IMG/VR virus record: IMGVR_UViG_3300044961_000053
Span: 1-54,215 of that record
DNA from: a virus
Taxonomy: Duplodnaviria > Caudoviricetes
Strand: one strand, 5' to 3'
Length of the DNA stretch: 54,215 bases
Program-made: the position numbers and the translations under genes
The notes under the pieces: model-generated
What the model saw: the letters and a program-made list of their open reading frames with translations, nothing else
Database searches by the model: none
Told to the model about the DNA's origin: nothing
Shown: piece after piece, positions 1 to 54,215 of the stretch
Layout: every line of letters begins with the position of its first letter
Numbering within the stretch: the first letter of the stretch is position 1

Positions 1-127
1 ATGTGGGAGTTATAGGGGTGCGGGTTGTTGGACGGCGCCCCGGCACTCCTCATGGTCCGCATAGGGGGCCGCCACCTAGTAGCCGTCAGCTCACCACCAG
101 CTCACCACCAGCTCACCACCAGCTCAC
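1..127. repeat. Terminal direct repeat, left copy (127 bp; probably assembler circular overlap)
   Basis: Identical to 54089-54215; length equals a common maximal k-mer (127). Confidence 0.95.
87..127. repeat. 11-bp tandem repeat CAGCTCACCAC, ~3.7 copies
   Basis: Units start at 87, 98, 109 and 120. Confidence 0.9.
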
Positions 128-306
128 ACACTGCGCAACACAAATCAGGAAACCGACTAGCTGCAATCCATGCGTGCAATAGAATGCGTGGTCCATGTTA
201 CATGTAACAAACGCGAGGCAATAAAAAACGCGGACAATGCCGCGTTATCAAATCATGCAATCAAGTTCTGTGGCAATGTAATAATGCATTAGTACAAAAA
301 GGCAGC

Positions 307-340
307 AAAAAGGCTAGGGCTCCATTCGGAGCCCTAGCCT
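307..340 (-). terminator. Intrinsic terminator for the 369-767 gene
   Basis: Perfect 13-bp stem AGGCTAGGGCTCC/GGAGCCCTAGCCT with a 4-nt loop; the A-run at 307-311 gives a U-tract on the - strand. Confidence 0.85.
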
Positions 341-368
341 ATGGCGGAAAGCGCTCCCGTAAGACAGC

Positions 369-767
369 CTAGCGCGTCCACGGACGCGCAATGCGCCTAT
401 CATCCTTCTTGGCAACCGACTGCGGCGGCGGCTCCGGAATATCGCCACCACGGAGCAAGTACAACGCGACCGCTGCGCAAGCCTTGTCAGCGCGCGCGGC
501 CTTTTCGGGGTTCAACAAGCCACGCCCGGTAGGCCAGACTTCCGGATACCCGTCGGCGTCGGGCGCCGCGGCGACCTTGATGGCAACCCTGAACAGGTCG
601 CCACTGTCGAGCAAGGCCCATTCCTTCATGCGGGGACCAGCCCAGAAAGAATAGACATCGCCCTGCGCGCTAGCGTCTTTCAGGACGTTAGCGTGGACGA
701 GTGCGGACAGGTTCGCAGCAAGGCGCGCTTTCGTGAGTTTCGCATTTTTCGTGAGTTTCGCATTCAT
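369..767 (-). CDS. Hypothetical protein (132 aa), stand-alone probable early gene
   Basis: AAGGAG Shine-Dalgarno upstream of ATG, own promoter and terminator, GC-rich codons. Confidence 0.8.
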   Translation of the reverse strand: MNAKLTKNAKLTKARLAANLSALVHANVLKDASAQGDVYSFWAGPRMKEWALLDSGDLFRVAIKVAAAPDADGYPEVWPTGRGLLNPEKAARADKACAAVALYLLRGGDIPEPPPQSVAKKDDRRIARPWTR

Positions 768-826
768 GTCTCGTGACTCCTTGAATGGAATGCCCCGGAT
801 CGGAAGTGATCCAGCCGGCGAAGCGA

Positions 827-854
827 ACTATAGCGCAACCCTGCAAACCGTCAA
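827..854 (-). promoter_or_regulatory. Sigma70-like promoter TTGACG-N16-TATAGT
   Basis: Read on the - strand ~60 nt upstream of the ATG at 767. Confidence 0.65.
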
Positions 855-1032
855 CCCTTCGATCAACCTTCGTTTAAGTTTCGTTCAGGAAACCTCGCGC
901 CTAGCACATAAAACCTGAACAAGCGCTGAATATCCGAAGTCCTGGTGCAGCAGCGTTTAGCCGCCGTTCAGGTTGCATTTATCGCTTATCCGTCATCGCA
1001 CTATGCGATTTAGAGCCCTATATTCGGAGTTT

Positions 1033-1093
1033 AAGCGAGACTATACGGCGAAGTTAGCCCATATGAGTATTGAAGCGAGACTATACGGCGAAG
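1033..1093. repeat. 21-bp direct repeat AAGCGAGACTATACGGCGAAG (two copies, 40-bp period)
   Basis: Exact copies at 1033-1053 and 1073-1093. Confidence 0.9.
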
Positions 1094-1189
1094 CCGCGAA
1101 ATGAATGCGGAAATCTTCCGTAAAATCAGTTTCTCTATTATCAAACTTAACGCGAGCCAACAGCGTCAGCGCTTGCTCCACCCTAGGCA

Positions 1190-1500
1190 TCGTTGTAACA
1201 TTTATGTCTGTGACGGATTGTTACTTCGTTATGGTTACACTCTGTACCGAAGTGAGTGAGCAGGGACGCGGGCTACAGCTGTAATGTAATACAAACTGTA
1301 ATAGTTTCGGAATTCAGCTTATATTCAGGTTCTTTTAGAAACACCTATTCCCCACACCCCTATATATATATATATATATATATACTAAAGATATTACAAC
1401 CCTATAGTTATTACAGCCTCTCGTGGGCTCTCTCACGAGCCCCTCCCGAACACCTGCACGTAACTGAATCCTCTCTGACTCCATATTATTACACTCTCTC
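1190..1500. other. Putative replication origin: (TA)12 tract flanked by inverted TGTAA/TTACA boxes
   Basis: Non-coding; TA run 1361-1384; boxes arranged symmetrically about ~1347. Confidence 0.55.
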
Positions 1501-1823
1501 CTAGGCCACTCCTAGTGCTGATGCGCTCTCCAAAGCGACCTGAACGCCCGTTCAGCTGGCTTATCTCTCCATTTACACGCAACTATTTACATATCGTAAC
1601 TTAACGCACAAAAACAAAATACACGCGCGCGCGTGCACACGCGCACGACGCCAGCCTTCGGCTGGCGTTCAGCTTCCGTTCAGAAACCTCGTGCGATGCT
1701 TCTCGCCGCGGACCGCCCCGCATATAAAAACCGATGCCCATTGGCGGCAATGGGCTTACAAGGAGTAGCAAAAGTGGACACATACGAAATCTTCACGTTC
1801 TTCACCTACAGCAAGGAGCACGA

Positions 1824-2225
1824 ATGAAAACTCTGGTCCTTCTTCGTGGGCTTCCCGGTTCTGGGAAGACCACGCTTGCTCAAACCCTCTGTAAGCCCAA
1901 CGCAAGTTGGACTTTCTCTGAGGCCGATAGCTATTTCGGCATCGGCCCTTTCTACAGGTTTGACCCCAAGAAGCTCCCTGATGCGCACAAGGCGTGTCAG
2001 GAAGCGGTCCTGTCGGCGTTTCGCCGACAGGACTGTGATGTAGTTTTTGTAACGAATACTTCCTCCACCGAGGAGGAAGTCGAAGTCTATCGGCGCATTG
2101 CCGATGAAGTGGGAGCGACCTTTGTGTCGCTCATTGTCGAAAATCGGCACGGAAACAAATCCGTGCATGGTGTGCCGGAGCGTACGATTGAGCGTATGCT
2201 TCGGCGATTTTCTGTCAAACTCTAA
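1824..2225 (+). CDS. P-loop nucleotide/polynucleotide kinase (AAA_33-like)
   Basis: LRGLPGSGKTT Walker A, EADSYF, AHxxCQ, HGVPxxxIxRM; start reset to the ATG at 1824 behind AAGGAG. Confidence 0.85.
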   Translation: MKTLVLLRGLPGSGKTTLAQTLCKPNASWTFSEADSYFGIGPFYRFDPKKLPDAHKACQEAVLSAFRRQDCDVVFVTNTSSTEEEVEVYRRIADEVGATFVSLIVENRHGNKSVHGVPERTIERMLRRFSVKL

Positions 2226-2234
2226 GGAGGTCAC

Positions 2235-2405
2235 ATGAGCGTCTACTACACTGACAACGGATACGAAAACCGCGAGGATTACTTGCGGTCTTTGGCCGAA
2301 GATTTTGGCATTGACGAATCGATTGTTTTTGCAATGGCCGATTTGCTTGGTCCTAATGAGGACTTCGACGGACTCATTACCATGTTGGAGGATTACTATG
2401 GTTGA
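2235..2405 (+). CDS. Small acidic hypothetical protein (56 aa; below the ORF-track cutoff)
   Basis: AAGGAGG SD; translates to MSVYYTDNGYENREDYLRSLAEDFGIDESIVFAMADLLGPNEDFDGLITMLEDYYG. Confidence 0.8.
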   Translation: MSVYYTDNGYENREDYLRSLAEDFGIDESIVFAMADLLGPNEDFDGLITMLEDYYG

Positions 2406-2517
2406 TAGTATCCTCCTTTTCATTTTAGAAGCGGCAAGAGCCCTTTGGGCTCTTGCCGATGTCATTTTCGTTTTGAGCATCCTGATTTGGATGCTTTTCA
2501 ACCTAGAGGAGTGGTAA
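2398..2517 (+). CDS. Small membrane protein (39 aa)
   Basis: GGAGG SD, hydrophobic sequence MVDSILLFIL...VIFVLSILIWMLF, stop abuts the next ATG. Confidence 0.65.
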   Translation: MVDSILLFILEAARALWALADVIFVLSILIWMLFNLEEW

Positions 2518-2715
2518 ATGAACCGCGTTATTAACTATGTCATTGTTCCGTCCAAAGGAATGCAGGTATTAGGAACCTATCTTTCGCTTAACGAAGCGAG
2601 AGACGCGGCCAAGAAACTGGCCGCGCTTGAAGCGGCTGATGAAAACTCATACTATGTGTATGAGTTAAAGGCACGGTTTATGTGCCAAAAAACCGTAAAG
2701 GAGGCGCTTAGATGA
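2518..2715 (+). CDS. Hypothetical protein (65 aa)
   Basis: GAGGAG SD, TAA-ATG and ATGA coupling. Confidence 0.75.
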   Translation: MNRVINYVIVPSKGMQVLGTYLSLNEARDAAKKLAALEAADENSYYVYELKARFMCQKTVKEALR

Positions 2716-3068
2716 AGACTTCATACCGCGACGCTGTTACGTGTTTTGTTATGGGGCGCCCTTATAAGGGAGCTTCCGCGTGCCATTCTGGCGGCGCAAC
2801 GTTGTTTTCTTACAGTACTGCTATTGCAGTACGATGTAATGACGGCTTGTTCGTAATAAATACCACGCAATACAGTAGAACAACCAGCAAGCACCAGAAC
2901 AAGGCGACTGCGGCTATACGCAATCATAGCCCTGAACTCATAATCGAAGTAGATAATATTCCTAGAGGAGCGGATCGTGGTGATTTGCTTATAGCGGCGC
3001 GGACAAAAGTCCGCAAAATAAACGACCCGCATTTGGATACAAATGCGGTTCTGAAAGACCTCTGGTAA
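2712..3068 (+). CDS. Conserved phage early hypothetical protein (118 aa)
   Basis: LFSYxTxIA...YSxTTSKHQ motif typical of phage early genes; ATGA overlap. Confidence 0.75.
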   Translation: MKTSYRDAVTCFVMGRPYKGASACHSGGATLFSYSTAIAVRCNDGLFVINTTQYSRTTSKHQNKATAAIRNHSPELIIEVDNIPRGADRGDLLIAARTKVRKINDPHLDTNAVLKDLW

Positions 3069-3277
3069 TCACCGTGTTATTCTTAGACATTCTGGACGCA
3101 CTGAAGTACGGTGCGTCCGTGTCAGACTACAGGGCAACGCTTCTGTCAGACGGTAAAACCGTCTACAATACCAACATAAGAAAATAAAACGCCCACTGTT
3201 GGGTGGTCTAAAAGACTGCGAAGTAGGGTACTATACTTCGCTTATAGTAAAATGCCCGGTGAAAAATAGGAGGTGTC

Positions 3278-3337
3278 ATGTTGCGCTTAGATGTTGAATA
3301 CGCGGCGTCGTTCACGGTCGGTTCAGCCGAGCCGTGA
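3278..3337 (+). CDS. Possible micro-ORF (19 aa)
   Basis: Strong AGGAGGTG SD before ATG; MLRLDVEYAASFTVGSAEP. Confidence 0.3.
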   Translation: MLRLDVEYAASFTVGSAEP

Positions 3338-3384
3338 GAGCATGCCGTCGTGATCGGTCCTCACAACTTTCAAGGAGAAACGAC

Positions 3385-3489
3385 ATGGTGGTTTCTGTGG
3401 TTATTTACAATATTGAAGAAGCAGCCGACAGGCTGTCAGACCTTTATGGGTACTGCATCTATTCGTTCAACTACGTGATTCGGAGGTAA
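3385..3489 (+). CDS. Small hypothetical protein (34 aa)
   Basis: AAGGAG SD; ends 4 nt before the ATPase start. Confidence 0.5.
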   Translation: MVVSVVIYNIEEAADRLSDLYGYCIYSFNYVIRR

Positions 3490-3493
3490 AGCC

Positions 3494-4558
3494 GTGCTTT
3501 CAGACATCACTGGTGTGAGTGTTTTGACTGACCGCATTATGACTGCGGTCAATGCACGCAAGTCTCTGATTATTCAGGGACCGAACGGTGTGGGTAAGAC
3601 CAGTGCCGTTCATCAGGTGGCTCGCAAACTGAGTCGGCATGTCGAAGTGTTTCTCGGCCCTTCGATTCATCCGGAGACTTTCGGCATGAACGTGCCGAAT
3701 AGAGACTTCGATTCGTTTCGATACGTGTGGTCAGAACGCTTCGTCAGTGTTCCCGAGAATACGATCTTTCTGATTGACGAGTTTTCGTTCATGCCTCCGA
3801 CAGTGCAAGCGCTGTTGGGCGAGGCGGTACTTTCACACAGCATTCAAGGCCGACCGTTGCCTCATGGCACGGTATTCATTCTGACTGCAAACCGACTTGG
3901 TGATACGGCAGGCGTCAACGCCATTAGCCGGCTCATCAACACTCGATGCCCAACGGTCACATACTATGGTCCGACTGACGAGGAGTTCGTCGGTTCGGAT
4001 AAAATGCCGGGATATTTGGCCACGCATGGCCATCCGGCGATCAATACTGCTTTGCAGTATAATCCCGGACTCATTCACTTTCTTAAGGGAGAATATCCCA
4101 AGCAGGAACAGACAGCTGATAAACTGCCTACTCATCGTGGATGGGTGGAATGCAGTGCAGAACTTCGCGCTGCCGAAGAACTTTACAATGACGGCGCTAT
4201 TTCGTCGATTAATCGACTGGCGATTCTTGCCAGTCACGTCGGCGACAAAGCCGCCGCAAAGTGTGAAGTCATCGTGAGACTCTGGCAAGACCTGCCGGAC
4301 TTTAATAAGATGACTTCACAAAAACTTGGCACTATGGAAGTGCCGAAAAATCCGGTTGTTCGCAGTCTGATTATTAGTCAGGTTGCGGATGTTGCCAAGG
4401 AAGGCTTAATCGCTCACCTTGACCCGCTGATTTCTCGGTTTCCTGCCGAGGAACAAAAGGTTATGTGGGTTCGACTGCTGGAGAAGTCCTCACACTTTGC
4501 TAGCACAAGTGCGTACCAGAAGTTTTCTTCTGGTACAGGTAAGTTCCTTAACTCTTAA
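3494..4558 (+). CDS. MoxR-like AAA+ ATPase
   Basis: GPNGVGKT Walker A, FLIDEF Walker B, TANR sensor, Arg finger; GGAGG SD before GTG. Confidence 0.85.
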   Translation: MLSDITGVSVLTDRIMTAVNARKSLIIQGPNGVGKTSAVHQVARKLSRHVEVFLGPSIHPETFGMNVPNRDFDSFRYVWSERFVSVPENTIFLIDEFSFMPPTVQALLGEAVLSHSIQGRPLPHGTVFILTANRLGDTAGVNAISRLINTRCPTVTYYGPTDEEFVGSDKMPGYLATHGHPAINTALQYNPGLIHFLKGEYPKQEQTADKLPTHRGWVECSAELRAAEELYNDGAISSINRLAILASHVGDKAAAKCEVIVRLWQDLPDFNKMTSQKLGTMEVPKNPVVRSLIISQVADVAKEGLIAHLDPLISRFPAEEQKVMWVRLLEKSSHFASTSAYQKFSSGTGKFLNS

Positions 4559-4572
4559 TAGGAGAAACAGCA

Positions 4573-4908
4573 ATGCTGAATCTTGCAAACATTCAGACTT
4601 CGGACACTCTTGAAAGCCTCGATCTCGGCGATCCGACTATCGGAGAATCGATTTGGATTTACACTGATCGGTTCTTCTATATCGGCCGCTTTCGTGGTCG
4701 CTCCAAGGATGGAGAGTTCTGGGTTCTCGATCGCGCTTCCATGGTCATTCAAATGGGTGTCATAACTGACGCCATGGTGGATGGCAACAAGGCGCTGCAC
4801 GAAGTTCACCCGTTCGCGACTCCGTTTGTCGCGATTCGGTATAGCTCGGTTGTTGGATGGCATTACTACAGCCACCCGCTGCCCGAAAAGGCGATCACCA
4901 AGGGCTAA
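4573..4908 (+). CDS. Hypothetical small beta-rich protein (111 aa)
   Basis: AGGAG SD; lies between the ATPase and VWA genes. Confidence 0.75.
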   Translation: MLNLANIQTSDTLESLDLGDPTIGESIWIYTDRFFYIGRFRGRSKDGEFWVLDRASMVIQMGVITDAMVDGNKALHEVHPFATPFVAIRYSSVVGWHYYSHPLPEKAITKG

Positions 4909-4917
4909 TGTTGCAAG

Positions 4918-4957
4918 GCACGGAGCGGCTACATAGCCGCTCCGTGCTCACTTTTTC
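4918..4957 (+). terminator. 13-bp hairpin, probable terminator or processing site
   Basis: GCACGGAGCGGCT-ACAT-AGCCGCTCCGTGC followed by TCACTTTTT. Confidence 0.65.
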
Positions 4958-4968
4958 AAGGGGTCAAC

Positions 4969-6096
4969 ATGTTCGGACCATTTACACGAGTCCTATTTGA
5001 GATTCTCAATCGCAATCCGATTATTTACGGATTTGTAAAGATTCTTCCGATTGAGTTCTCGAACGACGTTCCTCCTGCTGCGGCAGCAAGTACGGACGGG
5101 CGCAGGATTAAGATCAATCCGGATGTATGGAACACGCTCGATATTGCTTCGCAAGCCTTTGTGCTGGCACATGAAGCCATGCACTTGGCATGGGATTTCT
5201 TTGGTCGCGTTCAAGGACGCGACGTTCACAAGTTCAACATTGCGCAGGATCTTGTGATTAATGAGTTTCTGCGTGACAATGGATTTAACTGTAGAGCCCT
5301 TAGCCGCTCGATTACCGCTAGGACTTTTCCCAAGATGAGGTTTGATCCCCAATCTTGGACGAGTGAACGAGTCTATCAGTGGCTTGTCGATAACCCTGAC
5401 AAGTGCCCTTTGCCCGGGCAAAATATACTTGACGGTTGTGGACAACCGTCAGCAGAAAAGCCGCTGACTTCCGAAGAAATTCAAGAACTTCGGCTAGCAA
5501 TTCAGTCGGTGCTTGTTGGAGCACCTGCTGGCAGTTTGCCGGGCGAGATCCGAACACTTGTCGAATCCGCTTGGGTGCCGCCGCATGACTGGCGGTCCGA
5601 CCTGTCGCGGTACTTCAACACGCTCGTTCAGGATGACTACAGCCTGAAACGGTACAGTGTGCAGGGGCTTGCCGTTCGCGGTGTCATCGGCCCAACGCTG
5701 CACAGTCCGGGACTCGACACACTCGGCGTCATCATCGATACTAGCGGGTCCATGTCAAGTATCTATGACGAAGTGCTGAGCCATCTGCAAGATATTCTGA
5801 CGCAGGTTGGTGTTCGCAAAGTAATCAGAATCGACGCCGATGCGAGAGTGACACATGAGGAAGAAGTGGAATCTTCTGCACTGCTTGAGCGCGGTGTGGA
5901 GTTTCATGGAAACGGTGGAACAGATTTTCGAGAAGCCATTGACGCTATGGAGAAATATAACCCTAGCGTTGTGGTTTATATCACTGATGGTGAGGGAGGG
6001 TTTCCGTCAAGTCCTCCAACGTATCCGCTAGTTTGGGCGGACGTGTCTGGGCATAGTAGCTACCCCTTCGGCGACGTTGTGCGCTGTAAGGAGTGA
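4969..6096 (+). CDS. DUF2201-like metallopeptidase plus VWA domain protein
   Basis: STDG, AHEAMH (HExxH), NIAQDLVIN; MIDAS DTSGS, GGTDF, ITDG. Confidence 0.88.
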   Translation: MFGPFTRVLFEILNRNPIIYGFVKILPIEFSNDVPPAAAASTDGRRIKINPDVWNTLDIASQAFVLAHEAMHLAWDFFGRVQGRDVHKFNIAQDLVINEFLRDNGFNCRALSRSITARTFPKMRFDPQSWTSERVYQWLVDNPDKCPLPGQNILDGCGQPSAEKPLTSEEIQELRLAIQSVLVGAPAGSLPGEIRTLVESAWVPPHDWRSDLSRYFNTLVQDDYSLKRYSVQGLAVRGVIGPTLHSPGLDTLGVIIDTSGSMSSIYDEVLSHLQDILTQVGVRKVIRIDADARVTHEEEVESSALLERGVEFHGNGGTDFREAIDAMEKYNPSVVVYITDGEGGFPSSPPTYPLVWADVSGHSSYPFGDVVRCKE

Positions 6097-6332
6097 GTAT
6101 GTACTTCGGTGGTGGAAGTGAGTTCACTTTATTCCGTAAAGACGATGCGCGTGTATTACGTTTTTTCGCTCATCGAACTCGTGTAAGAAAATCTTACACA
6201 TTGCCAAAGGTAAATAATAAAGTGATACTTTCTGCTATCATAGTAAAGATAGGCCCCGCACAAGTTAATTCACTAAATTCCATCACTATGATTAACGCCT
6301 CGATTTATAGCCTAGTTCATAGGGGCCTATAG
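6093..6332 (+). CDS. Small basic hypothetical protein (77-79 aa)
   Basis: AAGGAG SD (GTG at 6093 or ATG at 6099); stop codon lies inside tRNA-Ile2. Confidence 0.5.
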   Translation: MSMYFGGGSEFTLFRKDDARVLRFFAHRTRVRKSYTLPKVNNKVILSAIIVKIGPAQVNSLNSITMINASIYSLVHRGL

Positions 6333-6399
6333 CTCAAGAGGTTAGAGCAGCCGCCTCATAAGCGGTTGGTTCTCGGTTCAAATCCGAGTAGGCCCACCA
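6323..6399 (+). tRNA. tRNA-Ile2 (CAT anticodon, lysidine type); elongator Met not excluded
   Basis: Acceptor GGGCCTA/TAGGCCC with C4-G69 and C5-G68, anticodon arm GCCGC-CTCATAA-GCGGT, TTCAAAT T-loop, encoded CCA. Confidence 0.9.
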
Positions 6400-6414
6400 T
6401 AGTAAGGATTAATA

Positions 6415-6900
6415 ATGAACATTTTCATGCTTGACGAAACTCCAAATAAAGCGGCGCTTTATCATTGTGATAAGCACGTGCCGAAAATGATTCTCGAATC
6501 CGCGCAGTTACTCTCGACTGCGCATCGGTTGCTGAATGGAAGCGATCAAGTCTACAAGGCTGCGTATGTCAATCACCCATGTGCGATATGGGTGAGACAG
6601 TGTTCCGAAAACTACGAGTGGACGTATTATCTATTCATAGAACTTAATAAACAGTTTGTTAATAGGTTTGGTGGCAAAGACCACGCTTCATACGCAAAAC
6701 TTTCTGATATACTGTCAGTGCCACCACTAAATTTACCAAAAGGTTCGATGACTGATCCGGCACTTGCAATGCCGGACATTTACAAGATTCCACAAAAGCC
6801 TGTGGAATCCTACAGAAATTACTATAAGCAAGCTAAGACGTTTGCTACTTGGGACAGAATTTGTAAAGGCTGGACTCCAGATTGGTGGAACGATTTTTGA
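6415..6900 (+). CDS. Pyrimidine-dimer DNA glycosylase / endonuclease V-like protein
   Basis: MNIF...HCDKHVPKMILESAQLLSTAH...NHPCAIW...AMPD...YRNYY motifs. Confidence 0.8.
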   Translation: MNIFMLDETPNKAALYHCDKHVPKMILESAQLLSTAHRLLNGSDQVYKAAYVNHPCAIWVRQCSENYEWTYYLFIELNKQFVNRFGGKDHASYAKLSDILSVPPLNLPKGSMTDPALAMPDIYKIPQKPVESYRNYYKQAKTFATWDRICKGWTPDWWNDF

Positions 6901-6973
6901 GACCGTAGCTCAACGGTAGAGCAGTGGACTTTTAATCCATTGGTTGCGAGTTCGACTCTCGCCGGTCTCACCA
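6899..6973 (+). tRNA. tRNA-Lys (TTT)
   Basis: Acceptor GAGACCG/CGGTCTC, GTGGA-CTTTTAA-TCCAT, TTCGACT T-loop, CCA. Confidence 0.95.
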
Positions 6974-6974
6974 C

Positions 6975-7304
6975 AGGTGTGATATGATTCGTAAATACTC
7001 ACAGTCTCGAATTGTGTCAAAAGGACGCATATTTGATAACTTGTTTTTACATCAAATTAGGCGTGCTGGAATTCTTTTAGCGAGTGTCAGTTACTTAAGC
7101 CCTGACAAAAATAAGCGTGATTATGTAGTAAAATGCAACGTAAATAGGAAAACTTTCACTGGCGTAGAGAACGAATTTTAATATAAACTGAGTGATGTAT
7201 GCACCACAGAGTCGTAGAGCCAGAATGGACATATTCACTGTCTGAAATATGCGTCCTTTTGACACAATCCGAGACTGTGAGTATTTACGAATCATATCAC
7301 ACCT
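6975..7304. repeat. 60-bp inverted repeat (6975-7034 / 7245-7304), 59/60 identical
   Basis: Aligned manually; one mismatch; 210-bp spacer. Confidence 0.95.
6984..7181 (+). CDS. Small basic hypothetical protein (65 aa); first 17 codons lie in the inverted repeat
   Basis: AGGTG SD-like sequence before ATG. Confidence 0.45.
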   Translation: MIRKYSQSRIVSKGRIFDNLFLHQIRRAGILLASVSYLSPDKNKRDYVVKCNVNRKTFTGVENEF

Positions 7305-7492
7305 TTAGATGGTTTTGGTCAGCATCATTACGCTATTTTAAACATTTTGAACGTTCTACAATTTCCTTACAAATCTGGTGCCCAAAGCTAAGAGTATATA
7401 CTCCATTCAAAGCCTTTGAAACTTGCATTGTATCTGAACCTACTACAAAACTTAAAGACTACATAGGCACTCTCGGCATTAAAGTTTTATGA
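7199..7492 (+). CDS. Hypothetical protein (97 aa), paralog of the next ORF
   Basis: HRVVEPEWTYSLSE vs YRAVEPDGTLAVSD; KDYIGTLGI vs KEYVSITGV; ATGA coupling. Confidence 0.6.
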   Translation: MHHRVVEPEWTYSLSEICVLLTQSETVSIYESYHTFRWFWSASLRYFKHFERSTISLQIWCPKLRVYTPFKAFETCIVSEPTTKLKDYIGTLGIKVL

Positions 7493-7725
7493 TGTACTAT
7501 AGAGCTGTGGAGCCTGACGGAACCTTAGCAGTTAGTGATTGTAAATCACTTTGGCAGTCAGTTTTGGCTCAGCATACTAGACTCAGAATAGTACGACTTT
7601 TTTATCGCAGCGACTATGCTGCTACTATGTATGATGAAAGTTTTGTAGGTCGGTTTTCTACGACGTGTTTAAAAGATTGTAAAGAATATGTAAGCATCAC
7701 TGGAGTTTCCTTTGTGCCGCTATAG
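7489..7725 (+). CDS. Hypothetical protein (78 aa)
   Basis: Paralogous to the upstream ORF; stop codon lies inside tRNA-Arg. Confidence 0.6.
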   Translation: MMYYRAVEPDGTLAVSDCKSLWQSVLAQHTRLRIVRLFYRSDYAATMYDESFVGRFSTTCLKDCKEYVSITGVSFVPL

Positions 7726-7792
7726 CTCAATGGGATAGAGCAATGGATTTCTAATCCATTCGTTGTAGGTTTGAATCCTACTAGCGGCGCCA
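7716..7792 (+). tRNA. tRNA-Arg (TCT)
   Basis: Acceptor GCCGCTA/TAGCGGC, ATGGA-TTTCTAA-TCCAT, variant T-loop TTTGAAT, CCA. Confidence 0.92.
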
Positions 7793-7876
7793 GTACATGC
7801 ACCGTAAGCGTACTACGGTATCCGCTGCAATGCGGATAACTCCTTGAACCTGAGCCGGCAGGGTGTACGCACCGGC
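7793..7876 (+). ncRNA. Candidate structured RNA (tRNA-sized four-way junction)
   Basis: Closing stem GTACAT/GTGTAC plus three internal hairpins; starts at the base after the tRNA-Arg CCA. Confidence 0.4.
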
Positions 7877-7899
7877 ACTTATTGAATGGAAATCGCAAA

Positions 7900-8109
7900 A
7901 TGAATATCAACATAATGGCTTCTGCGTTTCGTTTAAACGTAACGCAAATAGATGGGGTAGACATGGCATCTATAGGTACCGAGCGTTACTATTCGTTTAT
8001 TAGTAACGTGTGCCAAATTTACAACCGCTCATGGATTCATATAAATAGCGGCCACTTACACGATATGTCTAGTGTACAATATTTTGAAGGTAGCGGCCAC
8101 AAAGAATAA
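7900..8109 (+). CDS. Small hypothetical protein (~69 aa)
   Basis: ORF fills the gap before tRNA-Leu; start uncertain. Confidence 0.4.
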   Translation: MNINIMASAFRLNVTQIDGVDMASIGTERYYSFISNVCQIYNRSWIHINSGHLHDMSSVQYFEGSGHKE

Positions 8110-8115
8110 AATTGC

Positions 8116-8200
8116 GGGGCTGTGGCGAAATAGGTAAACGCAGCGGACTTAAAATCCGCCGACTTCGGTCTTAAGGGTTCGATTCCCTTCAGCCCCACCA
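8116..8200 (+). tRNA. tRNA-Leu (TAA)
   Basis: Acceptor GGGGCTG/CAGCCCC, GCGGA-CTTAAAA-TCCGC, long variable arm, TTCGATT T-loop, CCA. Confidence 0.95.
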
Positions 8201-8230
8201 TATCAAAGACATTAGTAGGACCAATTATTT

Positions 8231-8443
8231 ATGCCTAATCAAAAGTCAAAAATTAGCGGCGTACAATATACGCTGATTAGAGAAAGGGATGCAAAGTACA
8301 GTATATTTTTGAACAGTCGCGTTTCCAGCTTTAGTGTGTGCGACTTTGTTATAAAAAATAGAAAATTAGTCTGTTATTTCAGAACTACAAAAGTTAACAG
8401 TTCCCCTGTAAGTACAGGGTGTGAAATAGCTTTAGTAGGGTAG
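8231..8443 (+). CDS. Small basic hypothetical protein (70 aa)
   Basis: AGGA SD, AT-rich ORF. Confidence 0.45.
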   Translation: MPNQKSKISGVQYTLIRERDAKYSIFLNSRVSSFSVCDFVIKNRKLVCYFRTTKVNSSPVSTGCEIALVG

Positions 8444-8450
8444 AACCAAC

Positions 8451-8669
8451 ATGAAGATGCACTTAGGTGTATCGTATGTTAGGTCTACAAGAATGGACTA
8501 CTTGATAGTAGATAAAACACAAGTAGTTTCAGTAGACGTAAGCAGAATAAGTACGCTATATTACAATCGTACTCGTTCGAGTACATCGAATTCAAGTGCG
8601 TTTTTAGGACACTTTGTAACTTGGCTTAGAAACGCATTCACTATTTCAAAAATTGAATGTCAGATTTAG
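8451..8669 (+). CDS. Small hypothetical protein (72 aa)
   Basis: Packed between neighbouring ORFs. Confidence 0.45.
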   Translation: MKMHLGVSYVRSTRMDYLIVDKTQVVSVDVSRISTLYYNRTRSSTSNSSAFLGHFVTWLRNAFTISKIECQI

Positions 8670-9031
8670 ATTGGTCTAATTGTTTGAAACAGTTGGGTGC
8701 GTGTCGGTCCTATGCCGATGACGCGGATGAGACAGTCTCGGCCAGAGTGGCGTGGGAACGCTGCGTAGACCCGCACAGGCTCGCGTGGCTGCTGGCCCGC
8801 CTCGGATACGGGCGGACTGTCGAAAGAGTTGTACAGCCCGTCATAGCGTGGCTCAACCCCGGTTCAGTCGAGGACTGCCAGACTCCCGAGGAAGCCGCCG
8901 AGCTGCTCGGTATCGCTGTGGGAAGGTCATACGGCAAACCCGGATATTGGGAAATAACTGACAAACTAAAATCGTTGTTCACTTACGAACAAGTTGAAGA
9001 AGCCATGAGGAGAGTTATAAATGGAAGATGA
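8657..9031 (+). CDS. Hypothetical protein (124 aa)
   Basis: LxxLGAC N-terminal motif common in phage proteins; overlaps neighbours. Confidence 0.7.
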   Translation: MSDLDWSNCLKQLGACRSYADDADETVSARVAWERCVDPHRLAWLLARLGYGRTVERVVQPVIAWLNPGSVEDCQTPEEAAELLGIAVGRSYGKPGYWEITDKLKSLFTYEQVEEAMRRVINGR

Positions 9032-9335
9032 AACCGAAGCCAAGGTTGAATTGTTTGGAAAATCATTTGAAGCACTGTCTGCTAATTGTACAGACGGATT
9101 GCATTTTATTTTAATGCTTGACTGTAAAGAAGAAAAACAGATTACTCAACAATTAGAAGGTTTAGCCTATTTAATGTACGTTTATACTACGCTTGTTAGC
9201 TATAAACTTGGAGGTCGCAGTTTGTCTGTTACAGAAATACTAAATATAGTTTCAAAATTAGAGGAAGCTCACGTTATTTACAACAAACTTTCAGGTATCG
9301 AGGATGAACAATCCAACGCTGCCAATGTACATTGA
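9021..9335 (+). CDS. Hypothetical protein (104 aa)
   Basis: GAGGAG SD. Confidence 0.7.
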   Translation: MEDETEAKVELFGKSFEALSANCTDGLHFILMLDCKEEKQITQQLEGLAYLMYVYTTLVSYKLGGRSLSVTEILNIVSKLEEAHVIYNKLSGIEDEQSNAANVH

Positions 9336-10917
9336 AGGCCGTATATGGATGACAGCCTCGTTATTTCAGTATTTAGAGAGTCGATTCCATATAAGTCAAA
9401 TCTTGTCGGTCGAGCAGACCCACAAAGATGCAGTATCGATTCCGTACACTACAAATGCAGTATCGTTCCTCTACAACGCTTTAGGCACTTCGCCTCAACT
9501 ATTAGAAGTCTTACCCACCCCATTAAGTTTGTCCGTGACACAAGGTACGTGGACGTACTCGGGGACTCATCCGCCTATGCGTCATCAAAAAGTTACGTCG
9601 GAGTTTATCACCCTGCATGACGACATATTTGTATTTAACGATCCGGGTACAGGTAAGACACGATCCGTAATTTGGGCAATAGACTATCTACAAAAGTTTT
9701 GTAATGTTAAAAAAGTTTTAGTTGCTTGTCCAATATCAGTGCAGCCTGAATGGATGCGAGAGTTTTTTGAAGCGGCTCCGCACATTAGAGTCGCCAATTT
9801 ATTTGGCGACAAGAAAAACAAACTCAAAGCATTAGAACTTAATGCTGACGTAGACATCATCAATCACCATGGACTTGCAGTATTAAAAGACAAACTGATT
9901 GCTAAGCGTTATGACATGCTAGTAATCGACGAAGCAACAAGAAATTTCAAGTCTACTAGAACTAACGTTTACAAAGCAGCCGTTGCGATACGTAAGTCCA
10001 AACCTATGCGTACAGTCATTATGACTGGTACGCCTATGGCAAACAGCTTAATGGATGCGTATCCTTTGTTACATATGCTGTATCCTACGTTATCCGTTGC
10101 GCGTAACAAGGATGCGTTTCAAAACACTTTCATGTACAAACAAGGCCCATTTAAATGGGTACCAAAGCAAGGTGCATTAGAACGAGTTAAAGAGTTTTTG
10201 CGTCCAGTGGTGCGCTTTGCAGCCGAAGATTGTATAGACTTACCTGAACTTGTGTATGTTAATCGTCATGCTGAACTAACTAAAGAACAACGAGTGTATT
10301 TCAATGAAATGAAAGACTCGTTTGAAATGCACCATCCAGACGGACAGGTGCGAGCTATAACGTCCGCAACTAAAGCAACGAAATTGTTACAAATCTTGGC
10401 GGGCGCGGTAAAGAAGTCTGACCAGTCCGGCGAGGCCATCACTATACTTCCTGAACCTCGATTAAACGTAGTGCTTGACATTCTGGAAGGAACGCAAGGG
10501 CAGGTGTTGATCTTCTCACCGTTCCTTGCTACGATACCCTTACTGCTACAAGCCTTGCATGGCGCAGGCTACGAGGCGAAAGCAGTGTACGGAGCAACAA
10601 GTGCCGGAGAGAGGGCTACGACGTTCCAAGAGTTTCGGCAAGGACGCTACAAGGCGCTGGTCTGCCATCCTGATGTTGCAAGTCATGGGTTGACATTAGT
10701 TAACGCAAAGGCTACTGTGTGGTACAGTCCGGTCTACAATCAAGAGACATACGCACAAGCAAACAAGCGTATGCACCGCAAGGGACAAGTAGACCGAACT
10801 GTTGTGTATAACATTGGCGCTCATCCGTTGGAGTGGAAAGTCTATGACCTACTGAAAAAGAAAGAAGCCGTTCAACAAGAGTTGTTTAATCTTTTCCAAA
10901 ATCACATTGAGGACTAA
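9304..10917 (+). CDS. SNF2-family (SF2) helicase
   Basis: DPGTGKT, VIDEA, MTGTP, HGLTL, QANKRMHRKGQ motifs. Confidence 0.92.
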   Translation: MNNPTLPMYIEGRIWMTASLFQYLESRFHISQILSVEQTHKDAVSIPYTTNAVSFLYNALGTSPQLLEVLPTPLSLSVTQGTWTYSGTHPPMRHQKVTSEFITLHDDIFVFNDPGTGKTRSVIWAIDYLQKFCNVKKVLVACPISVQPEWMREFFEAAPHIRVANLFGDKKNKLKALELNADVDIINHHGLAVLKDKLIAKRYDMLVIDEATRNFKSTRTNVYKAAVAIRKSKPMRTVIMTGTPMANSLMDAYPLLHMLYPTLSVARNKDAFQNTFMYKQGPFKWVPKQGALERVKEFLRPVVRFAAEDCIDLPELVYVNRHAELTKEQRVYFNEMKDSFEMHHPDGQVRAITSATKATKLLQILAGAVKKSDQSGEAITILPEPRLNVVLDILEGTQGQVLIFSPFLATIPLLLQALHGAGYEAKAVYGATSAGERATTFQEFRQGRYKALVCHPDVASHGLTLVNAKATVWYSPVYNQETYAQANKRMHRKGQVDRTVVYNIGAHPLEWKVYDLLKKKEAVQQELFNLFQNHIED

Positions 10918-10922
10918 CTAAC

Positions 10923-11291
10923 ATGCTTAACTTCCAAGTGTTTGACAATATAGCCGTTCCCAAGACTGTGCGTGACACTAGCCATCTGCGTGGTGGCGGC
11001 GGTCGCAAGGCGATCTATCCGTTTGACCAGCTTGATGCTCCGGGTAAGGCAGCGTTCATTCCGCTGGAGCAGACTAAGGGACTCAAGGCTGTCACGTCGG
11101 CTGCAAATGCGTTTGCGAAGCGGACTGGTAGATATGTCTACGTTCGTCTCATTAACGAACAGACTGCGGCTAAGGACGAAACGACGGCACAAATCTTGCA
11201 GGCGTTTGACGGCGTGCCGCAGATTGGACTGTTCTACCGCGATCCGACTACGGTCAAGCCGCGTAAGCCGAGAACGTCGAAGGCGGCGTAA
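10923..11291 (+). CDS. Basic hypothetical protein (YPF motif), possibly DNA-binding
   Basis: GGGGRKAIYPFDQL motif; GAGGA SD. Confidence 0.7.
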   Translation: MLNFQVFDNIAVPKTVRDTSHLRGGGGRKAIYPFDQLDAPGKAAFIPLEQTKGLKAVTSAANAFAKRTGRYVYVRLINEQTAAKDETTAQILQAFDGVPQIGLFYRDPTTVKPRKPRTSKAA

Positions 11292-11295
11292 TTCA

Positions 11296-11324
11296 TTCAC
11301 TGTTAAGCTCCGTGCTCGTATACT
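11296..11324 (+). promoter_or_regulatory. Sigma70-like promoter TTCACT-N17-TATACT
   Basis: Intergenic position and canonical spacing. Confidence 0.45.
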
Positions 11325-11344
11325 GAACGAGCGCGAATGGCGGC

Positions 11345-11375
11345 ACCGCAGCGCTGAGCGAACTGCGGTTTTTCT
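11345..11375 (+). terminator. Intrinsic terminator
   Basis: ACCGCAG/CTGCGGT stem followed by TTTTCT. Confidence 0.6.
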
Positions 11376-11387
11376 ATTGGGAGTTTT

Positions 11388-11729
11388 ATGGAACGCCCAT
11401 ATCGTCTTGGTGGAAAGACTTATAAGGTCCGAGCGCCTCATATCGAAGGCGCTATTTATATCACCATAAACAATGATGAAAAAGGAAATCCTGTTGAGTT
11501 ATTTGCTAACACTCGAAACGCGGAGAGTGTCGCATGGCTCACAGCGGTTACGCGCTTGGCCACTATGGTGCTCTCTAATGGCGGCGACGCAAAAGCCGTT
11601 GCGAGAGAACTCAAATCAGTATTCGATCCGCGAGGAGGTTACTACGGAAACGGTGGGCATTTAACACTGTCTGTAGTAGCTGAGGTTGGTAGTCTACTTG
11701 AACGTCACATAGGAGATAGTAATGAATGA
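11388..11729 (+). CDS. TSCPD-domain protein (class II RNR C-terminal / NrdJb-like)
   Basis: GKTYKV...IYITIN...PVELF...AVTRL...ELKSVFDPRGGY...SVVAEVG. Confidence 0.78.
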   Translation: MERPYRLGGKTYKVRAPHIEGAIYITINNDEKGNPVELFANTRNAESVAWLTAVTRLATMVLSNGGDAKAVARELKSVFDPRGGYYGNGGHLTLSVVAEVGSLLERHIGDSNE

Positions 11730-12267
11730 CTTAGCTAATCCCACGAATGCGCAGATTTTAAATCGCATTGACCTGTTAGAACAGCGCATCTTAGCCGCTC
11801 TTGGCAATGGTGAGAGTTCTAATAGACCTTTGCCGGAGTACATGACCGCGCCGTTGACTGAGGACGGAATGTATACACCGTCTTATTTACTAGAACTGAA
11901 TGAAACGGTGAGAAAAAATCATCCGTCAGGGTGGCTCAGTGCGTCTACTCGATTCCGTAACGCACCTGTTCAGTTAATTCGGTCCGTGTTCTGGTCTCAA
12001 GTCGTTAGACATCGACTCGAAAATGACTCTTTGATTGTTGGGAGATTCGAGGCAGAAAAGAACAGAGTCTTTTCTTTAGCGATTAGTTACTACGGTTCTG
12101 GAGTGTATATCATTCCATTAAACTATCCACCAGCTAACGAACCTTTTGGAATGTTCGATATTATCGTTCCGGGTTCTTATGTTGCAAATGTGCAAGATCC
12201 TATTGTTACAGACTCGCAATTGAAGTCTGCTATTGAACGATTCTATCAAGGAGCGGGCTACCTTTAA
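11722..12267 (+). CDS. Hypothetical protein (181 aa)
   Basis: AGGAG SD, overlaps the upstream stop. Confidence 0.75.
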   Translation: MNDLANPTNAQILNRIDLLEQRILAALGNGESSNRPLPEYMTAPLTEDGMYTPSYLLELNETVRKNHPSGWLSASTRFRNAPVQLIRSVFWSQVVRHRLENDSLIVGRFEAEKNRVFSLAISYYGSGVYIIPLNYPPANEPFGMFDIIVPGSYVANVQDPIVTDSQLKSAIERFYQGAGYL

Positions 12268-12338
12268 TTGAAACGCAAGGTCGCTGCGCAGACTTTCGAG
12301 CGCCCGCCCGGTGCGACCAGCGGGCATTGGAGCCTCTC

Positions 12339-12614
12339 ATGCCGCGTCCACGTCAGCGCAAACTTCCTAGTGCAATAACCGCCTACATACGTGTACTGTC
12401 TCATAGAATTAGAATGGGCGAGATTGTACTTCCGATTTCTATATATTTGTCGCCTTCTGGAAATCGAATCTCTACAGTCAACAAATTGAATTGGAACAAG
12501 ATTGTCACGGTGGAGGATGTCGATCTTGCAGACTTTGAAATTCTCTACAGTGACGTAGAGACAGCCATAAACTCACCCTATAGGGATATACTAGACAATG
12601 TGGCTAGTAGTTGA
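12339..12614 (+). CDS. Hypothetical protein (91 aa)
   Basis: GGAG SD before the ATG at 12339. Confidence 0.6.
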   Translation: MPRPRQRKLPSAITAYIRVLSHRIRMGEIVLPISIYLSPSGNRISTVNKLNWNKIVTVEDVDLADFEILYSDVETAINSPYRDILDNVASS

Positions 12615-14430
12615 CTTTGAAACCTACTATGATGATACGTACTCTCTTAAAAACTTAACTACGCAGGAATACGTTTACAGCGATTCTTTCAAAATTCATG
12701 GAGTAGGAATTGCACTACTTGATTGTTTGAACGATGCTCCAATCGAGCCTGCATATATTCCATGGACTTGTTCTGACGATTTCTTTAAAGTAATCGGTGA
12801 ACTTACAGCAAACTATCCGCTTGTAGTAGTTTGTCATAACACGCTGTTTGACGGAACAATTCTAGCAAAACTAGGAATACGTCCGGAGTTATTTGTTGAT
12901 ACTGCGGCCATGTCACGAGCCGTATTGGGCAATCTTTTAAAGTCGCATTCACTTAATTCAGTTGCTGAATACTTGTTTGGTGAGTCCAAGACTGATGGAC
13001 TTGTGCATACTAAAGGCATGCGTGAGTTACCATCGGACTTGCATACTAAACTTGCGGAGTATTGTTGTAAAGACGTAGAACTTACGGCAAGAATTACAAG
13101 AGAACTATACAAGTTCATGCCACAGACTGAGTTTATTGTGTCTGATCTAGTTACTAGAATGGCTACAGAACCGGCTCTTGTAATTGACAAAGAGCTTATC
13201 GAAAGCTACTACCAAAGAGTTATAGAACGAAAGAAAACAGCTCTAGTTAGAGCTGGCATAAACGATCCAAAACAGCTACGTAGTAGAGAGGCTTTTGCAA
13301 ACGCTTTGCGTTTACTAGGCGTAGAGCCCCCAACTAAGATTTCGCCTACGACTGGCGAAGTAACTTATGCTTTTGCTAAAAACGACGAAGGCTTAAAAGA
13401 GCTAATGAGCCATCCAAATTCGGATGTACAAGCCTTAGTCGCTGCAAAACTCGAAGCATCAAGTACTATCGAAGAAACTCGCGCTGCCAAGTTTCTTCGT
13501 CTAGCCGAACTCGGCCCTTTGAGTATTCCCTATCGGTTCTCCGGCGCTGTACAGACTCACCGTCTGTCGGGCAGTGACGGGCTGAACATGCAGAATCTGC
13601 CGCGTGGCGGCGGCCTACGCGCCGCTTTGCGGGCGCCGAAGGGGTACACACTGGTCGTCTCGGACCTGTCTCAGATCGAGCTACGAGTGACGCTGGCCAT
13701 GGCGGGACAGACTGACGCGCTTGAAGTTCTTCGTTCCGGTCAGGATTTGTATATATGGTTTGCAGAAAAAATGTATGGGAGGAAAATTGATCCAGAAGTC
13801 GATGCTGGAAAACGTCAAATTGCTAAATCAGCGGTCCTCGGCTGTGGTTTCGGTATGGGTGCCGCAAGATTCGCGGACTATTGCAAAACGTCGGGAGTCC
13901 ACATTACTTCCGAAGATGCGGATGCGATCGTCCAGAATTTCCGCGCAACGTTTAGCCGAGTACCGGTGTTGTGGAAGAATTTGGAACAAATCTTTTCCGA
14001 ATTTAAGGCCGGGAAATTTAAATCAATCCCTGTCGAATTTGGCCACGCCGGTTACGGAAACCATTATGGTTTTCGACTTCCGTGTGGTTTGCGAGTCAAA
14101 TATCCAAACCTTAGACGGGGAAATAACGGATTGGAATTTGAGTCGTCCGGTGCTAAAGAACATTTGTTCGGCGGTAAGATCGCAGAGAACTTAGCACAAT
14201 CGTTAGCACGCAACATACTGTTCGATAAAGTTCTAGACATTGCGAAAGAAGTACCTGCAAAGCTAGTGATGACAACGCATGACGAGCTAGTGTATGTTGT
14301 AGAAAATTCTGTACTCGATCGAGCAGTTCTTGAGATCGACAGGATTATGAATAGTCCTGTTGAGTGGTGGCCAGACGTTCCTCTGGCGTCGAAAACTAAG
14401 TATGCAATTTACTATGGAGACGTAAAATGA
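12598..14430 (+). CDS. polA: Family A DNA polymerase with 3'-5' exonuclease
   Basis: DFET, HNTLFD, YCCKD exonuclease motifs; NMQNLPR, SDLSQIELR, RQIAKSAVLGCGFG, THDE polymerase motifs. Confidence 0.95.
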   Translation: MWLVVDFETYYDDTYSLKNLTTQEYVYSDSFKIHGVGIALLDCLNDAPIEPAYIPWTCSDDFFKVIGELTANYPLVVVCHNTLFDGTILAKLGIRPELFVDTAAMSRAVLGNLLKSHSLNSVAEYLFGESKTDGLVHTKGMRELPSDLHTKLAEYCCKDVELTARITRELYKFMPQTEFIVSDLVTRMATEPALVIDKELIESYYQRVIERKKTALVRAGINDPKQLRSREAFANALRLLGVEPPTKISPTTGEVTYAFAKNDEGLKELMSHPNSDVQALVAAKLEASSTIEETRAAKFLRLAELGPLSIPYRFSGAVQTHRLSGSDGLNMQNLPRGGGLRAALRAPKGYTLVVSDLSQIELRVTLAMAGQTDALEVLRSGQDLYIWFAEKMYGRKIDPEVDAGKRQIAKSAVLGCGFGMGAARFADYCKTSGVHITSEDADAIVQNFRATFSRVPVLWKNLEQIFSEFKAGKFKSIPVEFGHAGYGNHYGFRLPCGLRVKYPNLRRGNNGLEFESSGAKEHLFGGKIAENLAQSLARNILFDKVLDIAKEVPAKLVMTTHDELVYVVENSVLDRAVLEIDRIMNSPVEWWPDVPLASKTKYAIYYGDVK

Positions 14431-14699
14431 AACGTAAACTGAAAACTAAAGAAGTTGTAAATGACGTGGAAGTTATTTGCCCGCCTGCAATCGTTCCTGA
14501 AACGGTAACTAATCACACCTCTACGGAAACTACGTTGTTGCTTTATAAAGGTAGGATTCTTAATACAATTGTTAAACAGCAGTATTCAACTCATAGTGTT
14601 TATAGTTGCGAAGGAAGGGACTACATTACATTAGACGATGCAATTAAGCACGAGACGGATCGTTTAATGTCTCGAATTTTTGACGGTTCTTGTTTATAA
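14427..14699 (+). CDS. Hypothetical protein (90 aa)
   Basis: ATGA coupling, GGAG SD. Confidence 0.65.
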   Translation: MKRKLKTKEVVNDVEVICPPAIVPETVTNHTSTETTLLLYKGRILNTIVKQQYSTHSVYSCEGRDYITLDDAIKHETDRLMSRIFDGSCL

Positions 14700-14707
14700 A
14701 GTATACT
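14680..14707 (+). promoter_or_regulatory. Sigma70-like promoter TTGACG-N16-TATACT
   Basis: Directly upstream of the nuclease/SSB cluster. Confidence 0.55.
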
Positions 14708-14710
14708 GCC

Positions 14711-15379
14711 TTGAAAATTCCTACTCTTTCTCACTCGCTTCTCGCGGCATATGAAACGTGCCCTCGTCAGTGCTACGAGATTCGTATTGCTAAAAATTTT
14801 GTGGAACCCGAATCACAACACATTATTTGGGGTAACTATGTTCATAAATGTCTTGAGGAGCGGGTGGGAAAGAGCGTTCCTTTGCCAGAAAACACCGCGC
14901 ACTTAGAGCCGCTAGCTACGTATTTATGTAGTTTATCCGGAGCTAGATACTGTGAACTTAAGCTAGCAATTGATGATAAAGGCTCGTCAGTAGAGTTCTT
15001 CGATAAACGCGCTTGGTTTCGTGGTGTTGCAGATTTGCTAATTGTAGATGGCAGTCGTGGCTCGGTATACGACTACAAAACTGGCAAACCTGTCAAAGAC
15101 GACAATCAGTTAGCCGCAATGGCGTTGCTTACGTTTGCTAAATATCCACAGATAGAAGAACTTGTTGCAGCATTTTTGTACCTTAAGTATGACGACGCTG
15201 TTGATACTTACTTCACTCGTGACCAGATACCTCAGCTTTTAGAAAGTATACGGAGTCGTGGAAGTAATATACTGCATAGCGTAGAAACTGGTACTTGGTA
15301 TCCTAAACCGAGTGGGCTTTGTAAAAATCACTGTGCTGTAGTCACCTGTGAATATAATGGGAGACGCAAAAATGGGTGA
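14711..15379 (+). CDS. Cas4/RecB-like PD-(D/E)XK exonuclease
   Basis: SHS...CPR, GNYVH, RGVAD, DYKTG, QL; C-terminal CKNHC..C; start uncertain (TTG). Confidence 0.85.
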   Translation: MKIPTLSHSLLAAYETCPRQCYEIRIAKNFVEPESQHIIWGNYVHKCLEERVGKSVPLPENTAHLEPLATYLCSLSGARYCELKLAIDDKGSSVEFFDKRAWFRGVADLLIVDGSRGSVYDYKTGKPVKDDNQLAAMALLTFAKYPQIEELVAAFLYLKYDDAVDTYFTRDQIPQLLESIRSRGSNILHSVETGTWYPKPSGLCKNHCAVVTCEYNGRRKNG

Positions 15380-15686
15380 GAAGCTAGTCAAAGCCCAGAT
15401 AAAAAGAATGCTTGACGCATACAAACCCCATATTTGGTATTTTATGCCGTATATGACCGGAATGGGCCGCGCTGGCATTCCTGATTTTATAATTAATTGT
15501 GCGGGCAAGTTTATTGCTGTCGAAGCTAAAGCAAGTCCGGAAAAGTCTCCGACCAGCATTCAGCAGCGCGAGCTTTCAGCTATCCTTCAGGCTGGCGGCG
15601 TATCACTGGTGATCCATTCAGAGAACCTTAAGGATTTGTCGGATACTCTAAACGATATACTAGGATTGGAGCGAACTGATGTCTGA
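15372..15686 (+). CDS. VRR-NUC nuclease / Holliday junction resolvase
   Basis: E..VK, GIPDF, AVEAK, PT..Q motifs. Confidence 0.85.
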   Translation: MGEKLVKAQIKRMLDAYKPHIWYFMPYMTGMGRAGIPDFIINCAGKFIAVEAKASPEKSPTSIQQRELSAILQAGGVSLVIHSENLKDLSDTLNDILGLERTDV

Positions 15687-16071
15687 CGAAGTGACAACCG
15701 ACGAGTTGATTTCCGCGTATCTCGATTTACGTTCATACCGTTCGGATTTAAAAAAGAAATACGAAGCAGACGACGCAGTGTATAAGTCTCAAATGGAGAC
15801 GATTGAGTTAGAGCTTCATAAGCGATTGCTGGAAGGCGGAGTAAAGAGTTTTGGCGGTTCTCGTGGTACAAGCTATCTTGAACTTAAAACTCGCGCTCGT
15901 GCTGATGACTGGAGTCTGGCTCACGACTTCATGGCTAAAAATGGCAGACTTGACATGCTGCAACGTAGACTAAGTGATTCAGTGATTAAGCAATTTATCG
16001 AAGAAACCGGAATGACACCGCCGGGTATTTCGGTGTTCCAAGAGTATGAGGTTGTAGTGAGGGCAAAATGA
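15679..16071 (+). CDS. Conserved phage replication-cluster protein (coiled coil, 130 aa)
   Basis: GGAG SD; DW...LQRRLS...PPG pattern. Confidence 0.75.
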   Translation: MSDEVTTDELISAYLDLRSYRSDLKKKYEADDAVYKSQMETIELELHKRLLEGGVKSFGGSRGTSYLELKTRARADDWSLAHDFMAKNGRLDMLQRRLSDSVIKQFIEETGMTPPGISVFQEYEVVVRAK

Positions 16072-16253
16072 TTACTGACCATCGCGCTAAAGTTAGTAGA
16101 ATTGAGAACGGATTTTTAGTCGAGCTTGAAGGCAATCAAGTAAGAGGAGATAAGGTATCTTACTATAGAAAAGAAATTTTCTGTAAGAATCTAGAAAAAG
16201 TTAGCGAAGTTCTCGAATCATTCATGCCAAGCGTGGAGGTGGAAAATGAGTGA
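16068..16253 (+). CDS. Hypothetical protein (61 aa)
   Basis: ATGA coupling; IENGFLV motif. Confidence 0.7.
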   Translation: MITDHRAKVSRIENGFLVELEGNQVRGDKVSYYRKEIFCKNLEKVSEVLESFMPSVEVENE

Positions 16254-17220
16254 TATGACTTTGTTTGAGTCTAACAACGCACTCGCTATTCCGGACTATC
16301 TTAAATTTGATGTCAAGCCGATCGCTCGCTCTATTGTTCCGGCGCAGGGTGCAGACTACATCAGCCTGAAAGGAAATCGTTTTCGTTGCGTTGTTGGTGG
16401 GCAAGAATTAGATCCATTCGATACTACCTACCTTGACGTTATTATCCTCGGCAGTTTGGGCAATGTCAGTCGTGTGTACTATGCAACTAAGTACGATCCA
16501 AATTCGGAAGCGGTTCCGCCGACTTGTTACAGCGCGGATGGAAAAACTCCCGCTGCAAATGTAGTAAACAAGCAAGCCGAGCGATGCGATATTTGTCCAC
16601 AGAACATCAAAGGTTCGTCCATTACCGGTGACGGTACTGGTAAGGCTTGCGGATACTTTCATCGACTTGCAGTCATGCTTGCCGACGATCCAGAAGGTCG
16701 AGTGTGGCGGCTTGATGTGAAGTCGAAAGGACTGTTTGGGCAGTCGTATGCACAAGCAAGAAAGTTCAACCTTAACGACTATGCACGAGCGGTGTCTCGT
16801 ACTCAGTTTGAGTTTCAACAGTTAGTTACTCGGCTGTCGTTTGATCCAAACGAGTCTGTTCCTAAGCTGTTGTTTGAGGCTCGTAGTGTCATTGACCAAC
16901 GGCAAGCAGAAGTAGTTAAGCGCTTGCTTGCTAACTATGCGATTGTGGAGGACGCATATCGAGTGGAGTACGGCACCGCAAAGGCAGAAGCGCCAGCAGC
17001 GCCGGCAGTGCCCGCCATGACGGGCTCGGTTGCTTCGCAGCCAGCACTCCAAGCTCCCGCCATTGCGCCAGTAATGGAATCTAGAGCGCCTGTCCAGCAG
17101 GGTTTGCCGCTCAGTTCGCCGCCTGCTGTGGCAAGTGGTAGCATTCCGTCCTCGGCGCCGGTTGCCGGTACGACTTCTAACATTCAGAAGATTCTAGAAA
17201 AGCTGAATGCCGGAAGATAA
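16246..17220 (+). CDS. Putative ssDNA-binding / annealing protein with Cys cluster
   Basis: PTCYSADG...CDICPQNIKGS...KAC; Ala/Pro-rich tail; GGAGG SD. Confidence 0.65.
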   Translation: MSDMTLFESNNALAIPDYLKFDVKPIARSIVPAQGADYISLKGNRFRCVVGGQELDPFDTTYLDVIILGSLGNVSRVYYATKYDPNSEAVPPTCYSADGKTPAANVVNKQAERCDICPQNIKGSSITGDGTGKACGYFHRLAVMLADDPEGRVWRLDVKSKGLFGQSYAQARKFNLNDYARAVSRTQFEFQQLVTRLSFDPNESVPKLLFEARSVIDQRQAEVVKRLLANYAIVEDAYRVEYGTAKAEAPAAPAVPAMTGSVASQPALQAPAIAPVMESRAPVQQGLPLSSPPAVASGSIPSSAPVAGTTSNIQKILEKLNAGR

Positions 17221-17229
17221 CTAAGTACA

Positions 17230-17289
17230 GTTCGGCGTACATTCCCGCGTCGTCACCCCCCGACGTGCCGAACAAGGGGGTTTTTCTTT
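17230..17289 (+). terminator. Structured leader / terminator upstream of primase
   Basis: Nested stems plus ACCCCC/GGGGGT pairing followed by TTTTCTTT. Confidence 0.5.
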
Positions 17290-17307
17290 GCGACAGGGAC
17301 GCAAAGC

Positions 17308-20166
17308 ATGGACTTTCTAAAAGCAATAATGCCCTCAACGGGCTTCGTATGCGTTGCAGTGGGCAAACTTCAAAAGACCGCCCGAAAAGAAAAACTAGAT
17401 TCACTAAATCACATTCCGTTTCAAGATGTCGATACTCTAATTGCAGGTTTAAAAGACCTGCAAGCTGTAAGCACGGGAAAAGAAGTATACTTTTCTCCTG
17501 CAACCTACGCCAAAATAAAAGACCCTAATAACGGGTTTCGTAAAGGCGACAACGTATTGGCTTTAAAGTCTCTCTATGTCGATATAGACATTAGAGAGGA
17601 ACCGGCTTTTTGTCACAGCTATGAGGATGCTGTTAAAGACATAAGCAGGTTTTGCGAAGAAACCTCATTTCCGTACCCGTGGCTTGTGGATTCAGGCAAC
17701 GGCATTCATGCCTACTGGCCGCTTGAAAAAGAACTAAGTCCAGTAGAATGGGATGCGTATTCCGCCGGCTTTCTTGAATTAGTAAAATCCGTTTGCCCAC
17801 GTCTGGTAGCGGATTCTAGTCGTACAAAAGACAAAGCCGCGTTATTGAGGTTACCCGGATTTATCAATCATAAAAACGGGCGTAATCAAAAAGTTTCTGT
17901 ACTGTCCGAAGGTGGAGGTGAACTATCACTGTCCTTAGTTCCTACTAAGGAAATAGACCCTCTCGGTACGGTTGCAGACTACTCGCATATCGACCCTAAA
18001 GACAAAGTCGCCATCGAGCACGTCGTGTCGGCGTGTAATTGGATGCGCGAATACGTTGAACATAAAGAAACTGCCAGCGAACCGGAATGGTACGCTGCGC
18101 TTGCTGTTGGGCGCTTTACGTATATAAAAGACCCAAAAGAAACCTACGAAAGTGCGATGGCTCTATCAACTGGCCATCCGGGGTTTAATCCAACAGAGAC
18201 TATAAAAAAGCTAGACCAACTTGCTAAGGCTAGCATCGGCCCATCGACGTGCGTGCGACTGAGTGAGCTAGCTCCGGATCGGTGCCGTCGGTGTCCGTTA
18301 CGCGGCATGGTGAACAGCCCTGTCTCAGCAGGGCGCAAGATCGCTAACACCGATCCGCTTGACTTGGCAGTGATTACGGAGCCTTCTTTAGAAGAAGAAA
18401 CAATCGTAGTTTCTGGGTATGAGATTGCTCCGCCACCGGCACCGTTCTTTTTTAAGAATGACCAGATATTTATGAACAAAACAGACTCTATAGTCCGTGT
18501 TTTTGACTTCCTTGTGGTGCCTATCAACAGGTCGAAAGACGAATACACAGGCCAGGAAATTGCAGAGATTGCGGCACGGTTTCCGCACGACGGAGACAAG
18601 ATCATTCGCGTGCCGATGAGCCTACTTGCTGATGATAAAAAGCTCGGCATTTTCCTTGCTGACTATGGAATACTTCCAGACAGAACATACGCGCCGCATT
18701 TTTACAGGTATCTCGTAAGCTATATCAGAAGCATACAGTTGTCAAAAGCGGCTGCGCGTCAGTATTCACAATTAGGTTGGCGGTTTCCAGACATTAACAT
18801 TCCAGAATATGCAGAGTTTGTTTTGGGTGACATGGTGTACACAAAGCGCGGCTGGCTGGCCAATACTAGCATCAGCCCTACGCTCGCACCATCAAAAGCA
18901 GCTGCTACTGCATCTGGATCGTTGGAAGAATGGAAGCGTGCGTTTTCTATACTAAGCGATATTAAAGGTGCAGAACCGCTGATAGTAACTGCTCTTATGG
19001 GATTTGCTGCGCCTCTTGTCGAGTTTACTCCCTATAACGGCATACTTGTCAATTTATACGGAGGCTCTGGTAGAGGCAAGTCCACAGCGCAACGGTTTGC
19101 GACAAGTATTTGGGGAGTTCCAAATGAACGCATGATTTTAACGCACGACAACAGAATTCCAATGCTTAATCGCATTGGAGCCATGCGCAATCTACCAGTG
19201 ACGTTTGATGAACTCACTGAAATGGACCCAGAGGCTCTTGGCACTTTGTTGTACGAAATTACGGGTGGACGTGGAAAAGAGCGCGCAACAGTTACTGGCG
19301 TTACTAGAGCTAACGAGGCCACATGGAAAACAATAATTCTTGGAAGCTCTAATATATCCATCTACAGCAAAATTGCAAAGCTGCGTGCTGGCAATAATGG
19401 ACAAGCATACAGAGTTTTAGAGTTCGAGGTGTCTCCAGCAGTTGCAGAATACGCAATTGCTATTGATACAGCTAAGTCTATTATCGACTCTAACTACGGT
19501 ATGGCAGGCAGAGTGTATGCCGAATACTTAGCTAACAACGTAGTTTCTGTACGAAGGAAAGTTGAAGAAACTATTCGCGCGTTTACCAAAAGCTATCAAG
19601 AAGCTCCAGCAGAACGATTTTGGTTAGTAGCAGTAGCTACTATGTATGTTGGAGCTAGCATTGCCCACGAGTTAAAACTTCATACATACGACGTTGCTGG
19701 CATGGTGAATTGGATGGTAAACGCCATGAAGCAAGTTCGAGTCGAAATACAAGACACTCTGGGCGATGCGGGTAATATGCTCAACCAGTTCTTCCTTGAG
19801 AATCTTAATAACACTCTGCGTGACGATGGCAGTTCTTCAATTATGATAGTGCCGAATAACGCACGTAACATCTGTGTTAGATATTACGGTACACAGAAGA
19901 AGATTGAGTACGTAGCTGTTACAAAGAAAGCACTCATAGATTACTGCAAGTTCTTTAAGATTGAACTTGGGTGGCTGCTTTCTTCACTGAAAAACAGCAA
20001 AGCACTTCGTGGTGCGCGTAGGTTGGATATTTTAAACAAAACTGGACTGCCGCCAGTTGAAGTAGATTGCTACATTTTTGATGCCGAAGTTTTAATAGGG
20101 TCGCAAGAACCTTCGTTCATTCCAAAAGAAGTTAGTCAAGTCAGAAGCAGCACTTCAATAAATTAG
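17308..20166 (+). CDS. AEP primase-polymerase fused to a DUF927 / Cch-like helicase
   Basis: VDID, SGNGIHAYW, LRLPG; PriCT-like EPEWY and CxxC; GGSGRGKST, FDELT, GRGKER. Confidence 0.9.
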   Translation: MDFLKAIMPSTGFVCVAVGKLQKTARKEKLDSLNHIPFQDVDTLIAGLKDLQAVSTGKEVYFSPATYAKIKDPNNGFRKGDNVLALKSLYVDIDIREEPAFCHSYEDAVKDISRFCEETSFPYPWLVDSGNGIHAYWPLEKELSPVEWDAYSAGFLELVKSVCPRLVADSSRTKDKAALLRLPGFINHKNGRNQKVSVLSEGGGELSLSLVPTKEIDPLGTVADYSHIDPKDKVAIEHVVSACNWMREYVEHKETASEPEWYAALAVGRFTYIKDPKETYESAMALSTGHPGFNPTETIKKLDQLAKASIGPSTCVRLSELAPDRCRRCPLRGMVNSPVSAGRKIANTDPLDLAVITEPSLEEETIVVSGYEIAPPPAPFFFKNDQIFMNKTDSIVRVFDFLVVPINRSKDEYTGQEIAEIAARFPHDGDKIIRVPMSLLADDKKLGIFLADYGILPDRTYAPHFYRYLVSYIRSIQLSKAAARQYSQLGWRFPDINIPEYAEFVLGDMVYTKRGWLANTSISPTLAPSKAAATASGSLEEWKRAFSILSDIKGAEPLIVTALMGFAAPLVEFTPYNGILVNLYGGSGRGKSTAQRFATSIWGVPNERMILTHDNRIPMLNRIGAMRNLPVTFDELTEMDPEALGTLLYEITGGRGKERATVTGVTRANEATWKTIILGSSNISIYSKIAKLRAGNNGQAYRVLEFEVSPAVAEYAIAIDTAKSIIDSNYGMAGRVYAEYLANNVVSVRRKVEETIRAFTKSYQEAPAERFWLVAVATMYVGASIAHELKLHTYDVAGMVNWMVNAMKQVRVEIQDTLGDAGNMLNQFFLENLNNTLRDDGSSSIMIVPNNARNICVRYYGTQKKIEYVAVTKKALIDYCKFFKIELGWLLSSLKNSKALRGARRLDILNKTGLPPVEVDCYIFDAEVLIGSQEPSFIPKEVSQVRSSTSIN

Positions 20167-20174
20167 GAGTCGTT

Positions 20175-20486
20175 ATGGAAAAGTTTACTGCGTACAGAGT
20201 AACGGTTTCTCCTGAATTTAAAGGAGTCTTTAATAGTGACACACTGTTAATACATGCAACATCTTTTATATTTGAATACGAGTCATCGCCCGTTCCAATG
20301 GTAAGTTTTCAAGTAGCTGTAAGAGACGAAGAAAACGATGACTACGATTATGAAACAGTAGTGGCCATGCCAATGAAGGCTGTGGCTATGGTAGAAAGAG
20401 TATATATAGAAATAGAAGCAGAAGTTTATTACGCAGTTTCTGTTGAATGCCAACTTGTTCGCAACTTACCCCGTTTTGGAGGATAA
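20175..20486 (+). CDS. Acidic hypothetical protein (103 aa)
   Basis: AGGAG SD. Confidence 0.7.
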   Translation: MEKFTAYRVTVSPEFKGVFNSDTLLIHATSFIFEYESSPVPMVSFQVAVRDEENDDYDYETVVAMPMKAVAMVERVYIEIEAEVYYAVSVECQLVRNLPRFGG

Positions 20487-20487
20487 A

Positions 20488-21372
20488 ATGATTCCGCATG
20501 GATTTCGTCCTATGCTTGCTGTAGATCATAACAAAGTTAGCATGCAACCTAAGACTTTGTATATGAGTGAGAAGCTAGACGGCGTGCGTGTTTTGTTTTT
20601 CGATGGCATAGCGTACAGTAGGGCGCTTAAGCCACTGCCAAATCGTAAACTTCAAGAACTAGCAAAGATACATAAAAAAGCTCTAGAAGGCTGCGATGGC
20701 GAACTTATCTCTGGTAGTATGTACGGGCCGGACGTTTTGCAACGTAGTGTGTCCGCTGCTATGTCTTTTCATTCGCAAGACCCATTTAAAATCTACCTAT
20801 TCGATAAGTTCGAGCCAAATACTTACTGGGTGAATAGATTTAAAAAGTTGTTGACAACTGAACTACCTGACTTTGTATCAGTTCTCGGCCACTACAAAGT
20901 TGATAGTGACAATGCTTTAGCACAGTTTGAATCTGAGGTGCTGAACAGAGGTGGCGAGGGTGTTATGCTACGTGATGCTGATGGAATGTATAAATTTGGA
21001 AGAAGCGGAACTCGCTATCCTGAACTACAGAAAGTAAAGAGATTCAAAGATTGCGAAGTTAAAATACTTGACTTCGCGCCGTTACAGCATAACGAAAACG
21101 AGCCGACTATTGACGATCTCGGTTACACTACCAGAAGCACGTCCAAGGAAGGAATGGTAGAACTCGACAAACTTGGTAGCTTGCATGTCGAGCTACCGAA
21201 TGGAGTGCGGTTCTGGGTCGGTGGCGGATTTACCGAAGCTCAGCGCGTTATGTATTGGAGAATGCGAGAAGATATTGTAGGCAAGCAAGCCACAATCAAA
21301 TACTTCCGCGAGTCGGCAGACGGTGTTCCGTTGCTGCCGACTTTTGTCGCGTTCAGAGACGATTTAGTTTAG
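20488..21372 (+). CDS. ATP-dependent DNA ligase
   Basis: PMLA, EKLDGVR, DGEL, EGVMLR, KVK motifs; start reset to the ATG at 20488 behind GGAGG. Confidence 0.93.
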   Translation: MIPHGFRPMLAVDHNKVSMQPKTLYMSEKLDGVRVLFFDGIAYSRALKPLPNRKLQELAKIHKKALEGCDGELISGSMYGPDVLQRSVSAAMSFHSQDPFKIYLFDKFEPNTYWVNRFKKLLTTELPDFVSVLGHYKVDSDNALAQFESEVLNRGGEGVMLRDADGMYKFGRSGTRYPELQKVKRFKDCEVKILDFAPLQHNENEPTIDDLGYTTRSTSKEGMVELDKLGSLHVELPNGVRFWVGGGFTEAQRVMYWRMREDIVGKQATIKYFRESADGVPLLPTFVAFRDDLV

Positions 21373-24300
21373 CATCGTCTGCGCTTGGCGCATTAAGCGT
21401 TCGCGCTCACTACGGTATCTAGTGGTGAGCGCTACCATTCTCGCACGCTTAGCTTCCTCAGACATCAGGCGATTCTCACGAATAGCTTTAGCGTCTGCAT
21501 TAAATTTCCGATTGAGACTGTCAATCTTGTTGTCAAGTTCTGCAAGTCGTCTGGTGCGCTCCGGTAGGCGGTTGAGAGTACCTTCTAATTCAGCTTGCTT
21601 AGCTTGAAAACTAAAAGTGTTCAACTGCCTACGAAGCGCATTGAACTCGACATTATCAGCGAACTGCAAATCACGAGCCGTAACTGCGTTAGTCACAGCT
21701 TTACTTAACGAAGCAAAATCAGCAGTCAGCCCGCCGACACGAGGTTCGACAAAGTTCTCAATATCACCAATAAACTGTTCGTTACGCGCTTCTTCTTTCA
21801 TCACCATTGTGATACTGCGCCCAACACCACCAAACCAAGAGTCCATACCAAACATAAACACTTCGGGCGCAACGTCTATACCAAGGTTGTCGTAAAGCCA
21901 CTTGCTCATATCAGTGAACATCTGCGGAGTGCCAAGTTTAGGTGAACTATACCACGGCACTCCTTCTTCTTTGTACTGATTATAAATAGTACCGACACCG
22001 AACCGCTTCCGATTTGCTGCCAAACTAAGCGCAGTGTCGCCTACCGGATTAAATCCAACCACGCCCATTAATTGAGCTTTCAAGAAGTCGTTAATGTCTG
22101 CCTGCTCAGGAATAGTATACGGTTGGAGTGGCGTAGTGTTCTTTTGCACATGGTCAATGAACGAGTAAATTGCATCCGATGGCGTGGTATAGCCATTGAC
22201 CACCATATACCCAAGTACGCCGAGAGACGGTAAAAGCTGCGGCATACCGTACCCAAGGGGTATCTTATAGAACGAATCGTCGCTTGCCTCAATCGGCAAT
22301 ACGAGGTTCATCAGCATTGTCTCGGGTCTGATCTTGCTCAGAACCGGCTCATCGTCCTCGTCGTCACCGAGCGAGGCGTCGAGCATCATCATCCACAGAA
22401 AGCCCATGGCAGTGCCCCAACCGAGCAGCGCTATCGCTTTGGCTTTGTCGATTCCACCCTCAGGCTTGCGAATCGCCATGTAGAGCCGGTCCGCACCGGT
22501 CATTGCTGCACGGAAGAACGGAATCAACGAGGCAAAGTTCGACGCCTCACTTCCAGACTGCGTGAAGTTCTGCAAATTACGCACGTAAGTAGCAGCATCT
22601 TGGTCGCCCATCGTTTTACGAAGAACGTTGAATGCTGCTATACGGCCACCGTACTCGGCCATTGTGCCCATCGAGTCAAGAATTTTAACTGCGGTGTCTT
22701 TGAACTTGTAGCCTATGCGTAAAAAGTCATTTGATCGCAGTTTAGCCAGTCGTGGGTCAGCAGTTAGCTCACGCTCTAACGACGACATGATTCCGTAGAA
22801 GTCCGCGAACTGCGAAGCGCCACCGGCATCCTCGAAGTCTACAATCATTTGAGCGGTCTTATCGCCTTTAGCTGCAAACTCACGCATTTTCTGCGGACTT
22901 GCAAACGCTCCCTTTAACGCAAGATCAAGAAAACGGAAATAGCCGCCGTTACTAATGTATTCTTCAATGAACTCAACTGACTTGCCAAGGCCATGATCTA
23001 TACCGATCATAGTCGGAACGTAATTAAAATCACGAAGCGCCTGTGTTACCATCATAAACACAGGATACGCCCACGTCTGAGCACGAGAATAGAACCGAGT
23101 AAGCGGAGCTAAGTATTTGAACAGGTACTCATTCGGTGGCTTGTGATTAGTGTTGACAAACGCCTGCGCTAACGAATCGTTATCACCAAGATCGAATATA
23201 GTAGCTGTCCCGTCAGGCTTACGCCACAGGATTTTATAGCGTCGGTCTATCTTGAGTATGTTTGCGCCTTGAGGGAAATCCGCGCTAGTCTCAAGATCGG
23301 TTTTTTGTAGCTTAAGTGCTTCGGCGTTTTTGACCATCTGCGGACCGATGACATTCATCAGTTTTGCAAACTCCATCTGATGAATAGACTGCGCAAAGAC
23401 TCGCTCAAGCATCAGCAGCGGATTTTCAGGCGGACTATGTCGTCCTTCCATGGCAACAACATTGCCAGTGGTCGGTAAAAGCTCATCTGACTCCGGATCT
23501 TCAATGACCGAAGATTGAGTTTGATTTATTTTACCACGTAACGGAACCCACCAGTCAAAGTTATAACTTTCAAACCGACGACGTTGCTCCGGAGTAATGT
23601 TGGATGCGAATATATTGTCGCGTATTTGGTTCGCTACTGCTTTTAAAACAGGCTGCAAAGTTTGCAGATCTTGCCGAGTAAGCCCTGTTTTATCTAACAG
23701 TCTGTTAAGAACTTCGTTAAGTGTGTCGGTGTCCGCACCGGAACGTTCTTCTTTTCTCCAATTTTCATTAAGAGCAAACCGATCAACTACAGCTTCAAGA
23801 CTGGTTCTGAACTCGTCGCGGCTCATGCTGCCATCTTTTTCATAGGCTTCGACAAGAGCTTCTCGAATTTCTTGACCTTCGTCAGTAAGCCTAGTGCGAC
23901 GTAATGCAAGATCGTAGTTACGCTCAACGCCATGAAGCGCCCACAGCATGGCTCCAAGTTCATCCATGAACTTGGCATTCGACTTACTGTTAGTTTTTGC
24001 TAACAGCTTTTCGATAGCTTCTTCAAGCGGACGAAGAACTTTTTCAGATTGAATCGAGATTGTGCTTGCAGTCTTAGCTTTAAAGTCTCCGAATGAATTT
24101 TCAAACCGCGTCTGAATGCCAGCCTTAGCCATAATCTCGTCCACCTTGCGGGCGGGCAAGAATTCGGCGGCGACCTTCTCCCAGAACCGACGCAGCCCAG
24201 AAACTTTTTCTCGGCTAAATTCGTTAGCTGGTTCTGGATTTCCGATTTCTTTTAGGATTTCATCAACAGGAGATTCTTCTTTATCAGTTAAACTAAACTG

Positions 24301-27300
24301 AATACCTTCGGCAGCCGCACCTTTAGATGCAGCGTTGTAAATATCATATCGCGCAACAGCCTGTGCAATAGTAACTAAGTTGTTAGTTGTTAGATAAGGA
24401 GGCTTTCCAAGGACAGACCTCCAAATATTAGTAAACAAAGTTCTAACAGCTTCGATAAACTTACTTAAAGTATTAGACTTTTTAGATAAATTAAGTTTGA
24501 CAGCTTCTTCGATCGCATAAGGCAGTATTTCGGACTCATAAAATCCGCTTGCCTTTGCGCGTTTGTTAGCAATTTGAAAAACTTTGTACTCGGGGCTATC
24601 AAATTTAGCGTTGGCCCACGATTTTACTTGAGCTTTAAGCTCATTATATTTTGCATCCGAGTTTAAATAGCGCGCAAGACTACGATGCGCAACTTCGTGC
24701 GCATAAACCGCTATGCCATCTTCGATAGAATCTAAGTTGCTTGCTACGACATAAATGTTTCCAGTTGATGAGTCAAAAACTCCTTTGACGCCAAAAGAAC
24801 GTAGGTCTAGCGATTGTTGAGTTCTTTGGTATACGCCATTCTTGTATCTTTTAGAAACAATAAAAGCTACTCTATGCGAAGGCTCTCTTTTTGAATCGAG
24901 TGCGCGTTCGATTTGTTCGGGTGTAAGAGTTATGTCTTCCCGTTCAGCAACAGCTAAACGAACATTTTCATTAGGCTCTCTTTCTGGATCAAGAGCGCGT
25001 TCGATTTGTTCGGGTGTAAGAGTTATATCTTCTCGTTTGACAACGGCTTCACGAACGTATTGACTAGGTTCTCTTTCTGGATCAAGAGCGCGTTCGATTT
25101 GTTCGGGTGTAAGAGTTACATTTTTTCGTCTAATAACCTCTATGCGAACAAGTCCATTAGGTTCTCTTTCTGGATCAAGAGCACGTTTAATTTGTTCAGG
25201 CGTAAGAATTACATCTTGCCGTTGAATGACAGCTGTACGAACTGCACTAGAATACCTACTTTTTGGATCAAGAGCATGTTCAATTTGTTTGGGTGTAAGC
25301 GTTATATCTTGTCGTCGAACGACAGCTAGATGAACGCGAGAATCGGGTTCTATTTCTGGATTAAGAACACGTTCAACTTGCTCAGGCGTAAGAATTACGT
25401 TTCTTTGTCCAGCAACACCTCTACGAATTTCTTTTGGTACGCTATTTGGGTCTAAATAATCGTATTTACCAGTAGAGTGCAGTGCTAAGTAGAGCGTGAT
25501 ACTAGCACTTTCACTTAAAGTGTAATTTTTAGTAAAATTCTGTATTTCTTCTGCGTATTCTGGAGGAATAGTGCCGTCGTTCCTCTGAGACTGAATCTCT
25601 ACAATTTCATCTCCTTGAAATCTAACTGCTAACAAAGACTCGTTGTCTTTGCGAAAAACAAACATCGGCCCTAAAAGAGCATATGTTTCTTCCACTCCTC
25701 GACTAGTACACCAGTCTTGTCTAGTTCCTTTAGCAAAACTTAGATTTCTCCAAATAGCAAACTTTTTATTGCGTTCTTCTTGAGAATCTGTATTTAAAAC
25801 TTGAGGCAACTCAATCCATCGGCCTCCTTCAAGGCCGACGATAGTAGTTTCAGCAATTTCTTCTGCAAAATTTTGCGCTATTTCAGCATACAATTTAAGA
25901 GCTTTTTTAGGCGTTGCAACTCTATTATTCTTAAAATTTAACGCTACTTCCGCTGTTGCAGCGGGTATTAATCTAGGCGGCAATTCAAATGTATTGCTGT
26001 CAAGACCAGCTATAGACATACGAAGCAAAAGAGACTGTAGTACAGGCTCTGTTGAATAAGCATTCTTTAAATAATTGTAATTAGCGTCGATAACTTCTTG
26101 CTGACGCGCTCTAGCTTGCTCCACAACTACTTCATCACGCCCGGCTATACGTCTAAGAGGGCTGCCTTTTATTCTGACATTTTCAAAATCCTGTCTAGCA
26201 AGCTCGTTAATATCTTCTAAAGTTTTTGCATTAGCAAACTCAACCCACTTACCTTGGTCTGCCAAAGTAATCCAGCTTGCGTACTCGTTTTCTGCTTTAA
26301 ATCGCGCGACTTTCTGGCTAAACTGAAGTTCAGAAGTTCCGTACTCAAACGGCAAGTCAGCTTCGGTATCGACTATACGAAATCGAGAACTTAGTAATTC
26401 AGGATTTTTAACACCAACCCAGTCAGCAATAGCGGACCAAAGTTGCTGAACTCGTACAGTCCTAAGTCCAGACGTGACTTCAAAACGCTGACTCAGTTCA
26501 ATAGGGCGCGAGCGATTCTCACCCTCCATTGACGGAAGATGCGTATCCAATGCCGCTTGAAGTTCAGTAGCGCCCACGCCATTGCGTTCGGCAATAGAGA
26601 TAATAACCTGCTCTTTTAGATCTCTAAAAAATTTTGGTGAAGCCAAAAAGGCCGCCCGCATCTTAGCAGGAAACCTACTTTTTGCTGCTTTTTTAGTTAT
26701 GTCTAAAATATCTACAGCAGACTTAACCCATTCAGAAACTCCATCGGCCGTTAAGTCAGTTGGTTTTGGAATATTTTTAAAGCCAATTTGAACAAAGTCA
26801 TTAATTAGTTCCGGCGTAATTTGAACAGACGCATCGGTCGGAGGCGTGGGAGCAGCCGGAGCGGAAGCAGCCGAAGGCGTGGAAGCAGACGGAGCAGCCG
26901 AAGGCGTGGAAGCGGCCTCAGCAACCAGAGGCACAGAAGCAGCCGGAGCAGAAGCGGGCGGAGGCGTGGAGGCAGCCGAAGGCGTGGGAGCAGCCGGAGC
27001 GGAAGCAGTCGAAGGCGGCGATACGTCAGGCCGCCGTCTCAAAACATCTTGACGAACTTGGTTAGTATTCGCAATCGCAGCATCATACGTAGCAACAATG
27101 TTACTAAGTTGTGTAGCAAGTCCACGTTGCGTATTCGACACTCTATTTTGCGGAACTCCAAGAGCTATGCCGGTATAAACAACATCCTCAGGAGTTATAA
27201 TTTCTGGGTTTTTAGTCAGCTCTCTAGCTGCATTTGCTATACGGCCAGTCATTTCATTGCGCGCTAAATTTTCTACAATATTTAAATTCACAGTATTAGG

Positions 27301-29004
27301 CCGTGAATTAAATGCACGCAAAAGAACAGCTTCGGCGCTTACAGCAGCACCGACCAAACCCTTTTCACGCAGTCTCAAGCTATCAAGATACGTGTTCATT
27401 TCATTCAGACCAGCGAGAATGTTTGTAACACGCTGCTGAATATCTGCACGAAGCGAATCACGTACTTGCGTATTAGCTAACGGATTTGTAGTTCCAGTTC
27501 CGTACTGAAGTTGGAATCTGTTATCTGTTAAAGTATCAACTAGCTGGTCGATAGATCGAACTTGCGCTGGCTGCGTCGTTTCAGGCTCAGAAGCGGGCTC
27601 AGAAACAGGCTCGGAAGCGGGCGCCGCGACGGACTCAGGTGCCGCCGAAGGCGTAGTAATGGATTCCTGTGAGGCCACTGAACCGCTCATCAGCGGGTTC
27701 TGAGGCGGGCTTTCCGGACTTTGCGGCGGCTCCACAGCCGAAGGCGCAACACCGCTCTGCGCGCTTGCAGAAGGCGGCTCGCTCGGCATCGCTTGAGGAG
27801 TCATCACACCCTGAACACCGCCAGCAATACCACCCGCCATGCCACCAGCAAGTCCACCAACCAACGCATTAAAGCCCGGGCGAATTTCTTGAGCTTGTTC
27901 TTGAAATTGAGGTCCAGCAGCCATAAGCGCGTTTTGTGCGCCAGAGGCTTCGCCGTATTCTTCAAATGCTTCTTGTGCAGCTTCAAGTGGAGCTTTGACA
28001 GCAGCGGTTTTAAGTCCGCGTGCAAGAGCGTTGCCACTCATTGCTGCACGTTTAGCATTCATCACAGTTTCAGCAATTGGGACAAATCCCGCGCCTGCTG
28101 CTGCAAGAGTCAACGGATCGGTTTGCGCAGACCGAGCTATTTGGTTGGCTTGCTCCGGCGTAGCTCCCGCTTCAATTGCACGTTCATAGGCTTCGTTACC
28201 AGCTAGACCCGGTATTGAAGTACCTTCGATGCCTGCTGTAATAGTACCCGCACGATTGCTAACTGCTTGGCCAACGCTACCAAGAGCTTTTACTCTACCA
28301 ATGACTTTAAGAATTGCGCCGGGAACGACAAACGAAAGCCCTTGACCTATTAACTCACTGCGAGTAATAGGATTGTCTGCCAGTATGTTTACTGCTTCTC
28401 CGTAGCGCCCGTTGTCAAAGGCTTCAATAGATCTACGCCACGCATCATCACGCGCGGCTTTAATGTTAGGATCGTTGTAATCAAATAACTGTTCTCCAAA
28501 TTCTTCGACAGCCGCGCCTGCTCTTGGCGAAGCTAAACCAACAATACCGCCGACAGTAGAAACTGTAGCTTGGCCAGCGCTTCGGAGAACATTTTTAAGC
28601 TGCGATCCAAGGCCGTATTCTTCGTTAGTCTTAGTTATTTGATCTTCTTCGGTGACGACAGGAGTTGGAAACATAGAAAGTAACGTATTGGCCGCATTAG
28701 TACGGCCAAACGAATACCACTCAGACATAGCACGATTTGCTACGTCAGCTTGCGTGGTTCCAAGAGCTTGTGCCAACGTGCCTGAACCAATGTCGCGCAC
28801 ATAGCTTTGAAATAGCTTGTCTAACTCCGGCCCTTCAACAAAATTTTTAATAGACTCAGGACTACCGTAACCGTTAGTTGTTAGCCATTGCCGAGCAAAT
28901 TCAGGAAATGGAATAAGCTGCGGCGGCTGAACAGCTTGCGGACTTACAGCTTGAGGTTGAAGTTCGGGATAGAGAGACAGCGGATCGGCAAAAGGACGAA
29001 TCAT
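21364..29004 (-). CDS. Giant internal virion / polyvalent protein (2546 aa): zincin-like peptidase, WCT domain, helical repeats, LPD38-like C-terminus
   Basis: AHEVAH; KIPLGYG and DVAPE...FGGVG; last gene of the structural arm. Confidence 0.8.
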   Translation of the reverse strand: MIRPFADPLSLYPELQPQAVSPQAVQPPQLIPFPEFARQWLTTNGYGSPESIKNFVEGPELDKLFQSYVRDIGSGTLAQALGTTQADVANRAMSEWYSFGRTNAANTLLSMFPTPVVTEEDQITKTNEEYGLGSQLKNVLRSAGQATVSTVGGIVGLASPRAGAAVEEFGEQLFDYNDPNIKAARDDAWRRSIEAFDNGRYGEAVNILADNPITRSELIGQGLSFVVPGAILKVIGRVKALGSVGQAVSNRAGTITAGIEGTSIPGLAGNEAYERAIEAGATPEQANQIARSAQTDPLTLAAAGAGFVPIAETVMNAKRAAMSGNALARGLKTAAVKAPLEAAQEAFEEYGEASGAQNALMAAGPQFQEQAQEIRPGFNALVGGLAGGMAGGIAGGVQGVMTPQAMPSEPPSASAQSGVAPSAVEPPQSPESPPQNPLMSGSVASQESITTPSAAPESVAAPASEPVSEPASEPETTQPAQVRSIDQLVDTLTDNRFQLQYGTGTTNPLANTQVRDSLRADIQQRVTNILAGLNEMNTYLDSLRLREKGLVGAAVSAEAVLLRAFNSRPNTVNLNIVENLARNEMTGRIANAARELTKNPEIITPEDVVYTGIALGVPQNRVSNTQRGLATQLSNIVATYDAAIANTNQVRQDVLRRRPDVSPPSTASAPAAPTPSAASTPPPASAPAASVPLVAEAASTPSAAPSASTPSAASAPAAPTPPTDASVQITPELINDFVQIGFKNIPKPTDLTADGVSEWVKSAVDILDITKKAAKSRFPAKMRAAFLASPKFFRDLKEQVIISIAERNGVGATELQAALDTHLPSMEGENRSRPIELSQRFEVTSGLRTVRVQQLWSAIADWVGVKNPELLSSRFRIVDTEADLPFEYGTSELQFSQKVARFKAENEYASWITLADQGKWVEFANAKTLEDINELARQDFENVRIKGSPLRRIAGRDEVVVEQARARQQEVIDANYNYLKNAYSTEPVLQSLLLRMSIAGLDSNTFELPPRLIPAATAEVALNFKNNRVATPKKALKLYAEIAQNFAEEIAETTIVGLEGGRWIELPQVLNTDSQEERNKKFAIWRNLSFAKGTRQDWCTSRGVEETYALLGPMFVFRKDNESLLAVRFQGDEIVEIQSQRNDGTIPPEYAEEIQNFTKNYTLSESASITLYLALHSTGKYDYLDPNSVPKEIRRGVAGQRNVILTPEQVERVLNPEIEPDSRVHLAVVRRQDITLTPKQIEHALDPKSRYSSAVRTAVIQRQDVILTPEQIKRALDPEREPNGLVRIEVIRRKNVTLTPEQIERALDPEREPSQYVREAVVKREDITLTPEQIERALDPEREPNENVRLAVAEREDITLTPEQIERALDSKREPSHRVAFIVSKRYKNGVYQRTQQSLDLRSFGVKGVFDSSTGNIYVVASNLDSIEDGIAVYAHEVAHRSLARYLNSDAKYNELKAQVKSWANAKFDSPEYKVFQIANKRAKASGFYESEILPYAIEEAVKLNLSKKSNTLSKFIEAVRTLFTNIWRSVLGKPPYLTTNNLVTIAQAVARYDIYNAASKGAAAEGIQFSLTDKEESPVDEILKEIGNPEPANEFSREKVSGLRRFWEKVAAEFLPARKVDEIMAKAGIQTRFENSFGDFKAKTASTISIQSEKVLRPLEEAIEKLLAKTNSKSNAKFMDELGAMLWALHGVERNYDLALRRTRLTDEGQEIREALVEAYEKDGSMSRDEFRTSLEAVVDRFALNENWRKEERSGADTDTLNEVLNRLLDKTGLTRQDLQTLQPVLKAVANQIRDNIFASNITPEQRRRFESYNFDWWVPLRGKINQTQSSVIEDPESDELLPTTGNVVAMEGRHSPPENPLLMLERVFAQSIHQMEFAKLMNVIGPQMVKNAEALKLQKTDLETSADFPQGANILKIDRRYKILWRKPDGTATIFDLGDNDSLAQAFVNTNHKPPNEYLFKYLAPLTRFYSRAQTWAYPVFMMVTQALRDFNYVPTMIGIDHGLGKSVEFIEEYISNGGYFRFLDLALKGAFASPQKMREFAAKGDKTAQMIVDFEDAGGASQFADFYGIMSSLERELTADPRLAKLRSNDFLRIGYKFKDTAVKILDSMGTMAEYGGRIAAFNVLRKTMGDQDAATYVRNLQNFTQSGSEASNFASLIPFFRAAMTGADRLYMAIRKPEGGIDKAKAIALLGWGTAMGFLWMMMLDASLGDDEDDEPVLSKIRPETMLMNLVLPIEASDDSFYKIPLGYGMPQLLPSLGVLGYMVVNGYTTPSDAIYSFIDHVQKNTTPLQPYTIPEQADINDFLKAQLMGVVGFNPVGDTALSLAANRKRFGVGTIYNQYKEEGVPWYSSPKLGTPQMFTDMSKWLYDNLGIDVAPEVFMFGMDSWFGGVGRSITMVMKEEARNEQFIGDIENFVEPRVGGLTADFASLSKAVTNAVTARDLQFADNVEFNALRRQLNTFSFQAKQAELEGTLNRLPERTRRLAELDNKIDSLNRKFNADAKAIRENRLMSEEAKRARMVALTTRYRSERERLMRQAQTMLN
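24841..25398 (-). repeat. Six 93-bp (31-aa) HEAT/LRV-like coding repeats
   Basis: Consensus ITLTPEQIERALDPEREPxxxVRxAVxxRxD. Confidence 0.92.
26835..27020 (-). repeat. GC-rich Pro/Ala/Ser/Thr linker repeat
   Basis: Recurring GCAGCCGAAGGCGTGG and GGAGCAGCCGGAGC units. Confidence 0.8.
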
Positions 29005-29333
29005 TAGACGGCATCCACTAAATCACGAAGAAACTGACGAAGTTGCGCTCTGTCAACCGGCATAAATTCAGTATTCGGTCTATAATCAATAGGATTGTAA
29101 GCTACATAAGTAGCGCCATCTGGATTTAACACCACTCCCATTCGATCAAGACCGTACTTAGCTATAGCGGAAGGCTCTTTGTATTTAGGTTTTTTGCAAT
29201 CATCCGTAATTTCGTAACGCATAACTAACTCGTCATCAGCCAGCGCATTTGCTACAGCTTCGTCATACAGTTCTCTGTGTTCACGCGCTGCTTCGCTAAG
29301 TGACGACTCGTTATAAAGTTTAGAGTAGTCCAT
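29004..29333 (-). CDS. Hypothetical protein (109 aa)
   Basis: AAGGTG SD; TAATG coupling to the giant gene. Confidence 0.75.
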   Translation of the reverse strand: MDYSKLYNESSLSEAAREHRELYDEAVANALADDELVMRYEITDDCKKPKYKEPSAIAKYGLDRMGVVLNPDGATYVAYNPIDYRPNTEFMPVDRAQLRQFLRDLVDAV

Positions 29334-29341
29334 AACACACC

Positions 29342-30784
29342 TTAATACGCAGCTAAGTTATCTTTTTGTTGAATTTCTGCTAAAGCCGCACGTACTTTAG
29401 GTATGTAATCTCTCGTTTCTTTTGGTAGAGCCGCTAAATTTAATATTCCTTGGTTAGCAGCTAAGTTGCTTTTAATTCTTCTTGGGCCGTAGTTGTATGC
29501 AGCGAGAGCCGCATCTTCGTCTCCAAAATTTCTCAGCAAGGCGTTATAGTACTCACTACCAAACTTAACATTAAGCTCCGGAATAAACAAAAGCCGCTTA
29601 GCTTCTTCAAGTGTTCGGCTTGAATAAGGAATGCCCATTTCATCTGCCATATCAAAAATAGATTTGACTCCAAGACCCGGGTCAACAGCAGTATTTGGCA
29701 TGACTTGCATTATACCGATAGCCCCTCTTGGACTTACAGCATTAGGGTTATTTCCGGATTCAACTCTGCTTATAGCTTCAATAATTGGACTTAACGTAGG
29801 TTGAGAAAGTTGTGGAGTTGAAATGTTGGATTGAATAGGCGACAGGTAAGAAGGAAGTTTAAATTGGTCTGGAAATGCATCAGCCGGGTTACGTAGGCGA
29901 GTTACAGTCTCATAAGGTGGTAGCCTGTTCGCTGATATAGAAGTGGGTCTTGGTCTAGAAAAAAGAGCCCCGCGTTCTACACGAGTATTATATGGACGTA
30001 AGTACTCGCTATCAAATGCACTATACTGATCGGTATAGTTTCCGGCGCTTCTATATATTGAGCTATCGTATAACATACTTGGGTTAAACTGCTCGGTCGG
30101 AGCAGCCGAAGCCGAAGGCATGGGAGCAGCCGGAGCCGAAGGCGTAGGTGCAGCCGAAGCAGTCGGAGCAGCCGGAGTACCCGACGGCATCGCGCCGCCA
30201 AGACCAAACATAGAACTTACAAGCCCAGTCGGCGTTCCGCTTGCATTAGATTGCCCTCTTCCTTGAATTTGAGCGGCGATTACAGCACGACGAAAACTTT
30301 CTGGATTGCCCCTAGCTAAGTCGTCCCAACTTAGCATTGTAGTTTTCCCATCTGGCGTAGTAATAGCAAGTCCGTCGTCATTCGGCGTAGCTTGCATTCC
30401 TTTATCAGCATAGAGCTGTACATATCCACTAGGATCGCCAAGTGTTAACCAACGAAACGCAGCGGCGTCAATAGCCTGTGTTTCAGCTTGAGCTTCAGGC
30501 AACTTAATTCTAGCTTCAAATTCTCTAGCAGCTAAAGAGTCACTAGGAATAGTCGATTCGCCCATGTTGTAGTAACGGCTGAGGGCGTCCCGCATTCTTT
30601 CCTGACTTACTTTAAGGGGATTCAGTTGTTCATTTAAACGGAAGTTCTGCTCATTAAGAGCACGTTGAAGTTCTTCGTTACGAAGCTGCGATCTAAGTCT
30701 TTTATTATTGCCAATAAGTTGGTCTGCCGCGGTGTAGCCAGCTATATAGCTAGTAAACGGCATAGCGAAAGTATTTCTGGCCAT
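29342..30784 (-). CDS. Internal virion protein with a C-terminal lytic transglycosylase (SLT/GH23) domain
   Basis: VESG, GAIGIMQVMP, ALAAYNYG, ETRDY motifs. Confidence 0.88.
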   Translation of the reverse strand: MARNTFAMPFTSYIAGYTAADQLIGNNKRLRSQLRNEELQRALNEQNFRLNEQLNPLKVSQERMRDALSRYYNMGESTIPSDSLAAREFEARIKLPEAQAETQAIDAAAFRWLTLGDPSGYVQLYADKGMQATPNDDGLAITTPDGKTTMLSWDDLARGNPESFRRAVIAAQIQGRGQSNASGTPTGLVSSMFGLGGAMPSGTPAAPTASAAPTPSAPAAPMPSASAAPTEQFNPSMLYDSSIYRSAGNYTDQYSAFDSEYLRPYNTRVERGALFSRPRPTSISANRLPPYETVTRLRNPADAFPDQFKLPSYLSPIQSNISTPQLSQPTLSPIIEAISRVESGNNPNAVSPRGAIGIMQVMPNTAVDPGLGVKSIFDMADEMGIPYSSRTLEEAKRLLFIPELNVKFGSEYYNALLRNFGDEDAALAAYNYGPRRIKSNLAANQGILNLAALPKETRDYIPKVRAALAEIQQKDNLAAY

Positions 30785-30797
30785 ATAAACCTCTAAC

Positions 30798-31478
30798 TTA
30801 TTGGGTTTCTAAACGCCGCCTTTCATTAAAACCAGCAGCAAAACTAAAGTCGTTTCTTAAAGCTCTAAATGAAGATTGTACTTGTCCTAAAGAACTTACT
30901 GCTCGACTCGTCATTTGAGCTAAGCCGGCGTTTGCAATGTTACCAGCTTGAATGCCCATATTAACTACCGCCTGCCGCCTTGCAATTCGTTTGATATTTT
31001 CTCGTTCTGCATAAGCGTAGTTAAATCTATATGCGAGCATTCTTCCCGCTGCTCTAGTAAGCATTTGCCTTTTTGAACTTTCGAGAGTTACTTTAAACCT
31101 AAATCCAGTTTGCCATTGAGGAGTGTTGTCAAGAAGTTCGCGTTCTTGTTTTAACACTTTAGGTAAGTCGAAAGCCTCTAGCCCAGAGTTTTCTTTATAG
31201 TTAGGGATAAAAGGCAGTACGCTAAAAACTTCATCACGTAAATCAGTTTCTTTAAGCCTGTAATTAGCCTTCCAAAAATCGAAATCTCGCTTAGCTACGT
31301 CATAATAAGTTTCTATCGTTCTACGCTGTTCACGAATTACACGAAGTTCTGCAACCGTAGCAATTGTATATCCCCATAAATGCAATCCGCCGAAAGATGC
31401 TCTTTCGACGCGATTCATTTTGGCGCCGTTGATAGCAAACTGCCCCGACTTTTCGTACTTCACGAATCTATATCCCAA
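30798..31478 (-). CDS. Putative internal (ejection) protein
   Basis: Position between nozzle and SLT genes; paralog of the upstream gene. Confidence 0.65.
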   Translation of the reverse strand: MGYRFVKYEKSGQFAINGAKMNRVERASFGGLHLWGYTIATVAELRVIREQRRTIETYYDVAKRDFDFWKANYRLKETDLRDEVFSVLPFIPNYKENSGLEAFDLPKVLKQERELLDNTPQWQTGFRFKVTLESSKRQMLTRAAGRMLAYRFNYAYAERENIKRIARRQAVVNMGIQAGNIANAGLAQMTSRAVSSLGQVQSSFRALRNDFSFAAGFNERRRLETQ

Positions 31479-32176
31479 GTCCTATTTACTACGCCAGTTT
31501 GATTTCTACTAACTTGAATATCAGGAATGCTAGTGTTAATTCGTCCAACAACTGGCGAGTCAAATCTGTAATCGACTCTATTTGATTCTAAAGCAGCTCT
31601 GTCTTTAAACCCTTTAAAAGAATACATTTCATTACTAAAATCTGCGTAAAAGTCCGCTTTATTATTAGACACGTCTTCTAAGAAAGCTAGAGAAGTATTC
31701 AACCTATCTCTAACATCATTCGCTAACCCTAAGCCTATGTTAATGACGTTAAGTCGATACTCAAATCTACGATCATCTTCAATACGAACTCGTTCTTTCT
31801 CAAAAGTAAATAAGTAATTGCCTAAATCAGCGTATATAGCTCCCTGCAAAATAGCCAACTCAGAAAAATTATACGCCAGCGTTGGGGAGTATATATTAAC
31901 CGATCCCGGCATTGGCGAAAGAAACGGGTTGTAAGGGATTCTGTTTCTCTGCCCTATAAAGTCATAGGCCGGAATTGGTAAAGCCCAAAGCTCGTTTATA
32001 TAGTCTAATTCAGCAACCGATCTAAACTGGCTATAATAATGGTCGTCCTTTTCCTTGTATATATCAGCATATCTCTTGGACACCTTAGCCATGTCCATGG
32101 ATTCGTCGATGGTTGCGACGGCTGCCGTAGCAGCCGCCACCTCCGCAGCTATCAAAAAGGCGGCATCAAATCCCAT
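31460..32176 (-). CDS. Putative internal (ejection) protein
   Basis: Ala-rich hydrophobic N-terminus; start reset to the ATG at 32176, right after the upstream stop. Confidence 0.65.
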   Translation of the reverse strand: MGFDAAFLIAAEVAAATAAVATIDESMDMAKVSKRYADIYKEKDDHYYSQFRSVAELDYINELWALPIPAYDFIGQRNRIPYNPFLSPMPGSVNIYSPTLAYNFSELAILQGAIYADLGNYLFTFEKERVRIEDDRRFEYRLNVINIGLGLANDVRDRLNTSLAFLEDVSNNKADFYADFSNEMYSFKGFKDRAALESNRVDYRFDSPVVGRINTSIPDIQVSRNQTGVVNRTWDIDS

Positions 32177-32177
32177 A

Positions 32178-32669
32178 TTAGTCGAATAGCAATTTGGCCA
32201 TTTCTTTTTTAGCTTCGACTGCGCCTGAAGTCGCCATCGAGTACCCGCCCAGAGCATACAGTATTACGCCGAAAACGTCCAGTACCGCATACTTACTAGC
32301 TAAAGCTAGTTCTTCTGTAAGCTCAGTTTTGTTAGGGAAATCAGCTTCTAAAGCATAACCTTCTGCCATTTTTAAGAGTGCATTTGCGAACACTGGGCTT
32401 ATGATTTGATTCGCTTTACGCCAGAATGGATTGTCCGCCATTACACCACAAAGCACGTACAATAGCGAAGACCTAACATTGGCTTTAGTAGGCTCCATAA
32501 ATGCTTTAGCTATTACGCTGACTTGCACCCAAACTTCTGTAGCCGCAACAGCATCAGCCATATAGGCAACATCTTTACGTAACTCTTCAGGCTGCAAATA
32601 CTTCATTGCAATTTCGCGCGCGCTAGTTACGAGGGCTGTGTGCCTAACGTTAGGATCGCTATGCGTCAT
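32178..32669 (-). CDS. Hypothetical helical protein (163 aa)
   Basis: GAGG SD; NPFW motif. Confidence 0.75.
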   Translation of the reverse strand: MTHSDPNVRHTALVTSAREIAMKYLQPEELRKDVAYMADAVAATEVWVQVSVIAKAFMEPTKANVRSSLLYVLCGVMADNPFWRKANQIISPVFANALLKMAEGYALEADFPNKTELTEELALASKYAVLDVFGVILYALGGYSMATSGAVEAKKEMAKLLFD

Positions 32670-34500
32670 TATTATAAACCTCTACTAATTCAGCCATGCT
32701 AGTTGCTATATGGACTTCTTCGACAACAGACTTACCACATAGTTCTATTTCCCACTCCAAACCTTTTCGACTTCTAGGTAATGTGAAGGGCCTACTATGT
32801 GTTATAGCCCTACTAAAAACTAACCTACCATCTAAATACAAATTCATGGCAAGCGGGCCTGATGCGTCATGCACAACTTTCGCAGCACTAAAAGCAGTGG
32901 GTTCATTTAAAACAAATTTTTTCGACCGCCACACATAGTTACTTAAAGAAGGGCTTACTGGAACGCCACTGCTTATAGCGTCTGTTCTATGTAAAAAGTA
33001 CACTCCATCATCAAAAAGTGCATAGACTCCGAACGGAGTTTCTACAGAAAAATACCTATTCCTTGATTGCAAAGTTAATTCGGGATGTTTAAAAGTAGTT
33101 AAAGCCCCGAAATCTACTGAGTGTTCATTAGGATCGACTTGTAAACAAACACCCTCCGTATTGCCCAATAAACCTAGTATATAGTATCGTCCGTCCCAAT
33201 AAAAAGCGTATTTTGGAAATCTATTAGGGTTACTGGGATTCCAAAAATTCGATCCAAATTCAAAAAGTTCTTTACTCAACATATTCTGTTGAGCTTGATT
33301 TATAGCCACTACACCATTATAGCTAGTATAAACTGCGCCAAAACTGGTACTGCATAGAGTATTTTTAACACAAGGCTCATCTAAAGAGAGAACTGTTTGA
33401 CTAAACGTTGGCCCATTTTCTGTATCTGTAACTTCTACAATAATAGGTTTTTCTACAGTGCCAAAGATTAAGCTGTTTCTAAAAGAAACAACATCGTACA
33501 CATGACTTGCCGTAGATACTGGTAACCTAGTAGAATAGAATGGAATTCGAGTATCGAAATTCAACTTCATTCTGTTACTAATCGGCCATGCGTATTTATT
33601 ATTCAACTTAGATACGCATAAAGTATTCGATTCGATCTCTCCATTATACTCTGTAGTACCGAACAGCCAATACCTACCACTCTCAAGTCTACCTAAATGT
33701 GAAAATGTACCGCAAGGTCCGGTGTTATCAAAAGAAGTTAAAGTTTCATTTTTTAAATCGGCATCAAACAGATCGTCTACAATAACCAATTTTCTAAAAG
33801 AAGGCGTAACAGACTGCGCCATTTGAAACGTATAGCTTCTTAACAGTAAAAAATCGGTGTTAAAATCATAAGTTAACTGCTCTCCAGTTCTTGGTTTAGA
33901 AACCGTTCTATATACTTTAAAAAACAAAGGAGTATGCGCGAATATTTCTTCTCTAATACCTATCTCTAATGAGAGAATGTCTCCTTCAAAAAACGGAGTT
34001 GAAGCGCTTCCGCTTTCTACGTCAAGAACTATAGGAGGAGATTCACCATCTCTATTTATATAAGTTATCGCATACGCTCTTGCAATAGGCGTAGTAGTTA
34101 AATTTCTTGAAGTTCTATTTTCAGAAATTACTGTAGCCCATGTGAAACCTGAAGAAAGAAAACTAGGAGGGTGTACAAGTGGAACTGGAAGAACGGGAAC
34201 GCTGGTACTTCCAACAACTTCGATAACATTAGACCCATTAACTATATTAGGGTTTAAAGCAAGGTCATTAAAATAAACATCCCATCTAGGTTGAGAAACA
34301 GGCGTAGTCCCAATACCTAAATCGCCTTTGATTAGACTATGAAATACGCCACTTTTGAAAAGTTTCCAATCAAAAGTGGGCCGCAACTTACCGTCTCGCA
34401 AAAGAACATTTTGCGCTATTTGAGCTTCGTTATTCTTAAGAAGTTTTGAACTAACCTTAGGACGAAGCCCACTAAAGTTAGTTATTCTAATTGATGGCAT
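32659..34500 (-). CDS. Tail nozzle / DNA stabilisation protein
   Basis: N-terminal ITNFSGLRP...AQIAQN..L..GKL; C-terminal YVWRSKKF and WEIEL; beta-rich. Confidence 0.72.
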   Translation of the reverse strand: MPSIRITNFSGLRPKVSSKLLKNNEAQIAQNVLLRDGKLRPTFDWKLFKSGVFHSLIKGDLGIGTTPVSQPRWDVYFNDLALNPNIVNGSNVIEVVGSTSVPVLPVPLVHPPSFLSSGFTWATVISENRTSRNLTTTPIARAYAITYINRDGESPPIVLDVESGSASTPFFEGDILSLEIGIREEIFAHTPLFFKVYRTVSKPRTGEQLTYDFNTDFLLLRSYTFQMAQSVTPSFRKLVIVDDLFDADLKNETLTSFDNTGPCGTFSHLGRLESGRYWLFGTTEYNGEIESNTLCVSKLNNKYAWPISNRMKLNFDTRIPFYSTRLPVSTASHVYDVVSFRNSLIFGTVEKPIIVEVTDTENGPTFSQTVLSLDEPCVKNTLCSTSFGAVYTSYNGVVAINQAQQNMLSKELFEFGSNFWNPSNPNRFPKYAFYWDGRYYILGLLGNTEGVCLQVDPNEHSVDFGALTTFKHPELTLQSRNRYFSVETPFGVYALFDDGVYFLHRTDAISSGVPVSPSLSNYVWRSKKFVLNEPTAFSAAKVVHDASGPLAMNLYLDGRLVFSRAITHSRPFTLPRSRKGLEWEIELCGKSVVEEVHIATSMAELVEVYNNDA

Positions 34501-35963
34501 TATGCTTTGACAATTATATAACCAAGTTGGCTAGTCGTTAACGAAAAACCAGAGCCCAGTGTTGAATGCCTAAGTTCTAAAACTTTCGGACCTGCGCCTG
34601 TTATTTTCGCCATTACAGTGTGGATGTTACTTTGTACAATTCTAGTTCCTGACACTAAAGAACTATCTACAAAAATTCCTATACCAAATTCTGCTACAGA
34701 AGTTAATGGCGTCGTCGAGTGTGTAGCAATCGCCGACGCAATGGCAAAAATAGCTTCCCCCGCATTTAAATTTACGACTGTAGAGCTAGCTGTAACTGTA
34801 TAGGCAGCCGCAGCTTCGCCCGAGCTAGCTCCCAAGAGCCCGTTAGCAGACCCCGCCGTGAAGCCGCTCAAAACCGCGTCCAGACCGGCAGGCGATACCG
34901 CCCTTAGACTGTCTCCGGCGTCCCTCGATTCAGTCGCCGTGGGCGGCGCAAGCCGCACCACGCCCCACCCATCAGTAGCGGTGGAAGCCGCGTGCGCACG
35001 CAGCGTAACCGCGTGCCCCACTCGCGTTAGAGACAACGAATTTGCGGTCTCCAAACTTAGATGCAAGCTATAGTCAAATATCGGACCGCTATGTGGACCG
35101 GGAGGTACAGGAATCGCAGTAATACGCCCCTGAGCATCCACGATAAACCCGGCGTAATTACCAGAAACTACGCCAGTATTTGTTAAACTGACAATAGGAG
35201 ATACTGTAGGTAAGCCTGTAACTACAATTCCAGTTCCAGCAGAAACTTCAGTAACCGTACCAGACCCGCCTATCGGACCTGTGTAGCTTATTTCAAAATT
35301 AGGATACGTTCCAGTAACTGATATATTAGCCCCCGCAGTAATGTTCACAGGGTCTGCATTGATTACATACGTACCGTCTATATCGTTATAAACTACGTTA
35401 ACGATACCAGTCCCTAAAATAAGCTCCCCAACATCCGGCATCGGCAACATAGGCGGCGATGTTAAACCGCAACCTAAATTAAGCGCGCTTCTATCGAAAC
35501 AAATTGTGTAGTTAGGAAACGTACCTAAAACTTCTACTGGAGAATCTTCACAAGCCTGAATATTAACTGGAGGGACGTTAACTATATAATTACGTGGAGT
35601 TGGTTGTGTAACTGAGGCCGCTCCAGTACCCGTAATGCTAAGACTAGTATCAACACCACCTTGAGTCACTAAATCGAAAATAGCACTTGGGCCAAGAACA
35701 GAAGTAAAGCAGTCATTAATGGCCCACGCTCTTGCAGTAGTTCCGTCTTGAGCACGCACAATAGATGCAAAACTGCCGCTGACTCCGGTAATTTTTACAA
35801 CTTCACGATGCGGACCGTCTGCAAAAGCGACATATGTCCATGCTCCGCCAGTCAATTGCGATGCAAGAAACGCCGCATCTACCGGTGTCAATTGCATAGA
35901 CGTAGCCCCGCTAGCAAGTGGGGCCACTAATCTAGAAGAAAAAAGAGGAATAAATTTATACAT
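34500..35963 (-). CDS. Tail fibre-like protein
   Basis: EVVKIT...RAQDGTTARAW anchor, GTFPNY/GTYPNF repeats, VDAQGRIT, GVVRLA. Confidence 0.72.
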   Translation of the reverse strand: MYKFIPLFSSRLVAPLASGATSMQLTPVDAAFLASQLTGGAWTYVAFADGPHREVVKITGVSGSFASIVRAQDGTTARAWAINDCFTSVLGPSAIFDLVTQGGVDTSLSITGTGAASVTQPTPRNYIVNVPPVNIQACEDSPVEVLGTFPNYTICFDRSALNLGCGLTSPPMLPMPDVGELILGTGIVNVVYNDIDGTYVINADPVNITAGANISVTGTYPNFEISYTGPIGGSGTVTEVSAGTGIVVTGLPTVSPIVSLTNTGVVSGNYAGFIVDAQGRITAIPVPPGPHSGPIFDYSLHLSLETANSLSLTRVGHAVTLRAHAASTATDGWGVVRLAPPTATESRDAGDSLRAVSPAGLDAVLSGFTAGSANGLLGASSGEAAAAYTVTASSTVVNLNAGEAIFAIASAIATHSTTPLTSVAEFGIGIFVDSSLVSGTRIVQSNIHTVMAKITGAGPKVLELRHSTLGSGFSLTTSQLGYIIVKA

Positions 35964-35965
35964 AG

Positions 35966-36373
35966 TTACTCACATTCTGGGCAAAATGCTGCTTCACTAT
36001 TCTCAACAGTCAGCCCAATGGCTTCCATTGATTCGTCATAATCGAATTCTAAATACCCAACTAACTCTGTACCTCTATAGATCTTACCTTGATAGCGCCC
36101 ATACGGCTGCTGAAATAAAAGGTCATCGATAGGAAAGCATAACGTCGCGTGATTTATAGAGTACTGAGAATACTTAATGATTGGGCTGACTATTTTGCCG
36201 CCCTCAGGAACGAACTTGTGTACAAATAAAGCTACTTCATCGCCGGCGCAAACTATGTTTTCACAAACTTGTGCAGGAGCATTTTGACTAGGCGGAGCAT
36301 TACGCATAGCAAGTGTAACGCACAACTGAGTTATACGTTTTGTTACTTTTGGAATTGTGAATCTACGAATCAC
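35966..36373 (-). CDS. Virion-module hypothetical protein (135 aa)
   Basis: TAACTATG coupling; Cys-rich C-terminus. Confidence 0.7.
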   Translation of the reverse strand: MIRRFTIPKVTKRITQLCVTLAMRNAPPSQNAPAQVCENIVCAGDEVALFVHKFVPEGGKIVSPIIKYSQYSINHATLCFPIDDLLFQQPYGRYQGKIYRGTELVGYLEFDYDESMEAIGLTVENSEAAFCPECE

Positions 36374-36963
36374 ACAAACCTCGGCGCAGTCATAGATAAA
36401 CCACGTTCGCTACCCTTCTTTAACTCTCTAGTACGCGCATTGTTAATTGCAGAACGGAACTCTCGTTCACGCATTACGGCCATATCAAGTGACGTAAATG
36501 CTTGGTCCGGAAGTTTGTGTATTTCAGCTAACGCACCAGCGGCTAAGTCTTTTGCATGAAGCTCATAGAGACTATCTTCAAGATAAAAGCAATCTTGATT
36601 TGGCACTACAACAAGTTCAACTTGCCCATGCTGACGTTTGCCAACACTACGAGAAAGATGGATGTGATGTGGCGGTCTAAACTCTATTTTTGGATTAATG
36701 CAATCCTTAGCAAAAGTAACTCCAACTACTCGGTCGATGTTATAGTTGTCTGTGGTATAGACGTTATAATCTAAAACATTTGGTTCTGCGTTAATTGTAG
36801 CTATGTCTCGAAGTATGCCAGTTTCTCTAGCAAACCTAATTGTAGCTTGTCGTACAAATTCAACGGCTAATTCTTCTGGCAATTGCGAAGCGAATGGTAT
36901 TACGTAAGGAAGAACGTCTACGTAAGTTCTAGTCGGCGTAGAGATATAAACGACAGATTGCAT
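36370..36963 (-). CDS. Head-tail adaptor-like protein
   Basis: A...VRQATIRF...T; IxxGAL-like motif; position in module. Confidence 0.65.
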   Translation of the reverse strand: MQSVVYISTPTRTYVDVLPYVIPFASQLPEELAVEFVRQATIRFARETGILRDIATINAEPNVLDYNVYTTDNYNIDRVVGVTFAKDCINPKIEFRPPHHIHLSRSVGKRQHGQVELVVVPNQDCFYLEDSLYELHAKDLAAGALAEIHKLPDQAFTSLDMAVMREREFRSAINNARTRELKKGSERGLSMTAPRFV

Positions 36964-36965
36964 AG

Positions 36966-37673
36966 TTAAACTCTAACCTTTGGATCGCCTTTTTGACCGG
37001 CATACCATCCACTATTCGCTTTAGCACGCTGCCTGTATTCAGCATCCATAAGCACAAGAAAATCTCGCATGTGGCCCCGCGCAAGTTCTTTCGATATGAC
37101 GGACTCGGTATTAAGTTCCTCAGCTCTCTTTAACATATAGCTTACAATAGGAGCTAAATACTTGAGTTCAAATACAACTGGCCGGTCCCAATCCGCAAGT
37201 GTCGTTTGAAGCGCAAGAGGACGATGGCGTATTTTAATACTAGGTGAAGCTCCAATAGGAACTGGCGGCCAGACAAAAAACACGTTGGGATCAGAGGTGT
37301 CAAACGACACGCTATTTACAACATACCCAAGCGGATTTCCATTACAGTCAAGTCGAACAGGAACAGGGCAGCATGAATCTTTCTTATATGACGATGCTAA
37401 AACTGCATCGGCGGTTCTTACCTGCCGACCGTCACCGCCATCAAGAATAGCGACAAAATCACCAAGTTCAGGAGGTAGCTGTTGCAATCTACCGGGGGCT
37501 AGTGTAAAAACAGAAACGACGCTAATCGCATCTGGACGAAGGCTCGCCAAAGCGGATATAGCGTCGTTATAGTAATTTACAAGAAGTTGTCTAGACCAGC
37601 GAGAGTATTCGTAACCCGGCTCTTGATCGTTAAGCTGCTCCGAAACGTACTTTACTAATTCGCGAAGGAGCAC
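36966..37673 (-). CDS. Head-tail adaptor-like protein (DUF6682-like)
   Basis: LNDQEPG..RWS...L..Y.N.A...RPDA, L.PG..Q.LP, FFVWPP. Confidence 0.7.
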   Translation of the reverse strand: MLLRELVKYVSEQLNDQEPGYEYSRWSRQLLVNYYNDAISALASLRPDAISVVSVFTLAPGRLQQLPPELGDFVAILDGGDGRQVRTADAVLASSYKKDSCCPVPVRLDCNGNPLGYVVNSVSFDTSDPNVFFVWPPVPIGASPSIKIRHRPLALQTTLADWDRPVVFELKYLAPIVSYMLKRAEELNTESVISKELARGHMRDFLVLMDAEYRQRAKANSGWYAGQKGDPKVRV

Positions 37674-37692
37674 GGCAGTTTTCCATAACTAT

Positions 37693-37887
37693 TTAAGAAG
37701 ATTCAAACAGCTTAGGCTTATTTAATTCTTGCGGTTTTTTGTCTACTGCAACATCAACTTTAGCAATATCCGACCCATCGTAAACAAACGCAATAACACC
37801 CGGTTTGTTAAGAAGGGCCGGAGTGGCTTGATAAATCAAGCCACTCGACAGTACTTTTACATACTGCACGCCTTTAACCAATTTCAT
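37693..37887 (-). CDS. Hypothetical protein (64 aa)
   Basis: TAATG coupling. Confidence 0.65.
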   Translation of the reverse strand: MKLVKGVQYVKVLSSGLIYQATPALLNKPGVIAFVYDGSDIAKVDVAVDKKPQELNKPKLFESS

Positions 37888-38486
37888 TACGGCCCACCTG
37901 CAAGCGGCGAAATAATGATTGGAGAGATTAAAACTCTCGTATTGGTAGTAAAGGTTCCAGCAATAGGGTTATTGCCAGGAGTGCTATAAACAACTAGATC
38001 TAAAAGGTCCGATTGTTCAAAATACCGTGGGCAACATCCTTCTGCGGTATACTCAATTTGAGACCCATACACATCGCCAACAACTTCTCCATCTGCATTA
38101 AGAACAAACGAATTTACGACATCCATATGGTACACATTGGATGGAAAACCGGCACCGTTACGTAAATCAAGTAGAAAAGTAACACCCGGCGCAACACCCA
38201 CTACGTCAACGTGAATCGCAAGCAACAAAGTTTTAGCTGGAATGATGACAAGGCCAAGTCTATCACCAGTTGCTACAGTATGCCCATCAAAATACTGGAG
38301 ATGACTAGGCCCTCCTTCTCGCTTCTTATCGAAATGAAGGTCTCTCGTCAAGCTAAACGTTGCACCGCCACGGTGTCCAGCGGGAGCAGATTTAACAGCG
38401 TTGCTAAAAGTCGGTTTGGGAAACATACTCCCAACCGGATTCGATGTATTAGCAGGCCCGCCAATGTAAAGCTCGTGAATTGCCAT
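37887..38486 (-). CDS. Putative capsid decoration / minor capsid protein
   Basis: AGGAG SD before the ATG at 38486, immediately after the capsid gene. Confidence 0.65.
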   Translation of the reverse strand: MAIHELYIGGPANTSNPVGSMFPKPTFSNAVKSAPAGHRGGATFSLTRDLHFDKKREGGPSHLQYFDGHTVATGDRLGLVIIPAKTLLLAIHVDVVGVAPGVTFLLDLRNGAGFPSNVYHMDVVNSFVLNADGEVVGDVYGSQIEYTAEGCCPRYFEQSDLLDLVVYSTPGNNPIAGTFTTNTRVLISPIIISPLAGGP

Positions 38487-38500
38487 GATGTGTTCTCCTA

Positions 38501-39427
38501 TTAAGCAGCGTAGACGTAACCAACGGCTAAACGCTCTGGATAGAGAACCTTCGTACCCCACAGAGCTAAACCTTGGAACAACGTACCAAAGTAATCCGAA
38601 CTGGTTTCATCACGAGTTTTATCAAGCTGAGCAGTAAAACCAGTAGCGGATTTCGATCCGGCAATAATCCACCAAGCCTGCTGGTTCACACCGGCATCAA
38701 TCACACTCGGAACATGGTTAGAAACATACACGTCAAACCCGGCAACTTTCGGAGGCGTGTGACCTTCGATAAGCGGCGACCACGTAGTACAGGTCGTAAA
38801 GCAGTTTGACAGTTCCGAAGTCATCAAGATAAGTTCAATACGTGGCGGAACGATAACAAACAAGTCATCTTCCGGAACGCAGGCTTCCTTAAGAACCATT
38901 TTCATCGAAAGCAAGAATGCTAAAACATTCTCACTATCAAGCGGAAATGGGTTGCCGGTTTCGCCAAGATTGTAAGACTGCGTTTCGGCACCAGCGTTAG
39001 CACCCTGATTTTCAGGAGCAACTTCGACAAACTGAGTGCCCATCACTTGCTTGTCGATTGTGACGCCGATCTTGTAAGCTGCACGACGGAAGATAGCATC
39101 CGTAAGCTGCGCAGAATTACAAATCTGCTTCATGTCCACATCATCGATTTTGACCGAGAAGTAGTAGCTCTGGTCAATGTTCATAACAACAGTGGACGTA
39201 TCCGGAGTAGTATGCTCAAGTTTTTGATTTTTGACATACGGACGGATTTCGACATCAGGCTCTTTACGGAAAATAGCTTGAGTACCACAGCTACTCAGTT
39301 CCGCACGAGTTTCTGAAATGTTAGGGTAGATCGTAGCACAATAGGTCAAGTCGAGAAACTTATCGACATAGACCGGATCGGTAAAAACATTAGTAAGTTG
39401 TGGATAACCACTGGCAGCGGGAATCAT
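38501..39427 (-). CDS. Major capsid protein (P22-coat-like HK97 fold)
   Basis: IDQSYYF...DDVD..Q, GFDVYVSN, GLALWGTKV; follows the scaffold gene. Confidence 0.88.
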   Translation of the reverse strand: MIPAASGYPQLTNVFTDPVYVDKFLDLTYCATIYPNISETRAELSSCGTQAIFRKEPDVEIRPYVKNQKLEHTTPDTSTVVMNIDQSYYFSVKIDDVDMKQICNSAQLTDAIFRRAAYKIGVTIDKQVMGTQFVEVAPENQGANAGAETQSYNLGETGNPFPLDSENVLAFLLSMKMVLKEACVPEDDLFVIVPPRIELILMTSELSNCFTTCTTWSPLIEGHTPPKVAGFDVYVSNHVPSVIDAGVNQQAWWIIAGSKSATGFTAQLDKTRDETSSDYFGTLFQGLALWGTKVLYPERLAVGYVYAA

Positions 39428-39438
39428 AGATAGGCTCC

Positions 39439-40404
39439 TTATTTACCTCGAATAATGCGGCCTTCTCTGACCGCTTCTTCTAACATTGAACGACGTTTTT
39501 TGTAAGTGGCGATGTCAATTTTACCAGTTCTAAAATCTTCACTTAACTTTCTACTGTCCGACTCTTTGAACACCGGCTTCCGCCCCTGAGTCGGACGAGT
39601 AGGGGCCGTAACTTGAGGATTTGCAGCAATCGTACTCGGCGCGCGCATAGATGCAGCAGCGTCTGGAGTATCCGCAGAATAGCCTTCAAAAATGCTCACA
39701 ACCGCTTCAAGATCGCGATTTTCGTGAGCAAGGTCAAAAATTTGCTTGCGAGTTAAGCCAGTACCGGGAACACGCTCGCTAAGGTATCTAATAAACCCCG
39801 GATCGCGAGTAAGCGTTCTAGCGTTTGCAACCTTTAACTGGACGGCATTTACAAACGAAGCAAGATCGTTTTTATTAGTTGTAGCAGTAATGTCGTCAAG
39901 TTTAGCATCTAAATTTGATTTAAACTCTTTTAAATGTCGCTTAACGATTTTCTCAATGACAGGCAGTGAATCTCCGTAGATTTCTTTTTCTTTATCAGAA
40001 AGCTGAATTTCTCTATCGTCAATTTCAACTGATTTTGAAACCTTAGATTGAGAAGCAACAGCGCTTAACCTATCAATCTTTTCGTTTAATTCAAGAACCA
40101 GATCGGTTAACTCACGATTTCGCTTGCGCTGATCTTCAAGCTCAGCAACATAGTCAGGAATGCGAGCAGGAGCCGCCGCTTCCGAAACCGGAGCAGGCGC
40201 CACTGCAAGAGGCGCAGCGGCAGGCGCAGTCGAAGTCTCAGTAATAGATTCCGCAGCCGCCCACGGATCGTCGTCAGGCATCTCGACAGTCGGAGTTTCA
40301 GCCAGTGGCGCAGTCGCACCATCGTCCACAGCCGCAGCAGGCTTCTCGGGATTCATCGCCGGAAGCGTTCGCATATTTCTGATTGATGCTGGTTTACCTG
40401 CCAT
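39439..40404 (-). CDS. Scaffolding protein
   Basis: Acidic Pro/Ala-rich N-terminus, coiled coil, C-terminal AVREGRI; directly upstream of capsid. Confidence 0.75.
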   Translation of the reverse strand: MAGKPASIRNMRTLPAMNPEKPAAAVDDGATAPLAETPTVEMPDDDPWAAAESITETSTAPAAAPLAVAPAPVSEAAAPARIPDYVAELEDQRKRNRELTDLVLELNEKIDRLSAVASQSKVSKSVEIDDREIQLSDKEKEIYGDSLPVIEKIVKRHLKEFKSNLDAKLDDITATTNKNDLASFVNAVQLKVANARTLTRDPGFIRYLSERVPGTGLTRKQIFDLAHENRDLEAVVSIFEGYSADTPDAAASMRAPSTIAANPQVTAPTRPTQGRKPVFKESDSRKLSEDFRTGKIDIATYKKRRSMLEEAVREGRIIRGK

Positions 40405-40588
40405 TTGTCAACTCTTGTTTAATTTCATCAATTAATTGCGCTTTGCCTTGCAACAACTTTATATTCGCTTCGCCAGCGTATTTCCAACTAATTAACTTAC
40501 TTTCTTTTTCAGCTAAGTAGTCTAAAAATACTTTAAGATTAGGCGCGCGTCGTAATTCGGCAATGAGTTGTTGCTCTTTTTCAGTCAT
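40394..40588 (-). CDS. Small helical head-assembly protein (64 aa)
   Basis: ATGA coupling, GAGG SD; LQGKAQ motif. Confidence 0.65.
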   Translation of the reverse strand: MTEKEQQLIAELRRAPNLKVFLDYLAEKESKLISWKYAGEANIKLLQGKAQLIDEIKQELTNGR

Positions 40589-40743
40589 CCTCTGCGTTTG
40601 CCACAAGTTTTACAACCGCCAGATTTCATATTAGACGCTTTTGACTGCGCAGCAGTATGGCTAAACAGACTACGATGCGTAGACTTAGAATGGTCCGCAG
40701 TCATACCCGATTTAGACGCTTTTCTTTTATCAGAGTATTTCAT
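40585..40743 (-). CDS. Small basic protein with C-terminal CxxC (52 aa; below the ORF-track cutoff)
   Basis: MKYSDKRKASKSG...GGCKTCGKRRG; fills the gap exactly, with ATGA overlap. Confidence 0.65.
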   Translation of the reverse strand: MKYSDKRKASKSGMTADHSKSTHRSLFSHTAAQSKASNMKSGGCKTCGKRRG

Positions 40744-40745
40744 AT

Positions 40746-41162
40746 TTAAGTCCCATAGTTGTTTGTAGGTTTACTTGTTCGTAATAAATCCGATGGGTAA
40801 GCATCTACATAAACTTCGCCTATTCGGCCCGTCAAGCGGGCTCTGTAGCGCCCGCTGACAGAAAGGATATGAGAGGGCCTAGTCGGTGTCAAGACAATCG
40901 CACTGCCATCAGGATGGACGGCAGGCGCATACATAGTACCCGACCCAACTCCAGCGACCATTTCAATAGTTACATACTCACCTGAGGTCAAATTAAAAGC
41001 TCGAATTGAGTACGGTTTGTTAACAACAGCAAATACTGCTGAAACATCGGTCAAGTTATCCGGACCAAACAAAATCCGAGAATCGCCATTTAAAATCTCG
41101 CCCGGCAACGCTAATGAATTGTCAGGTAAACTTTGCACAAATTGCCCCACTATATTAGCCAT
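40746..41162 (-). CDS. Virion protein, paralog of the N-terminal domain of the two Ig-like proteins
   Basis: P..I.AF.L...EY......G..SG and L..SGRYR.R shared with 43460-45076. Confidence 0.7.
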   Translation of the reverse strand: MANIVGQFVQSLPDNSLALPGEILNGDSRILFGPDNLTDVSAVFAVVNKPYSIRAFNLTSGEYVTIEMVAGVGSGTMYAPAVHPDGSAIVLTPTRPSHILSVSGRYRARLTGRIGEVYVDAYPSDLLRTSKPTNNYGT

Positions 41163-41434
41163 TACCATTTAACCTTGTCAGCCCAATAGGCAGCAGACAA
41201 CCTACCTTTTTTAATATTTCTAGCGTGCCGAGCTTTAAAAGCCTCGCGTCTTTTTCTATAAGAATCAGACTCTCCATCTTTCTTAGGAGAGCCCTTTACG
41301 CCTTGCTGTCCAAAACGAATTAACTTCACTTCGTCGCCAACTTTTGCAAGTACGGCGTGCGACTTAGTTGGGTGCCGTGGCGTTCTTTTCGGTTTGTTAT
41401 AACCAGAAAAAGTTTCATTTCCGCGCTTAATCAT
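41162..41434 (-). CDS. Small basic conserved phage protein (SAAYWA family)
   Basis: KLIRFGQQG...RREAFKARH...SAAYWADKVKW. Confidence 0.8.
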   Translation of the reverse strand: MIKRGNETFSGYNKPKRTPRHPTKSHAVLAKVGDEVKLIRFGQQGVKGSPKKDGESDSYRKRREAFKARHARNIKKGRLSAAYWADKVKW

Positions 41435-41435
41435 A

Positions 41436-41693
41436 CTATTCAACTAAAATGTCTAAGATTCTACGCCATTTAGGAGCTAACGGTCTGACATCTTCTTGAT
41501 TTGTATTAACTCGCGCTCTAGCGGCACTAACCTCATTTGGAGTAAAAAGAAGCGGAACCATATTACCCGAAACTTCTCTAAGGTACGCTCTAATTAAACA
41601 GGTGCTAGCAAAAACTGCTGGCTGTTTAGAATCGGGGTTAGGAATAAACTCGTTTTTAGTAGTATCTCTAATATCAATAACACTGCGAGTCAT
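41436..41693 (-). CDS. Hypothetical protein (85 aa)
   Basis: AGGAG SD before the ATG at 41693. Confidence 0.7.
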   Translation of the reverse strand: MTRSVIDIRDTTKNEFIPNPDSKQPAVFASTCLIRAYLREVSGNMVPLLFTPNEVSAARARVNTNQEDVRPLAPKWRRILDILVE

Positions 41694-41725
41694 AAAACAA
41701 CTCCTAATATTATGTCTGTAGAACA

Positions 41726-42398
41726 CTAGCTGCAATTTGCATGTGTTAAACGCAATATACCTTCCAGTTGCGCCACGAAATCCATGCTGATGGGACGATC
41801 ATCCGACCACCAGTTAAAGCCGTCGGACCAAACAGGCACCACTGATGAGCCGCCAATCGAGACCTGTTGTAAAAACCCCGCTTGCGATGAATCGACGACA
41901 ATATATCTCGCTCCTATACCAGCCAATGACGCCGGCGGCAGTGGGTCACCGTTATCCCGACCTTCCGGCCTTCCTCCACGGTCTGGGCTGCAACCGCCAG
42001 CGGCGCCAGTACGCCCTCGCAAGTCGGGCAGCCGCGCTTCTTCGATTCGCTCAATTTGTTCATGGCTTCTGCGAGCATGGATTCCCGGCTCACGGCACAC
42101 CCCCGAGCATCGCAGCGACCGACGCCAGCGCCGCAGCGTCCGCGTAGGACCAACGTGCAAACGGTTGTTGACCGCCTGCCGGATCGTCTTTCCAACCTCT
42201 CGCGCCGCTGCTGTCCGTGCCGTAGACCTTGTTCGGCCCGGGACTGGCCGTGTCGCCGGCGAGCGAGAGCGTGCGGTTGGCGCTCAGGTCGCCACCACCG
42301 GTCAGACTGTGTTGCGTCGCAACTTCACGTGACGCAGGAACATCCCCACCTCCACCACCAGCAGGTTCATACATTACATTGTTTTGAGTAATAGTCAT
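41726..42398 (-). pseudogene. Fibre-like gene apparently split by a ~190-bp out-of-frame insertion
   Basis: 5' part (LTGGGDLSANRTL) and 3' part (LPPA..AG.GAR...VPVWSDG.NW) are both tail-fibre-type motifs but lie in different frames. Confidence 0.55.
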
Positions 42399-42748
42399 CA
42401 CTTACTCTCGACAGAGGTTCCTATAACAACGCCTGCTGCATCAGACGAACTCCAGCCACTACCAACTTTCGCTCGAACCTGCCACTCTCCACCTAAATAA
42501 ATAGTAGCAGCAAAACCGTTTGCCGTTTGCGTATGTACAGTAGACCACTCATCGTCTGGAGACGGCCAAGGAGTTTTATCGAAATTAAAATATGGTCTAA
42601 TCTGTAGTTCTACTGGAGCCGGAAGCGGATCGTATTCAACATCATACAATCCAGCAGCAAACATAGTAGCTTTACCGTTAACAAGTCTAACGGCTGGAGT
42701 AGCTGGAGCGCTCGAAGAAAGCACAAAGTAAACTTCATTACTGCTCAT
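42398..42748 (-). CDS. Beta-rich hypothetical virion-module protein (116 aa)
   Basis: GGAG SD, TAATG coupling. Confidence 0.7.
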   Translation of the reverse strand: MSSNEVYFVLSSSAPATPAVRLVNGKATMFAAGLYDVEYDPLPAPVELQIRPYFNFDKTPWPSPDDEWSTVHTQTANGFAATIYLGGEWQVRAKVGSGWSSSDAAGVVIGTSVESK

Positions 42749-43332
42749 TATAGCTCTCCAATAAACGCACTGAACTTTTGTTTATTCATCCAACGCATCC
42801 ACGAAGCTCTTGTAGCATTTCGTCCGTGAATAACTCGATGTAATAAAAACTCCGGACTTATAGTACCCTTATGGTTTTTAGCTAGTGCAAGCCATAAAAG
42901 CGCATCTTCAACAACTCTACATCGTTCCAATAATCCGTAGTATTTTTCTACTACACTACGTTTAATTAATTTAAAACCTTGGAAGTAATAAAGCCGCTTT
43001 TTAGCTACATTAAAATCAGTCGAAGATGGTATTACACCGGCTTTGGTGTCACCCTCTATTGAATAGCCAGAAATTATAAAATCGTTGTCTTTTATTCTGT
43101 CTAATTGAGTATCAACGGCGCCGGGTAAAAGATAGTCGTCGTCATCAATAAAACTGACATACTCTCCATCGCCCTGCTTAAAACCTTCTACACGCAATTG
43201 CCCGAAGTGCGGGTCAGAGTTACCGATGACTTCGTGAATTCTAACTTTTGGATGCGCTAGAGATTGAGCACAGCGTTCAAACCACTCAGGTTTAGCTAAA
43301 GAATGGTACCGAATGACGTGTATATCGATCAT
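42748..43332 (-). CDS. Glycosyltransferase, family 2 (GT-A fold)
   Basis: R..G.....GEYVSFIDDDDYLLP (DxD), EDALLW, H..N motifs. Confidence 0.85.
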   Translation of the reverse strand: MIDIHVIRYHSLAKPEWFERCAQSLAHPKVRIHEVIGNSDPHFGQLRVEGFKQGDGEYVSFIDDDDYLLPGAVDTQLDRIKDNDFIISGYSIEGDTKAGVIPSSTDFNVAKKRLYYFQGFKLIKRSVVEKYYGLLERCRVVEDALLWLALAKNHKGTISPEFLLHRVIHGRNATRASWMRWMNKQKFSAFIGEL

Positions 43333-43463
43333 AATCTACCTGAATAAAAGCCAAGTAGAAACGCTATAGAAATGGAAAGTCCTATACGCCATCCTATACA
43401 AACAGAACAATCTGTTCCTAAAGTAAACAGATTAAAGAGAAACACACCTATCTTCTCGATCAT
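43329..43463 (-). CDS. Small membrane protein with CxxC (44 aa; below the ORF-track cutoff)
   Basis: MIEKIGVFLFNLFTLGTDCSVCIGWRIGLSISIAFLLGFYSGRL; ATGA overlaps at both ends. Confidence 0.7.
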   Translation of the reverse strand: MIEKIGVFLFNLFTLGTDCSVCIGWRIGLSISIAFLLGFYSGRL

Positions 43464-45076
43464 GGCGGAGGTCCGGACGGTAAAATTTCACCTTCAAAAA
43501 GCACTGTATTATTGCCAATATTCGGTTCAGAAATTCCACTAACAGTAAATATATGAGAAAACAGCCCCGGCTCAATAGGCGTAAACCACATTCTAACGAA
43601 TATAAATCCACCGGGAGGTACGTTTTCAACAGTATAGCAATCGTTAAACTCAGCTTCGGTTAAAACAATATCCGGGCCTTCTTCCCAACTCTTTCCTATA
43701 ATATACATGCCTTCTCCAAACGGAAATTCTTGAAATTCCGGTCTAGGAATCGGCATACAAATAGTAACTTCATTTGCAACTGAAACGCCATTATTTCTGG
43801 CGATGACATCAACCCAACTATCAACACCAGAAACAAAAGTGTAGCTTTGTTCAACTATCTCAATACTTAAATCTTCGGTATCAACAGAAACGTGTAAAGT
43901 AGCTGAATCAAATGACTGCCCTTCATTAATATACAAAGGTAGTAAATCAACGAAGGTGGTGTTAGTATAAGTGCCAGGTTCCCAAGGGTACACTTGATAA
44001 CTAAAAGTTACCTGACCTCCAGCAGGTATGCCACAATAAAACCCCGCTACTAATTGTGTTGAAGTCACAGAAGCGGGACCAAAAGCGCCGCCAGTGTACG
44101 AAATTAAAATAGGCTCAGAAGTTGAATAATTACCCGCTAAGTTATCTCTAACCAAAGCGTCTACAGCATCTTCTGGACCGGCGTTAGATATAGTAACAGT
44201 AAAAGAAGAGATTTGACCATAAACGATGCTGCTTGGAGTGGCGACTTTATTCACTGTAAGGTTTACAGTTGGTGTGCAATCCACATTGCATAGGTATCTA
44301 GCTATATCACTAGCCGGAATAGAGACTATACAATTAAACTCATTTAAAGCAAGTAATCGTAGAGGGAACCTATCAGGCGAGGGTTGTATAGTACTTCCAA
44401 AATTACAAGGGTCTAAAAGCGAGCTTAAATTAACATAAAGCCCGTCAGGTCTAACCTGAATTAAATTACCTTCGTAAGGAGAAACTAAAACGTCCGAAGA
44501 AAGAATTCGTATACCAGCAATTTCTGTTACAGTATGGTCGATAGTGGTAGTATCTGCTACATCAATCGCAAAAGTATTAGCTATGTGCCATGTAATATCG
44601 TTTAACTGCCGAACTTCAATACCTCTACCTGCCACAATTTCAAACGGCGGTGGACGAAGGCACTCACAAAGCCTACGCAGTCCATTAGATAAAACTTCAT
44701 TAGCCCACTCATGGGTCATACTAAACTGCCACCAAAAGCAGTGCATGAACCCGTGAGAGCCTACAAAACGCAGTCTATATCTGCCTGACTTATGAAGAAC
44801 TATCTCATTTTGATCTTGAGTAAGCGTAAGTTCACCGTCAAATGGCTTATACGCCTCGAAATTATCACCTGAAAGTTCTCCAACAAGTTGAAGAACTTCA
44901 ATGTACTCATTTTCTCGCAGACCAAACGCGACTACTTTTACCGGTTCTCTGTCTACGTTTATATTTGCAGACATGAAACTGGTTGACGTTGGAGAGAACG
45001 CCATAGAAAAAGGTTGGCGCTCTCGCCCGGCAGCCCACGGCGTAGGTATCGGATGCGTTGATTTCTTGTTTGCCAT
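43460..45076 (-). CDS. Virion surface protein with DUF11/Ig-like domains (538 aa)
   Basis: LTVNKVA...FTVTISNAGPEDA...V.D.L; EPNIGNN. Confidence 0.75.
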   Translation of the reverse strand: MANKKSTHPIPTPWAAGRERQPFSMAFSPTSTSFMSANINVDREPVKVVAFGLRENEYIEVLQLVGELSGDNFEAYKPFDGELTLTQDQNEIVLHKSGRYRLRFVGSHGFMHCFWWQFSMTHEWANEVLSNGLRRLCECLRPPPFEIVAGRGIEVRQLNDITWHIANTFAIDVADTTTIDHTVTEIAGIRILSSDVLVSPYEGNLIQVRPDGLYVNLSSLLDPCNFGSTIQPSPDRFPLRLLALNEFNCIVSIPASDIARYLCNVDCTPTVNLTVNKVATPSSIVYGQISSFTVTISNAGPEDAVDALVRDNLAGNYSTSEPILISYTGGAFGPASVTSTQLVAGFYCGIPAGGQVTFSYQVYPWEPGTYTNTTFVDLLPLYINEGQSFDSATLHVSVDTEDLSIEIVEQSYTFVSGVDSWVDVIARNNGVSVANEVTICMPIPRPEFQEFPFGEGMYIIGKSWEEGPDIVLTEAEFNDCYTVENVPPGGFIFVRMWFTPIEPGLFSHIFTVSGISEPNIGNNTVLFEGEILPSGPPP

Positions 45077-45077
45077 A

Positions 45078-47621
45078 TTAGTCGCAAATAGCGTCGCAAT
45101 TAAGAGTAGGCGAGCCTATAACAGCCACATCAGAATATAAAGTCGGAGTACCGCCTATATAAGAACCCGCCTTGCTTACACAACCACCAGAGAAACTTAC
45201 ACCAACGTCATAGATATTTTGTTGCGGATCGCACTGTACAGCACGCAATTGGACAATGTATTTCCAACCGCTGACATTCCACGTTCTAAAATCAACTCCG
45301 TTTCTTGCATCAAACGGTGCTGGCGATCCGTCTAATAACTGAGTTTGTTCACTAATTATCTGGAACCTTGGCACGAAATTTCCAACAAGCGCAAAAGGCC
45401 CGGTCCGCGCTGCGCATTCAGGAGTTGGCGAATTAGACTCTGCTCTAAACACTACAGTAGCTATTTCGCATTTCGCCCCTACAGGAATGACACTTTCAAC
45501 TTCAAAATTTAAACCACAACAATTTGGCGATGGGCCAGACCCACTTTGAGTAACAGCCGGGAACTGAATCGGAATAGTGTAACTAATGTTAGTGCCAGGT
45601 ATTAAATTACCTAAGTTATCTACACATCTTGCACCAACAGTGAAATTAGTAGACCCTCCGCTATTTAGCGCAGACGCGGTAAAAGTGTAACGTACAGTAA
45701 AAGAAGTTACATTAGCGAAGTAAAAATCTACTTCAGAAGTTGTGGGGTTAAACGAACTCGGAAGCCCGAATACGTCTATTTCGGAAACTGTCCACCCGCT
45801 CGGAATTGGAAATGGCTGCGATAATGCAAAGTTTTTAGTACGAGCCAAAACTGCATTCTGTCCGGTTAAAGTAACTTCTAAGTAGAACGAATCTCCAACA
45901 GAAACTGGCGCGGATATAGACGAGAAAGTATGGCTATAAGCACTTGAACACGTAGGCGGAGGCTCACCTTCGCAGTTTGCGTTAACTTGCGGAAACGAAA
46001 TAGTAACGCTCTCACTAACAAAAGTATCTCCAAGTTGGTTTCCAAAAGAATTAAAGCACGCTCCGCTAACCGTAAATGTTCTAGTAGTAGAAGAAACGCA
46101 AGACACAGCTCGAAGTCGAATTACATTAGTTACAAAATTAGTTCCAGCAGTGCTATGGTTAACGCCAAATCTAATATCCTGACTAGCAGGAGTACTTGTA
46201 ACGCTATCAATAACCCAACCCGTTGGAGTCAAGTCACTTAAATCGTTGACAAATAAACGGCCGTGACAGTTCGGATTAAAGGCTGCGATTGAAATCACAG
46301 TTACATCGAACGTAGCACCAACGGCAACCGGCACAGTCGGCGGTGTAGAGCTTATGTTAATAATTAAAGCGCAGCAACTCGGTGGAGGCGGCGGTTCTTC
46401 TCCACAATCTTCCGTAATTGCAGGTAGGTTAACAGAAACAGGGTAGGAAACTTGCGATCCGTCAATCAACTGTCCTGCATTGTTTCTGCAATTTCCAGTG
46501 GCTGTAAAAGCGACATTTCTACCGACTGGGTTGCATTCAACTGCAACAAACGTAAAGACTACAGACCAAGACGTTATATTGGCTGTATGAAAATCAATAC
46601 TGGTATACGGATTTTGCCCGGTAAAACTGGTGCCTTGGAATCGCCAACCATTGATAGTCTGCCCAACTATCGGGGCAAACGTGAGCGGATTTGTAAACGC
46701 TCTACATATGGCTGCATTAGAACCAGTAGCAGTAAGCGTTATATTAATAGTCGTTCCAACTCCAATACTTTCAAGAGTCTGAACTACATGACTGAAAGTT
46801 AAAGCGCAGCAGTTTGGAGGAGGCGGTTCTTCTTCGCACTCAAACTCACAAACATAGTTAGCAAGAGACCGTGCTCTTACCCAACGAATGCAACCTTGAT
46901 TATCTAATACAAGAAAGCGCGCATTTCTTACAAGCCCATTAAATGGCTGAACAAGCGTGCCTAAATTGCATGGAGCGTTAGGGTCGGAAAGCGTTGCATA
47001 CAAGCCATCATCACGAGCAAACATTTCATTGCCCGGATCTTCCGACAACTTAACATGCGAACTCAACACTCCTTCAACTATCTGATGATCTACAGTAGTA
47101 GAATCATCAGCAGTATGGATGGCGGTGTTCGTAACTCGCCAAGTTCCTCCACCCAAATCCTCGACTAAGATGCCGTTTCCAGCAACTAACGTAACTTCAT
47201 TGGGACGAACGCAATCGCACAAATAACGAAGTGCTTCTGCAATTTCATCATACCACTCATGCGTCATACTAAAAGTCCACCAAAAAGCGGTGGACTCTGT
47301 AGAACTGCTAACTAACATTTCAAGCTGGTATCTTCCCGATCTATGAAGAATGACTTCATTTCGGTTTGCGTTAAGAACGATACCTTCTGGATAAGGAAGG
47401 TAAGGCTCACTTAGCAATTCATCGTTTACACCAACAACTTGATTTACACGAATCTCTGCATCACCAGTCAGCCCCATAACAACGACTTTGACTGGCTCAC
47501 GATCGACGTTTATTATAGGCGACGTAGTTGCCGTCGGCGAAAAGACAAACCTACTAATTAAAACCTCTGATTGCCCAGAAGCAAGAGTAGGAGTCGGAGT
47601 TTTAGAAATTTCGTTAGCCAT
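45078..47621 (-). CDS. Cys-rich virion surface protein with four ~144-aa Ig-like repeats (847 aa)
   Basis: Each repeat begins after a Pro-rich linker with CC or C; N-terminal ~265 aa paralogous to the next gene. Confidence 0.75.
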   Translation of the reverse strand: MANEISKTPTPTLASGQSEVLISRFVFSPTATTSPIINVDREPVKVVVMGLTGDAEIRVNQVVGVNDELLSEPYLPYPEGIVLNANRNEVILHRSGRYQLEMLVSSSTESTAFWWTFSMTHEWYDEIAEALRYLCDCVRPNEVTLVAGNGILVEDLGGGTWRVTNTAIHTADDSTTVDHQIVEGVLSSHVKLSEDPGNEMFARDDGLYATLSDPNAPCNLGTLVQPFNGLVRNARFLVLDNQGCIRWVRARSLANYVCEFECEEEPPPPNCCALTFSHVVQTLESIGVGTTINITLTATGSNAAICRAFTNPLTFAPIVGQTINGWRFQGTSFTGQNPYTSIDFHTANITSWSVVFTFVAVECNPVGRNVAFTATGNCRNNAGQLIDGSQVSYPVSVNLPAITEDCGEEPPPPPSCCALIINISSTPPTVPVAVGATFDVTVISIAAFNPNCHGRLFVNDLSDLTPTGWVIDSVTSTPASQDIRFGVNHSTAGTNFVTNVIRLRAVSCVSSTTRTFTVSGACFNSFGNQLGDTFVSESVTISFPQVNANCEGEPPPTCSSAYSHTFSSISAPVSVGDSFYLEVTLTGQNAVLARTKNFALSQPFPIPSGWTVSEIDVFGLPSSFNPTTSEVDFYFANVTSFTVRYTFTASALNSGGSTNFTVGARCVDNLGNLIPGTNISYTIPIQFPAVTQSGSGPSPNCCGLNFEVESVIPVGAKCEIATVVFRAESNSPTPECAARTGPFALVGNFVPRFQIISEQTQLLDGSPAPFDARNGVDFRTWNVSGWKYIVQLRAVQCDPQQNIYDVGVSFSGGCVSKAGSYIGGTPTLYSDVAVIGSPTLNCDAICD

Positions 47622-47625
47622 GCGT

Positions 47626-47901
47626 TTAGAGTATCGCGTTATGTAAACTGGCTTTTATTTGAGTAAAAAGCTGCCACTTATCAGCGCTTTTCGGTACAGG
47701 CAGTGAGTCAATCGGATCACGCCAAAATAAAGTTTTTCTATTAAAATTTCCAACTCCGCCTAAAGTATAGCCAACATACCTATCGCCAAATTTAACTACG
47801 AAGCGCTGTTCTTGAGGCTTAAGCTCAACAACAATTCCCGGTCCGTACGCCAAATCGTGGACTGAATCGCCAACTAAAATTGGGCTCCCATCAAACTGCA
47901 T
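47626..47901 (-). CDS. Small SH3/KOW-like hypothetical protein (91 aa)
   Basis: VGDSVHD..YG.G.V pattern. Confidence 0.7.
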   Translation of the reverse strand: MQFDGSPILVGDSVHDLAYGPGIVVELKPQEQRFVVKFGDRYVGYTLGGVGNFNRKTLFWRDPIDSLPVPKSADKWQLFTQIKASLHNAIL

Positions 47902-47903
47902 TA

Positions 47904-49880
47904 TTACGCTCCCGTAGGTAGATTAACTGGCGTCGGAAACGCCGGGTCCACGTTAGGCGGCTGACTCTGCGGCGGTAATGGTACAGGCGTCGAGGTGCCC
48001 CGAGCAAGGCCGTTGACGACTCCAAGCCGACTCAAAGCGGACTCCAATTCTTGCATTCTATTTGGGTCAGGAATAATGTCGTCAACTGGCAATCCTGTAG
48101 TTTTAAGTATTTCTCGCAAGAGAATTTTAATTGACTCCATGTCAAGAGCTCCAGCTTGAACGTATGGAGTAAGCAGATTTAAAATCTCAATAGTACGAGT
48201 TTGAGCTAGTTCTCGCTGCAACAAGCCTGACGCACCACGGGCAACTATTTGGGCATCTGCTTTAATATCTTCGTCGTCACCCATGGCCATGTTTAAAACG
48301 TAGTAAGACTCGACCATGGGTTCTATGATGTCTCTATCGATATTTAAAAGCACTTGTTTAATGCCTTTAGCTGCATTGCCCATCAACATCGAAAGTCCGC
48401 CAAGAGTTCGCCCTGCTCCAGCAACTTGCGGATTGCCTAATACATAAGCTGGAACTTGGCTAAAATCGTCAGCCAGTTTCATGTAATACGCAAAGGCTTC
48501 CATAAGTTGGTTGGCAACGTTTGGAACAACCTTAAACCGCATAGCTTCGCCGTTTTGCCCGCTGTAATCCGGCTTGACACTATAAATGCGGAAAGGTTGA
48601 ATTTCAGTAAAATTCTCTCCAGCTTCAAATCTTTCGGCTACGGCTTCTGCAATCGGACCAGCGGAATACGCAAAATTACGCAGTGCAGCACGCATCGACG
48701 CATTAGCCATGCGTTCGATGTCTCTAACTAAATCAACAACACCTTGCCCCGCAAAAGTACCGGGAACCTTGCTAAAGCAAGTTGAGTAAATAGGGCGAGA
48801 AAGCAGTGGGTGAGTATTTAAAACTGCACGAATGCAAATGTTGTCAACTACCCAAATCTCACTTTCATAGTGCTGCTGTAAGTCAGGAACAATAACTCCG
48901 TTATCAAAAAGAAGATCGCCCGGAACAAGTCCGTTCATTATGAGGACTTCAACTAGATTTCCATTGAACAGCGTTTCTTCTTTTTCTTCAAGGCTATCAC
49001 GAGTGCTGTCGCCTTGAACTTCTAACGAATACCCATGTTTGTAGGTATCTAAAACCTGTCGAATGGCTTCTTCATTAAACCCCGGAAGTCCAATGCAGTT
49101 GTATAACTGTGGATGTCCAAGCCTTGCTCTTTGAATGAAATACTCGCCGTCTTGTGGCGAAGTAGAGTCCGGCGACCAGAAGCAATCGAACGGAGATATG
49201 TTTTTAACGGACCAGACGGGTTGTTGAGTTACTTTAAACTTATCTCCATCCCACCGCCCCATGGGTTTTGCAGTTATGACAGGCGCTCGAATAACTGCAA
49301 ATGGGAAAACAGTAAGATTGTGAATAAAAGCCGCAAACTCAGTTCTCCAACCGCCTTCAATTAGTTGATCCTCAATATGCCGTTCCATAGCAGCAGAAGC
49401 ACGTTCTGCTTTTGCAAAGGCATATTTCAAAGTCGCAGTTTTTAACTCTTTAGCTTTATCCATAAGGGCGGACATGTTTTCCATTCCACCCAATGCCGCT
49501 AATTCCTCCTCCAACATATCAACAACCTGATCTTTCATCCACTCAGGAAGATCGGGAATAGGAGTAGGTTTAAGAGTAAACGGTTTATCAATCGAACTTA
49601 GAAGAATGTCAGTTATCCACGACTCGGCGCCTTTACTTTTTAAGTCGCACAGACCGACGTAAATGTCTATGCCATTATGAAGCTGCAATTCTTCTTGAGT
49701 ATACTCACGTTTTTTAGCACGAAGGCACGCTTCTAAGCGTGAAGTCAGCCCGATTTCAACTCGATGCCTTTCAGCTTGTTCAAACTTCGACTTAACATAC
49801 TGTCCTAAAGCCTGCTCAACAGTCAACTGAGCCATGCTCTGTTCGTACAAAACAAATGGATCATCACTCGTTTTGTCCAT
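47904..49880 (-). CDS. Portal protein
   Basis: ISPFDCFWSP, G.GV.DL.RD, GAGRT.GGLSMLMGNA.K.IK; 658 aa, upstream of the head genes. Confidence 0.88.
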   Translation of the reverse strand: MDKTSDDPFVLYEQSMAQLTVEQALGQYVKSKFEQAERHRVEIGLTSRLEACLRAKKREYTQEELQLHNGIDIYVGLCDLKSKGAESWITDILLSSIDKPFTLKPTPIPDLPEWMKDQVVDMLEEELAALGGMENMSALMDKAKELKTATLKYAFAKAERASAAMERHIEDQLIEGGWRTEFAAFIHNLTVFPFAVIRAPVITAKPMGRWDGDKFKVTQQPVWSVKNISPFDCFWSPDSTSPQDGEYFIQRARLGHPQLYNCIGLPGFNEEAIRQVLDTYKHGYSLEVQGDSTRDSLEEKEETLFNGNLVEVLIMNGLVPGDLLFDNGVIVPDLQQHYESEIWVVDNICIRAVLNTHPLLSRPIYSTCFSKVPGTFAGQGVVDLVRDIERMANASMRAALRNFAYSAGPIAEAVAERFEAGENFTEIQPFRIYSVKPDYSGQNGEAMRFKVVPNVANQLMEAFAYYMKLADDFSQVPAYVLGNPQVAGAGRTLGGLSMLMGNAAKGIKQVLLNIDRDIIEPMVESYYVLNMAMGDDEDIKADAQIVARGASGLLQRELAQTRTIEILNLLTPYVQAGALDMESIKILLREILKTTGLPVDDIIPDPNRMQELESALSRLGVVNGLARGTSTPVPLPPQSQPPNVDPAFPTPVNLPTGA

Positions 49881-50148
49881 TTACAGAGCCTCCATTAACT
49901 CTTGACTGCAAATCTTCCAGAGACAGAATGCAACTTCTATACGCACCTGCCGCATAGATATAGAAAATGATTGCTTCTTCGTCAGTTTTGATTGTACTGA
50001 CTGGTGGAAACGGCAGTACGGGCTTTGCTACAACTTGCGGGCATACTGTCGCCACGGGCAATTCTTTCTGCTTGCTCCAAAATGCACAACTCGTCAGGAG
50101 TAAGCAGACGAGGCTCACTGTCACTAATTTTAGCGGATACTTTTGCAT
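49864..50148 (-). CDS. o-spanin (Rz1-like lipoprotein)
   Basis: Signal peptide with lipobox LTSC, Pro-rich, overlaps the i-spanin gene. Confidence 0.8.
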   Translation of the reverse strand: MQKYPLKLVTVSLVCLLLTSCAFWSKQKELPVATVCPQVVAKPVLPFPPVSTIKTDEEAIIFYIYAAGAYRSCILSLEDLQSRVNGGSVNGQNE

Positions 50149-50428
50149 CTTGAATTACTCGCTGAAGTTCATCGAATCTTCTGATATAAGTACGATCCAA
50201 TTTAGCACTTTTATCTGCAATGCCTTCGAGGACTGCACTTTTTGCAGTAGCGACGTTTTCTTTAATTTCTGCAATCTCTTTATCTTTCATCGCCAGCATA
50301 GCGCCGTATCTTACATCCTGAATAGTCCAAGAAGTAAACCCACCGGCAACTATGCCTAAAATCGCTAAACTTGCGCACAATTTAGCCATCGTGGACGCTG
50401 AAAGCAGCTTTACTGGTGTAGCCATCAC
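49982..50428 (-). CDS. i-spanin (Rz-like)
   Basis: N-terminal TM segment plus coiled coil; follows the endolysin. Confidence 0.75.
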   Translation of the reverse strand: MMATPVKLLSASTMAKLCASLAILGIVAGGFTSWTIQDVRYGAMLAMKDKEIAEIKENVATAKSAVLEGIADKSAKLDRTYIRRFDELQRVIQDAKVSAKISDSEPRLLTPDELCILEQAERIARGDSMPASCSKARTAVSTSQYNQN

Positions 50429-51138
50429 ACACCTCGCTCTTTATAGACACGAAACCGCCCCCATGCAGCGATTCCAATACCTACTAGCGTAAGAACCACG
50501 AACACCGTTTTAACGACATCCGAGTACACTACAAGCGGTGCAACCTCACTCGCTAACTGAGCGGCCTCCGTACCAACTACTCCTACAGCACTAACTGCAA
50601 GTCCTGCATTAGTTGCAGACTTTAATGGGTATCGAGGATTTTCTTCGGGAGTTTCTGACGCAGGTTTTGGATTTCCCATCAACTCCAGCATTCCTCTCTC
50701 AAACATCTGCCTTTCTTTAGCACGTCGAGCTACTAAACCCGGCAAAGGTTCAAGTTTTCCAGTCTTGGGGTTTCTTGAATTAACCCATCTGCCAAACTGT
50801 TCAGCAGCTTTTACATACTCTCCTTCGTTGAGATACCGAAGAAGCGTCGAAGTTTTAAATCTCTCACACCCAAAATTAAAGACAAAACTCACCAGCGCAT
50901 CGAACATCAACTGATTTATTTTCTGTGACACGTGCGTATTCACACACTGCTCACAAAGCATAATGTCTCTTGCAAGCAAATTTTCTGCTTGCGCCTCATC
51001 AATGCGCATTCCTTCTCTAGCAGTTCTAGTATGCCCATACCCAATGGTCCACTTTCCTGCCGGACATCTGTAGGCTGAGAGCCGCAGTCCTTCACTCTGT
51101 TTTATTAGAGCCGCTCCGTGTGCGCTTATCTTGTGCAT
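50425..51138 (-). CDS. Endolysin (GH24 lysozyme) with a C-terminal hydrophobic extension
   Basis: EGLRL.AY.CPAG.WTIGYGHT, FDALVSF.FN.G, GL..RR..E. Confidence 0.92.
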   Translation of the reverse strand: MHKISAHGAALIKQSEGLRLSAYRCPAGKWTIGYGHTRTAREGMRIDEAQAENLLARDIMLCEQCVNTHVSQKINQLMFDALVSFVFNFGCERFKTSTLLRYLNEGEYVKAAEQFGRWVNSRNPKTGKLEPLPGLVARRAKERQMFERGMLELMGNPKPASETPEENPRYPLKSATNAGLAVSAVGVVGTEAAQLASEVAPLVVYSDVVKTVFVVLTLVGIGIAAWGRFRVYKERGV

Positions 51139-51406
51139 ACATCACTCCATTAGCTACCAAAAGTTTTCTGTACTCATCTACAATACTTTCTAACTCGGTA
51201 ATGTATGCCTCGCGCTCATCCAGTTTTCTAACTAACTCGTCTCTTAGTTTTAAGTTAATCTGGAGCGTCGCTCGTATTTCATTGACGACGTGCAACAAAA
51301 ACTTATACGTGACGTACAATAACGTCACCGCACCACTAAGTAGTACCAAACTTAGAGGCGCGCGTATTAAAAAGTCCCACCATTTCTCTATATTACTTGG
51401 AGTCAT
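51092..51406 (-). CDS. Putative holin (one TM segment plus coiled coil)
   Basis: Hydrophobic stretch at aa 15-38; directly upstream of the endolysin. Confidence 0.55.
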   Translation of the reverse strand: MTPSNIEKWWDFLIRAPLSLVLLSGAVTLLYVTYKFLLHVVNEIRATLQINLKLRDELVRKLDEREAYITELESIVDEYRKLLVANGVMYAQDKRTRSGSNKTE

Positions 51407-51415
51407 GGTGGAGGC

Positions 51416-51443
51416 TTGACGAGTCGCGTGGCATGAGTATACT
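51416..51443 (+). promoter_or_regulatory. Sigma70-like promoter TTGACG-N16-TATACT, antisense to the late operon
   Basis: Intergenic; the -10 box sits in the palindrome GAGTATACTC. Confidence 0.5.
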
Positions 51444-51598
51444 CTGAAGCTGAAAGCACGGCTACTGTGTCTGAGTCACCTCCCCCTACGCTCAGGCATC
51501 CCACAGCGCCTCTCCCCCTTAGGCGAAGTAGCGCCGGACGGCGTAACCGGCTTCTAGCTCGTTCTGAGCGGTCTGGCGAGCCTTCGGCGGGCTCTCGG

Positions 51599-51844
51599 CT
51601 ACTCTGGCTCGGACGACTCGAACTGCTCGATCATGTTGTTTTTCAGCATAGCGAGCGCTCCTAGCATACTCAGCGATAAATAGTCACCAATTAAGTGGTA
51701 CGCATACCCTTCATTGGGCGTGCTTAGCACAAGCACCGCCGACTCCAAAGCCTGGTTTTTGTCGATATACGAATCGGCAACTTGTCTTAAGTGCTCAGCC
51801 ACACTTCGCGGCCGTTTGTCAGACATTTTGACAATATTACTCAT
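51599..51844 (-). CDS. Hypothetical protein (81 aa)
   Basis: ATG 5 nt after the terL stop. Confidence 0.65.
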   Translation of the reverse strand: MSNIVKMSDKRPRSVAEHLRQVADSYIDKNQALESAVLVLSTPNEGYAYHLIGDYLSLSMLGALAMLKNNMIEQFESSEPE

Positions 51845-51849
51845 GCGCT

Positions 51850-53331
51850 TTATGCCCAAGCGTAGCTTTTTTGAACAGTAGTTGAGTCCGTATCGCGCTT
51901 TGTTCCGCCTGAGATACCGAACCGGACGTAGAGGCATAAATACTGAAGGGCATCCGCAATATGCGAATACGGGTTCTGTTTATCCGGTTTCTCTCTATAC
52001 GAAGCTGAATTGCTGAGCTTAGCGTAACAGTATCCTCCTCCAAGTGCTTCACGGAGCATTCGTAACCGAGGATCGATACTAACCCCGTTGGTACGATTGA
52101 GAAAGTAATCAACGGCTTCCTTTCTTGTGACGAACGAGTTATTACCTATCGGACGAACTAGTATTCCTCTAGTCCGCACTACGTCCAGTGGCGTGCGTTT
52201 GTCAAGCGCAGAGCGGCCTCGACCCGCCGGATCGCCAACAGCTTCGATCTTAAATCCATTGTATTTAGTCCTCAAAAGCGGCAGCACATAGTCGTCAAGA
52301 AAGGACTCTAAATCCTCGTTCTCCGGACTAAATTCATCAAGAATATGCAGCCTGCCCATTGGAGTAAGCTGCGCTGCGACCATTGCTGGATTTAGGCCCC
52401 AATCAAAGCCAAGAATTAACGGCAATCCGCGTAGCGGTGTAAGAGGTTGCTTTGCTACGTGAAGCGATTCCGAGTATTGAGGAAAGACCGGCATTCCATG
52501 CCGAACCATGCCGTACTCGTTTGCAAGGTAAACTCGAATCTCATCTTCGGACAGTCGATCTAGCTGCTGTCGATAGTAGTCATCTGGTAGATTGGCTAAG
52601 TTCTCGGCTTCGGAATTTAGCGCCCATTCCTTCGACTCGTAGTCGTAATAAACTGCTGGCGGAAATTTAAATAGCACAGACTTTTTGGAATCCGGGCGCT
52701 TGTTCTCGAACTCGTCGTATAGCCAATGGCTCGTTTTTGGAGGGTTTGTATCGGCGATCACACCCGTCCATGTGGGTCCATATAATTCTTTGCCTTGAGC
52801 GTCCTTGACCGTTTGAGGAAAACGCAGTCGAGTGAAGATTCTTTCAAAAATAGCACGATTAATTTCCGACGCCTCGTTTAACCACGCGCCTGTATATTCA
52901 GACGAAAGCAGCTTATTGGCATCTTCGGGCCGATCCAAGGCCATAAAGATAAACCGTGCATCCACTCGCGTACCGTCTCCCGACGGATGAGGGCAGTTTA
53001 TTCGACCTTCGATTGGATAATCGTAGGTCATCTTGCAAATTGTAGGCGGAATCCAGCGAATAAACGTCTCAACCGTGGTTGACTCAAGCATCGGGTACGT
53101 ATTTCGCACAATCAGCCACTTTGTCTCGCGCACTCCACTTGCATTTGGCTTCTGATTTAACGCGCGAAACAGTAATTCCATGACGCACGCGACTGATTTT
53201 CCGCATCCAACCGGCCCCATTAAACACCGAAAGCCCACATTTGAACTGTGAAAGTCCGATCCTGTGGGCGTAGCATTGTAATTTATCTGGTTTTCCGGCT
53301 GTTTTGGACTTACTGCATGTTTAGGCTTCAT
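51850..53331 (-). CDS. terL: Terminase large subunit
   Basis: GPVGCGKS, RNTY..L, WLNEA, DTNPP; nuclease GFDWG, GDPAG, SHIADALQY. Confidence 0.93.
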   Translation of the reverse strand: MKPKHAVSPKQPENQINYNATPTGSDFHSSNVGFRCLMGPVGCGKSVACVMELLFRALNQKPNASGVRETKWLIVRNTYPMLESTTVETFIRWIPPTICKMTYDYPIEGRINCPHPSGDGTRVDARFIFMALDRPEDANKLLSSEYTGAWLNEASEINRAIFERIFTRLRFPQTVKDAQGKELYGPTWTGVIADTNPPKTSHWLYDEFENKRPDSKKSVLFKFPPAVYYDYESKEWALNSEAENLANLPDDYYRQQLDRLSEDEIRVYLANEYGMVRHGMPVFPQYSESLHVAKQPLTPLRGLPLILGFDWGLNPAMVAAQLTPMGRLHILDEFSPENEDLESFLDDYVLPLLRTKYNGFKIEAVGDPAGRGRSALDKRTPLDVVRTRGILVRPIGNNSFVTRKEAVDYFLNRTNGVSIDPRLRMLREALGGGYCYAKLSNSASYREKPDKQNPYSHIADALQYLCLYVRFGISGGTKRDTDSTTVQKSYAWA

Positions 53332-53848
53332 TGCAATCAATAGCGTCCAAGTCGATAGTGGGCTTATCGCGACGATCAAATGACACATTTAGCACAAAAG
53401 GCGCTGTAGTAGTGCCTTTTATCTCTTTTCGCTCACTGAAAAGCTCCTTGTTATACGACTTTGCCATAAATCGAAGGTGTTCGGCCATGGCCGAAGCACG
53501 TGCAACATCGGCTTTCGAGTTGATGTCTGCGTTTTCAAGATCGTCAATGGCCTTAAATGCAAACTCCTCGCCCGCAATTTCAAGTGCAGTGTTATAAAAC
53601 TCAAGCCTTTCAGAATCTTCTTTAATCCAACGCTTGAGAATTACCGGACTTATTTGTAAGTAGTTAGACACATGGCGCGTACTTACACCATAGCATAGCA
53701 TTTCTGCTATGCGGCGAATGCCCACTTCTTCAAGATATTGCTCAGGAATTATGTGGCGCGCAGGAAAGTTGTACAACGCCTCCGGAGTAAATCCGGATTG
53801 CGTGACATAACTCTGTAATCTGCGGCTGGATTTGACTATGTTGCTCAT
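53321..53848 (-). CDS. terS: Terminase small subunit
   Basis: N-terminal HTH-like segment, helical core; directly upstream of terL. Confidence 0.75.
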   Translation of the reverse strand: MSNIVKSSRRLQSYVTQSGFTPEALYNFPARHIIPEQYLEEVGIRRIAEMLCYGVSTRHVSNYLQISPVILKRWIKEDSERLEFYNTALEIAGEEFAFKAIDDLENADINSKADVARASAMAEHLRFMAKSYNKELFSERKEIKGTTTAPFVLNVSFDRRDKPTIDLDAIDCNEA

Positions 53849-53854
53849 GGCGCC

Positions 53855-53883
53855 ATAGTACGCAATGCGTTGCGAAATTTCAA
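53855..53883 (-). promoter_or_regulatory. Promoter TTGAAA-N17-TACTAT for the packaging/late operon
   Basis: -10 box ends 6 nt before the terS ATG. Confidence 0.7.
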
Positions 53884-53935
53884 GAGGCAGGAGGTAAACA
53901 GCAAAGGGCCGGGTGCCTTGGTCCGCATGGGGGTA

Positions 53936-54075
53936 GGCTAGAAGTGACGTGGATGAAGTGATTAGGGGCTAGAAGCTGGAGGCTAGAGGTTACGTGAGTG
54001 TAGTAATTGAGGGCTAGAAGCTGGAGGCTAAAGGTTACGTGGGTGTAGTAATTAAGTACTAAAGGTCGCGTGGAT
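53936..54075. repeat. 45-bp tandem repeat (two full copies at 53966 and 54011 plus degenerate flanks)
   Basis: GGGCTAGAAGCTGGAGGCTARAGGTTACGTGRGTGTAGTAATTRA. Confidence 0.85.
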
Positions 54076-54088
54076 GGGGTTGTGGAGG

Positions 54089-54215
54089 ATGTGGGAGTTA
54101 TAGGGGTGCGGGTTGTTGGACGGCGCCCCGGCACTCCTCATGGTCCGCATAGGGGGCCGCCACCTAGTAGCCGTCAGCTCACCACCAGCTCACCACCAGC
54201 TCACCACCAGCTCAC
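54089..54215. repeat. Terminal direct repeat, right copy
   Basis: Identical to 1-127. Confidence 0.95.

Follow-up and report, generated by a model that had tools for sequence, protein, structure and literature searches.

Hairpins cut by RNase III are familiar processing sites of phage transcripts, as in the early mRNA of T7 and at the sib retroregulator of phage lambda, and the processing hairpins known to us are short and imperfect. In the hok mRNA, a translation-activator element at the 5' end pairs with the fbi element at the 3' end, and in Neisseria the Correia elements represent bacterial MITEs. At the DNA level, the sites used by recombinases are typically much shorter than the 60-nt arms that are the subject of this report. 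Programmed inversions, which include invertons, the Gin/Cin/Hin systems, Rci shufflons, and gene-altering or intragenic inversions, have been surveyed in published work; in two such papers the repeat searches began at 14 bp (PMC9881135; bioRxiv 10.1101/2023.03.11.532203), and the former notes invertible regions without a nearby recombinase (PMC9881135). Here we describe a long inverted repeat of a phage that has some likeness to each of these systems and that is best explained, with a probability that we place at about 0.55, as a fixed, non-programmed inverted duplication with a predictable effect at the RNA level.

The window that we analyzed is the whole record, a complete virus genome of 54,215 bp, and the phage is an uncultured, lytic-type phage of hot-spring mats. 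Its repeat region is present in 10 public runs labelled as hot-springs or microbial-mat metagenomes, none of them recorded as an RNA run; several of the 10 seem to be identical data filed twice, and the runs and the six contigs discussed below come from a few related samples and are not fully independent. The record begins and ends with a 127-nt repeat (1-127 and 54089-54215, 100% identity), which, given how assemblers behave, looks like the overlap of a circular contig and not like true phage ends. The helicase of the phage is at most 36% identical to that of any phage in the collection, and no close cultured phage was found there. The gene content of the two halves of the genome is given in Table 1 together with the features of the repeat locus.

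Some further observations were made along the genome. A stand-alone TSCPD-domain protein of 113 aa is encoded among the replication genes (11388-11729, E = 1e-10). A minus-strand gene of 2546 aa contains five tandem 93-nt (31-codon) repeats, and GC-rich short-period repeats with spacings of 9-33 nt are common to this gene and to a gene of 480 aa (24880-25428, 26814-27020 and 30082-30198). Three tandem 45-nt repeats adjoin the end of the record (53935-54069) and two copies of a 24-nt repeat, 40 nt apart, are present at 1030-1093; both sets are near a switch of gene orientation and GC skew, and are candidate origin or packaging repeats.

Table 1. Features of the phage genome and of the inverted-repeat locus. 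Codon scores are to be read against 0.263 +/- 0.117 for true genes and -0.077 +/- 0.148 for open wrong frames.
Feature	Position	Strand	Content	Codon score
Plus-strand gene block	~2.7-21.4 kb	+	AAA ATPase, DUF2201 metallopeptidase/VWA protein, phrog_624 protein, SNF2-type helicase, family-A DNA polymerase, PD-(D/E)XK nuclease, primase/helicase, ligase	
tRNA-Met	6323-6399	+		
Lineage-only stretch	~6408-8115	+	1.7 kb; phrog_624 gene, tRNA-Lys, repeat-bearing spacer, tRNA-Arg	
tRNA-Lys	6899-6973	+	Anticodon UUU; encoded CCA; ARAGORN; Rfam tRNA, 76 bits	
Left arm	6975-7034		AGGTGTGAT ribosome-binding site, ATG at 6984, codons 2-17 of ORF6984	
ORF6984	6984-7181	+	65 aa, basic (13 K+R vs 5 D+E)	0.128
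Spacer	7035-7244		210 nt, GC 0.37; rest of ORF6984, 18-nt gap, first 15 codons of ORF7199	
Minus-strand ORF	7095-7295	-	66 aa; 17-aa N-terminus common to ORF6984, hydrophobic C-terminal part	0.049
ORF7199	7199-7492	+	97 aa; covers spacer, right arm and right flank	0.014
Right arm	7245-7304		Inverted copy of left arm, 59/60; in-frame 60 nt (20 codons, phase 1) of ORF7199; on the minus strand, ribosome-binding site, ATG and 17 codons of the 66-aa ORF	
ORF7489	7489-7725	+	78 aa; ATGA overlap with ORF7199; extends 10 nt into tRNA-Arg	0.163
tRNA-Arg(UCU)	7716-7792	+		
tRNA-Leu	8116-8200	+		
Structural genes	21.4-54 kb	-	Including portal/adaptor and large terminase	

The arms of the repeat are 60 nt each, 59/60 (98%) complementary and 210 nt apart. 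A single nucleotide (C at 6974) stands between the CCA of tRNA-Lys and the start of the left arm at 6975. Each arm consists of AGGTGTGAT-ATG and 16 further codons (MIRKYSQSRIVSKGRIF), and their sole mismatch, A at 7010 versus C at 7269 as read on the plus strand, falls on the third base of codon 9 of the ATG frame, where CGA and CGG both specify Arg. A previous sequence-only reading of this DNA had described 59/60 arms around a 210-bp spacer 1 nt past the tRNA CCA, a ribosome-binding site, ATG and 17 codons per arm with a synonymous CGA/CGG mismatch, a basic 65-aa continuation on the plus strand, a 66-aa continuation with a hydrophobic C-terminus on the minus strand, and a right arm within ORF7199; we recovered every one of these elements.

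Chance alone would give about 3e-25 repeats of this kind in DNA with the size and composition of this genome. No other long inverted repeat exists in the 54,215-bp record, where the runner-up has 28 nt at 75% identity. No match at E<=1 was obtained by blastn of 6975-7715 against phages and plasmids, and megablast and blastn of 6300-8300 against phages returned tRNA matches only. An exact 30-mer of the arm had 0 matches in viral_contigs and an exact 26-mer had 0 in genome_contigs, searches with exact words that diverged copies would escape. The symmetry ends sharply with the arms, as none was left in the spacer or in the outer flanks. At the arm junctions we found no target-site duplication and no microhomology, the flanks ...CCAC and TTAG... 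having nothing in common.

The repeat is present in the same form in the assemblies that we examined. Identical, error-free pieces of it were observed at phage-level depth in the separately assembled Logan k=31 contigs of 4/4 runs examined, namely 6917-7004 (6915-7004 in run X5), 6980-7299 with both mismatch variants, and a third piece that starts at 7275; contigs of this kind have to end within the 35 nt over which the arms match exactly, no joints between them are reported, and rare flipped forms would be invisible in them. The exact sequence of ORF7199 exists only in the assembled orientation, since it joins the spacer to the right arm and right flank, and this ORF thus marks orientation; it was found with its flanking genes on 6/6 contigs, all of which have one consensus orientation. 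The contig count was equally six for ORF6984, ORF7489, the upstream gene, and the downstream ORFs (5+1 for the last). That the same pieces with both mismatch variants recur in all four runs, and exact spanning proteins on all six contigs, indicates that the repeat is fixed and predates the population sampled. Were the segment to flip at close to 50:50, one would expect assemblies to break there or to differ from one another.

Comparison with the only syntenic relative found, L024, in which the VWA protein is 54% identical, revealed that the repeat lies in DNA particular to this lineage. In L024, tRNA-Met and tRNA-Leu are 5 nt apart (8140-8305); both tRNAs (91% and 81% identity) and the downstream 124-aa protein (62%) are common to the two phages and nothing between the tRNAs is, which is why we regard ~6408-8115 as belonging to this lineage only. 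No inverted repeat of at least 25 nt was present in L024. The breakpoint of the 1.7-kb block coincides with the 5' end of tRNA-Leu, and the GC content of the block is 0.41 versus 0.455 for the genome. Its phrog_624 gene (6415-6900) overlaps tRNA-Lys by 2 nt on the same strand. Relatives of the phrog_624 protein were detected at 6 loci in viral_contigs and 14 in metagenome_contigs with best-segment identities of 36-53%, the 53% spanning only 62 residues (49% at full length), and 0/20 of these loci have tRNAs. A search against Rfam gave only the four tRNAs and sub-threshold noise. A 5.4-kb contig of run X5, at a depth of 298 versus 79 for the phage, also has a tRNA-Lys whose flanks are different and which shows 4 differences from 6898-6973; it may be that of the host or of another phage, and is a possible lead to the host.

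The interval that contains the repeat is densely packed with reading frames. Plus-strand ORFs of at least 60 aa fill 96% of 6974-7730, which 0/5000 dinucleotide shuffles reached (mean 6%, maximum 75%); these are ORF6984, ORF7199 and ORF7489, separated by the 18-nt gap and the ATGA overlap. The motif AGGTGTGNNATG has four matches in the genome versus 0.04 expected, of which two are the arms and two are the starts of structural genes (29333 and 50425). Because of this recurrence at two other gene starts, the left arm, in its "start" sense, looks like a working phage ribosome-binding site. At these structural-gene starts the pattern AGGTGTG-NN-ATG is found on the minus strand (29331-29342 and 50423-50434), and it suggests that the true start of the gene at 50425 is the ATG one codon past the GTG of the longest ORF.

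The codon scores of the small ORFs are intermediate and do not decide which of them are real. ORF6984 matches only itself among 5.8 billion clusters, and ORF7199 likewise only itself in a full HMMER read of 1.84 billion representatives. The minus-strand 66-aa ORF has no homologues, is absent from the protein collection and is not called as a gene, and Pfam and PHROGs returned nothing for any of the four small ORFs. The Atlas model of ORF6984 has a pLDDT of 0.41, and its structure neighbours are all below the bar. ORF7199 and ORF7489 have similar-looking N-termini, and a paralogy between them was considered and dropped when no alignment was obtained at E<=100. A promoter and terminator scan gave 11 promoter-like sites versus 6.3 +/- 2.3 expected, none compelling; one of them, at 7420-7393 on the minus strand, is upstream of the minus-strand ORF. 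By eye only, the right arm contains a TTGACA, with a poor -10 sequence (TATTTA) coming 17 nt after it.

Both continuations of the shared start are open as far as observed in just 0.08% of 20,000 dinucleotide shuffles. This low figure is mostly due to the plus frame, which is open for at least 48 codons through the spacer in 1.9% of shuffles and which a real gene explains. The minus-strand ORF is codon-for-codon antisense to ORF6984, and the same-register antisense frame is open in 16.5% of 49-codon windows of the long real genes of this phage; with antisense openness this common, the minus-strand ORF needs no special explanation. ORF6984 is thus probably a real small gene, and the plus-strand small ORFs in general are probably real accessory genes without known relatives, ORF7199 being the least certain; the codon scores of ORF6984 and ORF7199 are under the true-gene mean, which makes the coding status of ORF7199 uncertain. 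The 66-aa minus-strand ORF is probably a by-product of the duplication.

All four tRNAs and the genes around them are on the plus strand. Since all neighbouring genes and tRNAs read rightward, we infer from gene orientation that the two arms should be co-transcribed and pair. In the predicted fold of 6899-7330, the cloverleaf of tRNA-Lys is kept and the arms are fully paired as 35 bp, an A·C mismatch and 24 bp, with a folding energy of -167.8 kcal/mol (z = -12.2; 0/100 shuffles as good), so that the 60-bp RNA duplex proposed from the sequence is robustly predicted. An equal fold was predicted for the opposite strand, where a G·U pair takes the place of the mismatch. No RNA structure beyond that of shuffles was predicted for the spacer alone. 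RNase III-type enzymes act on stems of about two helical turns or more, which the predicted 35+24 bp exceed, and a duplex of this length is long enough for cleavage by RNase III.

We hypothesize that a 60-bp block came to be present twice, in opposite orientations, within what appears to be a fast-evolving accessory stretch of tRNAs and small genes without relatives. One copy provides ORF6984 with its ribosome-binding site, ATG and first 17 codons, and the reversed one would serve as 20 in-frame codons of ORF7199; with junctions this sharp, either copy may be the original. The DNA would keep one orientation, and the duplication would make itself felt through an RNA hairpin. In a rightward transcript, the arms would pair as a 35+24-bp duplex starting 2 nt past the CCA of tRNA-Lys, and the predicted duplex would make both the start codon and the ribosome-binding site of ORF6984 inaccessible. 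It would also be a candidate target of a double-strand-specific RNase of the RNase III type, and a cut there would detach tRNA-Lys on its 3' side from the RNA that follows and break both small messages. A birth of new genes by inverted duplication had been the last of the readings offered previously; the inverted duplication with its new ORF ends is directly visible in the sequence and forms the core of our explanation. The event is ordinary in kind, and its coding geometry is neat.

The same geometry would suit an invertible segment, as the sequence-only reading had proposed. Homologous recombination by the host or phage, or a host invertase, would flip the 210-bp spacer between the arms. The shared start would then lead into the hydrophobic 66-aa product in place of the basic 65-aa one, and ORF7199 would lose its start. 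Arms of 60 bp at 98% identity should suffice as homology for recombination, and the phage has a PD-(D/E)XK nuclease of a type typical of phage recombination modules. The rarity of two open continuations in shuffles also fits such a switch; however, the antisense frame is of a common kind, and the minus-strand ORF has neither homologues nor a gene call. The six contigs have a single orientation, and in the four runs there were no variant letters at 7010 and 7269, albeit in contigs that drop rare variants. No relative with the flipped form, which had been suggested as something to look for, turned up in any collection searched; exact words of the arm had no match outside this genome, and the syntenic L024 is without the repeat. 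Profiles of serine and tyrosine recombinases (PF00239, Resolvase, and PF00589, Phage_integrase) had no match at E<=1 in the complete phage record and did match control genomes, which bears out the earlier remark that no invertase is encoded, although an enzyme of the host may be available. On these grounds the switch is unsupported by our data, minority forms being invisible to them, and we regard an invertible segment as very unlikely. In a particular version of it, a lytic phage would do without a recombinase and flip the segment back and forth by homologous recombination between its 60-bp arms, the flipped state being a minority form unseen in consensus assemblies; one start would toggle between a basic soluble 65-aa and a hydrophobic 66-aa protein, with ORF7199 turned off simultaneously. 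We would expect this version still less. An origin in assembly or amplification, such as a chimeric fold-back, might be suspected of a metagenome-derived record whose 127-nt terminal repeat resembles an assembler overlap, and is extremely unlikely given that the same pieces occur at even, phage-level depth in four separately assembled runs, that the same proteins are on six contigs, and that the arms differ at one fixed position.

A mobile element could also have left a pair of sharp-ended terminal inverted repeats at the 3' end of a tRNA, and the small size of the unit (330 bp with 60-nt repeats, no transposase and no family matches for its ORFs) would be as in a MITE. The absence of target duplication and of junction microhomology, though, leaves a transposon-type insertion unsupported. 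The unit has a single copy in the genome, its exact words are absent from viral_contigs and genome_contigs, and it has no phage or plasmid match; among the contigs listed for the four runs, no foreign contigs or loose ends were seen at the arm borders. Moreover, the ends of the supposed element are a ribosome-binding site of working type and coding sequence, and we consider a MITE inserted beside the tRNA quite unlikely. A tentative alternative, which we hold to be unlikely on balance, is that the hairpin has been selected as a processing and silencing device, which would release tRNA-Lys through RNase III-type cleavage and inhibit ORF6984 and ORF7199 by fold-back in a manner analogous to lambda sib retroregulation or to the 5'-3' fold-back of the hok mRNA. 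The duplex starts 2 nt past the CCA and covers exactly the ribosome-binding site, ATG and 17 codons, its sequence is fixed in every sample seen, and a polycistronic cluster of tRNAs and small genes needs processing anyway. Against selection on pairing, the 59/60 identity and the very sharp edges have the look of a recent copy, Rfam has only tRNAs here, and the region has no relatives in the collections searched with which covariation could be assessed. The fixed inverted duplication that we favor also has points against it. The two open continuations are what a two-state coding switch predicts, the 59/60 identity could also be maintained by gene conversion or occasional flipping, and the codon scores of ORF6984 and ORF7199 are lower than expected of true genes. 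In addition, selection should act against a perfect 60-bp hairpin that shuts off two genes, provided that those genes are important, and its fixation all the same hints at either a function or dispensability; the hairpin may accordingly have been selected or may just be tolerated.

If the repeat is merely a fixed duplication, it illustrates how accessory regions of phages gain new ends of reading frames. This is because an inverted copy of a gene start provides a ready-made second ORF and, at the same time, an in-frame insertion in the neighbouring gene. It also calls for caution with repeat-based predictors of invertible DNA, as a long perfect repeat that overlies coding sequence does not necessarily flip. 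Should the phage make use of the hairpin, this RNA duplex would be unusually long for a cis-acting element, and it would link the release of a tRNA to the silencing of two small genes. If flipping were true after all, the locus would be a coding switch in a virus without a dedicated enzyme.

Comparison with the systems introduced above places the locus beside several of them. Like programmed inversions, the phage locus has inverted repeats (60-nt arms, 59/60) that flank a short segment overlapping coding sequence, a flip of which would swap protein ends (PMC9881135; bioRxiv 10.1101/2023.03.11.532203). It differs from them in that no gene for a serine or tyrosine recombinase is present within the 54-kb phage record, in the single orientation of all six assemblies, and in arms that are made of a ribosome-binding site and coding sequence and not of a recombinase site. 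With the Correia elements it has in common a small unit bounded by inverted repeats that would form an RNA hairpin when co-transcribed; unlike them, it is single copy, without a target duplication, and without relatives in the collections searched. The likeness to the RNase III hairpins of T7 and lambda sib is by analogy: the phage stem would be part of a polycistronic transcript, and the predicted cut would part neighbouring RNAs and destabilize a message. In contrast to those hairpins, the phage stem is 60 bp and near-perfect, its 210-nt loop contains most of a gene, and there is no conservation that shows selection. As in the fold-back of hok, the translation start of a small gene would be silenced through pairing with a sequence further down the same RNA. 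The phage pairing is three times longer than that of hok and perfect, however, the plus-strand protein is basic and no membrane toxin, and we saw no sign of an antisense antitoxin RNA at the locus. Overall, in its putative function the locus most resembles, by analogy, the RNase III sites of phages, lambda sib and the hok fold-back, and we claim membership in none of these classes for it.
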